Virus record (IMG/VR): IMGVR_UViG_3300018486_000129
Span: 1 to 5,863 of that record
Reading direction: 5' to 3' (one strand)
Origin: a virus
Taxonomy: Duplodnaviria > Heunggongvirae > Uroviricota > Caudoviricetes
Length of the DNA: 5,863 nucleotides
Shown here: piece by piece, positions 1 to 5,863 of the stretch
How positions within the stretch are numbered: position 1 is the first letter of the stretch
How the letters are laid out: every line of letters starts with the position of its first letter
Made by a program: the position numbers and the translations under genes
Notes under the pieces: generated by a model
Told to the model about the DNA's origin: nothing
The model's database searches: none
Seen by the model: the letters and a program-made list of their open reading frames with translations, nothing else

Positions 1-158
1 ACAATCTCATTCAGGCACTCTTTGGCTGCCTCATCGTGACTTTTTCCGTATGCTTCATGGAGGACTTTCATCCTCATCATTGCTCCGTCACACATAATCG
101 AAAGCGCGTAAAGCACATCACTAATCGCCATTTCTTTTTTGGTGCTTGTCGAAGGCAT
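1..158 (-). CDS. Hypothetical protein, 5' part only (runs off the left edge of the window)
   Basis: Minus-strand frame open from ATG at 158..156 to position 1 (MPSTSTKKEMAISDVLYALSIMCDGAMMRMKVLHEAYGKSHDEAAKECLNEI...). GGAG at 170..167 lies 8 nt upstream of the ATG. Below the ORF-track length cut-off because it is truncated. Confidence 0.3.
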   Translation of the reverse strand, partial: MPSTSTKKEMAISDVLYALSIMCDGAMMRMKVLHEAYGKSHDEAAKECLNEI

Positions 159-183
159 CCCATGTTCTCCTTTGTCTGGATGT

Positions 184-209
184 AAAAAAGCCCCGGCAAT
201 TGCCGAGGC
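184..209 (-). terminator. Rho-independent terminator ending the 89-aa/66-aa operon
   Basis: Minus-strand RNA GCCUCGGC-AAUU-GCCGGGGC followed by UUUUUU (plus-strand A-run 184..189). 8-bp GC-rich stem with one U.G wobble that would be a C.A mismatch on the plus strand. Sits 24 nt downstream of the stop at 233. Confidence 0.55.
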
Positions 210-232
210 TCGTTGTTCGTTATCGTTACGGT

Positions 233-433
233 TTAATGCTCGCGTCGTCCGGCGACAACTTCGGATTTGTATTTCAGGTCGCCCAGCAAGAATTGCAGTT
301 TAAGCATCTTTGCCGCCGTGTAGTTTCCTGATTCCACAACCTCTTTCATGAGGTCATAAACGGCCGCAACATCATCAGCCAGGAACTCTTTGCGTTGCTG
401 CTCAGTCGCACGTTTGAAGGAAATACGCATCAC
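233..433 (-). CDS. Hypothetical small protein (65-66 aa), second gene of a coupled pair
   Basis: ORF-track frame 233..433. AGGAG at 445..441 precedes GTG 433 (7-nt spacer) and ATG 430 (10-nt spacer). The ATG overlaps the upstream TGA stop as TGATG. No family recognised. Confidence 0.5.
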   Translation of the reverse strand: MMRISFKRATEQQRKEFLADDVAAVYDLMKEVVESGNYTAAKMLKLQFLLGDLKYKSEVVAGRREH

Positions 434-699
434 TCATCATCTCCTGCCGCACATACAACCTCACAAAAAACATCAGCGGAATGTTTCTTTTTGAATGAAT
501 GGCGCTCAAAACCGCACTCAATATCAGGCGCAAAAACATCCACCACATACGGTCTTTCAGAATGTTTGTTTTCCCAACGATAAACCGTAGTGACGTTGAA
601 ATGTTTTAACGCTTCACGGAACTCAACGCTGCCCGTCAGGTTTTTTGAGGTCAGGTATTGCAGGAGGTTTTTTACTACTTCACGGTCTTGTACTTTCAT
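430..699 (-). CDS. Hypothetical protein (89 aa), first gene of a coupled pair
   Basis: ORF 430..699 with GGAG about 8 nt upstream of ATG 699. Stop overlaps the start of the 66-aa gene. No family recognised. Confidence 0.5.
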   Translation of the reverse strand: MKVQDREVVKNLLQYLTSKNLTGSVEFREALKHFNVTTVYRWENKHSERPYVVDVFAPDIECGFERHSFKKKHSADVFCEVVCAAGDDE

Positions 700-749
700 C
701 GGGTTATCTCCGGTTTAACCAGGGCGGGTATCGCTCGGTTTCGGGTATA

Positions 750-778
750 ACCATAGGAAATTTTTTCCCACCTGTAAA
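750..778 (-). promoter_or_regulatory. Candidate sigma70 promoter for the 89-aa/66-aa operon
   Basis: Minus strand reads TTTACA (778..773), 17-nt spacer, TATGGT (755..750), about 45 nt upstream of ATG 699, inside an AT-rich intergenic stretch. Hexamer match by eye only. Confidence 0.3.
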
Positions 779-794
779 GCACTTTTTATATAAA

Positions 795-808
795 TATATA
801 ATTATATA
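795..808. repeat. Perfect 14-bp AT-only palindrome TATATAATTATATA
   Basis: Read directly; it is its own reverse complement. Lies just after the methyltransferase stop and 16 bp upstream of the candidate -35. A related 12-bp copy is at 1930..1941. Confidence 0.6.
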
Positions 809-811
809 ATT

Positions 812-1399
812 CTATGCCACTTGCCAGAGAGCATCATGCAACTGGATACCTCCATTGCACTGGTTGCCCCAGCCATGCCAACCATCAGGTAAATCACCGC
901 GAGCAAACAGCTCAATACGAGGAACATCACCTAACAGCCTTACCAGCTTGTCACGAACCACATCAGGCTTCCGAGAATGCTCCAGACGAGGCGATGTAAA
1001 CGACTGAATGATCCCCGCATCAAGGCGGGTCGGCAATTTGCCTTTTACCGCAAACAAGCAATCTTCACTGTTTGCACGAGTCATATGCCCCATCCCCATC
1101 ACCAGCTTATCTGGTTGTCGGCTACCACATTTGTTCCATGTGAAGCCCTTCATGGTCATAAGCCTGAATCCCCATGCTTTCACCACCAGCAACGCTTCTT
1201 CTGGCTGAGTCGGAACCCACCACATGGCCAACAAACACGATTCAGGATTAGCAAGCTGCCAGACAGGAATACGAGCAATATCCTCAGCTTTCATCGTTGG
1301 ATACTTAAAACCAGCTCCACGATTCCCATCCTTACACTTATCTTTGTATTCCCAGGGGGGATCTGCATAAATCAGATTAAACAATGCAATTGCCTCCAT
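812..1399 (-). CDS. DNA N6-adenine methyltransferase, MT-A70-like (orphan, no restriction partner in window)
   Basis: 195-aa ORF with N-terminal ADPPWEY (DPPW catalytic motif of N6-adenine methyltransferases) and overall resemblance to phage Dam/MT-A70-like enzymes. GGAGG about 10 nt upstream of ATG 1399. Confidence 0.8.
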   Translation of the reverse strand: MEAIALFNLIYADPPWEYKDKCKDGNRGAGFKYPTMKAEDIARIPVWQLANPESCLLAMWWVPTQPEEALLVVKAWGFRLMTMKGFTWNKCGSRQPDKLVMGMGHMTRANSEDCLFAVKGKLPTRLDAGIIQSFTSPRLEHSRKPDVVRDKLVRLLGDVPRIELFARGDLPDGWHGWGNQCNGGIQLHDALWQVA

Positions 1400-1642
1400 G
1401 TTAGTTGTGCCTCCGGCGCTTATCTCCGGCAGTCATAACGCTGGCCAGCTCTACAGCAAACACAACGAAAAGGGCACTAACCAGACTGATTAATGCCCTT
1501 GCCTGTTGTGTGCCGGATATCGCCCGACAACGCTGTTTTGGTAACACGGCTACAGTTCCGTGCCGCTCCAGCTTTTACCCCTTTGCGGATAACAGGCCCT
1601 GCCTGTAACTTAGCCCCACGTTCGCCCGAAATGCGCACCAGG

Positions 1643-1697
1643 CACGCATAAAGATGAGCACGAAGAAGTAACTCCACCGAGCTTATCTTTATGTGTG
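1643..1697. repeat. Long inverted repeat (17-bp stem, 21-nt loop) just downstream of the tRNA
   Basis: 1643..1659 pairs with 1681..1697; core cataaagatgagc / gcttatctttatg. Two G.T positions (G.U in plus-sense RNA). No U-run on either side, so not a canonical intrinsic terminator. Confidence 0.5.
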
Positions 1698-1706
1698 AGA
1701 GTGAAT

Positions 1707-1782
1707 TGGTGGCCCCTACCGGATTTGAACCGATGACCGTGCGATTATGAGTCGCCTGCTCTAACCACTGAGCTAAGGGGCC
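1707..1782 (-). tRNA. tRNA with CAU anticodon, most like tRNA-Ile2 (lysidine, AUA-decoding)
   Basis: Minus strand reads GGCCCCTTAGCTCAGTGGTTAGAGCAGGCGACTCATAATCGCACGGTCATCGGTTCAAATCCGGTAGGGGCCACCA. 7-bp acceptor stem, D-arm GCTC/GAGC, anticodon loop CTCATAA, T-arm ATCGG/CCGGT with TTCAAAT loop, encoded CCA. Acceptor stem GGCCCCU and anticodon arm match host ileX-type tRNA as recalled from memory; elongator tRNA-Met is not excluded. Confidence 0.9.
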
Positions 1783-1808
1783 ATATTTGATTTGTTTGTC
1801 TGGTGTGG

Positions 1809-1859
1809 CGCCGCGCACGAAAATCCCAGCCAATAAATTCAGGATTTTTGGGCGCGGCG
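1809..1859. repeat. Long inverted repeat (18-bp stem, 15-nt loop) just upstream of the tRNA
   Basis: 1809..1826 pairs with 1842..1859 (cgccgcgcacgaaaatcc / ggatttttgggcgcggcg), 16 of 18 Watson-Crick plus one G.T. GC-rich base, A/T-rich top. No flanking U-run. Confidence 0.5.
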
Positions 1860-1929
1860 GCATATCAGACAAACATGGTTGATGCGTGCGCCCATGAGAA
1901 AAGCGCATAGAATGTTGTAACTATATATT

Positions 1930-1941
1930 TATATAATTATA
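1930..1941. repeat. 12-bp AT-only palindrome TATATAATTATA, second copy
   Basis: Perfect palindrome in the AT-rich gap between the Rz1 stop (1952) and the tRNA. Confidence 0.5.
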
Positions 1942-1951
1942 GAAATATATA

Positions 1952-2161
1952 TTACTTTCGGCAGTTGATTTCCCATGCCCTGTTATGAGCCAGAATATCT
2001 TTCTTTGTCTGGCGGTCCATAACATCGATGTCGTGATCAGTCAGGTAGATGGGCTTTACCCAATCACAGGCGGTATCAACCACCACCGGGACGCTTCCAC
2101 GACTCCCGCAGCTCGCGATCAACATCGTCATCAGCCATATGGTTAACACTCTGCTGTACAT
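1952..2161 (-). CDS. Rz1-like o-spanin (outer-membrane lipoprotein), overlapping the 3' end of Rz in another frame
   Basis: 69-aa ORF MYSRVLTIWLMTMLIASCGS... with a lipoprotein-type signal peptide and lipobox IASC. Strong RBS AGAGGTGGGG about 5 nt upstream of ATG 2161. Overlaps Rz by 86 nt. Not proline-rich, so the call is tentative. Confidence 0.55.
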   Translation of the reverse strand: MYSRVLTIWLMTMLIASCGSRGSVPVVVDTACDWVKPIYLTDHDIDVMDRQTKKDILAHNRAWEINCRK

Positions 2162-2354
2162 TCCCCACCTCTTTTATCACTTCTATACGCCGCTCCGCAG
2201 TGGCTTTTACGGCGGCTGCATTCTCATTAATGCGCTGCTTTTCAGCTTCATCTTCGGCCTTTTCTCGCCCCTTCATACGACCAAAACCAAACGCGCCAAA
2301 TGCAACCAATATAATTGTGCCAATAAATGACAAAACGGCCTTCAAACCAGTCAT
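2076..2354 (-). CDS. Rz-like i-spanin (N-terminal transmembrane helix plus charged coiled-coil domain)
   Basis: 92-aa ORF with hydrophobic N-terminus LKAVLSFIGTIILVAFGAFGFG followed by a charged, helix-prone region. ATG 2354 overlaps the endolysin stop as ATGA. Sits directly after the endolysin. Confidence 0.6.
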   Translation of the reverse strand: MTGLKAVLSFIGTIILVAFGAFGFGRMKGREKAEDEAEKQRINENAAAVKATAERRIEVIKEVGNVQQSVNHMADDDVDRELRESWKRPGGG

Positions 2355-2893
2355 ACCACCACTCGCTCTTTCATCCAGCCGTAGACAAACGACTCATTAG
2401 CCTCGCGCTTCTCCGCCAACTCCAGATAGCGTTCGCCCTGCGTACAGTTCAGCGACGTCAGCATCACCCGTTCGCCGTCTTTTCCCCGATTCCCAAGATA
2501 AGCACGCAGCGCATTAATGGTACGTGGACCGATTCGTCCGTCTGCATCCAAATCGGGATACAGCTTCCCACGCAGGTTGAACACATTCAGCCAGCGTTGA
2601 AGCATTTTTGACGCCACTGTTGGCCCCATGTTGACGCCCGTGTCGCACAGTTCTGCGGCAATATCCGGCGACAGAGTTGCTATCTGGTCAAAACGTGGGC
2701 CGTACCAGTAATCAGCCTCAAGGATTTCCAGAGCCTGTTCGCGAGTTAAATCGCGCATATCGCCACGGTATCCATGAGCACGGGCAGTGTTCTGAGTAAT
2801 GCCCCACTTTGTTGGGCCTCCCTTGTCGTCAGGGTGATCCACATAGCCGCCCTCTTTTCCAAGAATGCTGTTAAAAATCTCATCTTTGGTCAT
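2351..2893 (-). CDS. Endolysin, GH108-like N-terminal domain with PG_binding_3-like C-terminal domain
   Basis: 180-aa ORF. N-terminus ILGKEGGYVDHPDDKGGPTKWGIT matches the GH108 signature and the C-terminal half resembles the PG_binding_3 peptidoglycan-binding domain. No N-terminal hydrophobic SAR segment. Start overlaps the upstream gene by 14 nt. Confidence 0.85.
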   Translation of the reverse strand: MTKDEIFNSILGKEGGYVDHPDDKGGPTKWGITQNTARAHGYRGDMRDLTREQALEILEADYWYGPRFDQIATLSPDIAAELCDTGVNMGPTVASKMLQRWLNVFNLRGKLYPDLDADGRIGPRTINALRAYLGNRGKDGERVMLTSLNCTQGERYLELAEKREANESFVYGWMKERVVV

Positions 2894-3176
2894 GATTAAA
2901 CCCTAATGCGTCAACTATCCGCGCCAGATTGCCCCTGAAATACAGAACAACGATGCAGATAATCAGATTTCCAATAACCACCAGCCAGTGGGATTCTTGA
3001 TAAAGACCGAACACATAACGGAAGGGAACATTGGCGTATACAATGACGTAGATATAAGCCAGAAAGGAAACAAATGGACGATGCCTGGAGTCTTTCCGTC
3101 GATAAAGCATCAGCGCAATTACTATTACTGTGCAAAGCACCGCATTAATCAGTGCTGACGGGTCACTGCTTACCAT
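2880..3176 (-). CDS. Small three-helix membrane protein, possible second holin or antiholin
   Basis: Three hydrophobic helices in about 98 aa. Start chosen at ATG 3176 (MVSSDPSALI...) because GGAGGGGG lies 5-6 nt upstream; the ORF-track start at 3212 has no such RBS. Confidence 0.55.
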   Translation of the reverse strand: MVSSDPSALINAVLCTVIVIALMLYRRKDSRHRPFVSFLAYIYVIVYANVPFRYVFGLYQESHWLVVIGNLIICIVVLYFRGNLARIVDALGFNHDQR

Positions 3177-3558
3177 TTGAACCCCCTCCACGTAAGCGGG
3201 AAAGCATTCCAAAGATGCTACCGAGATCCTGGCTGTTTACGAACGTGAGGATTTTAATTGTCAATGCAGCCACAATAACCGCACCAAGCGCATCCAGAGG
3301 ACGATCGTTGTAGCTGGTCCATTTGGCAAGAAATGAGCCAACTAACGGCGCTCCAATCACTCCAACAATGAACGATGTAAAGAAATAGCCAATCAGCTTG
3401 AGACGGCTAATATTCACCGCTGTAGCAACATAGAAAACAGCGCCAGCAAATGCCCCGAATACAACGCCGTAATCAATACCAGTTGCAATACCAAAAACGC
3501 TGGCACCCATCAGGCCACCAGCAGCAACGGCCGTACCGGAAATTGGTTCTGCTGACAT
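3163..3558 (-). CDS. Putative holin (131 aa, about four transmembrane segments)
   Basis: Highly hydrophobic Gly/Ala-rich helices with a short charged C-terminal tail. First gene of the lysis cassette. RBS GAGGA 5 nt upstream of ATG 3558. Confidence 0.65.
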   Translation of the reverse strand: MSAEPISGTAVAAGGLMGASVFGIATGIDYGVVFGAFAGAVFYVATAVNISRLKLIGYFFTSFIVGVIGAPLVGSFLAKWTSYNDRPLDALGAVIVAALTIKILTFVNSQDLGSIFGMLSRLRGGGSNGKQ

Positions 3559-3571
3559 TGAAATCCTCGTT

Positions 3572-3604
3572 AAAAAAAAAGCCCCGCCGAAAAAGGCAGG
3601 GCTT
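3572..3604 (-). terminator. Rho-independent terminator directly upstream of the holin RBS (tR'-like)
   Basis: Minus-strand RNA AAGCCCUGCC-UUUUUC-GGCGGGGCUU followed by nine U (plus-strand A-run 3572..3580). Stem has one U.G wobble that would be a C.A mismatch on the plus strand. Confidence 0.65.
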
Positions 3605-3937
3605 CATAAAGCAACAAATTACGCGGTAATCGCTTAACGCAGTTTTACTACGTTAAATGAAACACTACACCCAGTTACCACCTAAAACAAGGCTTCCCCA
3701 TAAAAAAACCTTCATTCTGTGGTTAACTGATCAATAAAAAAACAATACTCAACTTTTTACCAACCGAACATCCCGACCAGGACTTCCATAATATTCGCCG
3801 ATATGCCACTGCTTAAGTTGAGTAATCTTCTCCAACTTAACGCCCATAGAGTCCAGTTTCTGCCATGTTTTCGGTTGTATGTGCTTCATTACCCGCTCTG
3901 AATATCTGAATACTGCTCGTAAGCGCATGGCTTCTCA
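3605..3937 (-). promoter_or_regulatory. Non-coding leader upstream of the lysis cassette; candidate late promoter and short terminated leader RNA
   Basis: About 335 bp with no ORF of 60 aa or more on the minus strand, AT-rich in places, ending in the terminator. No confident -35/-10 pair could be assigned by eye. Confidence 0.35.
3813..3840. repeat. Inverted repeat TTAAGTTG-N12-CAACTTAA in the leader
   Basis: Perfect 8-bp arms at 3813..3820 and 3833..3840 separated by 12 bp. No adjacent U-run. Confidence 0.4.
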
Positions 3938-4129
3938 CTACAGCTTATATAAGTGGTTTTTCCAGCGGTTTTGCGCCGCGCTGCGCTTATCTTTGACTCC
4001 CTCTCTGGCAATTCCAAAAAATGAGAACAACACCACACGACGATTGCTAACTCTCAACCACTGGCTGGGATAGCAAAGCCTGTATACTCGCGAAATAATC
4101 ATCCTGGCTTTACGATTGTTGGTTGCCAT
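3938..4129 (-). CDS. Small basic hypothetical protein (63 aa)
   Basis: Strong RBS AGGAG 6 nt upstream of ATG 4129, which lies 1 nt after the upstream TGA stop. Arg/Lys-rich. No family recognised; a plus-strand ORF overlaps it, so coding status is uncertain. Confidence 0.4.
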   Translation of the reverse strand: MATNNRKARMIISRVYRLCYPSQWLRVSNRRVVLFSFFGIAREGVKDKRSAAQNRWKNHLYKL

Positions 4130-4130
4130 A

Positions 4131-4802
4131 TCACTCTCCTTTTATGCGAATGCCAGCGGCGCGCTCGGCTTCACTTTGTTCCCAAAACCACTTATGAAGC
4201 TCCATGAGCTTTTCGTCAATCGGTGCATATTTGCGATTAAAGTAGGCCTGAGCATCTTTCTCAGATTCGTCCGGCAATTCGCCTGGGCCAAACAGTGTGT
4301 TATAAATCCATGCCAGTCCGCTCTTAGCGTCGCCAGTTGCCTGCCATTCGATAATCGCAGCCTGCATGACAAGAATGTTTTTCCCGATTAATAGGTCCAG
4401 TTCTTTGAACCGGTTGCGGATGTATGCATTCTCGCTTTGTAATTTTGCGTTGCGCTTCTCTGCGGCTTCCAGCTCAACACGCAGCTTCCCTACCGTTAGC
4501 GCAATATCCTCGTTCTCCTGGTCACGGCTTTTGATGTATTGCAGGTTTCTTTCCCGTTCATCCAGCAGTGCCTGCACTACTTCAGGGTTGAAAGCTGCGA
4601 TATAACGAGCGTTGTTCTCTGCGTTTTTCTGTTCGTCGAATCCAGGCCAGTCGACAATATCTCCGTGATGATTATCTCCTGGTGTGTGCACAGCGTACGT
4701 GCCGTGTTTGCCCGGCGAAATAAATGCGACCCATTCGCCCTGTGTTGCCTGTTTTGCTATCTCACGTAGCGCCTGATAGTTAATTGCTGTGCTGTTAGTC
4801 AT
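4131..4802 (-). CDS. Ead/Ea22-like family protein (about 223 aa)
   Basis: Start set at ATG 4802 (MTNSTAINYQALREIAKQATQGEWVAF...), which has GGAGG 6 nt upstream and matches the conserved Ead/Ea22-like N-terminal motif as recalled from memory. The ORF-track start at 4847 lies inside the upstream gene. Central coiled-coil-like region. Confidence 0.6.
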   Translation of the reverse strand: MTNSTAINYQALREIAKQATQGEWVAFISPGKHGTYAVHTPGDNHHGDIVDWPGFDEQKNAENNARYIAAFNPEVVQALLDERERNLQYIKSRDQENEDIALTVGKLRVELEAAEKRNAKLQSENAYIRNRFKELDLLIGKNILVMQAAIIEWQATGDAKSGLAWIYNTLFGPGELPDESEKDAQAYFNRKYAPIDEKLMELHKWFWEQSEAERAAGIRIKGE

Positions 4803-5139
4803 TCCAGGCCTCCAGCTCGTTCTGAATCTCCTCGTCAACCTCGTCATTGGTGGCGTCTTCGTTCAGATGGTCGCGCGCCTCTTTGAGATACTGTTCACGG
4901 CGTTCGTGGTACCAGGCTGAGAACTCCGGCGACCATCCTCGATTAGCCCCCTGAAAATCTACCATCGCATTATCCTCGGCCATACGCTCGACCATGCAAT
5001 CCGCGGTGTTCAGTGCAACCTCACGGATGTACCCCCGCAGGTCGCGCTTACGCCAATACGGGCTATATTTTGAGTCGCAGCGGCCTTTAAATTCGACGGT
5101 CCAGCGACGGATGCAGCGTGCGTTAAGTGATTTGCTCAT
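4795..5139 (-). CDS. Hypothetical protein (114 aa), basic Cys-containing N-terminus and acidic C-terminal tail
   Basis: RBS AGGAAG 7 nt upstream of ATG 5139. Stop overlaps the Ea22-like start by 8 nt. No family recognised. Confidence 0.55.
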   Translation of the reverse strand: MSKSLNARCIRRWTVEFKGRCDSKYSPYWRKRDLRGYIREVALNTADCMVERMAEDNAMVDFQGANRGWSPEFSAWYHERREQYLKEARDHLNEDATNDEVDEEIQNELEAWND

Positions 5140-5141
5140 AG

Positions 5142-5810
5142 TTATGCTTCCTGAATACGCTTAAACTCAATTACCCATACCCACGGGTTAGATAGCCAGT
5201 TCTCTTGCCCGTAAATACCGCGCCAGATATCACCAAAGCCAACGCGATAAACAGCTTCCGGCGGTGTAATCTTGTACGTCGCCGGAGATGCGCCTTCCGC
5301 TTTAGCATCTGCCTCGCTCATGTCATGCAGCCGTTCCACACGCACGTCGGTAATTTCCAACAGAATGCGTGATGCCCATCGCGGCATGTGAATTGATGGA
5401 CGCCACCCACCATCAAACTTTTCATTCACAGTGTGAGGTTTCCAGTCGGCATCATCGGGTATCGACCACAAGCCGTAATCACCAGGCTTTTGCTCACAAC
5501 TGGCCCGATAAATCCTTGCTGCGTTCTTCTCATCGCCACGACAAAGGTTGTCGTTCCAGTCCACACTGCAACCATCCTCATTGCCTAATATCGCCCACGC
5601 CTCGCGGACCCATATGCGATCACCAACGTTACCGAACGGGCATAAACCATGTTCCGGTGCATCCATAACGTGGGTATAGACACCATTGCGTTTCTTTGTC
5701 GGTTTACGGATAACCAGGCAGTTATCGGCCCTGACATTTTTTACAGGTCGGCGAGTCTGCGTTTTCCTTCCTTCGAGGATGGCCCGGACCATCTCATCGT
5801 TAAAAATCAT
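5142..5810 (-). CDS. ASCH-domain (PUA-like fold) protein, about 222 aa
   Basis: Start set at ATG 5810 (MIFNDEMVRAILEGRKTQTRRPV...) because the ORF-track start at 5837 is a GTG whose first codons contain the likely RBS. N-terminal GRKTQTRR...GDRIWVRE and C-terminal VWVIEFKRI resemble the ASCH signature (compare E. coli YqfB, from memory). Confidence 0.65.
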   Translation of the reverse strand: MIFNDEMVRAILEGRKTQTRRPVKNVRADNCLVIRKPTKKRNGVYTHVMDAPEHGLCPFGNVGDRIWVREAWAILGNEDGCSVDWNDNLCRGDEKNAARIYRASCEQKPGDYGLWSIPDDADWKPHTVNEKFDGGWRPSIHMPRWASRILLEITDVRVERLHDMSEADAKAEGASPATYKITPPEAVYRVGFGDIWRGIYGQENWLSNPWVWVIEFKRIQEA

Positions 5811-5863
5811 GCCGCGCTCTTTCACTCTCCCTCCCACGTTTTCAGACTTTCACCACAAAACGG

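What the first reader, a model, noticed from the sequence alone, without database searches (positions are those of the whole stretch)
184..778. Self-contained two-gene operon of unknown function (89 aa then 66 aa)
The pair has its own candidate promoter, RBSs, a 1-nt TGATG stop-start overlap and a dedicated terminator. Neither protein resembles a family I can name, and neither looks like a structural, lysis or packaging protein. Small coupled pairs in moron positions are often toxin-antitoxin, anti-defence or superinfection-exclusion modules, so this is the best candidate in the window for an undescribed accessory system.
Basis: inference. Interest (0 to 1): 0.6.

Follow-up and report, generated by a model that had tools for sequence, protein, structure and literature searches.

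The report
Accessory two-gene operon in phage-plasmid
This is a real, conserved pair of small overlapping genes of unknown function in a 48-kb E. coli/Yersinia phage-plasmid; it is driven by one of three near-identical promoter cassettes, is very unlikely to be a toxin-antitoxin pair, and is possibly an establishment or anti-defence module.

Summary
An 89-aa ORF (699..430) and a 65-aa ORF (430..233, 66 aa from the GTG) share a TGATG overlap. A sigma-70-like promoter precedes them and a strong terminator hairpin follows. Both ORFs are under purifying selection (dN/dS about 0.1), and the pair keeps its overlap and synteny in three or four diverged lineages.

New points:
- The window is a ~48-kb myovirus-type phage-plasmid (74 of 5426 complete E. 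coli genomes; Yersinia phage vB_YpM_39).
- The promoter is not private. About 115 nt, from an AT-rich 8-bp array through the promoter and leader to the ATG, occur three times per genome, ahead of this pair, a DUF3560 gene and a 126-aa gene. This cassette is far better conserved than the coding DNA.
- The next gene starts 25 nt after the terminator T-run, so it probably depends on read-through.
- The 89-aa protein belongs to an unannotated, mostly acidic domain family. Members also occur fused to variable C-terminal tails in phages, and just downstream of orphan N6-methylases in plasmid leading regions.
- The 65-aa helical hairpin is specific to this lineage.
- Each gene occurs disrupted while the other is intact, and isolated phages lack the 89-aa gene, which argues against a toxin-antitoxin pair.

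Function is unproven. An accessory establishment or anti-defence role is the best inference.

The parts
786..817 (-). AT-rich array with 8-bp periodicity (TATATAAT-like units) just upstream of the -35 and overlapping the stop of the MT-A70 gene. Candidate operator or protein-binding array.
   Evidence: Related arrays occur in L002 at 3310, 4527, 8281-8389 (bracketing the parA promoter), 9059-9104, 13906, 45186 and 46302-46362. The array is conserved across lineages.
750..778 (-). Sigma-70-like promoter: -35 TTTACA (778..773), 17-nt spacer containing the inverted repeat GGAAA-N3-TTTCC (768..756), and -10 TATGGT (755..750).
   Evidence: Nearly invariant in all three copies per genome and in diverged lineages. 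Variants keep T1, A2 and T6 of the -10 (TAAGGT). The inverted repeat occurs 4 times in L002 against 0.11 expected; its centre varies (AAA/ATA) while the arms are fixed.
707..742 (-). Conserved 36-nt leader block GAAACCGAGCGATANNCGCCCTGGTTAAACCGGAGA, ending in the Shine-Dalgarno GGAGA (711..707). It contains a weak hairpin whose loop is the only variable part.
   Evidence: The block is identical ahead of three unrelated genes, and conservation stops just before the ATG. Fold is -9.6 kcal/mol, z = -1.8. No Rfam match.
430..699 (-). Gene 1, 89 aa. Small alpha/beta protein (H-H-E-E-E-H), founding member here of an unannotated domain family (phrog_6143).
   Evidence: 42 representatives at E<=1e-3. 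dN/dS 0.13. No significant Pfam or NCBIfam match, no PDB-sequence match.
465..470 (-). T6 homopolymer in the coding strand of gene 1 (A6 on the + strand), polymorphic in length among natural copies.
   Evidence: The T5 allele gives the 98-aa variant P0004 (39 index blocks). A +1 insertion consistent with a T7 run gives a 79-aa product in L062 (the nucleotide sequence was not read).
233..430 (-). Gene 2, 65 aa from the ATG at 430 (66 aa from the GTG at 433). Basic helical hairpin (phrog_6621), translationally coupled through TGATG.
   Evidence: AF2 pLDDT 90.4, helices 10-34 and 39-59. dN/dS 0.08. Found only in this phage-plasmid lineage.
184..211 (-). Intrinsic terminator: 10-bp GC-rich hairpin plus T-run, starting 21 nt after the stop of gene 2.
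   Evidence: z = -4.4. A terminator occupies the same position after the pair in L003, L004 and L071.
1..158 (-). Context: 5' part of the next gene (99 aa, phrog_8319). Its ATG is at 158 and its Shine-Dalgarno AAGGAGA at 172..166, only 25 nt after the terminator T-run.
   Evidence: No promoter-like site lies between the terminator and this gene.
812..1399 (-). Context: MT-A70 family DNA methyltransferase immediately upstream. This synteny is conserved in every lineage examined.

Best explanation
SHOWN. The unit is a conserved, non-essential accessory operon of a ~48-kb myovirus-type phage-plasmid. Two translationally coupled genes are transcribed from one of three near-identical copies of a promoter-operator-leader cassette, and transcription can end at an intrinsic terminator right after the second gene.

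Gene 1 encodes an alpha/beta protein that is acidic in most family members. It belongs to an unannotated domain family that occurs in three settings:
- standalone, followed by an overlapping or closely adjacent downstream gene of variable identity;
- fused to at least four unrelated C-terminal tails in other phages;
- in plasmid leading regions, directly after an orphan N6-DNA methylase.

Gene 2 encodes a basic 65-aa helical hairpin restricted to this phage-plasmid lineage.

INFERRED.
- The cassette promoter lets the pair be expressed independently of the surrounding late operon, together with the DUF3560 and 126-aa/HTH operons.
- It is probably repressible through the GGAAA-N3-TTTCC site in the spacer and the AT-rich 8-bp arrays, which it shares with the parA promoter.
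- The terminator insulates downstream packaging genes. Late transcription probably reads through it by antitermination.
- The products most likely act as a small protein-binding module on a host or element protein during establishment or carriage (anti-defence or establishment type). The conserved 89-aa domain would be the common adaptor or inhibitor, and the coupled or fused partner the variable part.
- It is not an addiction (toxin-antitoxin) module.
For: Anatomy and coding status.

Element identity.

Conserved pair, overlap and terminator across lineages.

Triplicated cassette, always ahead of the same three gene families and nearly invariant while synonymous sites are saturated.

Operator-like inverted repeat enriched 4 against 0.11 expected, and distinct from the CI-type operators ACCAC-N5-GTGGT.

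The same AT-rich arrays bracket the parA promoter.

Dispensability and independence of the two genes.

Family breadth and modular C-terminal tails.

Leading-region context (N6-methylase, then the family member, then a ~250-aa protein homologous to the F leading-region 258-aa protein; also DUF1281, DndB/DGQHR, PsiA, Hok, ArdA).

Leading regions are enriched in anti-defence genes: PMC11541004.

Most family members are acidic (pI 4.5-5).

Terminator-then-gene arrangement also ahead of the holin (3605..3578), consistent with antitermination.
Against: - There is no functional evidence of any kind. The anti-defence or establishment role rests on neighbourhood only, from about 8 plasmids plus this phage-plasmid group.
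- The long phage forms (L010, L032) are not next to methylases.
- No match in PADLOC (which holds defence rather than anti-defence models), no significant Pfam or NCBIfam match, and no PDB-sequence match.
- Physical interaction of the two proteins is untested.
- Timing of cassette activity (plasmid state, early or late) is unknown.
- No regulator has been assigned to the operator-like sites.
Confidence: 0.4

Rival explanations
1. Regulatory pair. The basic 65-aa protein, perhaps with the 89-aa protein as modulator, is a transcription or antitermination factor for the downstream ParB-like/terminase/structural genes, or an autoregulator of the cassette regulon.
For: - It sits immediately upstream of the packaging and structural block, behind a terminator that the next gene must read through.
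- The 65-aa gene is retained in all 14 metagenome loci found with it, including those that lack the 89-aa gene.
- The 65-aa protein is basic (pI 9.05), with a conserved N-terminal SFKRAT motif.
- The beta3-alpha half of the 89-aa model weakly resembles AP2 / integrase N-terminal DNA-binding folds.
Against: - No HTH or RHH family match even at E <= 1.
- Predicted helices of 25 and 21 residues are too long for a ribbon-helix-helix.
- A 51-aa truncation lacking the conserved C-terminus exists on at least 24 contigs.
- Most members of the 89-aa family are acidic.
- No operator has been assigned to either protein.
Confidence: 0.2
2. Superinfection-exclusion or other prophage-expressed fitness moron, acting on incoming phages or on host physiology rather than on host defences.
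For: - Promoter-genes-terminator unit embedded in a late-operon-oriented region, which is classic moron anatomy.
- The slot is a variable hotspot. Hafnia relatives carry extra small ORFs with hydrophobic, membrane-protein-like sequences right after the pair's terminator.
- The 89-aa gene is dispensable in viable phages.
Against: - Both sequences are rich in charged residues and show no obvious transmembrane segment or signal peptide (read from the sequences; no predictor was run).
- No match to PADLOC defence models.
- GC content is unremarkable (45.6% against 48.8%).
- The pair is ancestral to the whole lineage rather than a sporadic insertion.
Confidence: 0.15
3. Type II toxin-antitoxin (addiction) module stabilising the plasmid prophage.
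For: - Two small overlapping genes on a plasmid-borne element.
- One product is near-neutral here and acidic in most relatives, the other is basic.
Against: - Each gene is found inactivated with the other intact. The 89-aa gene is deleted in-frame (73-aa fusion) in 5 distinct sequences, including the isolated phages vB_YpM_41/44. The 65-aa gene is truncated to 51 aa with an intact 89-aa gene on at least 24 contigs. The 89-aa gene is frameshifted with an intact 65-aa gene in 39 index blocks.
- No toxin or antitoxin family match in Pfam, NCBIfam or PADLOC.
- The element already carries a RelE/ParE-HTH pair.
- Homologues of the 89-aa domain are fused to, or followed by, unrelated partners.
Confidence: 0.05
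4. Plasmid-maintenance accessory: the pair assists partition or copy control of the phage-plasmid.
For: - The AT-rich 8-bp arrays upstream of the pair's promoter are the same type that brackets the parA promoter and the ParA/82-aa gene junction.
- One cassette copy lies in the RepA/TA maintenance region.
Against: - Shared operator arrays indicate co-regulation, not shared function.
- Homologues in conjugative plasmids sit in leading regions rather than in par or rep operons.
- The 89-aa gene is missing from otherwise complete elements.
Confidence: 0.08

Closest known systems
Phage 'morons' (promoter-gene-terminator units inserted in late operons of lambdoid and HK97-like phages; Hendrix/Juhala concept, cited from memory)
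   Same: - Own sigma-70-type promoter and intrinsic terminator.
- Embedded between late-oriented genes.
- Dispensable for phage viability.
- Sits in a variable hotspot.
   Different: - Not a sporadic insertion: it is ancestral to the lineage.
- GC content is not deviant.
- The promoter is one of three identical cassette copies forming a regulon.
- It has two coupled genes rather than one.
Leading-region establishment/anti-defence genes of conjugative plasmids (ArdA, PsiB, orphan methylases; PMC11541004)
   Same: Homologues of the 89-aa domain lie in leading regions directly after an orphan N6-methylase. They lie upstream of a protein homologous to the F leading-region 258-aa protein, near PsiA, Hok and ArdA. 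In the phage-plasmid the gene also follows a DNA methyltransferase.
   Different: - No sequence or fold relation to ArdA, ArdB/KlcA, PsiB or DUF1380.
- No activity has been shown.
- In the phage-plasmid the context is a phage late region, not an oriT-proximal leading strand.
Type II toxin-antitoxin operons
   Same: Two small, overlapping, co-transcribed genes on a plasmid-like replicon.
   Different: - No family match.
- No recognisable DNA-binding antitoxin domain.
- Each gene occurs disrupted with the other intact.
Global plasmid regulons with dispersed operator or centromere repeats (omega regulon of pSM19035; dispersed sopC sites of phage-plasmid N15; cited from memory)
   Same: Short tandem repeat arrays of one type occur at the par promoter and upstream of several unrelated operons of the same replicon.
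   Different: - The binding protein is unidentified.
- The repeats are AT-rich 8-mers.
- The whole promoter plus leader is duplicated, not just the repeats.
Lambda pR'-tR' / Q antitermination layout (cited from memory)
   Same: Strong intrinsic terminators lie 14-25 nt upstream of the start codons of the holin gene and of the gene after the pair. This implies read-through control of late genes.
   Different: No Q-like protein or qut site was identified. The pair's promoter heads protein-coding genes, not a short leader RNA.

Membership tests
Type II toxin-antitoxin system | Two small adjacent co-oriented genes, usually overlapping | tested here: met
   TGATG overlap at 428-432. The overlap is conserved in relatives.
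Type II toxin-antitoxin system | Homology of at least one partner to a known toxin or antitoxin family | tested here: not met
   No significant Pfam or NCBIfam match and no PADLOC or PDB-sequence match.
Type II toxin-antitoxin system | Genetic interdependence: the toxin is not maintained without a functional antitoxin | tested here: not met
   Natural alleles disrupt either gene while the other stays intact. These include the isolated phages lacking the 89-aa gene, and at least 24 contigs with a truncated 65-aa gene.
Type II toxin-antitoxin system | Toxicity of one product and rescue by the other | not testable with these tools
   Requires expression cloning.
Phage moron | Own promoter upstream and intrinsic terminator downstream | tested here: met
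   TTTACA-17-TATGGT at 778..750, conserved and triplicated. Terminator hairpin 211..188, z = -4.4.
Phage moron | Non-essential; present in some relatives and absent in others | tested here: inconclusive
   The 89-aa gene is absent from vB_YpM_41/44 and about a quarter of sampled loci. The 65-aa gene and the cassette are present in all loci examined.
Phage moron | Deviant base composition indicating recent acquisition | tested here: not met
   GC 45.6% against 48.8% for the window.
Leading-region anti-defence/establishment genes | Location in the plasmid leading region among ardA, psi, ssb, hok and orphan methylase genes | tested here: met
   Met for plasmid homologues of the 89-aa domain only. 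Orthology of that region to the F leading region rests on the 258-aa protein. The phage-plasmid copy sits next to an MT-A70 methylase, but this is not a leading region.
Leading-region anti-defence/establishment genes | Inhibits a host defence or the SOS response | not testable with these tools
   Requires restriction, defence-system or SOS assays.
AP2 / integrase N-terminal (three-strand sheet plus helix) DNA-binding fold | Significant structural match and a basic DNA-contact surface | tested here: inconclusive
Ribbon-helix-helix repressors (for the 65-aa protein) | N-terminal beta-strand plus two short helices; match to RHH profiles | tested here: not met
DUF1380 (occupies the same post-methylase slot in the F leading region) | Profile similarity to DUF1380 proteins | tested here: not met
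   hhalign probability 0.2-0.3% against both F DUF1380 proteins. No Pfam hit.

The most novel reading that the evidence does not exclude
The 89-aa domain defines a new anti-defence or establishment protein family shared by phage-plasmids, phages and conjugative-plasmid leading regions. It is habitually placed right after orphan DNA methylases and works with interchangeable fused or translationally coupled partners.

In the phage-plasmid it would belong to a three-operon regulon. A duplicated promoter-operator-leader cassette carries the same AT-rich arrays as the partition promoter, which would couple accessory-gene expression to the plasmid-maintenance circuitry.
Probability: 0.2. Interest if true: 0.7.

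Novelty: new member of a known kind. Interest (0 to 1): 0.4.

Why it matters
Phage-plasmids are widespread in clinical E. coli, yet most of their accessory genes are unannotated.

If the 89-aa family proves to be an establishment or anti-defence factor, it would link phage-plasmid accessory regions to the anti-defence islands of conjugative-plasmid leading regions. It would also add a family with modular partners.

Independently of the pair's function, the triplicated and ultra-conserved promoter-operator-leader cassette is a ready handle. It could be used to dissect how this element co-regulates three operons, and possibly how it ties them to partition.

If nothing comes of it, the pair is one more conserved hypothetical moron.

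Tried and rejected
- Pfam, NCBIfam, PADLOC and PDB-sequence searches of both proteins and of family profiles: nothing significant.
- PHROGs: families of unknown function only. A weak 'excisionase' hit (E 0.29) was rejected because the TVYRW-like motif is a predicted beta-strand and is not conserved in the family.
- Split-gene idea: is the 65-aa protein a detached version of the C-terminal tails of the long homologues, or of the ~250-aa plasmid partner? hhalign probabilities are 0.15-0.24%, so this was rejected.
- Homology of the 89-aa family to DUF1380, which fills the same slot in F: rejected.
- Rfam search of the leader and surroundings: no match for the cassette. The leader fold is only weakly stable.
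- A genome-contig scan with the long-form alignment found no confirmed relative. The first attempt, with a too-diverse alignment, failed.
- Literature searches for the phage name, the protein accessions and the phage-plasmid group found nothing specific.
- A search for an antiterminator or late activator among neighbouring hypothetical genes found none.
- Composition anomaly: none.
Full report
**1. What is in the sequence**

The finding's features all exist, on the minus strand.
- An 89-aa ORF runs from the ATG at 699 to the TGA at 432..430.
- A second ORF starts at the ATG at 430..428, so stop and start share one base (TGATG). It ends with the TAA at 235..233.
- From the ATG the second product is 65 aa, as RefSeq annotates it.
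- GGAGA lies 7 nt before the first ATG. AGGAG lies about 10 nt before the second.
- A TTTACA-17-TATGGT promoter-like site lies at 778..750.
- A 10-bp GC-rich hairpin with a T-run lies at 211..184. It folds at -19.4 kcal/mol, z = -4.4, and none of 200 shuffles is as stable.

**2. Are these real genes?**

Yes. Against a relative with 59% and 75% amino-acid identity (L003), synonymous sites are near saturation (pS about 0.7). dN/dS is 0.13 for the first gene and 0.08 for the second.

Every diverged lineage examined carries the pair, each in the same place after an MT-A70 methyltransferase gene:
- the E. coli type (window);
- L017;
- an ENA metagenome contig, L003;
- Hafnia MAGs, L004-L009;
- a deeper branch, L012/L071.

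Each has a 1- or 4-nt start-stop overlap. A terminator-like hairpin follows the second gene in each lineage scanned.

In the deepest branch the second protein is only 33% identical to the window's. So the pairing is old.

**3. Where the window comes from**

The stretch is 99-99.9% identical to ~48-kb circular plasmids in 74 of 5426 complete E. coli genomes. It is 99% identical to Yersinia phage vB_YpM_39.

The full record NZ_CP070136.1 shows a phage-plasmid with:
- a contractile tail and lambda-like head genes;
- RepA, ParA and a RelE/HTH toxin-antitoxin pair;
- an XRE-type repressor.

The gene order on the coding strand is: holins, GH108 endolysin, spanin, tRNA, MT-A70 methylase, the pair, three small unknown genes, three ParB/Srx-domain proteins, then terminase and virion genes.

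**4. The promoter is a shared cassette**

This is the main new observation. Repeat analysis of the whole element found three copies of a ~108-nt segment. Aligned, the three copies are almost identical over this span:
- an AT-rich array;
- AAAAAGTGC;
- TTTACA;
- a spacer containing GGAAA-N3-TTTCC;
- TATGGT;
- a 36-nt leader block ending in GGAGA.

Similarity stops at the ATG. The copies head three different genes: the 89-aa gene, a 355-aa DUF3560 gene, and a 126-aa gene followed by an HTH_3 gene.

The cassette is nearly invariant even in lineages whose coding DNA is saturated at synonymous sites. A scan of IMG/VR for the leader block found 20 stretches. In all of them, and in all other loci held, the block precedes one of the same three gene families.

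Within the cassette, variation falls in a few places only:
- the centre of the spacer inverted repeat (AAA or ATA);
- position 3 of the -10 (TATGGT or TAAGGT, keeping T1, A2 and T6);
- the 7-8 nt after the -10;
- the loop of a small leader hairpin.

GGAAA-N3-TTTCC occurs four times in the element against 0.11 expected. It differs from the ACCAC-N5-GTGGT operators beside the XRE repressor gene.

The AT-rich arrays have 8-bp periodicity. They recur on both sides of the parA promoter, between parA and the following 82-aa gene, and between the spanin gene and the tRNA.

I infer that the three cassettes form a regulon controlled by an unidentified element-encoded DNA-binding protein or proteins. 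That regulator may be linked to the partition system. No regulator has been shown.

**5. Is the operon self-contained?**

Only partly.
- Upstream, no terminator-like site separates it from the MT-A70 gene.
- Downstream, the next gene's ATG (158) lies 25 nt after the T-run, with a good Shine-Dalgarno and no promoter-like site in between.
- The same 'terminator, then gene' layout recurs before the holin gene: an 11-bp hairpin with T9 at 3605..3578, 14 nt before the holin ribosome-binding site and start. It also recurs in relatives.

This fits late transcription that reads through terminators, as in lambda. The cassette promoter would then give the pair expression independent of the late operon, and the terminator would shield the packaging genes. 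That is moron logic, and it is inference. No antiterminator was identified.

**6. The proteins**

Neither protein has a significant match in Pfam or NCBIfam, and neither matches PADLOC. The 89-aa profile has no PDB-sequence match and the 65-aa profile only insignificant ones. PHROGs place them in families 6143 and 6621, both of unknown function.

*The 89-aa protein.* AlphaFold2 gives pLDDT 82 with the topology H-H-E-E-E-H.

An exhaustive HMMER search found 42 representatives at E <= 1e-3. The 89 aa correspond to a 90-100-aa N-terminal domain, with:
- a conserved VVKxLLQYMT motif;
- EFRAALKHFNITT;
- VDVFxP;
- a G-x-R-x-x-F strand;
- an EA..FA helix;
- a terminal GD.

Many members are 160-256 aa long, with at least four unrelated kinds of C-terminal tail. 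One member has two tandem copies of the domain.

Most members checked are acidic, with pI 4.5-5.4; the window copy has pI 6.1. Structural neighbours are weak:
- small integrase-N-like phage proteins in BFVD at E 0.02-0.35.

Given the acidity, I do not take the AP2-like resemblance as evidence of DNA binding.

*The 65-aa protein.* The model is a confident helical hairpin (pLDDT 90). It is basic (pI 9.05) and has thousands of generic structural neighbours. I found it only in this phage-plasmid lineage.

It is not related to the C-terminal tails of the long homologues, nor to the plasmid partner proteins.

**7. Context of homologues**

In a Salmonella plasmid (pRSE21), a Citrobacter contig, and MOBP plasmids of Enterobacter and Serratia, a 94-154-aa member of the family lies directly after an orphan N-6 DNA methylase. 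It is followed, usually with overlapping start and stop, by a ~250-aa protein or an 81-aa protein.

The neighbourhood contains ParM/StbA, UmuDC, DUF1281, DndB/DGQHR, PsiA, Hok and ArdA-type antirestriction genes.

The ~250-aa partner family is homologous over its full length to the 258-aa protein of the F-plasmid leading region (hhalign 97.5%, E 7e-12). That F protein also follows a DNA methylase. The slot in between is filled in F by a DUF1380 protein, which is unrelated to the 89-aa family.

So the plasmid homologues are bona fide leading-region genes. Leading regions are documented hotspots for anti-defence genes (PMC11541004).

The family is rare: about 8 of 72,556 plasmids outside the phage-plasmid group. 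In other phages (L010, L032) the long forms open an operon beside the terminase genes, without a methylase.

**8. Natural alleles argue against a toxin-antitoxin pair**
- Five distinct sequences, including the isolated phages vB_YpM_41 and 44, carry an in-frame deletion. It fuses the first eight codons of gene 1 to gene 2, giving a 73-aa product, so the 89-aa gene is dispensable.
- At least 24 contigs carry an intact 89-aa gene with the second gene truncated to 51 aa, losing its conserved C-terminus.
- Thirty-nine index blocks carry a T5 allele of the T6 run at 465-470. It replaces the last 11 residues of the 89-aa protein and yields 98 aa, with an intact second gene. A +1-type frameshift at the same tract gives a 79-aa product in L062.
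- In the metagenome sample found with the 65-aa query, 7 loci had intact pairs, 3 had the fusion, 1 had the 79-aa frameshift allele and 1 had the divergent pair.

Neither gene therefore depends on the other for tolerability.

**9. Verdict**

The anatomy is confirmed and extended. The toxin-antitoxin reading is unlikely.

The best-supported account is a non-essential accessory operon that belongs to a three-cassette regulon. Its first product belongs to a new, modular, mostly acidic domain family that also populates plasmid leading regions next to orphan methylases. An establishment or anti-defence role is the most plausible function, but it rests on neighbourhood alone. A regulatory role for the basic 65-aa protein is the main rival.

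The pair itself is ordinary as phage accessory genes go. The triplicated, ultra-conserved promoter-operator-leader cassette and the leading-region link are the parts worth following up.

Noticed in passing
window 700-817; L002 4447-4554, 13825-13932, 45106-45213: A ~115-nt promoter-operator-leader cassette is present three times per genome. The copies are almost identical up to the ATG of three unrelated genes (the 89-aa gene, a DUF3560 gene and a 126-aa gene). The cassette is far more conserved between lineages than the coding DNA.
   Followed up: yes
window 786-817 and 1905-1957; L002 3310-3345, 8281-8389, 9059-9104, 46302-46362: AT-rich arrays with 8-bp periodicity are dispersed in the element. 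They bracket the parA promoter. Two of them flank the tRNA + MT-A70 segment as 32-nt inverted repeats (88% complementary). They may be binding sites for a partition or global regulator, reminiscent of dispersed centromeres or omega-type regulons.
   Followed up: partly
window 3578-3605 (minus strand) and 3606-4130: A strong intrinsic terminator (11-bp stem, T9) lies 14 nt before the holin ribosome-binding site and start. It follows about 570 nt that contain only two short ORFs. The layout resembles lambda pR'-tR' and suggests antitermination control of the late genes. No antiterminator gene was identified.
   Followed up: partly
window 465-470: The homopolymer run (T6 on the coding strand) inside the 89-aa gene varies among natural copies. 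The T5 allele gives a 98-aa product; a +1-type frameshift consistent with T7 gives a 79-aa product in L062 (nucleotide sequence not read). Both change the protein's C-terminus and how far its reading frame overlaps the start of gene 2. This could be simple hypermutability or phase variation.
   Followed up: partly
window 1707-1782 (minus strand): A tRNA with a CAT anticodon. ARAGORN and the Yersinia phage record call it tRNA-Met, while RefSeq annotates the same gene as tRNA-Ile (presumably lysidine-modified) in NZ_CP070136.1.
   Followed up: no
window 1793-1826 / 1842-1875: A 34-nt inverted repeat (85% complementary, 15-nt loop) lies immediately beside the tRNA gene. Its function is unknown. 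It produced only spurious sub-threshold miRNA hits in Rfam.
   Followed up: no
L004 about 5400-5730; L003 1257-1503: In the Hafnia and L003 lineages, extra DNA sits between the pair's terminator and a second terminator before the next gene. In L004 it contains small ORFs with hydrophobic, membrane-protein-like sequences (68 and 42 aa). The slot is therefore a hotspot for accessory insertions.
   Followed up: no
L035 7001-7707 and 8084-9125: A Citrobacter braakii plasmid-like contig carries two paralogues of the 89-aa domain. One is 154 aa, followed by an overlapping 81-aa gene. The other is 101 aa, followed by an overlapping 247-aa gene.
   Followed up: partly
L072 (F plasmid) 7566-8342 versus L033, L035, L050, L051: The ~250-aa genes that follow the plasmid homologues are full-length homologues of the uncharacterised 258-aa leading-region protein of F (hhalign 97.5%). 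The slot between the methylase and this gene holds DUF1380 in F and the 89-aa family in other plasmids.
   Followed up: partly
window 5142-5837 and L002 2029-2646: Two paralogous genes (both phrog_874, unknown function) lie in the same long leftward transcription unit. Several Ead/Ea22-like PHROG families of unknown function also recur upstream of the lysis genes.
   Followed up: no

Follow-up and report, generated by a model that had tools for sequence, protein, structure and literature searches.

AT-only 8-bp box arrays beside a tRNA-methyltransferase block are putative binding sites for a small partition protein of an E. coli phage-plasmid family

The window (the whole 5,863-nucleotide stretch analysed here) derives from the ~48-kb RepA/ParA phage-plasmid family of E. 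coli, and every credible gene in it lies on the minus strand (Table 1). The last two lysis ORFs overlap and probably encode an Rz1/Rz-type spanin pair, judging from their arrangement and the lipoprotein-like sequence of the 69-aa product; RefSeq annotation includes a homologue of the 92-aa ORF only, not of the 69-aa one. They are followed by a tRNA gene and by a gene for an MT-A70 family methyltransferase, which is ~73-75% identical at the nucleotide level in Salmonella and IMG/VR relatives. The tRNA is variable cargo that Salmonella relatives lack, and in the tRNA-methyltransferase block Rfam reports nothing but this tRNA above the gathering threshold. The long hairpin has z-scores of -5.4 and -8.1 and 5-6 compensatory pairs among three lineages, the plus strand giving the better fold, and the terminator-like hairpin has a counterpart in a Salmonella relative that shares its stem ends and has a longer loop.

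Table 1. Positions of genes, box arrays and other elements in the window
Feature	Positions	Strand	Sequence or remark
Promoter-plus-leader cassette	707-785	-	adjoined by left array; upstream of 89-aa ORF (430-699)
Cassette, conserved leader	down to 707	-	
Cassette, -10-like element	755-750	-	TATGGT
Cassette, spacer inverted repeat	756-768		GGAAA-N3-TTTCC
Cassette, -35-like element	778-773	-	TTTACA
Cassette, upstream heptamer	785-779	-	AAAGTGC
Left array	786-817	none	three full boxes and one degenerate; includes palindrome 795-808
Left array, box 1	786-793		TTATATAA
Left array, box 2	794-801		ATATATAA
Left array, box 3	802-809		TTATATAA
Left array, box 4 (degenerate)	810-817		TTCTATGC; overlaps methyltransferase stop codon
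Methyltransferase gene	812-1399	-	MT-A70 family, 195 aa; Pfam MT-A70, E 3.4e-23
Terminator-like hairpin	1470-1500	-	between tRNA and methyltransferase gene
tRNA	1707-1782	-	CAU anticodon; Met per ARAGORN, tRNA-Ile in RefSeq NZ_AP022818.1 (same gene)
Conserved long hairpin, ~33 bp	1793-1875		between right array and tRNA
12-mer	1910-1921	none	GAATGTTGTAAC; beside right array, invariant in three lineages
Right array	1921-1952	none	adjoins stop codon (1952-1954) of last lysis ORF; includes 1930-1941
Right array, box 1	1921-1928		CTATATAT
Right array, box 2	1929-1936		TTATATAA
Right array, box 3	1937-1944		TTATAGAA
Right array, box 4	1945-1952		ATATATAT
Last lysis ORF	1952-2161	-	69 aa, lipoprotein-like (...LIASC...); overlaps 92-aa ORF (2076-2354)

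The original prediction drew attention to two strings at the edges of the tRNA-methyltransferase block, both described as perfect palindromes. The first, TATATAATTATATA (795-808), is indeed self-complementary over its full 14 nt. The second, TATATAATTATA (1930-1941), differs from its own reverse complement and is palindromic in its 10-nt core TATAATTATA (1932-1941) only; adding its flanks gives a 30-bp palindrome, 1922-1951, with a single mismatch. As originally described, both strands carry TATAAT. Nowhere else is the window as rich in AT as in the two patches (GC 0.30-0.33). With up to one mismatch, TATAATTATA occurs five times in the window against 0.17 expected, a number that none of 200 dinucleotide-preserving shuffles reached. 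Both strings are junctions of two boxes within tandem, in-phase arrays of 3-5 near-palindromic 8-bp boxes with the consensus TTATATAA, in which T2, T4, A5 and A7 are invariant. The left array matches three tandem TTATATAA units at 23 of 24 positions, and its variation in relatives falls chiefly on box positions 1, 3, 6 and 8. Over its first 30 nt the right array does not differ between the E. coli type and one Salmonella lineage, shows one substitution in another relative (L010), and has been kept although the neighbouring lysis cassette was replaced. The adjacent 12-mer reads GTTACAACATTC in gene sense; a convincing -10 element was looked for after it and none was found.

TTTACA-17-TATGGT, beside the left array, is the best sigma-70 match of the region and the only good one in the window. 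We infer that the cassette to which it belongs is the promoter of the next operon, starting with the 89-aa ORF, and that the left array belongs to this operon and not to the methyltransferase gene. In a whole member of the family (L007) the cassette is present in three copies of 98-99% identity; exactly three copies occur in each of 61 plasmids, and six in one 94-kb record. An array of the left type abuts the -35 side of all three copies, and some copies have an intrinsic terminator immediately upstream of that array. At the right array no convincing promoter could be recognised; the best candidate is a perfect TATAAT with a very poor -35 element (CTGCCG) that is unconserved in Salmonella. The suggestion that the palindromes are bidirectional promoter elements finds no support in the window, whose credible genes and only good sigma-70 match all share the minus strand.

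Arrays of the same kind recur throughout the element. L007 carries eight, seven of them with at least 20 of 24 matches and one at the junction of parA and the partner gene described below, and no arrays appeared in 50 Markov simulations. All are intergenic, save for 3-6 nt over a neighbouring stop codon (P ~2e-7 given 15% intergenic DNA). They fill 7 of the 26 intergenic gaps, other AT-rich gaps being among the 19 that have none. They consist of 24-40 bp of 100% A/T in a genome of 44.5% GC, and they are spread over the plasmid/early half, the structural-gene half being free of them. Salmonella pAR-0407-1 has eight arrays at orthologous positions despite its swapped lysis cassette and tRNA region. 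Three replicons yielded 21 arrays with 75 boxes, in which the TATA-to-TATA spacing peaks at 8, 16 and 24, and at one Salmonella cassette copy the array is shorter by one 8-bp unit. The conjugative plasmid p0083-27kb has five arrays, two of which lie inside its VirB operon, where an array stands between virB9 and virB10; the box/partner module is also present in this operon. The phage-plasmid family itself is common: the cassette occurs in at least 62 complete plasmids, including the 48.5-kb plasmid of E. coli ATCC 25922 (NZ_CP009073.1), and some members have been isolated as infective Yersinia phages. Searches of the literature found no paper on the regulation of the ~48-kb RepA/ParA family, and nothing under the Yersinia phage names of its members. 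pSLy3 was considered as a member; it belongs to the ~100-kb SSU5 supergroup and therefore lies outside the family.

The par locus of L007, outside the window, encodes a 217-aa ParA (38106-38759; Walker A GKGGVTKS from residue 10; Pfam matches CbiA, ParA and MipZ) and an 82-aa partner (38803-39051). As expected for type Ib systems, ParA is a small Walker-type protein without an N-terminal HTH domain and the partner ORF begins 43 nt after parA. Homologues of 77-82 aa occupy the partner position in L008, L029, L030-L035, L073 and L084. Two arrays (37978-38009 and 38059-38082) bracket the parA core promoter TTGGTT...TATAAA, one of them over the -10 element, and a further array fills the 43-nt gap between parA and the partner gene. 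The bracketing layout is also found in L008 and L084, and at least one array lies upstream of parA in L029, L073 and four of L030-L035. In sequence terms, an autoregulated type Ib par operon is arranged in this way, and the two patches of the window share box consensus and phase with the par operator, which makes them sites of one kind.

Co-occurrence and co-variation are what links the arrays to the partner. ParA and the partner are the only proteins common to the array-bearing replicons that were fully compared (the E. coli and Salmonella phage-plasmids and p0083-27kb); identity is 45% for ParA and 39% for the partner. Contigs from Pectobacterium, Erwinia, Pantoea, Serratia and Shimwellia contain the same par pair together with arrays, which in these six contigs lie at the junction (6/6), upstream of parA (4/6) and also ~0.7-1 kb away. 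L073, whose partner is 42% identical, has no AT arrays and instead carries five in-phase 8-bp boxes of the ATGATAGC type upstream of parA. Scanning viral contigs with ATGATAGC-N8-ATGATAGC for longer relatives of L073 gave chance matches only, and plasmid BLAST led to a Serratia element, pJSRIV006_2, with AAATATTT-type boxes at parA, at three analogous promoter cassette copies and at one more site. In the Serratia lineage, the box type of the dispersed arrays changes together with that at parA.

In the AF2 model of the partner, the N-terminus is disordered and the C-terminal part forms two helices. Searches of Pfam and PDB with the partner alone gave no match, nor did fold searches with its AF2 monomer. 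With a profile of the 94-member partner family, the top three PDB matches are all ribbon-helix-helix (RHH) proteins, namely SvtR (2KEL, E 0.005), ParG (1P94, E 0.022) and a CopG-family protein (E 0.055), values that are borderline (E 0.005-0.05) for a search of 177,635 sequences; Pfam RHH_10 is matched by 28 of the 94 members. The family profile thus links the partner to RHH proteins transitively and at borderline significance. The partner looks ParG/omega-like, with a basic N-terminal tail that is predicted to be disordered and a putative RHH-type domain at its C-terminus. Against the partner as binder, its predicted beta-strand tracks box type in no simple way: TTATATAA-type boxes are found with both MAFNVD and LNLYVD, and ATGATAGC with the similar LNLRID.

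Taken at the level of sequence comparison, the AT patches are probably binding arrays for the phage-plasmid's own small centromere-binding protein, the 82-aa partner. That they are operators had been one of the original suggestions, and the comparative evidence favours it: these are multi-box arrays on or beside promoters, and their box type co-varies with the par locus. A very improbable alternative is that the patches are junction scars of an inserted moron, also originally suggested, or terminal inverted repeats of a mobile cassette carrying the tRNA and methyltransferase genes. Positions 786-817 and 1905-1936 do form a 32-nt inverted repeat with 28 of 32 matches, and homology does break beside arrays, the lysis cassette being swapped up to the right array and p0083-27kb sharing sequence only as far as a left-type array. 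The inverted similarity, however, arises because the boxes are palindromic and align either way round, and the extra GCATAGAAT match is unconserved in Salmonella. The motif occurs at eight intergenic places per genome, not two, and it is merely the choice of window that puts the palindromes at the edges of the block. The methyltransferase gene is conserved in three lineages, remains in ~75%-identical relatives and is present in every examined relative having the adjoining cassette copy, and no relative lacks the block exactly between the arrays. Alignment to relatives, originally proposed as a check with boundaries elsewhere as the refuting outcome, places the tRNA indel breakpoints at ~1636 and ~1793; the tRNA was gained or lost inside the block, and the scar reading therefore fails. 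Nor is the composition of the block deviant (GC 0.506, against 0.461 and 0.495 in the flanks). A transposable element with terminal inverted repeats was likewise rejected, as the ORFs of the window include no transposase or integrase match and no flanking target duplication was seen.

The patches could also be parts of sigma-70 promoters that need no dedicated protein, either UP elements or -10 hexamers, possibly bidirectional, which we regard as unlikely. Perfect TATAAT hexamers stand on both strands, and at the three cassette copies the array begins 7 nt upstream of the -35 element and would cover about -45 to -75, in the range of UP elements; the promoter-proximal box with AAAGTGC resembles a proximal UP subsite. 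The UP-element layout (AT tract at about -40 to -60, -35, -10) is present at the left array and absent at the right, junction and intra-operon arrays, and some arrays stand at places where a promoter would not be expected: the 43-nt parA/partner gap, the virB9/virB10 interval and, for the right array, a site just after a stop codon without a usable -35. Furthermore, box sequence and 8-bp phase are conserved far beyond the needs of an UP element, the one-unit-shorter Salmonella array points to unit-wise evolution, and box type differs by element (TTATATAA, AAATATTT, ATGATAGC) among enterobacterial hosts that are close relatives and presumably have much the same RNA polymerase. We give still less credence to binding by host H-NS, Fis or IHF, or to bendable AT tracts that silence or insulate foreign genes. 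H-NS prefers pure A/T tracts, and the pure A/T composition of the arrays in a genome of 44.5% GC suits such a reading; the strict phasing, the invariant box positions, the AT-rich gaps and the structural-gene half without arrays, and a box type that is lineage-specific and tied to the par locus argue against it. Tracts of this length and composition would also attract H-NS and the alpha-CTD of RNA polymerase, which counts against the partner as binder. Equally doubtful is another element-encoded regulator, the candidates being a 124-aa protein encoded upstream of parA, a 94-aa HTH-like protein beside cassette copy 3 and a 126-aa/90-aa HTH pair transcribed from that copy. Their genes adjoin arrays, the 94-aa and 90-aa proteins match HTH domains weakly or clearly, and in each of the four phage-plasmid lineages seen the 124-aa gene keeps its syntenic position. 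Yet the Salmonella element has all eight arrays without the 94-aa protein, p0083-27kb has its five without the 124-aa, 126-aa and 90-aa proteins, and tandem 8-bp boxes fit RHH proteins better than HTH dimers (PMC3130281). A CI-like repressor was rejected as binder, since the repeats in its divergent promoter region are ACCAC-N5-GTGGT and AT boxes are lacking there.

Binding of the partner to the arrays would have its closest precedent in TP228 ParF/ParG (parH, O_F; type Ib), where ParG boxes repeat every 8 bp, direct or inverted, and are coated cooperatively with one dimer per box (PMC3130281). Both systems pair a small Walker ParA with a small RHH-type protein that has a flexible tail, the tail and the fold being putative here, and have short-box arrays of 8-bp repeat upstream of and over the par promoter; ParG is also the second-best PDB match of the partner-family profile, although at a marginal E-value and with the family profile only. 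They differ in that the box here is an AT-only 8-bp near-palindrome and ParG's is ACTC with a 4-bp AT spacer, and in that an array here comprises 3-5 boxes, against 8-12, and the arrays are scattered over ~8 loci, phage promoters among them. Omega of pSM19035, an RHH partition protein and global regulator, has heptad parS arrays that overlap three promoters, and full activation of the ParA ATPase takes at least four contiguous repeats (PMC9499535). Like the arrays described here, these are several short-repeat arrays at different promoters, which in omega double as centromeres, and its requirement comes close to the 3-5 boxes found here; unlike them, the repeats are 7 bp, non-palindromic and 7-10 per site, on a Firmicutes plasmid without phage genes, as opposed to 8-bp palindromic boxes on an enterobacterial phage-plasmid. 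The phage-plasmid N15 also has several separate sites, unlike the one tandem centromere of F (sopC), and these are reportedly dispersed over the genome, some near phage promoters. They are four natural SopB centromere sites (IR1-IR4; PMC7205306). N15 is, however, type Ia, its ParB (SopB) being a large HTH protein and its sites single palindromes of the 16-bp class. KorB of IncP RK2 has 12 dispersed O_B operators, some just upstream of -35 elements and others far from promoters, classes that parallel the cassette arrays and the intra-operon arrays of p0083-27kb, but it is a large HTH ParB with a single 13-bp palindrome per site. MetJ binds tandem 8-bp palindromic met boxes, each operator having 2-5 of them and each box taking one RHH dimer; the parallel is purely formal, MetJ being a chromosomal metabolic repressor with the box AGACGTCT and a need for corepressor.

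If the partner is the binder, one dimer would sit on each 8-bp box, adjoining boxes would be coated cooperatively, and the arrays would serve as par operator, as centromere-like sites and as control points at other promoters. The left array would then modulate, most likely repress, the operon headed by the 89-aa ORF. Standing by itself behind the lysis genes, the right array might be an extra centromere, a roadblock site or a control element of the tRNA-methyltransferase unit. More tentatively, the ParG-like protein could be the master regulator of the phage-plasmid, holding down three identical promoters as well as the sites beside the lysis/tRNA region; the cassette copy of the window may then drive the packaging and structural gene cluster. 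For scans of this kind, the case is a caution that AT palindromes seeming to bound a gene block may be genome-wide operator copies. Should the arrays be the partition protein's sites, they would provide a testable map of how a plasmid-maintenance protein could control phage promoters, as well as a compact pair of operator and regulator, the 8-bp box with its 82-aa protein, of which natural specificity variants exist (TTATATAA, AAATATTT and ATGATAGC). If the possible master-regulator role were also true, segregation, copy state and lytic programme would all be wired to one small protein.

Both AT-rich patches of the window are runs of 8-bp boxes in phase. The original prediction described two perfect AT-only palindromes, and both positions hold, as does the palindrome TATATAATTATATA at 795-808, but the string at 1930-1941, TATATAATTATA, is palindromic only within TATAATTATA (1932-1941). 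The palindrome is in fact the join of two neighbouring TTATATAA boxes. The motif is far more frequent than chance predicts, with five matches (at most one mismatch) against 0.17 expected and none of 200 shuffles reaching five. Across 75 boxes from 21 arrays in three replicons, the consensus is [T/A]T[A/C]TA[T/G]A[A/T], with T2, T4, A5 and A7 nearly invariant, and genomic TATA-to-TATA spacing has maxima at 8, 16 and 24. Because the boxes are palindromic, the left and right patches match in inverted orientation at 28 of 32 positions.

The credible genes of the window all lie on the minus strand. Its DNA matches non-mobilizable E. coli plasmids of ~48 kb, among them both NZ_AP022818.1 and one from ATCC 25922, at 98-99% identity, and Yersinia phage vB_YpM_41 shares ~97.7% identity across 84% of it. 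The complete E. coli element L007 encodes RepA, a ParA, a CI-like XRE/S24 repressor and lambda-like head and P2-like tail genes, and is therefore a phage-plasmid. It contains six exact copies of TATAATTATA and eight arrays, seven with at least 20/24 matches to three tandem boxes and the eighth at the junction of parA and the gene of its 82-aa partner, whereas 50 first-order Markov simulations of the genome yielded none. All eight lie between annotated genes, save 3-6 nt over an adjacent stop codon; since 15% of the genome is intergenic, the chance probability is ~2e-7. Arrays occupy 7 of 26 gaps of at least 40 nt, all within the plasmid/early half. The arrays very probably form a genome-wide set of sites that a protein recognises by sequence. 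The operator reading originally proposed is broadly right, and the box type of the set changes with the par operator.

Coordinates of arrays, genes and other features (L007, complete E. coli element; L029, plasmid p0083-27kb; L004, Salmonella relative; L017, IMG/VR relative)
Feature	Replicon	Position	Strand	Remarks
Left array boxes	window	786-793, 794-801, 802-809		degenerate box 810-817
Right array boxes	window	1921-1928, 1929-1936, 1937-1944, 1945-1952
Cassette copy	window	707-785	-	promoter + leader, ~80 nt
Cassette copies	L007	34144-34222; 43031-43109		promoter + leader, ~80 nt
Arrays	L007	43110, 34223, 26968		directly upstream of the three cassette copies
Array	L007	28104		after lysis genes; right array of window
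Array	L007	33006		before gene 32711-32992
Arrays	L007	37978, 38059		either side of parA core promoter
Array	L007	38757		in 43-nt gap, parA to next gene
ACCAC-N5-GTGGT-type repeats	L007	36650-36830		three to four; divergent promoter region beside CI-like repressor
Arrays	L029	7179-7210, 8954-8977		short gaps within VirB type IV secretion operon
Arrays	L029			one each upstream of parA, at parA/partner junction, at IS26-truncated cassette remnant
GcvB-like match (RF00022)	window	3573-3728	-	full model covered
Holin 1	window	3163-3558	-	first in transcription order
Holin 2	window	about 2880-3176	-	after holin 1
GH108 endolysin	window	2351-2893	-
Rz-like ORF	window	2076-2354	-	overlaps next ORF
Lipoprotein-like ORF	window	1952-2161	-	overlaps Rz-like ORF
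Hairpin, ~33 bp, conserved	window	1793-1875		between right array and tRNA
tRNA, CAU anticodon	window	1707-1782	-	RefSeq: tRNA-Ile
MT-A70 methyltransferase	window	812-1399	-
Two small ORFs	window	430-699, 233-433	-	last in transcription order
Missing segment	window	435-675		absent from vB_YpM_41 and one IMG/VR contig
Conserved unannotated DNA, ~380 nt	L004	4997-5372		E. coli type has only tRNA there
Conserved unannotated DNA, ~380 nt	L017	about 6170-6700		same

The left patch is part of a repeated, putative promoter cassette rather than a block edge. The element has three copies of window 707-809, with 98-99% identity; 61 plasmids each have exactly three cassettes, and a 94-kb record, apparently a dimer, has six. 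In gene sense the cassette reads boxes, AAAGTGC, TTTACA, a 17-nt spacer that includes GGAAA-N3-TTTCC, TATGGT and a leader of ~45 nt stopping just short of the Shine-Dalgarno sequence. We infer from this layout a promoter; in other copies an intrinsic terminator lies directly upstream of the array, which fits a new transcription start at the cassette. The spacer inverted repeat looks like a second operator, for another regulator. The first downstream gene (an 89-aa ORF) is dispensable or variable, since the missing segment removes most of it. At the right array, which with the adjoining GAATGTTGTAAC is essentially unchanged across E. coli and Salmonella lineages, no convincing promoter was found. 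The hairpin beside it shows 5-6 compensatory pairs across three lineages. As plus-strand RNA, antisense to all genes, it folds clearly better (-54.5 versus -40.3 kcal/mol), and no U-tract comes after it on either strand. Upstream of the lysis genes, the GcvB-like match (36.3 bits, gathering score 42; E 9e-7 in local search) has a GU-rich R1-like stretch and a 3' end formed by a strong terminator (3578-3605) immediately before the holin gene, and may represent a phage-borne GcvB-like sRNA.

The patches had also been read as boundaries of a tRNA-methyltransferase module, possibly the scars of an inserted moron. With eight arrays per element, and the left one a cassette part, they do not mark the block. 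Salmonella pAR-0407-1, ~75% identical across the methyltransferase region, retains both patches and the three cassettes, and its eight arrays occupy orthologous sites; no tRNA was found in it, and its lysis cassette differs as far as the right array. Its homology to the window is lost near 1636 and returns near 1794, with ~380 nt of unrelated DNA between. In L017 this ~380-nt region is present with the tRNA inserted inside it; this places the breakpoints within the block and makes the methyltransferase part of the backbone. Block GC (0.506) matches the flanks. Insertion boundaries in relatives thus fall elsewhere than at the palindromes, which on the prediction's own terms rules out junction scars. 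The ~380-nt region of the Salmonella and IMG/VR relatives showed no convincing ORF and no Rfam family. Many plasmids of ~80-150 kb, the majority ~90-100 kb, from E. coli, E. albertii, E. fergusonii, Salmonella and Klebsiella have a sequence that matches the tRNA at 94-96% identity; these plasmids may be P1-like. Chromosomal E. coli tRNA-Ile genes match it at about 90%, a pattern suggesting plasmid-to-plasmid exchange.

Several proteins could in principle read the arrays. The CI-like repressor was rejected, as its own divergent promoter region has ACCAC-N5-GTGGT repeats, likely immunity operators distinct from the AT arrays, and no AT boxes. A 94-aa HTH-like neighbour is absent from the Salmonella element, and the 124-, 126- and 90-aa proteins are absent from p0083-27kb. 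Only ParA was found in all compared replicons by tblastn, and the partner lies beside it in every one (tblastn, pairwise BLASTP or downstream-ORF translation). The parA promoter region has an array upstream, an array over the -10 and a third adjoining the next gene's ribosome-binding site, which is how an autoregulated type Ib par operon is laid out. The partner has an N-terminal stretch rich in proline and lysine, then QMAFNVDPEFKREYKTFASSMDMSLKEVLTKSFELLKAQY; its AF2 model gives 40 low-confidence N-terminal residues and two C-terminal helices. Direct searches with the protein and fold searches with the monomer model gave no matches. About 300 small relatives emerged when 1.84 billion representatives were searched with a profile, and an alignment of 94 of these had as its top three PDB matches SvtR 2KEL (E 0.005), an RHH protein (PMC5569661), then ParG 1P94 across its RHH domain (E 0.022) and a CopG-family RHH protein (E 0.055). 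Since 28 of the 94 also match Pfam RHH_10, the partner is likely, if indirectly, an RHH protein. We lean towards this ParG-like partner as the binder, with appreciable doubt.

The same par type occurs in p0083-27kb, a conjugative MOBC/VirB plasmid carrying cfr (ParA 45%, 77-aa partner 39% identical), which has five arrays containing TATAATTATA. Those in the VirB operon are without an obvious promoter, and suggest that this non-phage plasmid, too, has a partition-protein regulon. Six contigs, from Pectobacterium, Erwinia, Pantoea, Serratia and Shimwellia, share this par type; their arrays are found upstream of parA in 4/6, at the junction in 6/6, and also about 0.7-1 kb off. Contig L073 keeps the family order CI/126-aa/ParA/partner (partner 42% identical) and contains no AT arrays; directly upstream of its parA are five 8-bp boxes in phase, ATGATAGC/TTGCTATC. 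Serratia pJSRIV006_2, at 44 kb, is a member whose tail is of siphovirus type and whose lysis genes are followed by neither a tRNA nor a methyltransferase; its parA promoter has AT arrays on both sides, built from another box, AAATATTT. This box type also stands before a Lar-family gene and directly upstream of three analogous cassette copies (array, TTGCAG/TTGCAA, AGGAAAAAAAGTCCT, -10, conserved leader) that differ in sequence from the E. coli type. Dispersed arrays thus change together with the par operator, which is the strongest evidence for a single element-encoded reader, presumably the ParA partner. The residues predicted to form the ribbon show no simple correspondence with box type: MAFNVD and LNLYVD occur with TTATATAA-type boxes, but the similar LNLRID with ATGATAGC.

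By analogy with ParG and omega, partner dimers would coat 3-5 boxes cooperatively. ParG places one dimer on each of its boxes, which recur every 8 bp, at an operator as well as a centromere (PMC3130281); omega arrays of contiguous repeats overlap several promoters and also act as parS, at least four repeats being required for ParA activation (PMC9499535). Because the array adjoins the upstream side of the cassette -35, binding should change RNA polymerase recruitment, and our guess is that it represses, as in par operons. The right array may be a stand-alone centromere, a roadblock or a control site of the tRNA-methyltransferase unit. TP228 ParG with parH and O_F, pSM19035 omega and RK2 KorB are among the closest systems. 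N15 SopB, another, uses four separate IR sites (PMC7205306). The box here is an AT-only 8-bp palindrome, spread across a phage-plasmid and tied to a triplicated promoter. We found no paper describing these phage-plasmid box arrays, which add a case of the ParG/omega/SopB/KorB kind with an unusual box.

Follow-up and report, generated by a model that had tools for sequence, protein, structure and literature searches.

A putative Dam-like orphan MT-A70 family methyltransferase encoded between the lysis and packaging modules of an Escherichia coli phage-plasmid

The stretch of DNA analyzed here (5,863 nucleotides, hereafter the window) derives from a roughly 48-kb E. coli phage-plasmid, for which there is a complete relative of 48.85 kb (NZ_CP070025.1). 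An open reading frame on the minus strand occupies positions 812-1399 exactly; it runs from an ATG start to a TAG stop codon at 814-812 and encodes an MT-A70 family adenine-N6 methyltransferase of 195 amino acids (aa). The gene order is lysis cassette and tRNA(CAU), then the methyltransferase, then a ParB/terminase module, with the tRNA, spanins and endolysin as the 5′ neighbors. With the lysis module of the phage genome on one side and the packaging module on the other, the gene fits by position the label of late-region cargo that it had been given from the sequence. The tRNA gene (1707-1782, minus strand, anticodon CAU) is directly 5′ of a non-coding leader and was called tRNA-Met by ARAGORN, with an Rfam tRNA score of 67 bits; the same gene is called tRNA-Ile by PGAP in NZ_CP070025.1. 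On the other side, the segment 188-699 (minus strand) contains an 89-aa ORF (430-699), a 66-aa ORF (233-433) and a strong terminator (211-188). These ORFs matched PHROG 6143 and 6621, both of unknown function, and searches of Pfam, NCBIfam and PADLOC returned nothing for either. At a related locus, L011, both keep their synteny with the methyltransferase (70% identity), and the 89-aa ORF is deleted at two others (L001 and L007). Close relatives of the methyltransferase in lambdoid prophages are found in the early-left arm beside int, a different position that fits a mobile cargo gene.

The translation start region (1382-1414, minus strand) contains two pairs of GGAGG and start codon. The first GGAGG (1414-1410) is a Shine-Dalgarno sequence 10 nt 5′ of the ATG at 1399-1397, and the second (1397-1393) is 8 nt 5′ of an alternative TTG at 1384-1382. 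Because the homologues at L011 and L012 begin at the position equivalent to this TTG, the real start may be five codons downstream of the ATG, and a 190-aa version of the protein is also called in the database (P0002). The catalytic motif IV, DPPW, comprises residues 13-16 (D13-P14-P15-W16) and was read from the codons GATCCCCCCTGG at 1363-1352 (minus strand).

The protein matched the whole Pfam MT-A70 profile (PF05063, 1-172 of 172; 82.9 bits against a cut-off of 23.9 bits, E=3.4e-23), as well as PHROG 359 "DNA methyltransferase" (E=1e-102) and PADLOC "MTase_II" (E=2e-68), while an NCBIfam search of the methyltransferase and its neighbors gave no match. Since 11,419 cluster representatives were similar to it at E<=1e-3, the family assignment is far beyond chance. 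Among 54 diverse homologues, D13 was invariant and P14 and W16 were at least 90% conserved, and H141, S142, K144, P145, E163, F165, R167, G173, W174 and G178, each of them invariant or at least 90% conserved, were all kept. The signature of the S-adenosylmethionine (SAM) site is complete, consisting of DPPW and the HSxKP, ELFAR and GWxxWGN blocks. This is a single-domain, beta-class MT-A70 protein that keeps every family-invariant position. An AlphaFold2 model (mean pLDDT 92.3, pTM 0.90) confidently predicts an MT-A70 fold like that of METTL3 and MTA1, and the top 50 Foldseek matches in the PDB were all METTL3 or MTA1 catalytic subunits (TM 0.68-0.74). The best sequence matches among solved structures were Tetrahymena MTA1 (E=5e-13) and METTL3 (2e-6). 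The sequence-only reading had proposed an MT-A70-like N6-adenine methyltransferase with a DPPW motif and its own ribosome binding site. All three proposals are upheld, catalysis being predicted, and on alignment the catalytic residues are intact rather than degenerate.

The methyltransferase is under strong purifying selection, with a dN/dS of 0.07-0.13 (about 0.1), and every copy in the phage-plasmid family is full-length and 98-100% identical; relative to L011 and L012 its synonymous sites are saturated. The family is neither obscure nor new, being very large and routinely annotated, and near-identical proteins on dozens of E. coli plasmids carry the label "MT-A70 family methyltransferase". 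The gene is intact but ordinary, an already annotated and routine member of a family in which at least four relatives have been studied.

The methyltransferase is set apart from the lysis operon by operator-like elements and by a structured leader that contains a hairpin resembling a terminator. The conserved leader (1400-1606, minus strand) is 84-92% identical to its counterparts at L011 and L012 despite the saturated synonymous sites of the gene that follows, and a 35-nt indel rules out coding. It holds an extended hairpin at about 1511-1460 (core 1500-1470), 70 nt 5′ of the methyltransferase start and followed by a U-rich tract. The leader folds with a z-score of -3.0, and compensatory changes are present in the hairpin, where covariation support is thin as only three sequence variants exist. 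Rfam gave no convincing match to the leader, only a weak rydB match well below threshold that overlaps it. A 16-mer scan of viral contigs returned only family members and chance matches lacking further similarity, and two leader scans of genome contigs found nothing. A promoter scan detected none directly 5′ of the methyltransferase or the tRNA.

In addition, two AT-rich operator-like elements were identified. One (783-817) overlaps the methyltransferase stop codon and is joined to a predicted sigma-70-like promoter (TTTACA-17-TATGGT, 778-750) that would drive the 89-aa and 66-aa ORFs. This roughly 70-nt unit (750-817, minus strand) has near-identical copies in front of two further genes of the complete phage-plasmid (L002), and is 88-92% conserved at L011 and L012. 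The other element (1905-1951), found by repeat search between the o-spanin gene and the tRNA, has repeats of the TATAATTATA type. The complete phage-plasmid carries seven such copies, scattered among intergenic regions, of which this one is inverted and without the promoter part. The two form the arms of a 32-nt, 88%-complementary inverted repeat that brackets exactly the tRNA and the methyltransferase, as would be expected of a mobile cassette with transposon-like ends. This interpretation was rejected because the arms are two of the seven dispersed copies of the AT-rich operator/promoter element.

No restriction enzyme or specificity subunit was found in the window (Pfam, NCBIfam and PADLOC searches of the neighbors) or annotated in NZ_CP070025.1, and neither was found next to the lambdoid-prophage relatives. 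The methyltransferase is an orphan and not part of a type II restriction-modification system, in agreement with the earlier statement that neither partner is adjacent to it. The sequence-only reading had also drawn attention to an ASCH-like protein about 3.7 kb away in the same orientation and had speculated on a functional link. The gene itself was confirmed (5142-5837, minus strand, 3,743 bp from the methyltransferase start), with a sub-threshold Pfam ASCH match (17.2 against 21.2 bits), a match to PHROG 874, homologues named "ASCH domain" proteins by PGAP and in phage records, and 69% identity to P1 PmgT. The link found no support, and we judge the gene to lie outside the methyltransferase unit. 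Five genes and a strong terminator (3605-3578) separate the two, with the ASCH-like gene 5′ of the terminator and the lysis-methyltransferase stretch beyond it. Its identity ranges from 74 to 98% while that of the methyltransferase stays at 98-100%, the phyletic spread of the ASCH-like/P1 PmgT homologues is unlike that of the methyltransferase, and an ASCH-like gene was absent within 10 kb 5′ of the methyltransferase in 70 of 70 lambdoid loci. Neither a fusion nor a conserved operonic linkage of the kind described by Iyer and Aravind was seen between an ASCH gene and the methyltransferase.

The closest studied relative is M.EcoPA8orf6770P, gp5 of the Stx phage phiPA8 (73% identity over 175 aa). 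Together with its partner PNB-2, this enzyme prefers 16S rRNA and 30S subunits and raises spontaneous induction, and it is a 16S rRNA methyltransferase only when PNB-2 is present. The purified catalytic subunit alone showed weak, sequence-unspecific use of SAM, and its activity on DNA in vitro was neither GATC-specific nor otherwise significant. Its authors tie a C-terminal tail of about 27 aa, found in the full-length isoform of Shiga toxin-producing E. coli (STEC), to pairing with PNB-2, and they note a short isoform that occurs without PNB-2. Our protein matches this short isoform. A tblastn search with phiPA8 PNB-2 (143 aa, E<=10) found nothing in either the window or the complete phage-plasmid, and the tail is absent, as similarity stops at residue 181 and is followed by an unrelated 14-aa end. 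Searches of the window and all loci likewise found neither the PerC-like ORF of the 78%-identity group nor the Stx C-terminal tail in the phage-plasmid, and for PNB-1 they returned only a distant ORF6N-domain match, 14 kb away.

An RNA methyltransferase like the phiPA8 holoenzyme, acting on the 16S rRNA of the host or on some other stable RNA, for instance the tRNA encoded nearby, and tuning translation and thereby lysis-lysogeny or induction frequency, is unlikely here. The identity to M.EcoPA8orf6770P, the presence of the RNA enzyme METTL3 among the closest solved folds, and the physical linkage of the gene with a tRNA gene and a structured leader RNA are consistent with it. However, both the source of the RNA preference, PNB-2, and the tail tied to pairing with it are missing from the whole phage-plasmid, the phiPA8 catalytic subunit is weak and non-specific by itself, and the modified rRNA base was never identified by the phiPA8 authors.

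Because PNB-2 and the tail are absent and three relatives methylate GATC when expressed by themselves, the best reading is a Dam-like GATC DNA methyltransferase. M.EcoGV, from a Stx phage of E. coli O104:H4 and called highly similar to the phiPA8 enzyme by the authors of the phiPA8 work, is reported to methylate GATC in vivo. Serratia phage BZS1 p32, to which our protein is 42% identical, rendered the DNA of a dam- host resistant to MboI and sensitive to DpnI, and M.EfaBMDam of Tn1549 is also GATC-specific. For each of the three prokaryotic MT-A70 enzymes whose DNA site has been determined, that site is GATC, methylated when the enzyme is expressed alone. We infer the specificity of the window protein from them by phylogenetic bracketing, in which membership of the GATC subgroup was judged from the sequences of BZS1 p32 and the phiPA8 enzyme. 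The most variable segment of the protein, a loop between the TWxK strand and GMG, is identical to that of the lambdoid type represented by L029 and near-identical to that of phiPA8. There is no target-recognition domain, and recognition of the site would therefore have to come from loops, probably along with homodimerization, as in other beta-class enzymes. The relatives with known activities suggest a narrower function than general anti-restriction.

We consider it somewhat more probable than the alternatives combined that this is a functional, single-domain, beta-class MT-A70 SAM-dependent adenine-N6 methyltransferase, carried as orphan phage-plasmid cargo and acting on phage DNA with Dam-like GATC specificity. 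Its most likely target would be the replicating phage-plasmid genome during lytic growth. Transcription would either accompany or follow that of the lysis genes and the tRNA and would pass through the structured leader. When host Dam is outpaced, packaged DNA would be left fully GATC-methylated, which could shield it both from GATC-targeting restriction (MboI/DpnII type) and from what hemimethylation would entail. GATC methylation might also serve packaging or gene control.

Several observations sit less easily with GATC methylation. The purified phiPA8 enzyme lacked GATC-specific DNA activity in vitro despite being the closest studied relative. M.EcoGV and BZS1 p32 were over-expressed to obtain their results, and off-target methylation is possible under such conditions. 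The hosts are dam+, which makes GATC methylation look redundant. Furthermore, late expression has to contend with the terminator-like hairpin and the lack of a detected promoter for the gene itself. No other 4-bp palindrome is as under-represented in the phage-plasmid as GATC (134 observed, 218 expected), and such scarcity is not what a well-protected genome needs. Enterophages generally avoid GATC. Because of this general avoidance, the under-representation does not discriminate between the hypotheses.

Regulation in the resident state is an alternative to late protection, in which the enzyme would act as an epigenetic regulator of the plasmid prophage, targeting host or phage-plasmid promoters, copy number or induction. 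Copies of the operator/promoter element bracket the gene and also precede early genes, parA and a gene located just 3′ of a toxin-antitoxin pair, and the phiPA8 homologue, which lysogens transcribe near stationary phase, changes induction. We find this improbable, as the promoter scan found none directly 5′ of the gene or tRNA, the upstream copy of the element is reversed and without its promoter part, and host Dam already saturates the site in the resident state if that site is GATC.

We give little credence to a DNA adenine methyltransferase of non-GATC or relaxed specificity that provides broad anti-restriction cover, as do Hia5/Hin1523 or M.EcoGII. A minimal 195-aa enzyme without a target-recognition domain could behave in this way, the sequence-unspecific SAM use of the lone phiPA8 subunit would agree with it, and non-specific phage adenine methyltransferases do exist at late or "mom-like" positions. 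However, the recognition-loop region is of the M.EcoGV/phiPA8 type, and all three site-typed prokaryotic MT-A70 enzymes are GATC-specific. Membership in the non-specific groups was rejected, since Hia5/Hin1523 belong to another family (alpha-class, Dam-like, with DPPY) and M.EcoGII, although beta-class, is not assigned to MT-A70 in the literature examined.

It is quite improbable that the tRNA(CAU), leader and MT-A70 gene form a self-contained "translation-tuning" module, in which the partner-less enzyme would methylate 16S rRNA or the co-transcribed tRNA with the roughly 200-nt leader gating expression as a novel cis-acting regulatory RNA, either an attenuator or an RNase III switch. A silent or decaying passenger without present function, suggested by the terminator-like hairpin and by weak expression of M.EcoGV in its native strain, is very improbable given the strong purifying selection, intact catalytic residues, full-length copies throughout and conserved leader.

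The gene has a modest value as a clean test case for a point on which the literature disagrees: whether enterobacterial prophage MT-A70 enzymes act on GATC DNA, as reported for M.EcoGV and BZS1 p32, or on 16S rRNA, as reported for phiPA8 with PNB-2. This natural short isoform has neither PNB-2 nor the C-terminal tail, and what it does in a dam- host would reveal the activity of the catalytic core alone. If it is GATC-specific, its activity would be invisible in the methylomes of dam+ carriers, which would explain why it has stayed uncharacterized on dozens of clinical E. coli phage-plasmids.

Among known systems, M.EcoPA8orf6770P and M.EcoGV are most alike, as prophage-borne orphan MT-A70 single-domain enzymes with DPPW and the same variable-loop sequence type. 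The Stx-phage enzymes differ in being 208 aa long with a C-terminal tail of about 27-30 aa, and their genes lie in the early-left arm near int, directly after PNB-2, whereas the window gene follows the lysis genes, tRNA and structured leader. The substrates reported for the Stx-phage enzymes conflict, being 16S rRNA with PNB-2 and GATC DNA on over-expression. BZS1 p32 (Serratia phage vB_SspM_BZS1) and M.EfaBMDam share the family, the domain plan and an orphan state on a mobile element. In BZS1 p32 an insertion expands the variable loop by 23 residues and the C-terminus is longer. Unlike the window gene, its gene neighbors integrase/excisionase and follows the gene of a small ANR-family regulator.

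Tetrahymena MTA1/AMT1 (DNA 6mA) and human METTL3 (RNA m6A) share the DPPW catalytic loop and the fold (TM 0.70-0.74), but are only about 23% identical to our protein. They function only in heteromers that also contain a degenerate paralogue (MTA9, METTL14) and proteins that bind DNA or RNA, and neither a paralogue nor such a partner is encoded here. T4 Dam, P1 Dmt and VT2/933W Dam, the classical phage Dam enzymes, probably share its chemistry and site (G-m6A-TC) as well as the logic of an orphan methylase that supplements host Dam, but their sequences fall into unrelated classes (alpha class or PF05869 type). The BZS1 authors regard the likeness to classical Dam as convergence on specificity. 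Hia5/Hin1523 and M.EcoGII are likewise orphan, prophage-borne and anti-restriction in effect, with Hia5-type genes at the late "mom" position, but differ in family, and nothing suggests relaxed specificity here. Functionally, the window enzyme would group with the prokaryotic Dam-like MT-A70 enzymes, for which a single gene product, as shown for BZS1 p32 and M.EfaBMDam in E. coli, is enough to methylate GATC in double-stranded DNA.

The open reading frame that a sequence-only reading had called an orphan MT-A70 methyltransferase was recovered in a six-frame list as an ATG-initiated gene of 195 codons at exactly 812-1399, on the minus strand, which that reading had left unstated. The protein begins with MEAIALFNLIYADPPWEY, and the DPPW motif is present (codons GATCCCCCCTGG at 1363-1352). 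The entire Pfam MT-A70 profile (PF05063) is covered, scoring 82.9 bits where the cut-off is 23.9 bits (E=3.4e-23), and the protein also matches PHROG 359, "DNA methyltransferase" (1e-102), and the PADLOC Type II methyltransferase model (2e-68). Either start would give the gene a ribosome-binding site of its own, with GGAGG 10 nt before ATG1399 and another 8 nt before an alternative start, TTG1384. Because the homologues in two relatives with 75-76%-identical alleles (L011 and L012) begin at the position equivalent to TTG1384, the true N-terminus may be five residues shorter.

In an alignment of the window protein with 53 homologues (37-75% identity), nine columns were invariant and conservation reached at least 90% in 20 more. 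Among them are D13, P14, W16, the W76-G77-F78 block, G102/G104, T107-R108, E112, H141-S142-x-K144-P145, E163-x-F165-x-R167 and G173-W174, and the window protein carries every conserved residue of both classes. Relative to the L011 and L012 alleles, dN/dS is 0.07-0.13, with synonymous sites near saturation. Degeneration of the catalytic residues, which would have counted against the original assignment, is therefore not seen. An AlphaFold2 model from the same alignment had a mean pLDDT of 92.3 and a pTM of 0.90. Its top 50 Foldseek matches in the PDB were all METTL3 or Tetrahymena MTA1 catalytic subunits (TM 0.68-0.74), consistent with the PDB sequence search (MTA1 5e-13, METTL3 2e-6).

The gene is also an intragenic mosaic, with ends like the L011 and L012 alleles and a centre (window 950-1150, residues about 84-150) unlike them, where identity to L011 drops to 46-56%. 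In this central region the loop that varies most, between TWxK and GMG (NKCGSRQPDKLVMGMG), is identical to that of a lambdoid prophage locus type (L029) and near-identical to that of Stx phage phiPA8; it differs from that of the L011 and L012 alleles, which are otherwise the closer ones.

The gene has no restriction partner, in keeping with its description as an orphan: none of its neighbors matches a nuclease, specificity-subunit or defense-system model, and no nuclease or specificity subunit is annotated anywhere across NZ_CP070025.1, a complete 48.85-kb relative. A nuclease partner is likewise absent beside the 75-79%-identical allele in 70 lambdoid prophage loci. There the gene sits elsewhere than in the phage-plasmid, in the order YqaJ exonuclease, RecT, AlpA, PerC-like ORF, methyltransferase, metallophosphatase, integrase, and the MT-A70 genes of phiPA8 and Serratia phage BZS1 are also near int. 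Early-left and post-lysis positions across phage types fit a mobile cargo gene. In lambdoid-type contexts a small, unrelated regulator-like ORF always lies directly before the MT-A70 gene, abutting or overlapping its start. It is PerC-like in the 70 loci (L029, 9697-9996), PNB-2 in phiPA8 (L100, 2851-3282) and an ANR-family protein in BZS1 (L101, 2310-2492); in the phage-plasmid a non-coding leader occupies this slot.

The suggestion that the enzyme protects phage DNA or marks it for regulation needs refining, as studied relatives split between GATC in DNA and 16S rRNA when PNB-2 is present. M.EcoPA8orf6770P of phiPA8, 73% identical to the window protein across 175 aa, was studied by Gong, Chakraborty and Koudelka (PMC10810198). 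When bound 1:1 to PNB-2, which is encoded just upstream, this enzyme favors 16S rRNA or 30S subunits as substrate, and its presence raises spontaneous prophage induction (PMC10810198). The same authors describe a shorter isoform in non-STEC bacteria that lacks the last 27 residues and has no accompanying PNB-2 (PMC10810198). By sequence, the window protein is of this type: its similarity to the phiPA8 enzyme stops at residue 181 and is followed by an unrelated 14-residue tail, and tblastn with phiPA8 PNB-2 found no counterpart in the window or the whole phage-plasmid. Two features that define the rRNA-methylating holoenzyme are thus missing.

On the side of DNA, PMC10810198 records that M.EcoGV, an enzyme highly similar to that of phiPA8, methylates GATC in vivo on over-production, and mentions the REBASE listing of such enzymes as GATC methylases. 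BZS1 p32, another MT-A70 enzyme (42% identity to the window protein), rendered plasmid DNA MboI-resistant and DpnI-sensitive when expressed in dam- E. coli, and M.EfaBMDam of Tn1549 is also GATC-specific. Because the holoenzyme features are absent, three GATC-specific enzymes bracket the window protein phylogenetically, and its variable loop is of the type described, we favor a predicted single-subunit, Dam-like GATC DNA methyltransferase. Against this stands the sole in vitro assay of a closely related enzyme, in which the phiPA8 protein alone made weak, unspecific use of SAM and had no GATC activity (PMC10810198). Since the carriers are dam+, a putative GATC activity would be hidden in ordinary methylomes. 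GATC is the most under-represented 4-bp palindrome in NZ_CP070025.1 (134 observed vs 218 expected, z=-7.5), followed by CTAG and GTAC, and one GATC falls within the DPPW codons of the gene itself.

At 96-98% identity, the window matches circular E. coli plasmids of about 47-50 kb as well as three 49-kb "Yersinia phages". NZ_CP070025.1 encodes RepA, ParA and a RelE/ParE toxin-antitoxin pair along with a full myovirus structural set, and is therefore a phage-plasmid. The Yersinia records (OR545053-OR545055; Yersinia pestis "phages" vB_YpM_39/41/44) are circular with every gene annotated "hypothetical", and their identity to plasmids with repA/parA places them in this family. At least 80% of the window was found in 35 of 5,426 complete E. 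coli genomes, and the tRNA-methyltransferase segment in 57 plasmid records. Read on the minus strand, an ASCH-like ORF (5142-5837), a 114-aa ORF (4795-5139), Ead/Ea22 (4131-4847) and a 59-aa ORF (3749-3928) are followed by a strong terminator (3605-3578), two holins (3163-3558 and 2880-3212), a GH108 endolysin (2351-2893), i- and o-spanins (2076-2354 and 1952-2161), tRNA(CAU) (1707-1782), the methyltransferase, ORFs of 89 aa (430-699) and 66 aa (233-433) and another strong terminator (211-188). Beyond the window, the complete genome continues with three small hypotheticals, ParB-like proteins and terminase. The label "late region" is right by position, since lysis genes precede the methyltransferase and the ParB-like proteins and terminase come after it.

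The 89-aa and 66-aa ORFs (PHROG 6143 and 6621, unknown function) accompany the methyltransferase in the 70%-diverged L011; the 89-aa ORF is cleanly absent from one Yersinia phage record (L001) and from L007, and aligns to just positions 1-88 of a 218-position PHROG profile. About 2.4 kb past the low-coordinate end of the window, at 21219-25650 of NZ_CP070025.1, three ParB_N-domain proteins lie just before terminase. One of these (457 aa) also carries a fused class-I methyltransferase domain (Methyltransf_23), making it a second candidate nucleic-acid methyltransferase. The locus is of the same kind as the "ParB-terminase" loci that Iyer and Aravind connected with the modification of DNA as it is packaged.

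The 231-aa ASCH-like protein has a sub-threshold Pfam ASCH match and is 69% identical to P1 PmgT; P7 Upf86.8 is also homologous, and some homologues carry an ASCH annotation. Its proposed functional link to the methyltransferase is unsupported, as it lies upstream of the terminator at 3605-3578 and hence in a different transcription unit, its identity within the phage-plasmid family ranges from 74% to 98% against a constant 98-100% for the methyltransferase, it was not found within 10 kb upstream of the methyltransferase in 70 of 70 lambdoid loci, and its phage distribution differs (Salinibacter, Pseudomonas, Vibrio and P1/P7, against Vibrio, Stx phages and Klebsiella). P1-like phages share DNA-level similarity with window 3951-5832 as well, evidence of module exchange between two phage-plasmid families.

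A promoter scan detected no sigma-70-like promoter immediately before the methyltransferase or the tRNA. Between them lies a leader of ~200 nt (about 1606-1400, minus strand), non-coding because relatives carry a 35-nt insertion, and 84-92% identical in L011 and L012 despite the saturated synonymous sites of the adjoining gene. Its predicted fold is more stable than those of shuffled controls (z=-3.0), and a long hairpin within it (about 1511-1460) shows compensatory changes and is followed on the 3' side by a U-rich tract; nothing in Rfam matches it convincingly, the overlapping rydB hit being weak and far below threshold. Restricted to this phage-plasmid family (61 plasmid records), the leader could serve as an attenuator, an RNase III target or a small RNA. 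Farther upstream, a GcvB-like match with a GU-rich stretch (3573-3728, minus strand; 36.3 bits against a threshold of 42, E about 1e-6) marks a short structured RNA that ends in the strong terminator immediately before the holin gene. This layout resembles the short pR' transcript and tR' of lambda and suggests, by analogy, the start of a late operon read by antitermination, under which the leader hairpin would be read through late. Alternatively, the stretch could be a phage small RNA.

The tRNA-methyltransferase segment is flanked by AT-rich elements (783-817 and 1905-1951) that form a 32-nt inverted repeat. The element, which is built on a palindrome (TATAATTATA), has seven intergenic copies in the phage-plasmid (2074, 7158, 7918, 11678, 12898, 17645 and 18776 in NZ_CP070025.1), which precede parA, a gene immediately following the toxin-antitoxin pair, DUF3560, the tRNA and the 89-aa ORF. 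A near-identical sigma-70-like promoter (TTTACA-17-TAAGGT/TATGGT) comes after three of the copies, and the copy downstream of the methyltransferase supplies the predicted promoter of the 89-aa and 66-aa ORFs. Together the copies resemble a set of operators for a global regulator. The tRNA itself is very similar to E. coli ileX, the lysidine-modified tRNA-Ile2 that reads AUA. It is called tRNA-Met by ARAGORN and, for the same gene in NZ_CP070025.1, tRNA-Ile by PGAP. It matches P1-like plasmids at 94-95% and has large hairpins on either side (arms 1793-1826/1842-1875 and 1643-1669/1671-1697).

The sequence-only reading thus described an ordinary gene correctly: proteins sharing 99% identity with it already carry the annotation "MT-A70 family methyltransferase", in a family of more than 11,000 clusters at 50% identity. 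The leader and the dispersed operator element, both of narrow spread and thinly supported, are the only features here without prior description. Several members of the MT-A70 family have already been characterized; the window enzyme is an uncharacterized one, a natural partner-less isoform useful for deciding between GATC DNA and rRNA as substrate.

Follow-up and report, generated by a model that had tools for sequence, protein, structure and literature searches.

Conserved stem-loops beside a tRNA gene in a non-coding region of an E. coli phage-plasmid family

The two long imperfect hairpins beside the tRNA gene of this phage DNA are separate stem-loops that evolution has maintained, and they belong to a non-coding "RNA island" (positions 1951..1400, minus strand). 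Compensatory substitutions in three deep lineages mark both of them, HP-B to the right and HP-A to the left of the tRNA gene, as conserved structured elements. We tentatively read them as structured processing or stability boundaries in a late or local transcript, with a probability of roughly 0.4. If this reading is true, the locus would be a routine case of a temperate phage tRNA among structured RNA boundaries. The value would then lie in annotation, with an apparently "empty" region of approximately 550 to 1,100 nt being a mosaic of conserved non-coding modules.

The phage-plasmid and its non-coding interval

The window, i.e., the whole stretch of DNA that was analysed, is 5,863 nt long and matches (95-98%) circular E. 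coli plasmids of about 47-50 kb as well as three Yersinia myophages (vB_YpM_39, 41 and 44). According to the map of the complete copy in ATCC 25922, the element is a phage-plasmid of about 48 kb and of the myovirus type. It carries repA (about 18 kb from HP-B), parA, a RelE/ParE-type toxin gene, an XRE repressor and an early operon, after which come holins, a GH108 endolysin, the tRNA, an MT-A70 methylase, ParB-like genes, terminase, head genes and a contractile tail. Starting with the early operon, the annotated genes run in a single direction, which is the minus strand of the window. No HUH, integron-type or protelomerase enzyme is annotated on this map, and the sole annotated recombinase is a 184-aa recombinase-family protein adjoining the tail-fibre genes. 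The records of family plasmids that we encountered are annotated as circular, except for NZ_CP044178.1, which is given as linear. About 1.3% of complete E. coli genomes, including that of the reference strain ATCC 25922, carry a member of the family. It is absent from the ten curated phage-plasmid types, and we found neither the family nor the hairpins described in the literature.

An unannotated ORF (1952-2161, minus strand) with a lipoprotein signal (LIASC) matches Rz-like spanins. The lysis cassette thus ends at 1952, and the non-coding interval extends from 1951 to 1400. This interval of about 550 nt lies between the lysis genes (holins, endolysin and spanins) and the MT-A70 methylase gene; it contains no conserved ORFs, and its substitutions lack a 3-nt periodicity. 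A strong terminator (3605..3578) is located 15 nt upstream of the holin start, and a sigma-70 consensus scan of both strands from 1300 to 2400 yielded no promoter.

The tRNA gene (1707-1782, minus strand; detected by ARAGORN and, at 67 bits, by the Rfam tRNA model) has a CAU anticodon and an encoded CCA. ARAGORN assigns it to Met, and the RefSeq annotation of identical or near-identical copies gives tRNA-Ile. When Rfam 15 was run over the region, only this tRNA reached the gathering threshold. The gaps between the tRNA and the hairpins, predicted at about 25 and 10 nt, are in fact 10 nt to HP-B and 9 nt to HP-A. The linkers beside the tRNA are short and AU-rich (AAUCAAAUAU 5' of the tRNA and AUUCACUCU 3' of it).

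Structure of the two hairpins

Both hairpins were recovered by inverted-repeat search and folding, with z-scores from -6 to -9, and shuffled controls do not contain them. HP-A (1643..1697, assigned to the minus strand) has exactly the predicted form: a 17-bp stem (1643-1659 with 1681-1697) made of 15 Watson-Crick and two G.T pairs (1646.1694 and 1656.1684), and a 21-nt loop. As RNA, it folds at -24.3 kcal/mol in the plus sense (z -7.1) and at -21.1 kcal/mol in the minus sense (z -5.9), with none of 200 shuffled sequences being as stable.

HP-B (1793..1875, folding best from the plus strand) is larger than was predicted. The 18-bp stem proposed at 1809..1859 is real, but it constitutes only the inner two thirds of an 83-nt hairpin, the longest close inverted repeat of the window, with 34-nt arms (1793-1826 and 1842-1875) and a 15-nt loop. 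Its 34 positions comprise 29 Watson-Crick pairs, three G.T pairs (1803.1865, 1805.1863 and 1819.1849) and two purine-purine mismatches. The RNA fold reaches -52.7 kcal/mol in the plus sense (z -9.4) and -39.5 kcal/mol in the minus sense (z -6.3), and for this window the ranking of the strands is unchanged with DNA parameters. In the plus sense, helices of 15, 8 and 9 bp are separated by 1x1 mismatches. In the gene sense, three A-C and two pyrimidine-pyrimidine mismatches interrupt the stem, leaving helices of 10, 2, 8 and 9 bp with internal loops between them.

When both strands were folded in contexts of 150 to 520 nt, HP-A and the core of HP-B were formed on either strand. The exception was the outer third of HP-B, which formed in the plus sense but was lost in the long minus-sense folds. 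A terminator scan and inspection by eye showed no U/T run after either hairpin on either strand, and the prediction that they are not ordinary terminators is therefore upheld.

Conservation of the hairpins and the adjoining AT-rich element

BLAST searches of 5,426 complete E. coli genomes with the two tRNA flanks gave hits in 70 and 69 genomes (70-71 places), only in this plasmid family and with one copy per plasmid; HP-A and HP-B are each single-copy within the 48-kb plasmid. With P1/D6-type phage-plasmids, the window has only the tRNA itself in common. A methylase protein scan of genome contigs and IMG/VR returned many homologues, among which only L007-L016 have the non-coding region. Two DNA-pattern scans of IMG/VR found no relatives beyond the known contigs, and a metagenome scan with the invariant 14-mer GAATGTTGTAACTA was too unspecific: of 120 loci among the matches listed, just one was a true relative. 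At E<=1, Rfam gave only chance-level miRNA-precursor matches for HP-B (30.7 bits, with a threshold of 70) and nothing for HP-A or for its inner domain in the relatives, and an HP-B covariance model run against 48 loci found no further homologues.

Besides the E. coli type, one diverged lineage is represented by an IMG/VR contig (L015), with a methylase that is 75% identical and a CAU tRNA that is 85% identical to that of the window. Another consists of three Salmonella plasmids, from Weltevreden (NZ_LN890526), Concord (CP044178) and salamae (CP053324). Thus, the E. coli-type lineage and L015 have the tRNA, and it is missing from the Salmonella relatives, in which a search for a degenerate tRNA by local alignment against shuffles gave nothing significant. 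The intervals of the relatives are 820-1,115 nt long without a conserved ORF. All lineages share the same order of elements on the plus strand: the methylase leader, a terminator hairpin (HP-C), a conserved block of about 100 nt, HP-A, a variable middle that holds the tRNA where there is one, HP-B, and an AT-rich element (B2). Both hairpins are therefore kept in three diverged lineages, one of which lacks the tRNA.

The closing stem of HP-A is paired in 93% of cells across the lineages, and five pairs have changed on both sides. In L015 and the Salmonella plasmids, this stem encloses an extra domain of about 100 nt. HP-B has a length of 83 nt without indels in all five distinct variants despite indel-rich flanks, and its 34-pair structure is paired in 88.8% of cells. 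Eight of its pairs have changed on both sides, a number reached by none of 500 shuffles, with slid controls giving 0-1; the sample behind this count consists of three deep lineages. One stem position shows three different Watson-Crick pairs. The outer and inner segments of the stem are conserved in sequence, and the 15-bp middle covaries. Comparison of 14 E. coli-type haplotypes gave no variable site in HP-B and 53 in 801 nt of its surroundings; the tRNA has four, and B2 has one in 45.

B2 (1907..1951, no strand assigned; core TATAATTATA) is an AT-rich palindromic element and one copy of a dispersed intergenic repeat, of which there are at least eight intergenic copies in the ATCC 25922 plasmid. 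Two copies are situated upstream of parA, and another separates parA from its partner gene. Three precede the same leader of about 85 nt with different genes downstream, and several are preceded by short terminator-like hairpins. A second copy in the window, B1 (786..817, no strand assigned), and positions 1905-1936 are inverted repeats of each other (32 nt, 88%), so that B1 and B2 flank the segment with the methylase, the tRNA and the hairpins. B2 matches other copies of the repeat better in the plus orientation. The element has the look of a promoter, operator or centromere-type site that is present repeatedly, with the orientation of B2 being ambiguous. By eye, promoter candidates can be seen in and near B2 (TATAAT in the TATAATTATA core on either strand, plus GTTACA), and these are ambiguous as well.

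The distance between HP-B and B2 is 33-35 nt in all lineages, and only the length of the spacer between them (1876..1906, no strand assigned; with a short GC hairpin at about 1887-1907) is conserved. HP-B is anchored to the AT-rich repeat and not to the tRNA, and its proximity to the tRNA in the E. coli type is due to the absence there of 300-670 nt that the relatives carry. At the other side, the 3' end of the tRNA lies 5-9 nt upstream of HP-A (gene sense) in both tRNA-bearing lineages.

These comparisons bear on the origin of the hairpins. That the tRNA is found in some lineages and missing from others, and that the B1/B2 inverted repeat surrounds the methylase-tRNA segment, might suggest that the hairpins are scars or terminal repeats of a tRNA-bearing mobile element of the MITE, REP or att-site type, in line with the predicted remnants of a tRNA insertion. 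However, all three Salmonella plasmids possess both hairpins, with compensatory changes and under purifying selection, although they have neither the tRNA nor a significant remnant of it. Moreover, no copies occur outside the plasmid family in the 5,426 E. coli genomes or elsewhere in the plasmid, and B1 and B2 belong to a dispersed repeat with at least eight copies rather than being a pair of element ends. This explanation is largely refuted, and we consider it extremely improbable.

Pieces of the Salmonella-type island recur at unrelated positions in a 46.8-kb Serratia plasmid, in 88-93-kb Enterobacter/Leclercia plasmids and in a 44-kb Klebsiella plasmid. The one Enterobacter plasmid that was examined is P1-like, and in it the common piece lies beside a CAU tRNA. 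As such pieces recur in other phage-plasmids, these regions behave as mosaics of exchangeable non-coding modules.

Strand asymmetry of HP-B

It had been predicted that the G.T positions of both hairpins pair better in plus-sense RNA than in the minus-sense transcript that carries the tRNA. This is correct for both hairpins in the window, but across the relatives it holds only for HP-B. For HP-A with its inner domain in the relatives, the minus (gene-sense) RNA folds better by 9-15 kcal/mol, and in most E. coli-type copies the minus sense is slightly better (-29.3 vs -27.3). The plus-sense preference of HP-A in the window results from its own variant bases, G1646 and A1680.

For HP-B, the six to seven transition-type mismatches, which occupy different positions in the three lineages, are never G.U on the minus strand and always G.U on the plus strand (two-sided binomial p about 0.02-0.03, from three deep lineages). 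On that strand, the remaining mismatches all join two purines, and with RNA parameters five of five variants fold better in the plus sense. At stem position 17, the pair is C-G in Concord, U.G in Weltevreden and U-A in salamae, a series which indicates compensation via a plus-sense wobble. Apart from the surroundings of HP-B, the plus strand has a negative GC skew, and HP-C, located 300 nt from HP-B, has the opposite asymmetry; this makes it unlikely that a regional mutation bias is the cause. Plus-versus-minus folding energies in sliding windows mostly track base composition and were not counted as evidence.

These observations are consistent with the notion that HP-B acts from the plus (antisense) strand together with B2, as a cis-antisense RNA or as a single-stranded DNA hairpin of a priming, initiation or recombination type. 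Its gene-sense copy would be tolerated and even weakened, and HP-A would remain a gene-sense RNA element. The one-sided wobbles and purine-purine mismatches, the better plus folds (in this window with DNA parameters as well), the series at position 17, the reverse asymmetry of HP-C against a negative skew, and the outer third that forms only in plus-sense long-context folds all point in this direction, as do the fixed 33-35 nt to B2 and the better match of B2 in the plus orientation. On the other hand, no plus-strand promoter, gene or terminator was found near HP-B, the sample comprises three deep lineages, repA is about 18 kb away, and no HUH, integron-type or protelomerase enzyme is annotated; to our knowledge, neither a plus-sense transcript nor a stage with single-stranded DNA of the plus strand is known for this element. 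A search for targets of the HP-B loop yielded only 11-nt matches, in about the number estimated for chance. Overall, a role from the plus strand is the main competitor of the boundary reading for HP-B, yet it appears rather unlikely. We also consider unlikely the more specific proposal that HP-B is not a late-transcript signal but a strand-specific antisense element, namely an antisense RNA or a single-stranded DNA hairpin bound by a phage-plasmid or host protein, forming a fixed unit with the AT-rich palindrome that is also found in the parA region and in several phage promoter regions. If this antisense reading were true, HP-B would be a previously undescribed control point joining the plasmid and phage lifestyles; if the asymmetry is real biology, it would mean a new regulatory or replication-related element coupled to a repeat of the partition region.

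Both hairpins might instead be double-stranded DNA palindromes recognized by a dimeric protein (as an operator, partition or recombination site) or extruded as cruciforms, and protein-binding sites were among the functions predicted for them. HP-B shows symmetrical conservation in its outer (GTTTGnCTG / CAGnnnAAC) and inner (CGAAAA / GGATTTT) parts, its length is constant at 83 nt, it is invariant within the E. coli lineage, and it adjoins a dispersed AT-rich palindrome of which two other copies are found upstream of parA. Such a site, however, would not be expected to have strand-asymmetric mismatches, or a 15-bp stem middle that covaries, being neither kept in sequence nor freely drifting; both features weaken the prediction, and the asymmetry points to a single-stranded fold. 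In addition, HP-A and HP-B are single-copy in the plasmid, and the usual operators are far smaller than 34-bp arms with a 15-bp spacer. We therefore regard a duplex site as improbable.

The conserved block, HP-C and the methylase leader

Downstream of HP-A in the direction of the genes, a highly conserved non-coding block (1513..1612, minus strand) contains four short hairpins and shows no codon periodicity in its substitutions. It is followed by HP-C (1458..1512, minus strand), a long terminator hairpin identified by terminator scan and covariation, with its core at 1500..1470 and a U run after it. HP-C was not mentioned in the original prediction; its minus-sense fold is the better one in all lineages, and it is the real terminator of the non-coding interval. 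The G.U pairs and the covariation of the block and of HP-C, as well as the U run of HP-C, are all in the minus sense, and they fit an RNA made in the direction of the genes. The leader of the MT-A70 methylase gene (1400..1457, minus strand), recognized by its conservation, contains a CCGG-loop-CCGG hairpin with GAUAAGCG in the gene-sense RNA, and gave rydB-like Rfam matches below threshold in three lineages.

HP-A and HP-B might also be pause or termination signals lacking U-tracts, or insulators against polymerase that is not antiterminated, which in a prophage would limit read-through from lysis into the genes for the tRNA and the methylase. The terminator before the holin gene (3605..3578) suggests an antitermination-dependent late unit, the island ends with another terminator, and other copies of the AT-rich element are preceded by terminator-like hairpins. 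Nevertheless, no U/T run follows the stems on either strand, and the gene-sense form of HP-B is the weaker one. Such a role seems to us quite improbable.

Proposed role of the stem-loops

From the observed structures, conservation, covariation, gene order, strands and terminator, we infer co-transcription of the interval, the action of nucleases on it and an end-protection role for the hairpins, as follows. When the unit is transcribed, the stems would fold as rigid helices, and since they lack U-tracts, they would not terminate transcription. They would leave the AU-rich linkers single-stranded, where RNase P together with RNase E or exonucleases could excise the tRNA. After cutting, HP-B might cap the 3' end of the lysis mRNA, and HP-A might cap the 5' end of the downstream conserved block that ends at HP-C. 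HP-B, with its 34 bp, would also be long enough to serve as a substrate of RNase III.

The original prediction had offered sites at which RNase III or RNase E could free the tRNA from a long late transcript. Although this is compatible with our data, it is too narrow, as the hairpins are kept where there is no tRNA. The retention of both stems in relatives lacking the tRNA argues for a general boundary, stability or processing role, and not for tRNA release as such.

In favor of the boundary reading, the gene order is unidirectional through early genes, lysis, tRNA, methylase, terminase, head and tail, and in the relatives the gene sense gives the better folds, and holds the G.U pairs, for HP-C, for the conserved block and for HP-A including its inner domain. 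Against it, HP-B has no gene-sense G.U pairs, its plus-strand G.U pairs being A-C in gene-sense RNA. The boundary reading thus matches HP-A, the conserved block and HP-C well, with HP-B as the exception. The invariance of HP-B, which includes the loop, and its fixed length of 83 nt also count against a generic stabilizer and suggest a partner that is specific for its sequence or geometry.

Comparison with known systems

The hairpins resemble RNase III stem-loops (T7 R1.1-type sites, lambda sib, and the 16S and 23S flanking stems around spacer tRNAs) in being long imperfect stems without U-tracts, located between cistrons and beside a tRNA. RNase III needs roughly two helical turns, which HP-B, at 34 bp, would exceed. 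When measured against about 20 bp or more of largely continuous double-stranded RNA, HP-A has 17 bp, and HP-B has helices of 15+8+9 bp on the plus strand and 10/2/8/9 bp on the minus strand. Unlike known RNase III sites, gene-sense HP-B is interrupted by mismatches, the hairpins persist without the tRNA, and they have no sequence or Rfam relation to such sites.

A second likeness is to mRNA-stabilizing stem-loops, such as the 3' protectors of the REP/BIME type and the 5' stem-loop of ompA: these are stable hairpins located where an upstream message ends (3') or a downstream RNA begins (5'), and, as in the middle of the stem here, structure is conserved over sequence. However, REP elements are short, dispersed and multi-copy, whereas HP-A and HP-B are single-copy, family-specific and much longer. 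Single copies in the plasmid and across the E. coli genomes rule out a REP/BIME or MITE-type repeat. With intrinsic terminators, of which HP-C is one, the hairpins share a GC-rich stem-loop in an intergenic position, but a U/T run within about 2 nt is missing on both strands, which excludes HP-A and HP-B from this class.

The T4 tRNA cluster, with its species 1 and 2 RNAs, and the tRNA regions of P1-type phage-plasmids also have a tRNA in a non-coding, hairpin-rich stretch of a transcription unit, and parts of the island of the relatives are found next to a CAU tRNA in P1-like plasmids, as in the Enterobacter plasmid examined. However, neither HP-A nor HP-B was found to be homologous in sequence to these regions.

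Strand-specific hairpins of single-stranded DNA (integron attC sites, primosome assembly or ssi sites, and the hairpins of HUH enzymes) resemble HP-B in that the structure is conserved with little sequence and the mismatches favor one strand. HP-B is not an integron attC site: the core motifs (RYYYAAC ... GTTRRRY) are missing, its ends have the opposite order (GTTTG ... CAAAC, read as TGTTTGTC ... GACAAACA), and no integron integrase is annotated. Nor is it a hairpin-telomere site like telRL of N15, as it has a 15-nt non-palindromic center, one complete map shows no protelomerase, and the records are circular but for one. A tRNA-insertion scar or att site is likewise rejected by the three Salmonella plasmids that have both hairpins and lack the tRNA. 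Conserved intercistronic stem-loops around a phage tRNA are thus of a known kind, and the odd feature in this case is the antisense-strand bias of the perfectly conserved HP-B.

Dispersed AT-rich element and shared leader

An AT-rich palindromic element, with the core TATAATTATA and often lying within ...TTATAGATTTATATAA..., occupies at least eight intergenic sites in the phage-plasmid. It is present at 786-817 and 1905-1951 in the window, and at 16209, 21357, 22064, 22136, 25896, 27116, 31388 and 32520 in L123, a locus of the family phage-plasmid that is apparently the ATCC 25922 copy. Three copies are associated with parA: two precede it, and another separates it from its partner gene. In the window, the two copies form a 32-nt inverted repeat (88%) that brackets the methylase-tRNA segment. 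Possibly, the element serves as a promoter/operator or as a dispersed centromere-like site.

Behind three copies of the element, and ahead of three different genes, lies one and the same leader of approximately 85 nt (GTGCTTTACAGGTGGGA...CCCGAAACCGAGCGATACCCGCCCTGGTTAAACCGGAGA...ATG), found at 700-785 (minus strand) in the window and at 16246-16325, 25941-26012 and 32570-32642 in L123. A consensus scan located TTTACA-17-TATGGT inside this leader.

Non-coding modules, tRNA and a candidate spanin gene

A block of about 100 nt within window positions 1400-1612 (minus strand), carrying four small hairpins, shows stronger conservation than the neighbouring methylase gene. Next in gene-sense order come the terminator hairpin HP-C (1458-1512, minus strand) and a conserved leader that immediately precedes the MT-A70 methylase start. 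The block could be a small RNA or a transcription attenuator. Rfam gave no match for region 1400-1612 apart from rydB-like hits at 1402-1457, which occurred in three lineages and stayed below threshold. A short motif, GGCGCTTAT(C), in gene-sense RNA GAUAAGCG, sits in hairpin loops (window 1410-1435) and recurs three times (2300-2320, 2710-2730 and 3108-3130) in the non-coding region of L254, a P1-like Enterobacter plasmid, near the CAU tRNA of that plasmid. The window's own CAU tRNA (1707-1782) is approximately 94-96% identical to the tRNA of hundreds of P1/D6-type phage-plasmids, a likeness confined to the gene and ending at most 5-11 nt beyond it.

Modules of the homologous non-coding island in the tRNA-less Salmonella relatives recur piecemeal, 75-89% identical, in plasmids of 44-93 kb from Serratia, Enterobacter, Leclercia and Klebsiella, which are phage-plasmid-like where annotation was inspected, and also in a Klebsiella plasmid of 301 kb. 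The shared pieces are at 2690-3195 in L122, 2501-2613 in L253 and 2501-2656 in L254. Their genomic contexts differ, which suggests that the modules are exchangeable non-coding RNA cassettes.

An unannotated 69-aa ORF (1952-2161, minus strand), which begins inside the final part of a 92-aa ORF (2076-2354), carries MLIASC as a lipoprotein signal and matches Rz-like spanin regions of lambdoid phages. It is likely an o-spanin overlooked by the RefSeq annotation.

Terminators on the gene strand

At 188-211 the minus (gene) strand carries a clean intrinsic terminator, in which GAGCCTCGGCAATTGCCGGGGCTT precedes TTTTT. Another, strong intrinsic terminator (3605..3578, minus strand), followed by at least eight U residues, leaves 15 nt to the start of the holin gene; a stretch of 156 nt upstream gave a GcvB-like Rfam match below threshold (36.3 bits vs 42). 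This arrangement (3573-3728, minus strand) resembles the pR'-6S RNA-tR' unit of lambda and suggests that the late genes depend on antitermination.

Follow-up and report, generated by a model that had tools for sequence, protein, structure and literature searches.

The window, which is the whole stretch of 5,863 nt analysed here, carries a single tRNA gene that lies downstream of the two spanin genes and is followed by a gene for an MT-A70 family DNA methyltransferase (Table 1). Every credible gene in the window is on the minus strand, as is the tRNA. ARAGORN places the CAT anticodon at position 34, and the Rfam model RF00005 matches the gene over its full length with 67 bits (gathering score 29, E=1.9e-13), so that both programs describe a canonical cloverleaf with a CAU anticodon. 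The sole non-standard pair in the Rfam match is 27:43. The sequence-only reading had put a CAU tRNA at these coordinates, between Rz1 and a methyltransferase. The tRNA and both neighbours stand, the former on the minus strand and the latter through PHROG Rz-like spanin matches and the MT-A70 domain.

Table 1. Features in and around the lysis-tRNA-methyltransferase region, in window coordinates and in the order of transcription
Feature	Position	Strand	Basis and remarks
Two holin genes	3558..3163 and ~3176/3212..2880	minus	Pfam Phage_holin_8 and Phage_holin_3_7; PHROG holin families
Endolysin gene (Glyco_hydro_108 + PG_binding_3)	2893..2351	minus	Pfam PF05838, PF09374
i-spanin gene (Rz-like)	2354..2076	minus	phrog_1026, E=1.2e-31
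o-spanin gene, which overlaps that of the i-spanin and encodes an Rz1-like lipoprotein with a LIASC lipobox	2161..1952	minus	phrog_1275 Rz-like spanin, E=3.5e-33
AT-rich palindromic box, immediately behind the stop codon of the o-spanin gene	1905..1951		Repeats D1, I2, I3, I8
Long hairpin of 83 nt upstream of the tRNA, with 10 nt between its end and the tRNA	1793..1875	minus	Inverted repeat I1, 34-nt arms; -40.3 kcal/mol, z=-6.1
Indel segment of 158 nt (tRNA, 10-nt leader, downstream hairpin)	1636..1793		blastn breakpoints, four-way alignment
tRNA-Ile2-type gene, anticodon CAU, 76 nt, encoded 3' CCA	1707..1782	minus	ARAGORN, Rfam, ileX alignment, RefSeq
Hairpin 9 nt past the tRNA 3' end, within the indel	1643..1697	minus	Inverted repeat I5; -24.3 kcal/mol, z=-4.6
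Intrinsic terminator-like hairpin with U-rich tail	1470..1500	minus	Terminator scan; -26.7 kcal/mol, z=-7.3
MT-A70 family DNA methyltransferase gene, next gene downstream of the tRNA	1399..812	minus	Pfam PF05063; phrog_359, E=1e-102

Upstream of the first holin gene, the stretch 3573-3728 (minus strand) resembles GcvB in Rfam, with 36.3 bits and E=2e-5, which is below the gathering score of 42. This stretch ends in a strong GC hairpin followed by a U-run at ~3573-3600, and the match may be just a terminator with U-rich sequence.

The tRNA was aligned with host and phage tRNAs bearing the same anticodon. It is identical to K-12 ileX at 68 of 76 positions (89.5%), to K-12 ileY at 66 of 76, and to ileZ of an Stx2a phage at 64 of 76. 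The identity falls to 57 of 77 (74%) with elongator metT, the 20 differences including positions 4, 5, 68, 69 and 27-30/40-43, and to 47 of 77 with initiator metZ. Positions 1-42 and 66-76 are the same as in ileX, and thereby both strands of the acceptor stem, the D-arm, the anticodon loop, and all but one of the five pairs in the anticodon stem. The tRNA departs from ileX at eight positions (A43T, C44T, A49G, T50C, C51T, A59G, G63A, and T65C, window base first), all of which fall within positions 43-44 and the T-arm.

The change at position 43 should be noted, since it turns the host G27.U43 pair into a G27/A43 mismatch, so that the anticodon arm is not wholly common to the host tRNA. The anticodon loop (32-38) and the stem pairs 28:42 to 31:39 are those of ileX, and trnI of phage P1 has the same change at 27:43. 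Hence the sequence-only reading, which gave the tRNA the acceptor stem and anticodon arm of host tRNA-Ile2 together with a different T-arm and variable loop, is right about the acceptor stem and about the location of the differences, goes too far for the anticodon arm, and had omitted the identical D-arm. Its description of a divergent phage copy rather than flanking host DNA agrees with the alignment, by which the gene is a mobile-element copy of the ileX type.

In the T-stem, pair 49:65 is G-C in ileX and A-U in the window tRNA, pair 51:63 is U-A in ileX and C-G in the window tRNA, and pair 50:64 of the window tRNA is U.G. Because both sides of 49:65 and 51:63 are changed together, the T-arm is remodelled, not degraded. 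The T-arm at tRNA positions 50-64 (window 1719-1733; UCGG-UUCAAAU-CCGG) is also that of E. coli initiator tRNA-fMet, save for the closing pair 49:65; this match is probably a coincidence, since T-arm diversity is limited.

For the recognition by IleRS, the identity set of tRNA-Ile1 was reportedly defined by Nureki et al. in 1994 as A73, C4:G69, U12:A23, C29:G41, A37, and A38, and in the alignment all of these positions are as in ileX. The pairs C4:G69 and C5:G68 are the dominant determinants by which E. coli TilS distinguishes tRNA-Ile2 from tRNA-Met (Ikeuchi 2005, summarised in PMC12514573 and PMC11947777), and a heterologous tRNA-Ile2 of B. cenocepacia is efficiently modified by E. coli TilS (PMC12514573; PMC11947777). 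Both pairs are present in the window tRNA, for which the sequence-only reading had proposed a check of the TilS identity elements; metT has U4:A69 and A5:U68, and neither this acceptor stem of the metT/metU type nor the corresponding anticodon stem is found in the window tRNA. In its acceptor stem (ileX), D-arm, anticodon loop, and TilS determinants, the window tRNA is like the chromosomal ileX and ileY, the lysidine-dependent AUA readers of E. coli. It differs from them in A43 with the G27/A43 mismatch, C44, three altered T-stem pairs, and T-loop position 59, and in being carried by a phage-plasmid, not by the chromosome.

A reading as elongator tRNA-Met, with the CAU anticodon taken at face value, has been applied to the same sequence. 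[quoted passage not shown] However, ARAGORN reads its label from the anticodon alone and gives the genuine K-12 ileX the same label, so that its Met call is uninformative. The TilS determinants, the absence of the metT pairs, and the greater identity to ileX than to metT all stand against it, RefSeq labels the identical sequence as tRNA-Ile in 30 of the 30 matches listed, and the P1 record says Ile for its trnI. The elongator, which the sequence-only reading had itself named as an outcome that would overturn it, is already contradicted at the sequence level and is barely credible. The gene is almost certainly of the tRNA-Ile2 type, and the label in OR545053-OR545055 should, on these features, be tRNA-Ile (CAU, Ile2 type).

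The carrier of the gene is a ~48-kb phage-plasmid of E. coli and its relatives. Positions 1-3951 of the window are 98.2% identical to the E. coli plasmid NZ_CP024865, a circular element of 48.5 kb with genes for RepA, ParA, three ParB-like products, and, beside a helix-turn-helix gene, a toxin of the RelE type. It also encodes a terminase, a portal, a head of the lambda type, and a contractile tail of the P2 type. The annotation of NZ_CP024865 contains no integrase. The Stx-type prophage in which the sequence-only reading had framed the tRNA is therefore replaced by an element with plasmid replication and partition genes, a lambda-like head, and a P2-like tail. On the minus strand of the whole plasmid the order is early genes, lysis genes, tRNA, methyltransferase, ParB-like genes, terminase, head, and tail.

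Of 5,426 complete E. coli genomes, 70 contain a 311-nt context of the tRNA, and the best 30 of these 70 matches all fall in records of 31-52 kb, which is the size range of such plasmids. PLSDB contains 57 plasmids with a match to 80% or more of window 700-2400. Three phages that infect Yersinia pestis (vB_YpM_39, 41, and 44) show 96-98% identity across most of the window, and the family thus has members in Escherichia, Klebsiella, and Shigella and also as Yersinia-infecting virions. Our literature search found no paper on vB_YpM_39/41/44 and no published name for the phage-plasmid family. Two candidate relatives were rejected: pSLy3 is an unrelated element of the SSU5 supergroup, and the paper on Yersinia phage HQ103 concerns an unrelated 32-kb P2-like phage. 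The early region of the window (3951-5832) is a mosaic, with stretches 91-96% identical to Ea22-like genes of Stx phages and to the pmgT region of P1-like phages. This mosaicism shows exchange among the phage-plasmid, lambdoid phages, and P1.

Two Salmonella relatives, NZ_CP044178 and CP053324, which are plasmids of the same family, delimit the tRNA segment. Both align to window 672-1635 and 1794-1951 and not to 1636-1793 (breakpoints by blastn from NZ_CP044178), and in both the segment 1636-1793 is replaced by 376 unrelated nt. ARAGORN finds no tRNA in either relative. Since both flanks match and the middle does not, the tRNA, its leader, and the small hairpin behind it together form a 158-nt indel. 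The 376-nt replacement (NZ_CP044178 5962-6337 and the matching stretch of CP053324) is common to the two relatives, and it contains no tRNA, no Rfam match, and only short ORFs.

The 83-nt hairpin lies between the lysis cassette and the tRNA and has no U-tail. Both of its arms co-vary in the S. salamae plasmid, where GGTGACACGCCC and GGGCGTGTCACC are exact reverse complements. Because this hairpin is kept in relatives without the tRNA, it is not specific to the tRNA. The AT-rich box at 1905-1951 is likewise present in the Salmonella relatives that have no tRNA. With a core like TTTATATAATTATATAAA, the box occurs in at least six copies in the 48.5-kb phage-plasmid, mostly just upstream of gene starts (window 786-817 and 1905-1951; L001 7202-7233, 8321-8352, 13885-13915, 15102-15129, 18864-18887, and 24002-24035). 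In three places the box belongs to a block of ~110 nt (window 700-809) that directly precedes a gene start and contains a promoter-like site TTTACA-17-TATGGT. The box is probably a repeated operator or promoter element. A 32-nt inverted repeat formed by two of its copies (786-817/1905-1936) brackets the tRNA and the methyltransferase gene, and could be taken for the ends of a transposon or an invertible cassette; we rejected this reading because the box recurs at least six times, mostly upstream of gene starts. In a promoter scan, the stretch from the box to the tRNA contained no promoter of the sigma-70 consensus type.

The terminator-like hairpin follows the tRNA at a distance of ~205 nt and precedes the start of the methyltransferase gene by ~70 nt. 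Its stem has two compensatory pairs in the Salmonella relatives, which retain the same TTTTCGTTGTGT tail. The adjoining non-coding block 1502-1605 is 97/104 (93%) identical to the Salmonella copy, as compared with 74.5% for the adjacent methyltransferase coding region, and it is restricted to this phage-plasmid family (61 PLSDB plasmids). Compensatory pairs within the block and the terminator are found in the terminator stem only, the sequences being too similar to test any other structure. No Rfam family reaches its threshold in the block downstream of the tRNA, where a weak rydB-like match scores 27 bits against a gathering score of 50. The block could be a small RNA, a leader of the methyltransferase gene, or a protein-binding site.

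The position of the tRNA had been called unusual in the sequence-only reading, by comparison with Stx-type phages, whose ileZ/arg tRNAs lie upstream of the lysis genes. The statement on Stx phages is correct for the Stx2a phage checked, in which ileZ-argN-argO lie between Q and stx. The position itself is the same in 57 of the 57 PLSDB members described above; it is constant within the E. coli branch of the family, and we see nothing unusual in it. Stx phage, P1, and the present element have three different architectures, and a different tRNA slot is therefore to be expected in each. As lysis genes, tRNA, methyltransferase, terminase, head, and tail are transcribed in this order, the tRNA still precedes the morphogenesis genes. 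In this respect it resembles ileZ of the Stx phage, another CAU tRNA of the Ile2 type on a phage; both stand at the head of the late region, before the structural genes. The Stx-phage ileZ has a host-type T-stem, however, is clustered with two tRNA-Arg genes in the Q-stx interval, and is part of a lambdoid phage that integrates rather than of a phage-plasmid. No three-tRNA cluster of the Stx type between Q and stx/lysis genes is present here; a single tRNA lies downstream of the spanins of a RepA/ParA phage-plasmid. A literature search on ileZ/argN/argO found nothing.

A closer relative is found in phage P1. The P1 record AF234172 annotates trnI at 70933-71008, between tciC and ban, as 'tRNA-ile2 (CAT) gene; 89 pct identical to ileX'. 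The window tRNA and P1 trnI are identical at 72 of 76 positions, and they have in common the derived changes A43, C44, A49:U65, and C51:G63, that is, all changes from ileX outside positions 50 and 59. The anticodon is the same, and so is the acceptor stem save for U6 in P1. Judged by these common derived changes, the window tRNA is a member of the P1 trnI lineage, which the sequence-only reading had missed and which makes it an ordinary, already-known kind of phage tRNA. The lineage is phage-borne, has been known since the P1 annotation, and is common to two unrelated phage-plasmid families.

The surroundings differ. In P1, trnI lies near tRNA-Asn and tRNA-Thr, whereas the window tRNA stands alone between the spanin genes and the MT-A70 gene. 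The homology to the P1 type ends within ~4 nt of the mature tRNA ends, and the contexts are unrelated: in PLSDB, the tRNA with ~4 nt per side and nothing else matches P1-like plasmids at ~95%. The window tRNA agrees at 74/76 to 76/76 positions with copies on P1-like plasmids and on contigs of IMG/VR, with 74/76 in a P1-like plasmid and 76/76 in IMG/VR contig L021, which has a P1-type tRNA cluster (Ile, Ser, Thr, Arg) and unrelated flanks. In the P1-type clusters of L003 (4005-5153), L015, and L021, the slot beside tRNA-Thr is occupied by tRNA-Asn(GUU) or tRNA-Arg(UCU), depending on the element, and there is an extra tRNA-Ser(UGA) that is not in the P1 stretch AF234172 68604-71785. Our literature search for P1 trnI returned only mitochondrial papers.

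The 45-nt 3' half of the tRNA and a relaxed pattern have no match in 185,579 species-representative genomes, and they are present in 10 IMG/VR contigs. As both scans of the genomes were empty, no chromosomal donor can be named. CAU tRNAs are also carried by many other enterobacterial phages, with 82-90% identity to the window tRNA. Nine of the 13 copies collected are identical to that of the window. Among the variants, C6U (U.G67), C13U (U.G22), and U50C (C-G64) retain pairing, and A26U affects an unpaired position. In one variant group (L024), the tRNA has one change in 76 nt, as against 94.7% identity in its 241-nt downstream block. The variant pattern across the 13 copies is indicative of purifying selection.

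AUA accounts for 206 of the 13,648 codons in the 68 annotated CDS of NZ_CP024865 (15.1 per 1000; 24% of the Ile codons), compared with 4.9 per 1000 codons in E. coli (PMC12514573). The structural genes reach 20.9 per 1000 against 9.4 in the other genes (Fisher p=3e-8), and the tail module taken separately reaches 22.8. Relative to E. coli, AUA is enriched ~3-fold in the element as a whole and ~4-fold when its structural genes are taken by themselves; with the same ORF method applied to both, a 50-kb control from K-12 gives 3.35 and NZ_CP024865 gives 16.0 per 1000. Such a pattern is in line with a general rule (PMC4032129) by which the tRNAs of a phage correspond to codons that it uses in excess and that its host underuses. 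The enrichment is, however, not specific to AUA. AGA (9.9), AGG (5.2), CTA (6.1 per 1000), and GGA are also enriched in NZ_CP024865 (44.7% GC), which has no matching tRNAs aboard, and AUA still reaches 12.7 per 1000 in a Salmonella relative without the tRNA. The suggestion of the sequence-only reading that the tRNA could supply AUA decoding for late genes thus remains plausible: the AUA comparison that it called for shows the enrichment, and the enriched AGA/AGG and the AUA-rich relatives weaken the connection to the tRNA. Since the two Salmonella relatives remain AUA-rich without it, the tRNA is dispensable for this phage type; it is not required by the phage-plasmid and is at most helpful.

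Taken together, the gene is likely to be a functional tRNA-Ile2 gene of the P1 trnI lineage, carried by a temperate phage-plasmid, and the codon usage and gene order suggest that it probably works as an AUA-decoding supplement for the late genes. Because the tRNA is located past the last stop codon of the lysis cassette and before the conserved terminator, it is probably co-transcribed with the lysis genes or just after them, and before the terminase, head, and tail genes, which are on the same strand; we infer this timing from the gene order alone. RNase P and 3' exonucleases would then free the 76-nt tRNA, in which the CCA is already encoded. Host TilS would convert C34 into lysidine, for which C4:G69, C5:G68, and the ileX-type anticodon loop are in place, and IleRS would charge the product with isoleucine; the G27/A43 mismatch may bear on the handling by either enzyme. 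The phage would thereby gain extra decoding capacity for AUA, which is rare in the host and enriched in the element.

The tRNA may instead be functional with a value other than codon supply, either replacing or outlasting host tRNA-Ile2 that has been depleted, cleaved, or under-modified during infection, or widening the host range (e.g. to Yersinia or Klebsiella); in that case, the adaptive changes would be those in the remodelled T-arm and at position 43. The codon-supply evidence is only moderately specific, the lineage was found on mobile elements only in the scans described above, an identical gene occurs in two unrelated phage-plasmid families, and the members range over Escherichia, Klebsiella, Shigella, and Yersinia-infecting virions, all of which would suit such a value. 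However, the anticodon loop and stem positions 28-42 are those of the host and give no sign of escape from an anticodon-loop nuclease, and we know of no nuclease that targets tRNA-Ile2. Since tRNAs hardly vary at the T-stem pairs 52:62 and 53:61, variation is necessarily limited to pairs 49-51 and needs no special explanation. We consider this alternative unlikely. A more novel reading, which we consider very unlikely, is that the gene is a phage-exclusive mobile allele of tRNA-Ile2 that is passed on without its flanks from one phage-plasmid family to another, unrelated one, and whose fixed changes (G27/A43, C44, and three T-stem pairs) could be adaptive. If this were true, the tRNA would do more than duplicate ileX: its handling by EF-Tu or TilS might be altered, or it might resist an undiscovered activity of the host or of a competitor against tRNA-Ile2.

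The tRNA could also have no role for the phage, either as a neutral passenger or because it was left behind by recombination at a tRNA gene, for example as the remnant of an attachment site. That the 158-nt slot is variable and filled by other DNA in the Salmonella relatives, which manage without the tRNA, is in keeping with such a passenger. On the other hand, the tRNA is complete and well folding rather than a 3' fragment, all stem changes among the copies keep pairing, and the tRNA of the variant group is more strictly conserved than its surroundings, so that we regard a passenger as quite unlikely. The attachment site (attP/attB) was rejected for the completeness of the tRNA, the lack of an annotated integrase on NZ_CP024865, and the phage genes on both sides.

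Supplementary AUA decoding by a tRNA of the P1 trnI lineage is thus the reading that we prefer, and it opens no new question: the gene is already known in that RefSeq has it as tRNA-Ile and P1 trnI is closely related to it. The main value of the finding is for annotation hygiene, since the same sequence is called tRNA-Met in the GenBank records of the Yersinia phages and by ARAGORN, and tRNA-Ile in RefSeq, and the sequence supports the Ile2 reading. For the biology of the family, the gene provides a tidy example of a rare-codon tRNA on a temperate phage-plasmid with AUA-rich structural genes, and of a single tRNA gene that is common to two unrelated phage-plasmid families.

Follow-up and report, generated by a model that had tools for sequence, protein, structure and literature searches.

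A conserved RNA module ended by an intrinsic terminator precedes the promoter-less lysis genes of an enterobacterial phage-plasmid family

The stretch of DNA analysed in this work, hereafter the window, spans 5,863 nucleotides, and every gene found in it lies on the minus strand (Table 1). Reading along this strand, genes for ASCH-like, Ead/Ea22-like and small proteins are followed by a non-coding segment that terminates in a hairpin and a U-tract, by a lysis cassette, and by genes encoding a tRNA and a methyltransferase. The window is 95-98% identical to E. coli plasmids of ~48 kb. Plasmids of this family encode repA, parA and an XRE repressor, along with a terminase, an HK97-type head and a contractile tail. 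The ~48-kb elements are myovirus-type phage-plasmids, and one of them is the source of the window. Among the members of the family are the 48.5-kb plasmid carried by E. coli ATCC 25922 and three Yersinia pestis phages. The family does not belong to the pSLy3/SSU5 group of phage-plasmids, and the Yersinia phage HQ103 is unrelated to it.

Table 1. Features of the window, ordered 5' to 3' along the minus strand
Feature	Position	Strand	Details
ASCH-like protein	5142-5837	minus	
114-aa protein	4795-5139	minus	
Ead/Ea22-like protein	4131-4847	minus	
63-aa protein	3938-4129	minus	
59-aa protein (p59)	3749-3928	minus	phrog_9594 match
Non-coding structured RNA module	3572-3748	minus	177 nt, from upstream stop codon to end of U-tract
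Stem-loop 1	3677-3723	minus	outer stem ACCAC (3723-3719)/GUGGU (3681-3677); RNAalifold consensus
Stem-loop 1, inner stem	3712-3708/3693-3689	minus	AAGGU (3712-3708)/(G)CCUU (3693-3689); RNAalifold consensus
Near-invariant 57-nt block	3636-3692	minus	unpaired GU-rich GGGUGUAGUGUUUCAU and 5'/apical part of stem-loop 2
Candidate weak sigma-70 promoter	3662-3690	minus	TTGTTT (3690-3685), 17-nt spacer, TAGTGT (3667-3662)
Stem-loop 2	3630-3660	minus	UUUAACGUAG/CUGCGUUAA, loop UAAAA
Intrinsic terminator	3572-3605	minus	hairpin 3605-3578, U-tract 3580-3572
Terminator-holin junction	3556-3571	minus	AAC, Shine-Dalgarno GAGGA 3568-3564, UUUCA, ATG 3558-3556
Lysis cassette without own promoter	1952-3558	minus	Pfam; PHROG holin, endolysin and Rz-like spanin families
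Holin (Phage_holin_8)	3163-3558	minus	Pfam, 1.7e-37
Second holin	2880-3212	minus	Pfam Phage_holin_3_7
GH108 endolysin	2351-2893	minus	Pfam Glyco_hydro_108 and PG_binding_3
Rz-like spanin	2076-2354	minus	PHROG Rz-like spanin family
Rz1-like spanin	1952-2161	minus	
tRNA	1707-1782	minus	anticodon CAT
MT-A70 methyltransferase	812-1399	minus	

The hairpin located before the first holin gene is the top-ranked terminator-like site of the window in the consensus scan (3605-3572; 11 pairs, 7 G-C). The minus-strand RNA reads GAAGCCCUGCC-UUUUUC-GGCGGGGCUUU, then further U. The 5' arm (G3605-C3595) and the 3' arm (G3588-U3578), separated by the loop UUUUUC, form a stem of 11 pairs, the G+C-rich core of which holds 8, one being a G.U, and the U-tract consists of nine U. 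The U-rich stretch UAAUUUGUUGCUUUAUGA lies immediately 5' of the hairpin, whose predicted dG is -20 kcal/mol. A run of at least 7 T after a hairpin of dG <= -17 kcal/mol was found in 0 of 300 first-order Markov sequences of matched composition, and the strong minus-strand terminator with a GC stem and nine U, recognised in a preliminary description of the region, is therefore borne out. The sister lineages B and C of the phage-plasmid family carry a terminator at the equivalent position, and pairing is kept in both by compensatory changes, as C-G and U.G positions are swapped, and one CG pair is converted to UA by a double change.

The distance between the last U of the terminator and the holin ATG is 13 nt, and the junction sequence is invariant within lineage A. 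Such a short gap leaves no space for a promoter, and transcription of the holin gene consequently needs read-through of the terminator. The preliminary description had argued along the same lines that no promoter could be hosted before the holin RBS, and that the lysis genes depend on read-through. The former statement is correct, the latter is supported by the lack of promoter space.

The same description placed a 335-bp leader in the interval 3556-3937. A non-coding leader of that length has to be abandoned, because the p59 gene fills its first half, and only the RNA module is non-coding. The p59 product matches phrog_9594 over its full length (E 8.6e-46), and is a basic protein with no assigned function and a net charge of about +8. 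Homologues are found directly upstream of the module both in lineage B (Salmonella; L083, L084, L087) and in lineage C (L089, L103). Comparison of the lineages gave pN values of 0.25-0.31 and pS values of 0.63-0.73 (dN/dS about 0.1-0.24), and a pN well below pS denotes a real gene under purifying selection. Still, p59 is dispensable: neither the complete plasmid pMS21199B nor the other L008-type loci have it, and a different gene ends at that site there. Being basic and syntenic with the module, p59 was considered as an N-like antiterminator, but the candidate was rejected because pMS21199B, which lacks p59, has an intact module. The AlphaFold model of the protein is poor (pLDDT 59.6), and a genome scan with the p59 protein as query returned no match.

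The 5' limit of the module was set by homology. Whichever of two unrelated genes precedes the module, similarity starts precisely at the stop codon of that gene, so that the non-coding unit measures 177 nt. Its minimum free energy is -61.4 kcal/mol (z -4.26 vs shuffles). A consensus structure was derived with RNAalifold from 17 non-identical copies. In the 5' to 3' direction the module comprises stem-loop 1, an unpaired GU-rich stretch, stem-loop 2, a U-rich linker and the terminator. In stem-loop 1 both the outer and the inner stem are invariant, and the internal and apical loops vary; between lineages, UA is replaced by AU at the apical pairs 45-56 and 46-55. Stem-loop 2 features at least 11 consecutive pairs, and is invariant in the 17 sequences save one change at the pair closing the loop. 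It includes one U.G wobble, which pairs on the minus strand only, and the G.U pairs of stem-loop 2 and the terminator make the stems strand-specific, assigning them to the minus strand. An AU-rich stretch found after the upstream stop codon may be an entry site for RNase E. Inspection by eye revealed no conserved segment that could pair alternatively with the arm of the terminator, in the manner of a riboswitch. A putative leader peptide, MGKPCFRW (ATG at 3701), was discarded, as the mini-ORF is not conserved in the Salmonella lineage.

In the searched collections, the module is restricted to the ~48-kb phage-plasmid family. It resides in 70 of 5426 complete E. coli genomes (~1.3%), ATCC 25922 among them, in 61 PLSDB plasmids (from Escherichia, Salmonella and, in one case, Klebsiella) and in the 3 Yersinia phages. 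Pattern scans of viral contigs, species genomes and metagenomes retrieved only the same three lineages and chance matches, and no second copy of the core was found in the replicon. No Rfam family reached the gathering score. The closest approach was to GcvB (RF00022), with 36.3 bits for the window and 31.8-33.7 bits for L003 and L008 against a threshold of 42. The match depends on the terminator and linker of lineage A, and vanishes in lineages B and C, where the GU-rich core is retained and the linker and terminator differ.

Conservation is unevenly distributed along the module. Of the 57 columns of the block (alignment A2, columns 59-115), 53 do not vary among the lineages A, B and C, whereas the synonymous sites of the neighbouring p59 gene are saturated between the same lineages (pS as above). 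Lineages B and C diverge from lineage A in the linker and in everything located 3' of the terminator; they encode a different holin, which starts 55 nt after the terminator, and retain the order module, terminator, lysis genes. Invariance of the block in the face of saturated synonymous sites would speak for a functional module. Among the copies of lineage A, pi is 0.0019 for the 3' 114 nt of the module and 0.0151 for the third codon positions of the holin gene; these 114 nt contain 2 variable sites, whereas the third positions would predict about 9. This low diversity could partly denote a recently spread block including the holin gene. In the 5' 66 nt pi rises to 0.09, and the variable sites of stem-loop 1 sit in loops. 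Double changes occur in 3 of 41 predicted pairs, and covariation is thin because only three lineages exist. Stem-loop 1 lies 5' of the sole promoter candidate, and retention of its stems along with variation of its loops argues that this part of the module is transcribed.

According to the preliminary description, a promoter should be located in the upstream leader. This was not confirmed, since the consensus scan detected no minus-strand sigma-70 site of at least 9/12 in the interval 3559-4300, and the best conserved candidate of the module, TTGTTT-17-TAGTGT, scores 7/12. Shuffled sequences reach a mean best PWM score of 9.4, and the pR'-like promoters of relatives about 10-11, both higher than the 7.19 of the candidate. 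The candidate is nevertheless part of the near-invariant block and occupies an identical position in the three lineages, and all four variable columns of the block fall in its spacer. A -10-like TAACGT (3655-3650) would cover about -1 to +5 of this weak (7/12) candidate. A promoter, though weak, would thus offer an alternative explanation for the conservation of the block. Other candidates were dismissed: TTAAAA-17-TATTAT, at the 5' end of the module, occurs in lineage C only and is not conserved; TTAAGC-17-TATTAT, inside p59, is made by YY codons and is missing in L008-type loci. No late-promoter or activator motif common to the module and other intergenic regions was found. Sigma-70-like promoters with AT-rich palindromes occur elsewhere in the array, as at window positions 778-750, and these internal promoters imply that the gene array is not one transcription unit.

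The terminator found before the holin gene is not isolated. A stretch of about 4.3 kb contains four strong co-directional terminators in succession, and two more of the terminators of the replicon abut the next RBS. In the window, the terminator at 211-188 is followed by a Shine-Dalgarno sequence at 171-167 and by an ATG near 157; in the complete plasmid L123, the terminator at 20659-20685 precedes a gene with its ATG at 20701. Several genes of the replicon are thus reachable only by passing a terminator, and the two additional cases count in favour of a read-through design. A dedicated antiterminator was not detected. Pfam and PHROG scans identified no Q-type or other antiterminator (PF03589, PF06530-type, PHROG), either among the window ORFs or among ~40 ORFs from the complete plasmids L002 and L123. 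The module contains neither a match to the RfaH ops element with up to 2 mismatches nor a boxA-like match on the minus strand.

Homologues of the holin provide a term of comparison. In 64 of 72 loci encoding a holin about 82% identical to that of the window, a terminator ends 36-52 nt before the holin ATG, and the placement of a terminator before this holin type is hence the norm of the family. The window terminator, previously defined as unusually close to the first lysis gene, is so in comparison with lambdoid relatives only (13 nt vs 36-52 nt); its placement is the ordinary one, with the window lineage showing the smallest gap, and two other terminators of the replicon abut an RBS as well. 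In the sampled lambdoid prophages with the 82%-identical holin the order is Q (PF03589), the sRNA STnc100 (RF02076), terminator, holin. Q precedes the holin homologue in L016 and L063 (E 4e-54), and STnc100 scored 84 bits in L061, 79 in L056 and 62 in L016, the gathering threshold being 47. STnc100 has no match in the window at E <= 1. Relatives also carry CCCCTC...GAGAGG...GAGGGGG between terminator and holin, a signature absent from the window. The pR'-qut-tR' logic of lambda, which the earlier account extended to this locus, holds for the lambdoid prophages with Q, STnc100 and terminator, but is not supported for the window element, in which neither a Q family nor a promoter of at least 9/12 was detected.

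Several known systems resemble the module in part. The distance from tR' to S amounts to a few hundred nt in lambda, and in Stx phages tRNA and stx genes intervene. As in lambda pR'-qut-tR' (6S RNA, StxS), an intrinsic terminator in the window separates upstream transcription from promoter-less lysis genes, and lysis needs read-through; as StxS, the window RNA is predicted to be structured, and ends in a hairpin and a long U tail. In contrast to the lambda switch, the window element has no detected Q and no constitutive promoter of consensus quality, its terminator is 13 nt away from the holin ATG, and its carrier is a plasmid-borne prophage of the myovirus type rather than a lambdoid phage. 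CpxQ and SroC are Hfq-dependent sRNAs of enterobacteria derived from 3' UTRs. Similarly to these, the conserved RNA uses the terminator of the upstream mRNA, with no own promoter apparent; unlike these, its terminator would also gate a downstream promoter-less lysis cassette. HK022 put and lambda N/nut are structured nascent RNAs found 5' of terminators, with promoter-less genes downstream, and the module shares these traits; in contrast, the module shows no boxA, its core is not duplicated in the replicon, and the search for an essential N-like protein was negative.

In Stx phages, termination at tR' gives rise to the Hfq-binding sRNA StxS (PMC7547250). PasA, PasC and PasD1 typically adjoin a conserved holin/lysozyme operon; PasD and STnc100 are related sRNAs (bioRxiv 10.64898/2026.05.13.724894). 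The module occupies the same slot as STnc100, PasD, PasA and PasC, being an RNA with an intrinsic terminator set directly upstream of holin/lysozyme genes, but differs from STnc100 and the Pas sRNAs in lacking sequence or covariance-model similarity to them. Moreover, STnc100 follows a Q gene in the relatives, and no Q was detected in the window replicon. By covariance-model scores, the module fits neither the STnc100/PasD nor the GcvB family.

Hfq-binding sRNAs are characterised by a U tail of at least 7 residues and an upstream U-rich stretch. The module ends with nine U, UAAUUUGUUGCUUUAUGA precedes its hairpin, and equivalent U-rich stretches occur before the terminator hairpin in lineages B and C. 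The bases 3676-3661 are invariant; they are unpaired in the centroid fold of the window sequence, and largely unpaired, save a weak 4-bp helix, in the consensus structure. The same bases double as the -10 region of the promoter candidate. With its long U tail, U-rich stretch and conserved unpaired GU-rich segment, the 3' end of the predicted transcript looks like that of an Hfq-type sRNA. A duplex scan for module targets among the translation start regions of the plasmid itself was negative, the best value being -21.8 kcal/mol and the mean for shuffled seeds -24.4.

In the explanation that we favour, to which we attach about an even chance of being right, a terminated leader or sRNA-like RNA gates the promoter-less lysis cassette, and this is expressed by read-through. 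The co-directional array of accessory genes would end in the conserved 177-nt RNA, with the terminator as its last element. Transcription would enter the module from the upstream accessory-gene operon, as suggested by the lack of a promoter of consensus quality in or near the module, and most RNA polymerase would stop at 3572-3575. The 3'-terminal RNA may act in trans as a putative sRNA, perhaps once processed. Holin, endolysin and spanins would be made only by polymerase passing the terminator, either through a low basal leak or with the aid of a putative phage antitermination factor. Since read-through would be their only source, the terminator would work as a gate, holding the expression of the lysis genes low or late. 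The precedents of StxS and the Pas sRNAs may be taken, by analogy, to favour the terminated-leader reading. Functionally, the module would be to the phage-plasmid what the "leader sRNA plus tR'" preceding the homologous holin is to lambdoid prophages, from which it differs in that the RNA is non-homologous, and no Q gene is detected.

Three other readings have to be compared with this one. The locus might be a lambda-type late switch lacking a recognisable Q, in which the invariant block is a promoter with a start near A3654. TAACGT at 3655-3650 would then be a sigma-dependent pause element, the terminated RNA would be about 83 nt long, and a putative phage protein loaded at the promoter would allow polymerase to pass this and the later terminators. 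Identity of the hexamers and of the 17-nt spacing in lineages A, B and C, and confinement to the spacer of the four variable columns, are what a promoter would predict. The conserved segment would also run from about -37 to +19, resembling the pR'-qut span; lambdoid prophages with a homologous holin use the same logic, and several downstream terminators abut RBSs, as suits processive antitermination. We regard this switch as unlikely all the same. The promoter is a 7/12 site that the consensus scan missed, and its PWM score of 7.19 falls short both of the shuffled mean best (9.4) and of the relatives' values (about 10-11); Pfam and PHROG scans found no Q family in the replicon; and stem-loop 1, complementary and conserved, extends from upstream of the proposed -35 across it, an odd feature for a pure promoter.

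The later terminators that abut RBSs with no promoter between can also be accommodated by assuming that the module is a cis-acting antitermination RNA of the put or nut kind. Transcribed from upstream, the RNA would modify polymerase, either unaided or together with a protein of the host or the phage, and the modified enzyme would pass this and the downstream terminators. The position of a conserved structured RNA right before the first of four strong co-directional terminators agrees with the assumption, and so does the synteny of the small basic p59 gene with the module in all three lineages. This is a still less probable reading, since the module shows no minus-strand boxA and no RfaH ops, has a single-copy core in the replicon, and seems to differ from HK022 put in the arrangement of its two stem-loops; p59 is missing from a complete plasmid in which the module and the structural genes are intact; and a constitutive antiterminator would leave a conserved terminator pointless for upstream transcripts. 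Finally, the hairpin could be an ordinary operon-end terminator or insulator, and the non-coding stretch a functionless 3' UTR conserved by recent ancestry. The uniformly low diversity of lineage A from about 3685 through the holins, the little covariation, and the failure to find a target among the plasmid's own start regions can be read in this sense. Recent ancestry, however, hardly accounts for the identity of 53 of 57 non-coding columns between lineages in which pS is saturated (0.63-0.73), nor for the presence in lineages B and C of unrelated flanking linkers and downstream lysis genes, and the fold z-score of -4.26 points the same way. We deem this last reading improbable as well.

Returning to the terminated leader that gates the lysis genes, what is known and what is new can be kept apart. 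Lambdoid phages classically have a terminated leader RNA in front of their lysis genes, an arrangement lately tied to regulatory sRNAs such as StxS and the Pas sRNAs. The novel part is best described as an uncatalogued RNA family that fills the slot before the holin in a phage-plasmid outside the lambdoid group. The architecture will be no surprise to specialists; the strong conservation, the lack of a detected Q and the presence in ATCC 25922 make the module a tractable lead. If the RNA is an sRNA, a regulator borne by a phage-plasmid is added to the host network; if it belongs to an antitermination device, it would define lysis timing in the phage-plasmid family. Either reading is directly testable in the standard laboratory strain ATCC 25922, whose plasmid has the module with 95.5% identity over 202 nt. 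A bolder proposal, to which we assign a low probability, is that the module is the cis-acting loading site of a hitherto undescribed processive antitermination system independent of Q, either RNA-only, like put, or relying on a phage or host protein. Such a system would open this terminator and the downstream series abutting RBSs, timing the expression of lysis and late genes, and would operate across a widespread family of enterobacterial phage-plasmids.

As a further observation, the module and the early operator region both contain ACCAC and GTGGT half-sites. The local alignment of the two regions scores 42, against 27 +/- 5 for shuffles with a maximum of 45, and the resemblance is suggestive only.

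The arrangement in which an intrinsic terminator abuts a ribosome-binding site is not limited to the RNA module, the structured non-coding stretch preceding the holin gene. Two additional strong terminators point in the same direction as the gene that follows them, their ends 16-26 nt short of its start codon, and this design therefore recurs in the phage-plasmid.

AT-rich palindromic repeats are positioned downstream of both the lysis cassette and the MT-A70 methyltransferase gene. Behind two of the repeat copies lies the same sigma-70-like promoter, TTTACA-17-TATGGT, and then a conserved leader; repeats and promoter may constitute operator-promoter cassettes. In L123, a complete plasmid of the same family, ACCAC/GTGGT palindromes are concentrated in the XRE-repressor/early-promoter region and at a site just upstream of repA, and are likely to be repressor operators. 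In the RNA module the same half-sites recur 37 nt apart and make up the outer stem of stem-loop 1.

Coordinates of the features in the window and in homologous loci (L083 and L087, Salmonella plasmids of lineage B; L089, lineage C; L009-L082, including lambdoid relatives)
Feature	Location	Strand	Remark
Additional strong intrinsic terminators (two)	window 183-211 (-); L123 19965-20015, 20659-20703		
AT-rich palindromic repeats (TATATAAATATATAATTATA...)	window 779-830, 1914-1965; L123 10793-10961, 12030-12106, 18096-18388, 19360-19471		
Sigma-70-like promoter	window 778-750		
ACCAC-N5-GTGGT and GTGGT-N6-ACCAC palindromes	L123 7554, 8305, 8397, 8408, 47461		
tRNA, anticodon CAT	window 1707-1782	-	ARAGORN
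Inverted repeat	window 1793-1875		
rydB-like Rfam match	window 1402-1457 (-); L083 6349-6412; L087 8869-8932; L089 6932-6991		
Basic protein gene, phrog_9594	window 3749-3928	-	conserved
CCCCTC-N-CTGAGAGG-N-GAGGGGG element, ~45 nt	L016 2952-2997; L063 2952-2997; most of L009-L082		
63-aa ORF, phrog_1380	window 3951-4146	-	DNA similarity to Stx phages
Phage_holin_8/Phage_holin_3_7 gene overlap	window 3163-3212	-	

The tRNA with anticodon CAT has a 34-nt inverted repeat (85% complementary) ahead of it. ARAGORN assigns this tRNA to Met, but PGAP annotates it as Ile in related plasmids, and it may thus be a lysidine-type tRNA-Ile2. Matches to rydB are weak (26-29 bits against an Rfam gathering score of 50). 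Since they recur at one place in all three lineages, immediately upstream of the MT-A70 start codon, they may mark a conserved structured 5' leader.

Directly upstream of the RNA module, again in all three lineages, resides a gene encoding a conserved basic protein of 59-66 aa (net charge about +8) with the motif FRYSER.MK.I...QLKQWH.G.YYG. The gene is missing in some complete plasmids, and the AlphaFold model of the protein is of poor quality.

In the lambdoid relatives, prophages carrying a similar holin, the terminator is followed by a conserved CCCCTC...GAGGGGG element, and then by the holin ATG. The CCCCUC tract has two alternative pairing partners, GAGAGG and the Shine-Dalgarno GAGGGG, and the element may work as a translational switch; its folding energies in these relatives are no better than those of shuffled sequences.

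Many genomes of Stx1a-, Stx2a- and Stx2c-converting phages contain, at ~5 kb, an unannotated stretch that is ~92% identical at the DNA level to the phrog_1380 ORF, a similarity which indicates that this phage-plasmid family and the lambdoid Stx phages exchange accessory genes. Within the lysis cassette, the two holin genes overlap by 50 nt when called from the first start codon; in the PGAP annotation of relatives the second gene starts later, and the overlap is reduced to 14 nt.

Follow-up and report, generated by a model that had tools for sequence, protein, structure and literature searches.

A Distant Candidate for the Late Antiterminator of a 48-kb Phage-Plasmid Family With a Late-Type Leader

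Introduction

Phages have different means of carrying transcription through terminators. In the Q cassette, the Q gene lies immediately upstream of the promoter PR', which is followed by a sigma-dependent pause element, a terminator and the late genes. Q21, the Q protein of phage 21, has a sigma-region-4-like body and an N-terminal segment that forms a ring, and the phage 21 QBE consists of two 8-bp direct repeats. In the lambda N/nut and HK022 put systems, processive antitermination depends on an element in the transcript. A Q-like antiterminator also acts in Pseudomonas aeruginosa, where AlpA controls the alpBCDE lysis genes (PMC7969949, PMC9371919).

Here, we analyze a window of 5,863 nt (the whole stretch of DNA under study) that covers the minus-strand junction between the early and late genes of a myovirus phage-plasmid of about 48 kb from E. 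coli and Yersinia. An earlier note on this DNA had described a late-type leader with no recognisable Q among the four genes upstream, and had proposed that the antiterminator lies outside the window, or is one of these four proteins, or is replaced by an RNA element in the leader. The window was compared with 24 leader-bearing loci and three isolated phages (vB_YpM_39, vB_YpM_41, and vB_YpM_44), of which vB_YpM_41 and vB_YpM_44 are Yersinia phages obtained as infective isolates. A literature search returned no paper on the 48-kb family or on these three isolates. The name of the pSLy3 phage-plasmid group was considered for the family and rejected, as pSLy3 belongs to the SSU5 supergroup of about 100 kb.

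Table 1. Features of the early/late junction, with the candidate regulator p125 on a related plasmid. Positions refer to the window unless an accession is given.
Feature	Position	Strand	Basis or remarks
ASCH-like accessory protein	5142..5837	-	231 aa from GTG
114-aa acidic accessory protein	4795..5139	-	phrog_6675
Ead/Ea22-like accessory protein	4131..4847	-	PF13935
63-aa very basic accessory protein	3938..4129	-	phrog_1380; pI 11.7
gp59, small basic protein	3749..3928	-	phrog_9594, E 8.6e-46
Upstream conserved leader block TTGTTTTTTTATTGAYCRATTAACCAC	3719..3744	-	alignments; imperfect inverted repeat inside
Near-invariant 56-nt leader core	3636..3691	-	alignments across members
Putative -35 TTGTTT	3690-3685	-	by eye
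17-nt spacer holding near-invariant GGTGGTAAC, between putative -35 and -10		-	by eye
Putative -10 TAGTGT	3667-3662	-	by eye
-10-like TAACGT, about +1 to +6	3655-3650	-	by eye
Hairpin AACGUAG-UAAAA-CUGCGUU	3654-3636	-	conserved; 7-bp stem, A-rich pentaloop
Intrinsic terminator, tR'-like, with U-tract	3569..3605	-	predicted; stem part 3605-3578
First late/lysis gene, Phage_holin_8 holin	3163..3558	-	Pfam
Second in-line intrinsic terminator	1470..1500	-	-19.4 kcal/mol; after tRNA, before MT-A70 gene
Third in-line intrinsic terminator	188..211	-	-18.8 kcal/mol
p125, 125-aa early protein	NZ_CP070025.1 11245-11622		WP_001250512.1

The Leader and the Late Genes

The strong terminator just 5' of the holin gene bears out the description of the leader as late-type. 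Its 11-bp stem is followed by nine U (-20.5 kcal/mol), and the U-tract stops 12 nt 5' of the holin ATG (3558), so that the lysis genes would be transcribed by read-through only. Members of the Salmonella and Citrobacter types have a terminator at the same place with a different stem sequence. Downstream of the first holin follow a second holin, a GH108 endolysin and Rz/Rz1, and both further in-line terminators (Table 1) are also present in locus L002. Three strong terminators in line imply that late transcription would need processive antitermination.

The leader core is near-identical in E. coli, Salmonella, Citrobacter, and metagenomic members, while its flanks are about 70% identical, and it occurs a single time in the 48.8-kb plasmid. 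Promoter and pause elements were assigned within the core by eye and are putative. The promoter would be weak, with three of six matches in each hexamer; a promoter scan of the leader found no consensus sigma-70 promoter and did not pick up the putative one. A direct-repeat likeness between GGTGGTAA and GGGTGTAG, 10 bp apart, is likewise weak, and no boxA-like element was recognised in the leader. At the RNA level there is one conserved stem-loop, a compensatory change is seen in one of the 27 predicted pairs, and the U.G pair of the hairpin has become U-A in L021. An Rfam search of the leader gave no antitermination family at E<=1. It did return a GcvB-like match (3728-3573; 36.3 bits, below the cut-off of 42; E 2e-5) that leans on the terminator, and the succession of hairpin, GU-rich linker, two hairpins, and terminator is GcvB-like in layout. 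With a single conserved hairpin, hardly any covariation and no match to an antitermination family in Rfam, the leader lends little to the proposal of a put-like RNA. Two further features were considered and dropped: a mini-ORF of eight codons (MGKPCFRW), which is not conserved, e.g., in L017, and a putative hairpin GAAGG...CCTT, which has just three invariant pairs.

Four Accessory Genes Upstream of the Leader

The reading frames of the four upstream genes named in the earlier note were confirmed, and so was the impression that none of them is a recognisable Q. The four proteins had no Pfam match at E<=0.1 to PF03589, PF06530, or PF06323, and neither a functional PHROG nor an NCBIfam model was matched; the HMM comparison with Q families that had been suggested for the 63-aa, 114-aa, and Ea22-like proteins was thus negative, and the 63-aa and 114-aa proteins had no match at E<=10 among the sequences of PDB chains.

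The ASCH gene exists as an open reading frame (5837-5142), but the start that had been given to it, position 5810, is an internal ATG, and its score against Pfam ASCH (PF04266) is 17.2 bits (E 0.0087), below the gathering cut-off of 21.2. Its homologues are named 'ASCH domain-containing protein' in RefSeq, and the protein matches phrog_874 in the PHROGs search. The Ead/Ea22-like protein scores well above the gathering cut-off of its family (PF13935, E 7.6e-34, 117.7 bits, cut-off 27). The 114-aa protein has three Cys and a pI of 5.0, gave zero matches in Pfam, NCBIfam and the PDB sequences, and has homologues in Klebsiella lambdoid, E. coli, and Mu-like phages, where the neighbouring genes are EaA, ASCH, or GemA. 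For the 63-aa protein, Stx phages have homologues of 93% identity at about 4-7 kb, and others occur in 933W, D6, and phiV10; Stx phages such as 933W, which possess a Q of their own, carry them in the int/xis-ea22 region. More generally, the Stx, P1-like, and Mu-like phages in which homologues of the accessory genes are found possess late regulators of their own.

All four genes vary across the family. The ASCH-like gene is missing in four loci that keep the leader (L004, L006, L007, and L017), and Ead/Ea22-like genes differ in type and copy number among members. The Salmonella and Citrobacter members and the plasmid of ATCC 25922 have neither the 63-aa nor the 114-aa gene; the 114-aa gene is also missing from vB_YpM_39, and the 63-aa gene from vB_YpM_41 and vB_YpM_44. 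The Salmonella and Citrobacter members lack all four genes and keep the leader core. Isolated infective phages are among the relatives that lack one or both of the 63-aa and 114-aa genes and whose leader and terminator are 95-98% identical. This pattern of presence and absence in the 24 loci and three isolated phages shows that the four genes are dispensable; they form a mosaic accessory zone.

The Last Gene Before the Leader

The 63-aa gene had been thought to adjoin the leader, but the gene gp59 lies between the two. Its product is 59 aa long in the window and 63-71 aa in other members, with a pI of 10.3 and an Arg-rich N-terminus, RxRxxFRYSER. Protein and frame are kept at 54-69% identity despite diverging DNA; in the codons for FRYSER 6 of 18 nt differ, and every change is synonymous. 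In L001 and L006 the gene has a strong AAGGAGG Shine-Dalgarno sequence and a GTG start that overlaps the upstream stop. Judged from these sequence features, gp59 is a real gene under purifying selection.

In about 10 diverged loci, which carry two different lysis cassettes, gp59 stands directly 5' of the leader, and its family occurs exclusively in elements that bear this leader. A search of 5.8 billion proteins gave only 19 matching clusters, and a profile search against 1.84 billion representatives added no real relatives, the extra matches being long repetitive proteins. Comparison with Pfam (Q families, E<=0.1) and with the PDB sequences gave no match, and the AF2 model, built from an alignment of 13 sequences, reached a pLDDT of 53, too poor for a fold search. 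In three of 61 plasmids gp59 is absent and an unrelated 91-aa gene stands in its place with the leader kept; the breakpoint falls exactly on the gp59 stop codon.

A Q-Like Candidate Beyond the Window

Searches with PF03589 (lambda-type Q) and PF06323 (82-type Q) gave no match among the five window proteins upstream of the leader or among 10 further early proteins, and the RefSeq annotation of the whole plasmid (70 features) names no lambda-type or 82-type Q. The proposal that the antiterminator lies outside the window is the one we favour, with the difference that no canonical Q is found just past the edge: the candidate, p125, is encoded 2.1-2.5 kb past the right edge in all complete relatives. 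The contig stops short of this position, and p125 is presumably present in the source element of the window as well, as it is in the relatives. With a probability that we put at about 0.55, the late antiterminator is p125, either a far-diverged member of the phage-21/QuuD-type Q proteins or an analogue of them, and none of the four accessory genes.

The evidence for this reading comes in part from structure prediction. The AF2 model of p125 (pLDDT 77, pTM 0.67) was compared by Foldseek with 350,542 PDB chains, and Q21 was the top match (6p1c, probability 0.92, TMq 0.50), with six more Q21 entries among the matches (TMq 0.44-0.54); the Foldseek E-values are 0.4-1.3, and the common sigma-R4-like domain gives much of the similarity. 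Full-length fold matches are to Q21 and AlpA, not to sigma factors, and the fold neighbours in BFVD are unnamed small phage proteins. QuuD is a homologue of Q21 (E 7.6e-7), and the p125 profile is collinear with the QuuD family over 101 columns (hhalign E 0.018, probability 2.6%). An N-terminal ELWxxW(V/I)xxG in p125 matches Q21 over 13 columns with 46% identity (E 7e-4), and visual inspection also aligns (T/S)R(C/P)(Q/M) and the acidic patch after it. Among the 24 members of the p125 family, one has a weak match to PF06530 (E 0.074) and five have weak matches to Sigma70_r4_2. p125 itself does not match PF06530, the threshold of the family model is not reached, no sequence method is significant for Q membership, and Pfam, NCBIfam, and PGAP leave the protein unnamed.

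The genomic context of p125 points in the same direction. Genes for a Ref nuclease and a DUF1064 resolvase always precede it, which parallels DLP12, where Q comes after rusA. Among E. coli, Salmonella, and Citrobacter members p125 is 90-93% identical, compared with 52-77% for most other early proteins; it is the best-conserved early protein of these members, which parallels the invariant leader core. The leader is found in 61 plasmids, and p125 at >=90% identity likewise in 61 plasmids. About 60 plasmids of E. coli, Salmonella, and Klebsiella carry the protein, that of ATCC 25922 among them, as do Yersinia phages, and a distant form occurs in about 90 Vibrio phages. In distant phage-plasmids with p125 of about 58-63% identity the leader core is missing, and three such elements (L028-L030) have neither leader core nor gp59.

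From p125 to the leader the distance is 4.3 kb in E. coli to 5.8 kb in Salmonella, with 8-14 genes in between that encode a DUF3560 protein, a winged-helix protein, and an ea-like accessory mosaic including the four window genes. The gene that is physically linked to the leader is gp59, which counts against p125.

Other early proteins were considered as Q and set aside. Judged from their sequences, the products of the first two early genes look like a Cro-type HTH protein extended by a C-terminal domain (p164) and an alpha/beta protein (p171), and PDB sequence searches with the 164-aa and 171-aa proteins gave nothing meaningful. The Q-like gp62 of VP882 and the gp68 of the same phage are unrelated to p125.

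Proposed Mechanism and Competing Explanations

In the favoured explanation, p125 would combine a sigma-region-4-like DNA-binding body with an N-terminal segment. Once bound to the invariant leader core, it would take hold of RNA polymerase that has paused just past the weak sigma-70 promoter and travel with it through the terminators, as Q21 does. About 4-6 kb of other genes would have accumulated between p125 and its target, and hence no Q is found at the usual Q position.

It is doubtful that the late switch is instead gp59, as a new small basic antitermination factor, be it an N-like protein in the place of Q or a specificity partner that p125 requires, with a leader RNA that may double as a GcvB-like RNA. 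Such a protein could work as a DNA-bound loader on the core, as an N-like binder of the nascent hairpin RNA or as a co-factor of p125. Its unvarying place before the leader, its confinement to leader-bearing elements, the purifying selection, and the basic, Arg-rich sequence all argue for it; the low AF2 confidence would fit a disordered protein such as lambda N, and the U-A pair in L021 hints at constraint on the RNA. With 59-71 aa, however, gp59 is far below the known Q-type factors in size (Q21 162 aa; AlpA chain 168 aa), it comes without a family match, a PDB-sequence match or a boxA-like element, and its exchange in a few plasmids is the behaviour of an exchangeable module. That p125 is a sigma-region-4-like late activator or appropriator, with passage of the terminators left to another factor or to leakiness, is unlikely: a strong terminator about 80 nt past the promoter and the two further ones would stay unexplained, the full-length matches of p125 are antiterminators of the Q21/AlpA kind, and a core that occurs once per genome fits a single Q-type loading site and not a multi-promoter activator regulon.

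We consider it very unlikely that a dedicated antiterminator is absent altogether. The terminator would then close the early operon, the 150 nt upstream of it may give a stable, GcvB-like small RNA derived from the 3' end, and the lysis genes would be expressed by leak-through of a few percent or by a rise in copy number after induction. The Rfam match and the lack of a consensus sigma-70 promoter in the leader are in line with this, but the GcvB score is under the curated threshold and owes much to the terminator, the invariance of the leader spans the promoter-like positions, and leak-through is implausible for three serial strong terminators before about 27 kb of structural genes. Conservation of the leader hairpin and its flanking sequence would suit a leader RNA that acts alone, in the manner of HK022 put and without a phage protein. 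This is highly improbable, as a constitutive cis element directly 5' of the terminator would make the terminator pointless, and there is one conserved stem as compared with two in put, covariation in 1 of 27 pairs, and no antitermination match in Rfam. Hardly any weight is left for the 63-aa, 114-aa, Ea22-like, or ASCH-like protein as the antiterminator. They are near the leader in this window, and the 63-aa protein is basic, yet the 114-aa protein is acidic, each gene is missing from viable phages or plasmids whose leader is 95-98% identical, homologues of the four lie in ea-type regions of Stx, P1-like, phiV10, and Mu-like phages, and no Q family or PDB sequence is matched. The candidacy of the 63-aa and 114-aa proteins, which the earlier note had put forward, is at odds with this comparison.

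If p125 is indeed the antiterminator, it would either define a fourth sequence family of Q-like factors or belong to the Q21 family as a far outlier, in both cases missed by Pfam, NCBIfam, PGAP, and PHROGs annotation, and a Q gene and its loading site would be separable by several kilobases of exchangeable accessory genes. A missing Q gene beside lysis genes does not argue for a new mechanism, and backbone regulators are quickly told from cargo once close relatives are compared. Together, gp59 and the invariant 56-nt core make a compact unit on which the switch of a phage-plasmid to lysis can be tested.

Comparison With Known Systems

The closest described system is that of phage 21. p125 is similar in size (125 aa, as compared with 127 aa for QuuD), finds in Q21 its best fold match in the whole PDB, has a predicted sigma-R4-like body, shares the ELWxxW motif, and like Q of DLP12 is encoded after a Holliday-junction resolvase gene. 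The leader resembles the PR'-SDPE-tR' cassette in that a terminator stands between the promoter-like core and the lysis genes; as read by eye, its putative -35 and -10 enclose an invariant element, and a -10-like hexamer follows at about +1 to +6. p125 differs from the Q21 family (PF06530) in showing no significant sequence match; Q adjoins its target in the Q21 cassette, whereas p125 is 4.3-5.8 kb away and the promoter here is weak, and a clear direct-repeat QBE like that of phage 21 is not recognisable in the leader. AlpA is larger, with a PDB chain of 168 residues and eight helices, and its gene adjoins the target operon; p125 is nearer to Q21 than to AlpA.

With lambda N/nut and HK022 put the locus has in common a conserved hairpin in the leader, here of 7 bp with an A-rich pentaloop, which is boxB-like but stands in a leader without boxA; unlike put, it is a single conserved stem without covariation support. 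gp59 is small and basic with an Arg-rich N-terminus, as is lambda N, but has no match to the N family. The N and put sites lie just after an early promoter, whereas here the early operon ends with the leader site. The four window genes, finally, are like those of the lambdoid ea/nin 'moron' regions: they are small, of unknown function, swapped between unrelated phages and variable between near-identical genomes. Here, this accessory zone separates the candidate Q-like gene from the late leader; the stretch is normally uninterrupted.

Organization of the Window and Its Source Element

All genes in the window run on the minus strand (see table). The window matches circular E. coli plasmids of ~48 kb, which cover 85-99% of it at 96-98% identity, as well as three myophages of Yersinia pestis (vB_YpM_39, vB_YpM_41, and vB_YpM_44); the source element is therefore a phage-plasmid. 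It carries RepA, ParA, a CI-like repressor and a single long rightward operon; its terminase is lambda-gpA-like, its head of the HK97 type, and its tail P2-like. In one relative (L002 9218-9251), a perfect palindrome with a 14-bp stem, located between the divergent genes for the CI-like repressor and the Cro-like first early protein, is probably the operator.

Features of the window in the order of transcription, followed by terminators and elements of the leader core
Feature	Position	Strand	Remarks
ASCH-like protein	5837-5142	-	first gene
114-aa protein	5139-4795	-	second gene
Ead/Ea22-like protein	4847-4131	-	third gene
63-aa basic protein	4129-3938	-	fourth gene
gp59, further small ORF	3928-3749	-	fifth gene
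Leader, non-coding, ~190 nt		-	after the gp59 ORF; 3' end is the strong terminator 3605-3578
Lysis cassette		-	Phage_holin_8 holin, Phage_holin_3_7 holin, GH108 endolysin, Rz/Rz1
Downstream of lysis cassette		-	tRNA(CAU), second terminator, MT-A70 methyltransferase, two small genes, third terminator
Three in-line intrinsic terminators	3578-3605, 1470-1500, 188-211	-	-20.5, -19.4, -18.8 kcal/mol
Putative -35, TTGTTT	leader core	-	by eye
17-nt spacer including near-invariant GGTGGTAAC	leader core	-	by eye
Putative -10, TAGTGT	leader core	-	by eye
-10-like TAACGT	about +1 to +6 of leader transcript	-	by eye
7-bp hairpin with A-rich pentaloop	leader core	-	by eye

The leader terminator, an 11-bp stem followed by nine U, leaves 12 nt to the start codon of the holin gene, too few for a promoter in between. 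Since transcription would meet this terminator and then two more strong ones before reaching the structural genes, some form of antitermination is expected from the anatomy.

Two AT-rich inverted repeats of 32 nt (786-817 and 1905-1936; 88% complementary, each partly palindromic) flank the tRNA, a terminator, and the MT-A70 methyltransferase gene, and may be cassette boundaries or regulatory sites. The tRNA with its CAU anticodon (1707-1782, minus strand) is assigned to Met by ARAGORN and to Ile in the RefSeq annotation of a near-identical plasmid; directly upstream of it lies an inverted repeat with 34-nt arms (1793-1875).

The Leader Core

A core of 56 nt (3691-3636, minus strand), present once per genome, hardly varies among members with ~70% identity in the flanking sequence. 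Between the core hairpin and the terminator lie ~45 variable nt, and the stem sequence of the terminator varies between subtypes while its position is constant. The putative leader promoter was not picked up by a consensus promoter scan and is weak.

The same core precedes two unrelated lysis cassettes (L004 4404-5777; L017 10416-11781; L024 691-2167), one encoding Phage_holin_8, holin_3_7, GH108, and Rz, the other a 92-97-aa protein, Phage_lysozyme, and a 184-aa protein, with the recombination joint between core and terminator. A mini-ORF of eight codons (MGKPCFRW; 3676-3702, minus strand), which has a GAAGG sequence resembling a ribosome-binding site, overlaps the putative -35 as well as the spacer; the E. 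coli and Salmonella types keep it, and it is destroyed in the Citrobacter type.

Candidate Genes Upstream of the Leader

The earlier note had recognized no Q-like antiterminator among the first four genes of the window, and this stands: the genes are as described, and searches of Pfam, PHROGs, and NCBIfam link none of them to a Q family. The candidates that the note had favored, the 63-aa and 114-aa proteins, have zero sequence matches among PDB chains and are not supported, each being missing from leader-bearing relatives and having homologues in unrelated phages. Between a conserved winged-helix gene and the leader, the gene content is a mosaic of accessory genes. In the ATCC 25922 plasmid, whose leader is 97% identical, both the 63-aa and the 114-aa gene are absent; the 63-aa gene is missing in vB_YpM_41 and vB_YpM_44, both isolated as infective phages, the 114-aa gene in vB_YpM_39, and all four genes in Salmonella and Citrobacter members that keep the core. 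Conversely, many Stx phages encode the 63-aa protein at 93% identity in their int/xis-ea22 region, and it is also present in 933W, D6, and phiV10; in Klebsiella lambdoid and Mu-like phages the 114-aa protein adjoins EaA, ASCH, or GemA genes. Because they are variably missing where the leader is kept and present in unrelated phages, the four genes are exchangeable cargo and not the cognate regulator of the conserved site, and it is extremely improbable that the antiterminator is among them.

Like the leader core, the small ORF gp59 was missed by the earlier note. It is a real gene: in other members it has a strong Shine-Dalgarno site, and its start codon overlaps the stop codon of the gene upstream; its protein is 54-69% identical while the DNA diverges; and in its FRYSER motif 6 of 18 nt differ between two members, all six changes being synonymous. 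It is a basic ORFan of 59-71 aa under purifying selection; relatives outside the phage-plasmid family were found neither among 5.8 billion proteins nor among 1.84 billion representatives searched with a profile.

A Candidate Antiterminator Beyond the Window

No antiterminator is named among the 70 RefSeq features of one complete plasmid, and ten further early proteins past the window gave no Q match either. Among the conserved early proteins that this plasmid encodes, one of 125 aa annotated as hypothetical (p125; NZ_CP070025.1 11245-11622) resembles by eye QuuD, a Q21 homologue (E 7.6e-7), and phage 21 Q. The evidence for p125 is convergent, each strand being weak to moderate. The collinear alignment of the p125 and QuuD family profiles spans 101 columns with an E-value of 0.018 but a probability of only 2.6%, the N-terminal motif ELWxxW(V/I)xxG matches Q21 over 13 columns (E 7e-4), and weak matches occur to PF06530 in one and to Sigma70_r4_2 in five of 24 members. 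An AlphaFold model built with 24 homologues (pLDDT 77, pTM 0.67) retrieves Q21 first from the whole PDB in Foldseek (6p1c, prob 0.92, TMq 0.50), followed by six more Q21 entries (TMq up to 0.54; E-values 0.4-1.3).

The p125 gene always follows the genes for a Ref nuclease and a DUF1064 resolvase, and p125 is the best-conserved early protein among E. coli, Salmonella, and Citrobacter members (90-93%), which parallels the invariance of the core. Sixty-one plasmids carry the leader, p125 at 90% identity or more likewise occurs in 61, and distant relatives with ~60% identical p125 lack the core. Diverged, unannotated homologues (30-53% identity) occur in ~87 Vibrio phages and in Serratia, Aeromonas, Edwardsiella, and Pseudomonas plasmids. 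The Vibrio phages are 34-41 kb, with the gene always directly after a DUF1064 gene (L032 4989-5384); the Q-like gp62 of VP882 is unrelated to this family. From the relatives we infer that the source element carries p125, 2.1-2.5 kb past the right edge of the window.

Weighing the Alternatives

An antiterminator outside the window, the fallback of the earlier note, is the best-supported reading, with a gene that standard annotation does not recognize; we put the probability that p125 is a Q-type antiterminator for the leader at about 0.55. Against it, no sequence statistic for p125 as a Q member is significant, and the structural similarity owes much to a DNA-binding domain that is widespread; that p125 is an activator only is quite unlikely. 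A role for gp59 as antitermination factor or essential partner is unlikely: it is the last gene ahead of the leader in ~10 diverged loci, with either lysis cassette, but in 3 of 61 plasmids an unrelated 91-aa gene takes its place, the junction lying precisely at the gp59 stop codon. Together with the invariant core it is worth a bench test.

Other readings concern the leader RNA itself. A sub-threshold Rfam match to GcvB covers 3573-3728 on the minus strand (36.3 bits vs. a gathering score of 42; E 2e-5), with a GcvB-like layout of hairpin, GU-rich stretch (GGUGUAGUGUUUCAUUU), two hairpins, and terminator; the match may be fortuitous; alternatively, the leader RNA, once terminated, may work as a GcvB-like small RNA. 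That the leader is only a terminator or small RNA, dedicated antitermination being absent, is improbable given the three terminators in line, and an RNA-only mechanism is very improbable.

Comparison With Known Systems

Published Q and AlpA cassettes combine a binding element that lies between -35 and -10 with a sigma-dependent pause element where the transcript begins and a terminator ahead of the late genes (PMC9371919; bioRxiv 10.1101/651190). The leader, as read by eye, agrees with this layout; its putative promoter is weak, however. The position of p125 after a resolvase gene is like that of quuD after rusA in DLP12, whereas its distance of 4.3-5.8 kb from the presumed target leader, which counts against p125, breaks the defining arrangement of Q cassettes, in which the Q gene lies next to PR'. 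The proposed mechanism is a known one in kind, new in its divergent and oddly arranged form.

Follow-up and report, generated by a model that had tools for sequence, protein, structure and literature searches.

In the stretch of DNA analysed here (5,863 nucleotides, hereafter the window), three closely spaced genes encode an ASCH protein related to PmgT of phage P1, an orphan protein of 114 amino acids (p114) and a homologue of phage Ea22. We conclude that they probably form the distal part of a long, closely packed early operon and are three accessory genes that assort independently of one another, comparable to those in the lambda exo-xis and P22 ea regions, rather than a dedicated system of three components. 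The lambda exo-xis, P22 ea and Mu semi-essential early regions are likewise composed of small, packed early genes which assort independently and break at gene boundaries. Unlike those regions, the one described here has a single gene, p114, whose fixed 21-nt junction serves at least 11 different genes downstream.

Gene chain and replicon

Open reading frames read from the window sequence confirmed three minus-strand genes between positions 4131 and 5825 (Table 1). A preliminary description of this DNA had given their spacing correctly as a 2-nt gap and an 8-nt overlap; the gap lies at 5140-5141 and the overlap at 4795-4802. The trio is an arbitrary slice of a longer chain, with further genes on both sides. 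In relatives the gene upstream of ASCH also overlaps the ASCH start by 4 nt, and this upstream neighbour is variable, because homology between the window and its relatives ends at 5824. On the other side, a terminator-like hairpin directly ahead of the holin gene would mark the end of the early gene chain. Close packing is not peculiar to the trio and is normal across the window, where the lysis genes have spacings of -14, -14 and -4. The tight spacing of the trio may accordingly be read as ordinary phage gene packing together with the p114 junction.

Table 1. Features of the minus-strand gene chain, with positions in the window.
Feature	Positions	Strand	Basis
Upstream ORF, 3' end, truncated by the window edge	5822..5863	-	Reading frame; its TGA and the ASCH GTG overlap by 4 nt (GTGA)
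PmgT-type ASCH protein, 227 aa	5142..5825	-	ASCH fold and PmgT similarity
p114, orphan 114-aa protein	4795..5139	-	ORF; phrog_6675
Conserved junction CTGGAGGCCTGGAATGACTAA	4795..4815	-	Shine-Dalgarno GGAGG, downstream ATG and p114 stop
Ea22 homologue, 223 aa, ATG at 4802	4131..4802	-	PF13935
63-aa gene, 1 nt past the Ea22 stop	3938..4129	-	phrog_1380, E=4e-29; hypothetical protein in relatives
59-aa gene, 9 nt past the 63-aa gene, last gene ahead of the terminator-like hairpin	3749..3928	-	phrog_9594, E=9e-46
Intrinsic-terminator-like hairpin	3578..3605	-	11 pairs, 7 of them G-C, and a T run; directly ahead of the holin gene

The most likely start of the ASCH gene is GTG 5825, which has GGAGG ahead of it, rather than ATG 5810. 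More specifically, the K-E-R-G residues ahead of the methionine of ATG 5810 are at least 90% conserved among ASCH homologues, the same stretch is kept when the gene occurs in other contexts (N-terminus MTERGMIFN), and PGAP annotates the gene in relatives at 684 nt, equal in length to the version starting at 5825; GTG 5825 is therefore preferred.

At least 80% of the window is found in 35 complete Escherichia coli genomes, and the best-matching records listed are plasmids of about 47-50 kb. Two of these plasmids were inspected; both are circular and encode terminase, portal and ParB-like proteins, and one of them also encodes ParA and an XRE repressor. vB_YpM_41/44 are related phages that exist as isolates. 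To judge from these sequence matches, the host replicon is a circular E. coli phage-plasmid of about 48 kb. The trio block, at a coverage of at least 80%, is present in nine complete E. coli genomes at about 97% identity and on plasmids of two sizes, about 48 kb and about 96-100 kb. The one plasmid of the larger class that was inspected is P1-like, and in its copy of the block the ASCH gene is frameshifted and Ea22 is truncated. Because the trio occurs in two replicon types at about 97% identity, it can move as a block.

Homologues of p114 and Ea22 in lambdoid prophages lie in the leftward early operon, in the interval from the recombination genes or the immunity region to xis-int. The 'nin-like position' proposed for the trio is apt for this replicon in a positional sense, as the genes lie between early genes and the lysis cassette, but it does not apply to lambdoid prophages, where the corresponding region is exo-xis. 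The accessory nature ascribed to the three genes is upheld.

Linkage of the three genes

Gene neighbourhoods were compared at 95 p114 loci, a redundant and enterobacterial sample. Ea22 lies downstream of p114 at about 10 of these loci. ASCH adjoins p114 at 22 (14 downstream, 8 upstream) and is never found two or three genes away on either side. Among 351 phage records with ASCH, p114 is present in 21 and the two genes were seen to be adjacent in five. Where ASCH and p114 adjoin, their alleles do not diverge in step (Mantel r=0.05, p=0.31): sister plasmids with ASCH genes 97% identical carry p114 alleles that are just 65% identical, and near-identical p114 alleles are paired with ASCH alleles that are merely 49% identical. 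Homology breakpoints fall at 5824/5825, within Ea22 and after p114. The preliminary description had suggested that the three genes form a module and had made conserved linkage part of the test of that idea; the neighbourhood analysis found no conserved linkage of the trio across divergent genomes, and the near lack of conserved linkage counts against the module.

The adjacency of ASCH and p114 nevertheless exceeds what is expected for unrelated genes, with three phage types and both gene orders represented, so that a functional link of some kind is conceivable. Adjacency was found in phage-plasmids, in a Mu-like phage (order ASCH-p114-GemA) and in lambdoid prophages, and RothD has the order p114-ASCH with an MT-A70 gene nearby. 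The window and PhiR68_1 have ASCH and p114 separated by the same 2-nt gap, at 81% DNA identity over 1,034 nt (88% over the ASCH part by megablast). These observations would suit a functional pair, for example an enzyme and its regulator or targeting subunit, with Ea22 as an unrelated neighbour. We consider such a pair rather unlikely. ASCH is not a neighbour of p114 at about three quarters of p114 loci, nearly all ASCH genes lack p114, the alleles do not diverge together, and adjacency is expected anyway if both cassettes share an insertion hot spot.

The PmgT-type ASCH protein

The assignment of the first gene to ASCH is borne out by a clear match to the PUA-like beta-barrel ASCH fold in the fold search, though the Pfam ASCH model (PF04266) scored 17.3 bits, below its gathering threshold of 21.2, and matched residues 151-176 only. 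Searching PDB sequences with the ASCH profile returned no match; the fold search alone succeeded. The domain is split, with its barrel halves at about residues 6-75 and 152-225 and an insertion of about 75 residues between them. Over its full length the protein resembles P1 PmgT (E=1e-107, 69% identity over 232 residues), and it belongs to PHROG 874 (phrog_874, E=3e-86), the PmgT family, which comprises 351 phage records with hosts of many phyla; ASCH/PmgT proteins make up more than 8,000 clusters. Proteins of this type occur in hundreds of phages, from those of Proteobacteria to Bacteroidota-infecting crAss-like phages and cyanophages.

In P1, pmgT (annotated 'putative morphogenetic function') is the first gene of the C1-repressed pmgT-pmgU-pmgV cluster, so that both it and the window gene are early or repressor-controlled accessory genes. 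P1 PmgT differs in length (309 aa) and in its C-terminal extension, and the genes that follow it, pmgU and pmgV, are unrelated to p114. A relationship of p114 to PmgU or PmgV, proteins of similar length encoded after pmgT in P1, was considered and rejected (hhalign probability below 1%).

A second point of comparison is E. coli YqfB, an N4-acetylcytidine amidohydrolase of the ASCH superfamily and of the GKTR octapeptide type, in which mutagenesis identified Lys21, Thr24, Arg26 and Glu74 as catalytic (PMC6972931). The window protein carries the YqfB-type motif G-x-K-x-x-T-x-R (G19, K21, T24, R26) together with E177, which hhalign places on YqfB E74. K21, T24, R26 and E177 are invariant in an alignment of nine very distant phage ASCH homologues with YqfB; the YqfB sequence in this alignment agrees with the seven conserved positions listed in PMC6972931. 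The two proteins differ in size: YqfB-type proteins are single domains of about 100-110 residues (103 aa in YqfB), whereas the window protein has 227 aa and its insertion holds a family-specific motif, PSIHMPRWASR. H70 and D27 of YqfB are replaced by Asp and Pro, respectively.

The preliminary description had called the ASCH protein 'reader-like', which is probably wrong given that the catalytic residues of YqfB are retained. A non-catalytic reader of modified bases (m6A, for example) would work with the MT-A70 methyltransferase of the element. ASCH domains are repeatedly fused to, or in operons with, N6-adenine methyltransferases (PMC4738411), an MT-A70 gene is present in the window at 812-1399 as well as near p114-ASCH in RothD, and two family members (L059 and L063) lack K21 and T24. 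We regard the reader as distinctly unlikely, since the invariance of the four residues in very distant phage homologues is hard to explain without catalysis and the methyltransferase gene lies 3.7 kb off, beyond the lysis cassette.

ASCH proteins have been proposed as tRNA-ac4C erasers (bioRxiv 10.64898/2026.02.27.708502). By analogy with YqfB, we infer that PmgT-type ASCH proteins may be amidohydrolases with N4-acylated cytosine as their substrate, for example ac4C in tRNA or in nucleosides. One could extend this to a more specific hypothesis, in which these proteins are early phage N4-acylcytidine deacylases that erase ac4C from host tRNA (the wobble base of E. coli elongator tRNA-Met) or from nucleotides, and p114 is an optional partner that guides or controls the enzyme in enterobacterial phages; as a whole, this would be a long shot. 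The window also encodes a tRNA with a CAU anticodon, which was considered as an ac4C-bearing elongator tRNA-Met linked to ASCH. This candidate was dropped, as PGAP annotates the tRNA in relatives as tRNA-Ile and its arms resemble those of ileX.

p114, its 3' junction and Ea22

p114 belongs to a narrow enterobacterial orphan family, phrog_6675 (annotated 'unknown function'), with 285 clusters at 90% identity, every named one from enteric bacteria, and 52 matches among 1.84 billion representatives. Searches of Pfam, NCBIfam and PADLOC gave no match to p114, a PDB sequence search with its profile returned noise only, and no relatives were found among solved or viral folds (Foldseek against BFVD, no match at E<=0.001). 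Four helices are predicted (AF2 pLDDT 86.5). The N-terminal third is basic (12 K+R, 4 D+E) and the C-terminal third acidic (13 D+E, 3 K+R); the acidic tail noticed earlier shows the highest conservation within p114. The cysteines noticed with it are present but deserve little weight, as C9 alone never varies, C21 rarely does and Ser alternates with Cys at position 48. With a single invariant Cys and no metal-binding pattern, zinc binding was dropped as a candidate function. Across 60 alleles, variation is concentrated four-fold at third codon positions. Our guess is that p114 is a small bipolar helical protein that would use its invariant acidic C-terminal helix to bind a conserved partner from the host or the phage.

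At 41 of the 95 loci p114 lies 34 nt downstream of recT, and the protein is small, acidic, helical and early, all of which would fit a recombination accessory or host nuclease inhibitor, a functional analogue of Gam or Abc2. This role is very unlikely: p114 has no Pfam similarity and no solved or viral fold match, and in the phage-plasmid, the Mu-like phage and the YfdQ/YfdR-type context no recombination genes adjoin it.

The last 21 nt of p114 include its own stop codon along with a Shine-Dalgarno sequence and the start codon (ATG) of the following gene. This junction, CTGGAGGCCTGGAATGACTAA, is conserved ahead of at least 11 downstream gene families that are unrelated to one another; column identity drops from 0.93 to 0.46 exactly at the p114 stop codon. 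The -8 spacing (an 8-nt overlap) occurs at 84 of 94 p114 loci, and one identical p114 protein (P0035) occurs with differing downstream genes. On these alignments, CTGGAGGCCTGGAATGACTAA is a cassette boundary. Because the junction supplies both a ribosome site and an ATG, any gene landing 3' of p114 would be translationally coupled and would start with M-T-x. The 8-nt overlap, which had been read as a sign of co-translation of the three genes, is thus the generic 3' end of p114. To our knowledge, this particular junction has not been described previously.

The Ead/Ea22 assignment of the third gene was correct: its residues 7-125 match PF13935 with E=7e-34 and 117.7 bits against a cut-off of 27, and the protein is of the 933W type. 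Ea22 consists of an N-terminal domain, a central coiled coil and a C-terminal domain (PMC7093339), and whole-length alignment with P32 Ea22 recovers these three parts in the window protein, with weak coiled-coil-type matches at residues 74-136. With Ea22 of the Stx phages 933W/P32/P22 (that of lambda is more distant), it shares the Pfam Ead_Ea22 domain and the early-operon location. Residues 76-223, spanning the coiled coil and C-terminal domain, are nearly identical to 933W/P32 Ea22 save for a deletion of 28 coiled-coil residues, whereas the N-terminal 75 or so residues differ from those of P32. DNA at 4131-4577 is 95-96% identical to Stx phages, and mosaic breakpoints in sister plasmids lie at about 4552-4577, 4761 and 4163. 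By these comparisons, the Ea22 gene is itself chimeric.

The C-terminal half of Ea22 has no PDB sequence match and, by sequence test, has no relationship to the solved CTD of lambda Ea22 and falls outside its fold family. Ea22 of lambdoid phages is located between exo and xis in the pL operon, and the Stx-phage homologue sits in the exo-xis region, whereas the window gene is carried by a plasmid-prophage that lacks exo, xis and int. Deletions in lambda and Phi24B have revealed a pro-lysogenic phenotype of Ea22 (PMC7093339, PMC10834534), and the window protein could similarly be an oligomeric coiled-coil protein that tips development in favour of lysogeny or maintenance. PADLOC reported nothing on the trio beyond a match of Ea22 to the Dpd defence protein DpdH (PDLC02890), which was rejected, as only the C-terminal half matches and relatives have no dpd-like genes.

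A single functional accessory module, in which the three products work jointly and co-translation sets a fixed stoichiometry, is extremely unlikely: tight spacing and a block kept on two plasmid size classes are in its favour, but the linkage is recent (97% DNA identity) and unconserved, the gene 3' of p114 varies at a generic junction, sister plasmids show breakpoints within the chimeric Ea22 gene, the P1-like copy has pseudogenes in place of two of the three, and p114 adjoins ASCH in very few ASCH phage records.

As a three-gene module the trio has no significance, its linkage being an accident of phage mosaicism. The p114 junction is a very clean example of a gene boundary that brings a ribosome site and a start codon to interchangeable cassettes, and helps to explain how accessory genes may be swapped without loss of expression. 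The PmgT family, labelled 'morphogenetic' for twenty years, retains the complete catalytic set of the YqfB ac4C amidohydrolase; the activity predicted from it can be assayed, and would tie phages to the newly proposed ASCH erasers of tRNA ac4C.

The replicon and its gene chain

Matching records agree with the window at 95–98% identity along its entire 5.9 kb. At least 80% of it is present in 35 of 5,426 complete E. coli genomes; among the matches listed, the best are plasmids of approximately 47–50 kb, and the Yersinia phages vB_YpM_41 and vB_YpM_44 also match. The two plasmids inspected are both circular and carry genes for terminase, portal and several ParB-like proteins; one also has ParA and an XRE-type repressor. 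The element is therefore identified as a phage-plasmid. Its genes lie on the minus strand throughout the window (Table). In relatives, a same-strand run extends over about 7 kb and diverges from the repressor gene at its start, and the genes for the ASCH protein, the 114-aa protein (p114) and the Ea22-like protein form its far end.

Table. Features of the window, in the order of transcription
Feature	Position	Strand	Remark
Upstream ORF (end)		minus
ASCH gene	5142–5825	minus	start probably GTG 5825
p114 gene	4795–5139	minus
Ea22-like gene	4131–4802	minus
Two small genes		minus
Strong terminator-like hairpin	3605–3578	minus	end of gene chain
Two holin genes		minus
GH108 endolysin gene		minus
ORF, 92 aa	2076–2354	minus	hydrophobic N-terminal stretch; candidate spanin gene
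ORF, 69 aa	1952–2161	minus	lipobox-like LIASC; overlaps 92-aa ORF; candidate spanin gene
tRNA, anticodon CAT	1707–1782	minus	ARAGORN: tRNA-Met; PGAP in sister plasmids: tRNA-Ile
MT-A70 family methyltransferase gene	812–1399	minus	3.7 kb from the ASCH gene on one element
Two small genes		minus

Re-reading of the sequence confirmed the three ORFs with their 2-nt gap and 8-nt overlap. The preliminary description had put the upstream boundary of the trio at 5810; the ORFs are as described, but the ASCH start is probably GTG 5825, which has GGAGG in front of it, rather than ATG 5810. This start is preferred because the K-E-R-G segment preceding the ATG-5810 methionine is conserved among homologues and is kept where the ASCH gene stands behind p114 (the start there being MTERGMIFN), and because the gene in relatives is 684 nt according to PGAP, the same length as the GTG-5825 version. 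Read from the sequence, this GTG overlaps the upstream ORF by 4 nt, and downstream of Ea22 come two further genes, at spacings of +1 and +9 nt, each matching a PHROG family. The trio is thus a segment cut from a longer gene chain, and spacing as tight as its own is usual throughout the window: for the lysis genes the values are -14, -14 and -4 nt. At 5824/5825, precisely where the ASCH start codon lies, homology to all three sister elements compared comes to an end; the gene preceding ASCH differs from theirs, marking another gene-boundary breakpoint.

The hairpin is preceded by a 190-nt gap (3559–3748 region), on the minus strand of which no sigma-70-like promoter was found, and lies about 20 nt ahead of a holin start codon. 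This layout recalls lambda pR'-tR' ahead of the lysis genes and, by analogy, hints that the late genes may be under antitermination control. The 92-aa and 69-aa ORFs, of which the relatives' annotation includes only the former and which have no Pfam matches, are a probable overlapped i-spanin/o-spanin pair. The tRNA probably reads AUA after lysidine modification, since its acceptor, D and anticodon arms look like those of E. coli ileX.

The junction at the p114 3' end

Collected p114 loci (n=95) comprise 12 from species-representative genomes, 80 from viral contigs, and three annotated relatives plus the window; one genome locus is a 170-nt contig without neighbours. The 8-nt overlap with the next gene occurs in 84 of 94 cases, and the genes that follow fall into no fewer than 11 unrelated families, among them a 64–67-aa protein, ASCH, Ea22-like, methyltransferase-like and coiled-coil proteins; in a Mu-like phage, the position is occupied by GemA. 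In front of all these families the p114 3' end keeps CTGGAGGCnTGGAATGACTrA, a junction that holds the Shine-Dalgarno sequence and ATG of the following gene, and right at the p114 stop codon column identity falls from 0.93 to 0.46. Copies of one identical p114 protein (P0035) even differ in what comes next: an Ea22-like gene in some prophages, something else in other prophages. Because the same junction precedes so many unrelated families, the overlap is a property of p114 and not of the p114–Ea22 pair, and its reading as the sign of a co-translated trio is not supported.

Upstream of p114, 41 loci have recT with a spacing of +34 nt, and 38 have small winged-helix-like or other proteins spaced at -4 nt. 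An 84-aa winged-helix-like protein stands at -4 nt in 20 loci (e.g. L016–L029, 5750–6004), the phage-plasmids have a distantly related 100-aa protein (E=9e-6; L001, strand reversed, 7333–7635), and a third protein of this kind is a 139-aa wHTH plus PerC-like one (L055, 2573–2992). Such small proteins are repeatedly encoded just ahead of p114 or ASCH-p114.

Association among the three genes

The alternative that ASCH and p114 form a facultative functional pair seems unlikely. ASCH directly adjoins p114 in 22 of the 95 loci (14 downstream, 8 upstream) and never stands at the second or third position from it; the order is ASCH-p114-GemA in the Mu-like phage PhiR68_1 and p114-ASCH in Klebsiella phage RothD. 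The phage collection has 21 records with p114 and 351 with ASCH, and the two were observed side by side in 5. Adjacent alleles show no co-divergence (Mantel r=0.05, p=0.31, n=19), and sister plasmids sharing 97% identity in ASCH share just 65% in their p114 alleles. Phage P1 carries pmgT-pmgU-pmgV without a p114 relative.

That all three genes constitute one module is highly improbable: the neighbours vary, ASCH and p114 show no co-divergence, and the whole trio reaches ≥80% query coverage in just 9 of 5,426 E. coli genomes, of which four are plasmids of ~96–100 kb. On the one large plasmid inspected (E. coli pO103_CEC12044_1, P1-like, 100 kb, 4997–6700), the block replaces pmgT-pmgU-pmgV, with pmgT frameshifted, p114 intact and Ea22 truncated; its p114 protein accession equals that of a 48-kb plasmid. 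This sequence pattern suggests that two phage-plasmid types exchanged DNA recently and that decay set in afterwards. The proposed nin-like position fits insofar as the trio lies just upstream of the lysis cassette here, but in lambdoid prophages the p114 and Ea22 homologues are genes of the leftward early operon, lying between recombination genes or the immunity region and xis-int.

The three protein families and the overall reading

The ASCH domain of the first gene falls below the Pfam threshold (17.3 bits against a cut-off of 21.2), but the protein shares 69% identity with phage P1 PmgT (E=1e-107) and is a member of PHROG 874. The E. coli protein YqfB is an N4-acetylcytidine (ac4C) amidohydrolase in which Lys21, Thr24 and Arg26 are essential to activity and mutation of Glu74 lowers turnover up to 1,000-fold (PMC6972931). 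The gene 1 protein has G19-R-K21-T-Q-T24-R-R26 at positions equal to those of YqfB, and hhalign places E177 on Glu74. G19, K21, T24, R26 and E177 are invariant in an alignment of YqfB with nine family members from phages of Escherichia, Klebsiella, Pseudomonas, Myxococcus, Vibrio, Salinibacter and Pseudanabaena and from one crAss-like phage. Since these residues are invariant and 19 of 19 ASCH proteins tested are reported to remove ac4C from tRNA (2026 preprint, 10.64898/2026.02.27.708502), the protein is read here, in preference to a passive reader, as a probable N4-acylcytosine amidohydrolase carrying an insertion specific to its family. The ASCH/PmgT family spans >8,000 clusters and 351 phage records. 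Two ASCH members downstream of p114 (L059, L063; gene from 6338) read GSMAQVRR and GSITQVRR versus GRKTQTRR; with the catalytic Lys and Thr lost, they are possibly non-catalytic variants. ASCH proteins and N6-adenine methyltransferases are reportedly associated time and again in bacteria and phages (PMC4738411).

p114 has no matches in Pfam, NCBIfam or PADLOC and belongs to PHROG 6675, a family without assigned function. It is a small family of narrow range, with 285 clusters at 90% identity, the source-named ones almost all from Enterobacteriaceae, and only 52 matches, for the most part fragments, among 1.84 billion representatives. Across 60 distinct alleles, variation at third codon positions is fourfold higher, which marks p114 as a real gene under purifying selection. 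The predicted model has four helices (pLDDT 86.5) and no convincing structural relatives in the PDB or BFVD. Its N-terminal third is basic and its C-terminal third acidic; the acidic tail noted earlier is the best-conserved segment (T-N-D-E-I-D-E-E-I-Q-N-E-L-E-A-W-N-D), while just one cysteine is invariant. In one 215-aa representative (P0268), the p114 domain follows an 80-residue N-terminal extension.

The Ead/Ea22-like identity of the third gene was upheld (Pfam Ead_Ea22, E=7e-34). From residue 76 to 223 the protein is almost the same as Ea22 of Stx phage P32 (933W type), minus 28 coiled-coil residues; its first ~75 residues are unlike that protein. DNA 4131–4577 is 95–96% identical to many Stx phages, in which Ea22 lies in the exo-xis region, and homology to the sister plasmids breaks within the gene at ~4552–4577, 4761 and 4163; by these comparisons the gene is a chimera. 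Lambda and Phi24B Ea22 favour lysogeny, and full-length lambda Ea22 is a tetramer, with C-terminal domains varying among phages (PMC7093339, PMC10834534). A PADLOC 'DpdH' model (PDLC02890, 127 positions) matches residues 111–210 (4172–4472, E=8e-37), within the 933W-type C-terminal part, and no other dpd genes are nearby; the model may derive from prophage genes, or a defence system may share the domain.

The trio is best read as a mosaic array, of an ordinary sort, made up of early accessory genes that would be expressed within one long operon, each gene with its own ribosome site and with translational coupling implied by position. Each of the three genes has its own history and, most probably, its own function. 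The identifiable parts belong to known kinds (the PmgT/ASCH family, Ea22, exo-xis-type mosaic regions), and their combination, earlier not recognised as a characterised one, is accounted for by chance juxtaposition. Two modest leads emerge: the fixed cassette junction at the p114 end, and the YqfB catalytic set that phage PmgT proteins keep, a lead open to direct testing.
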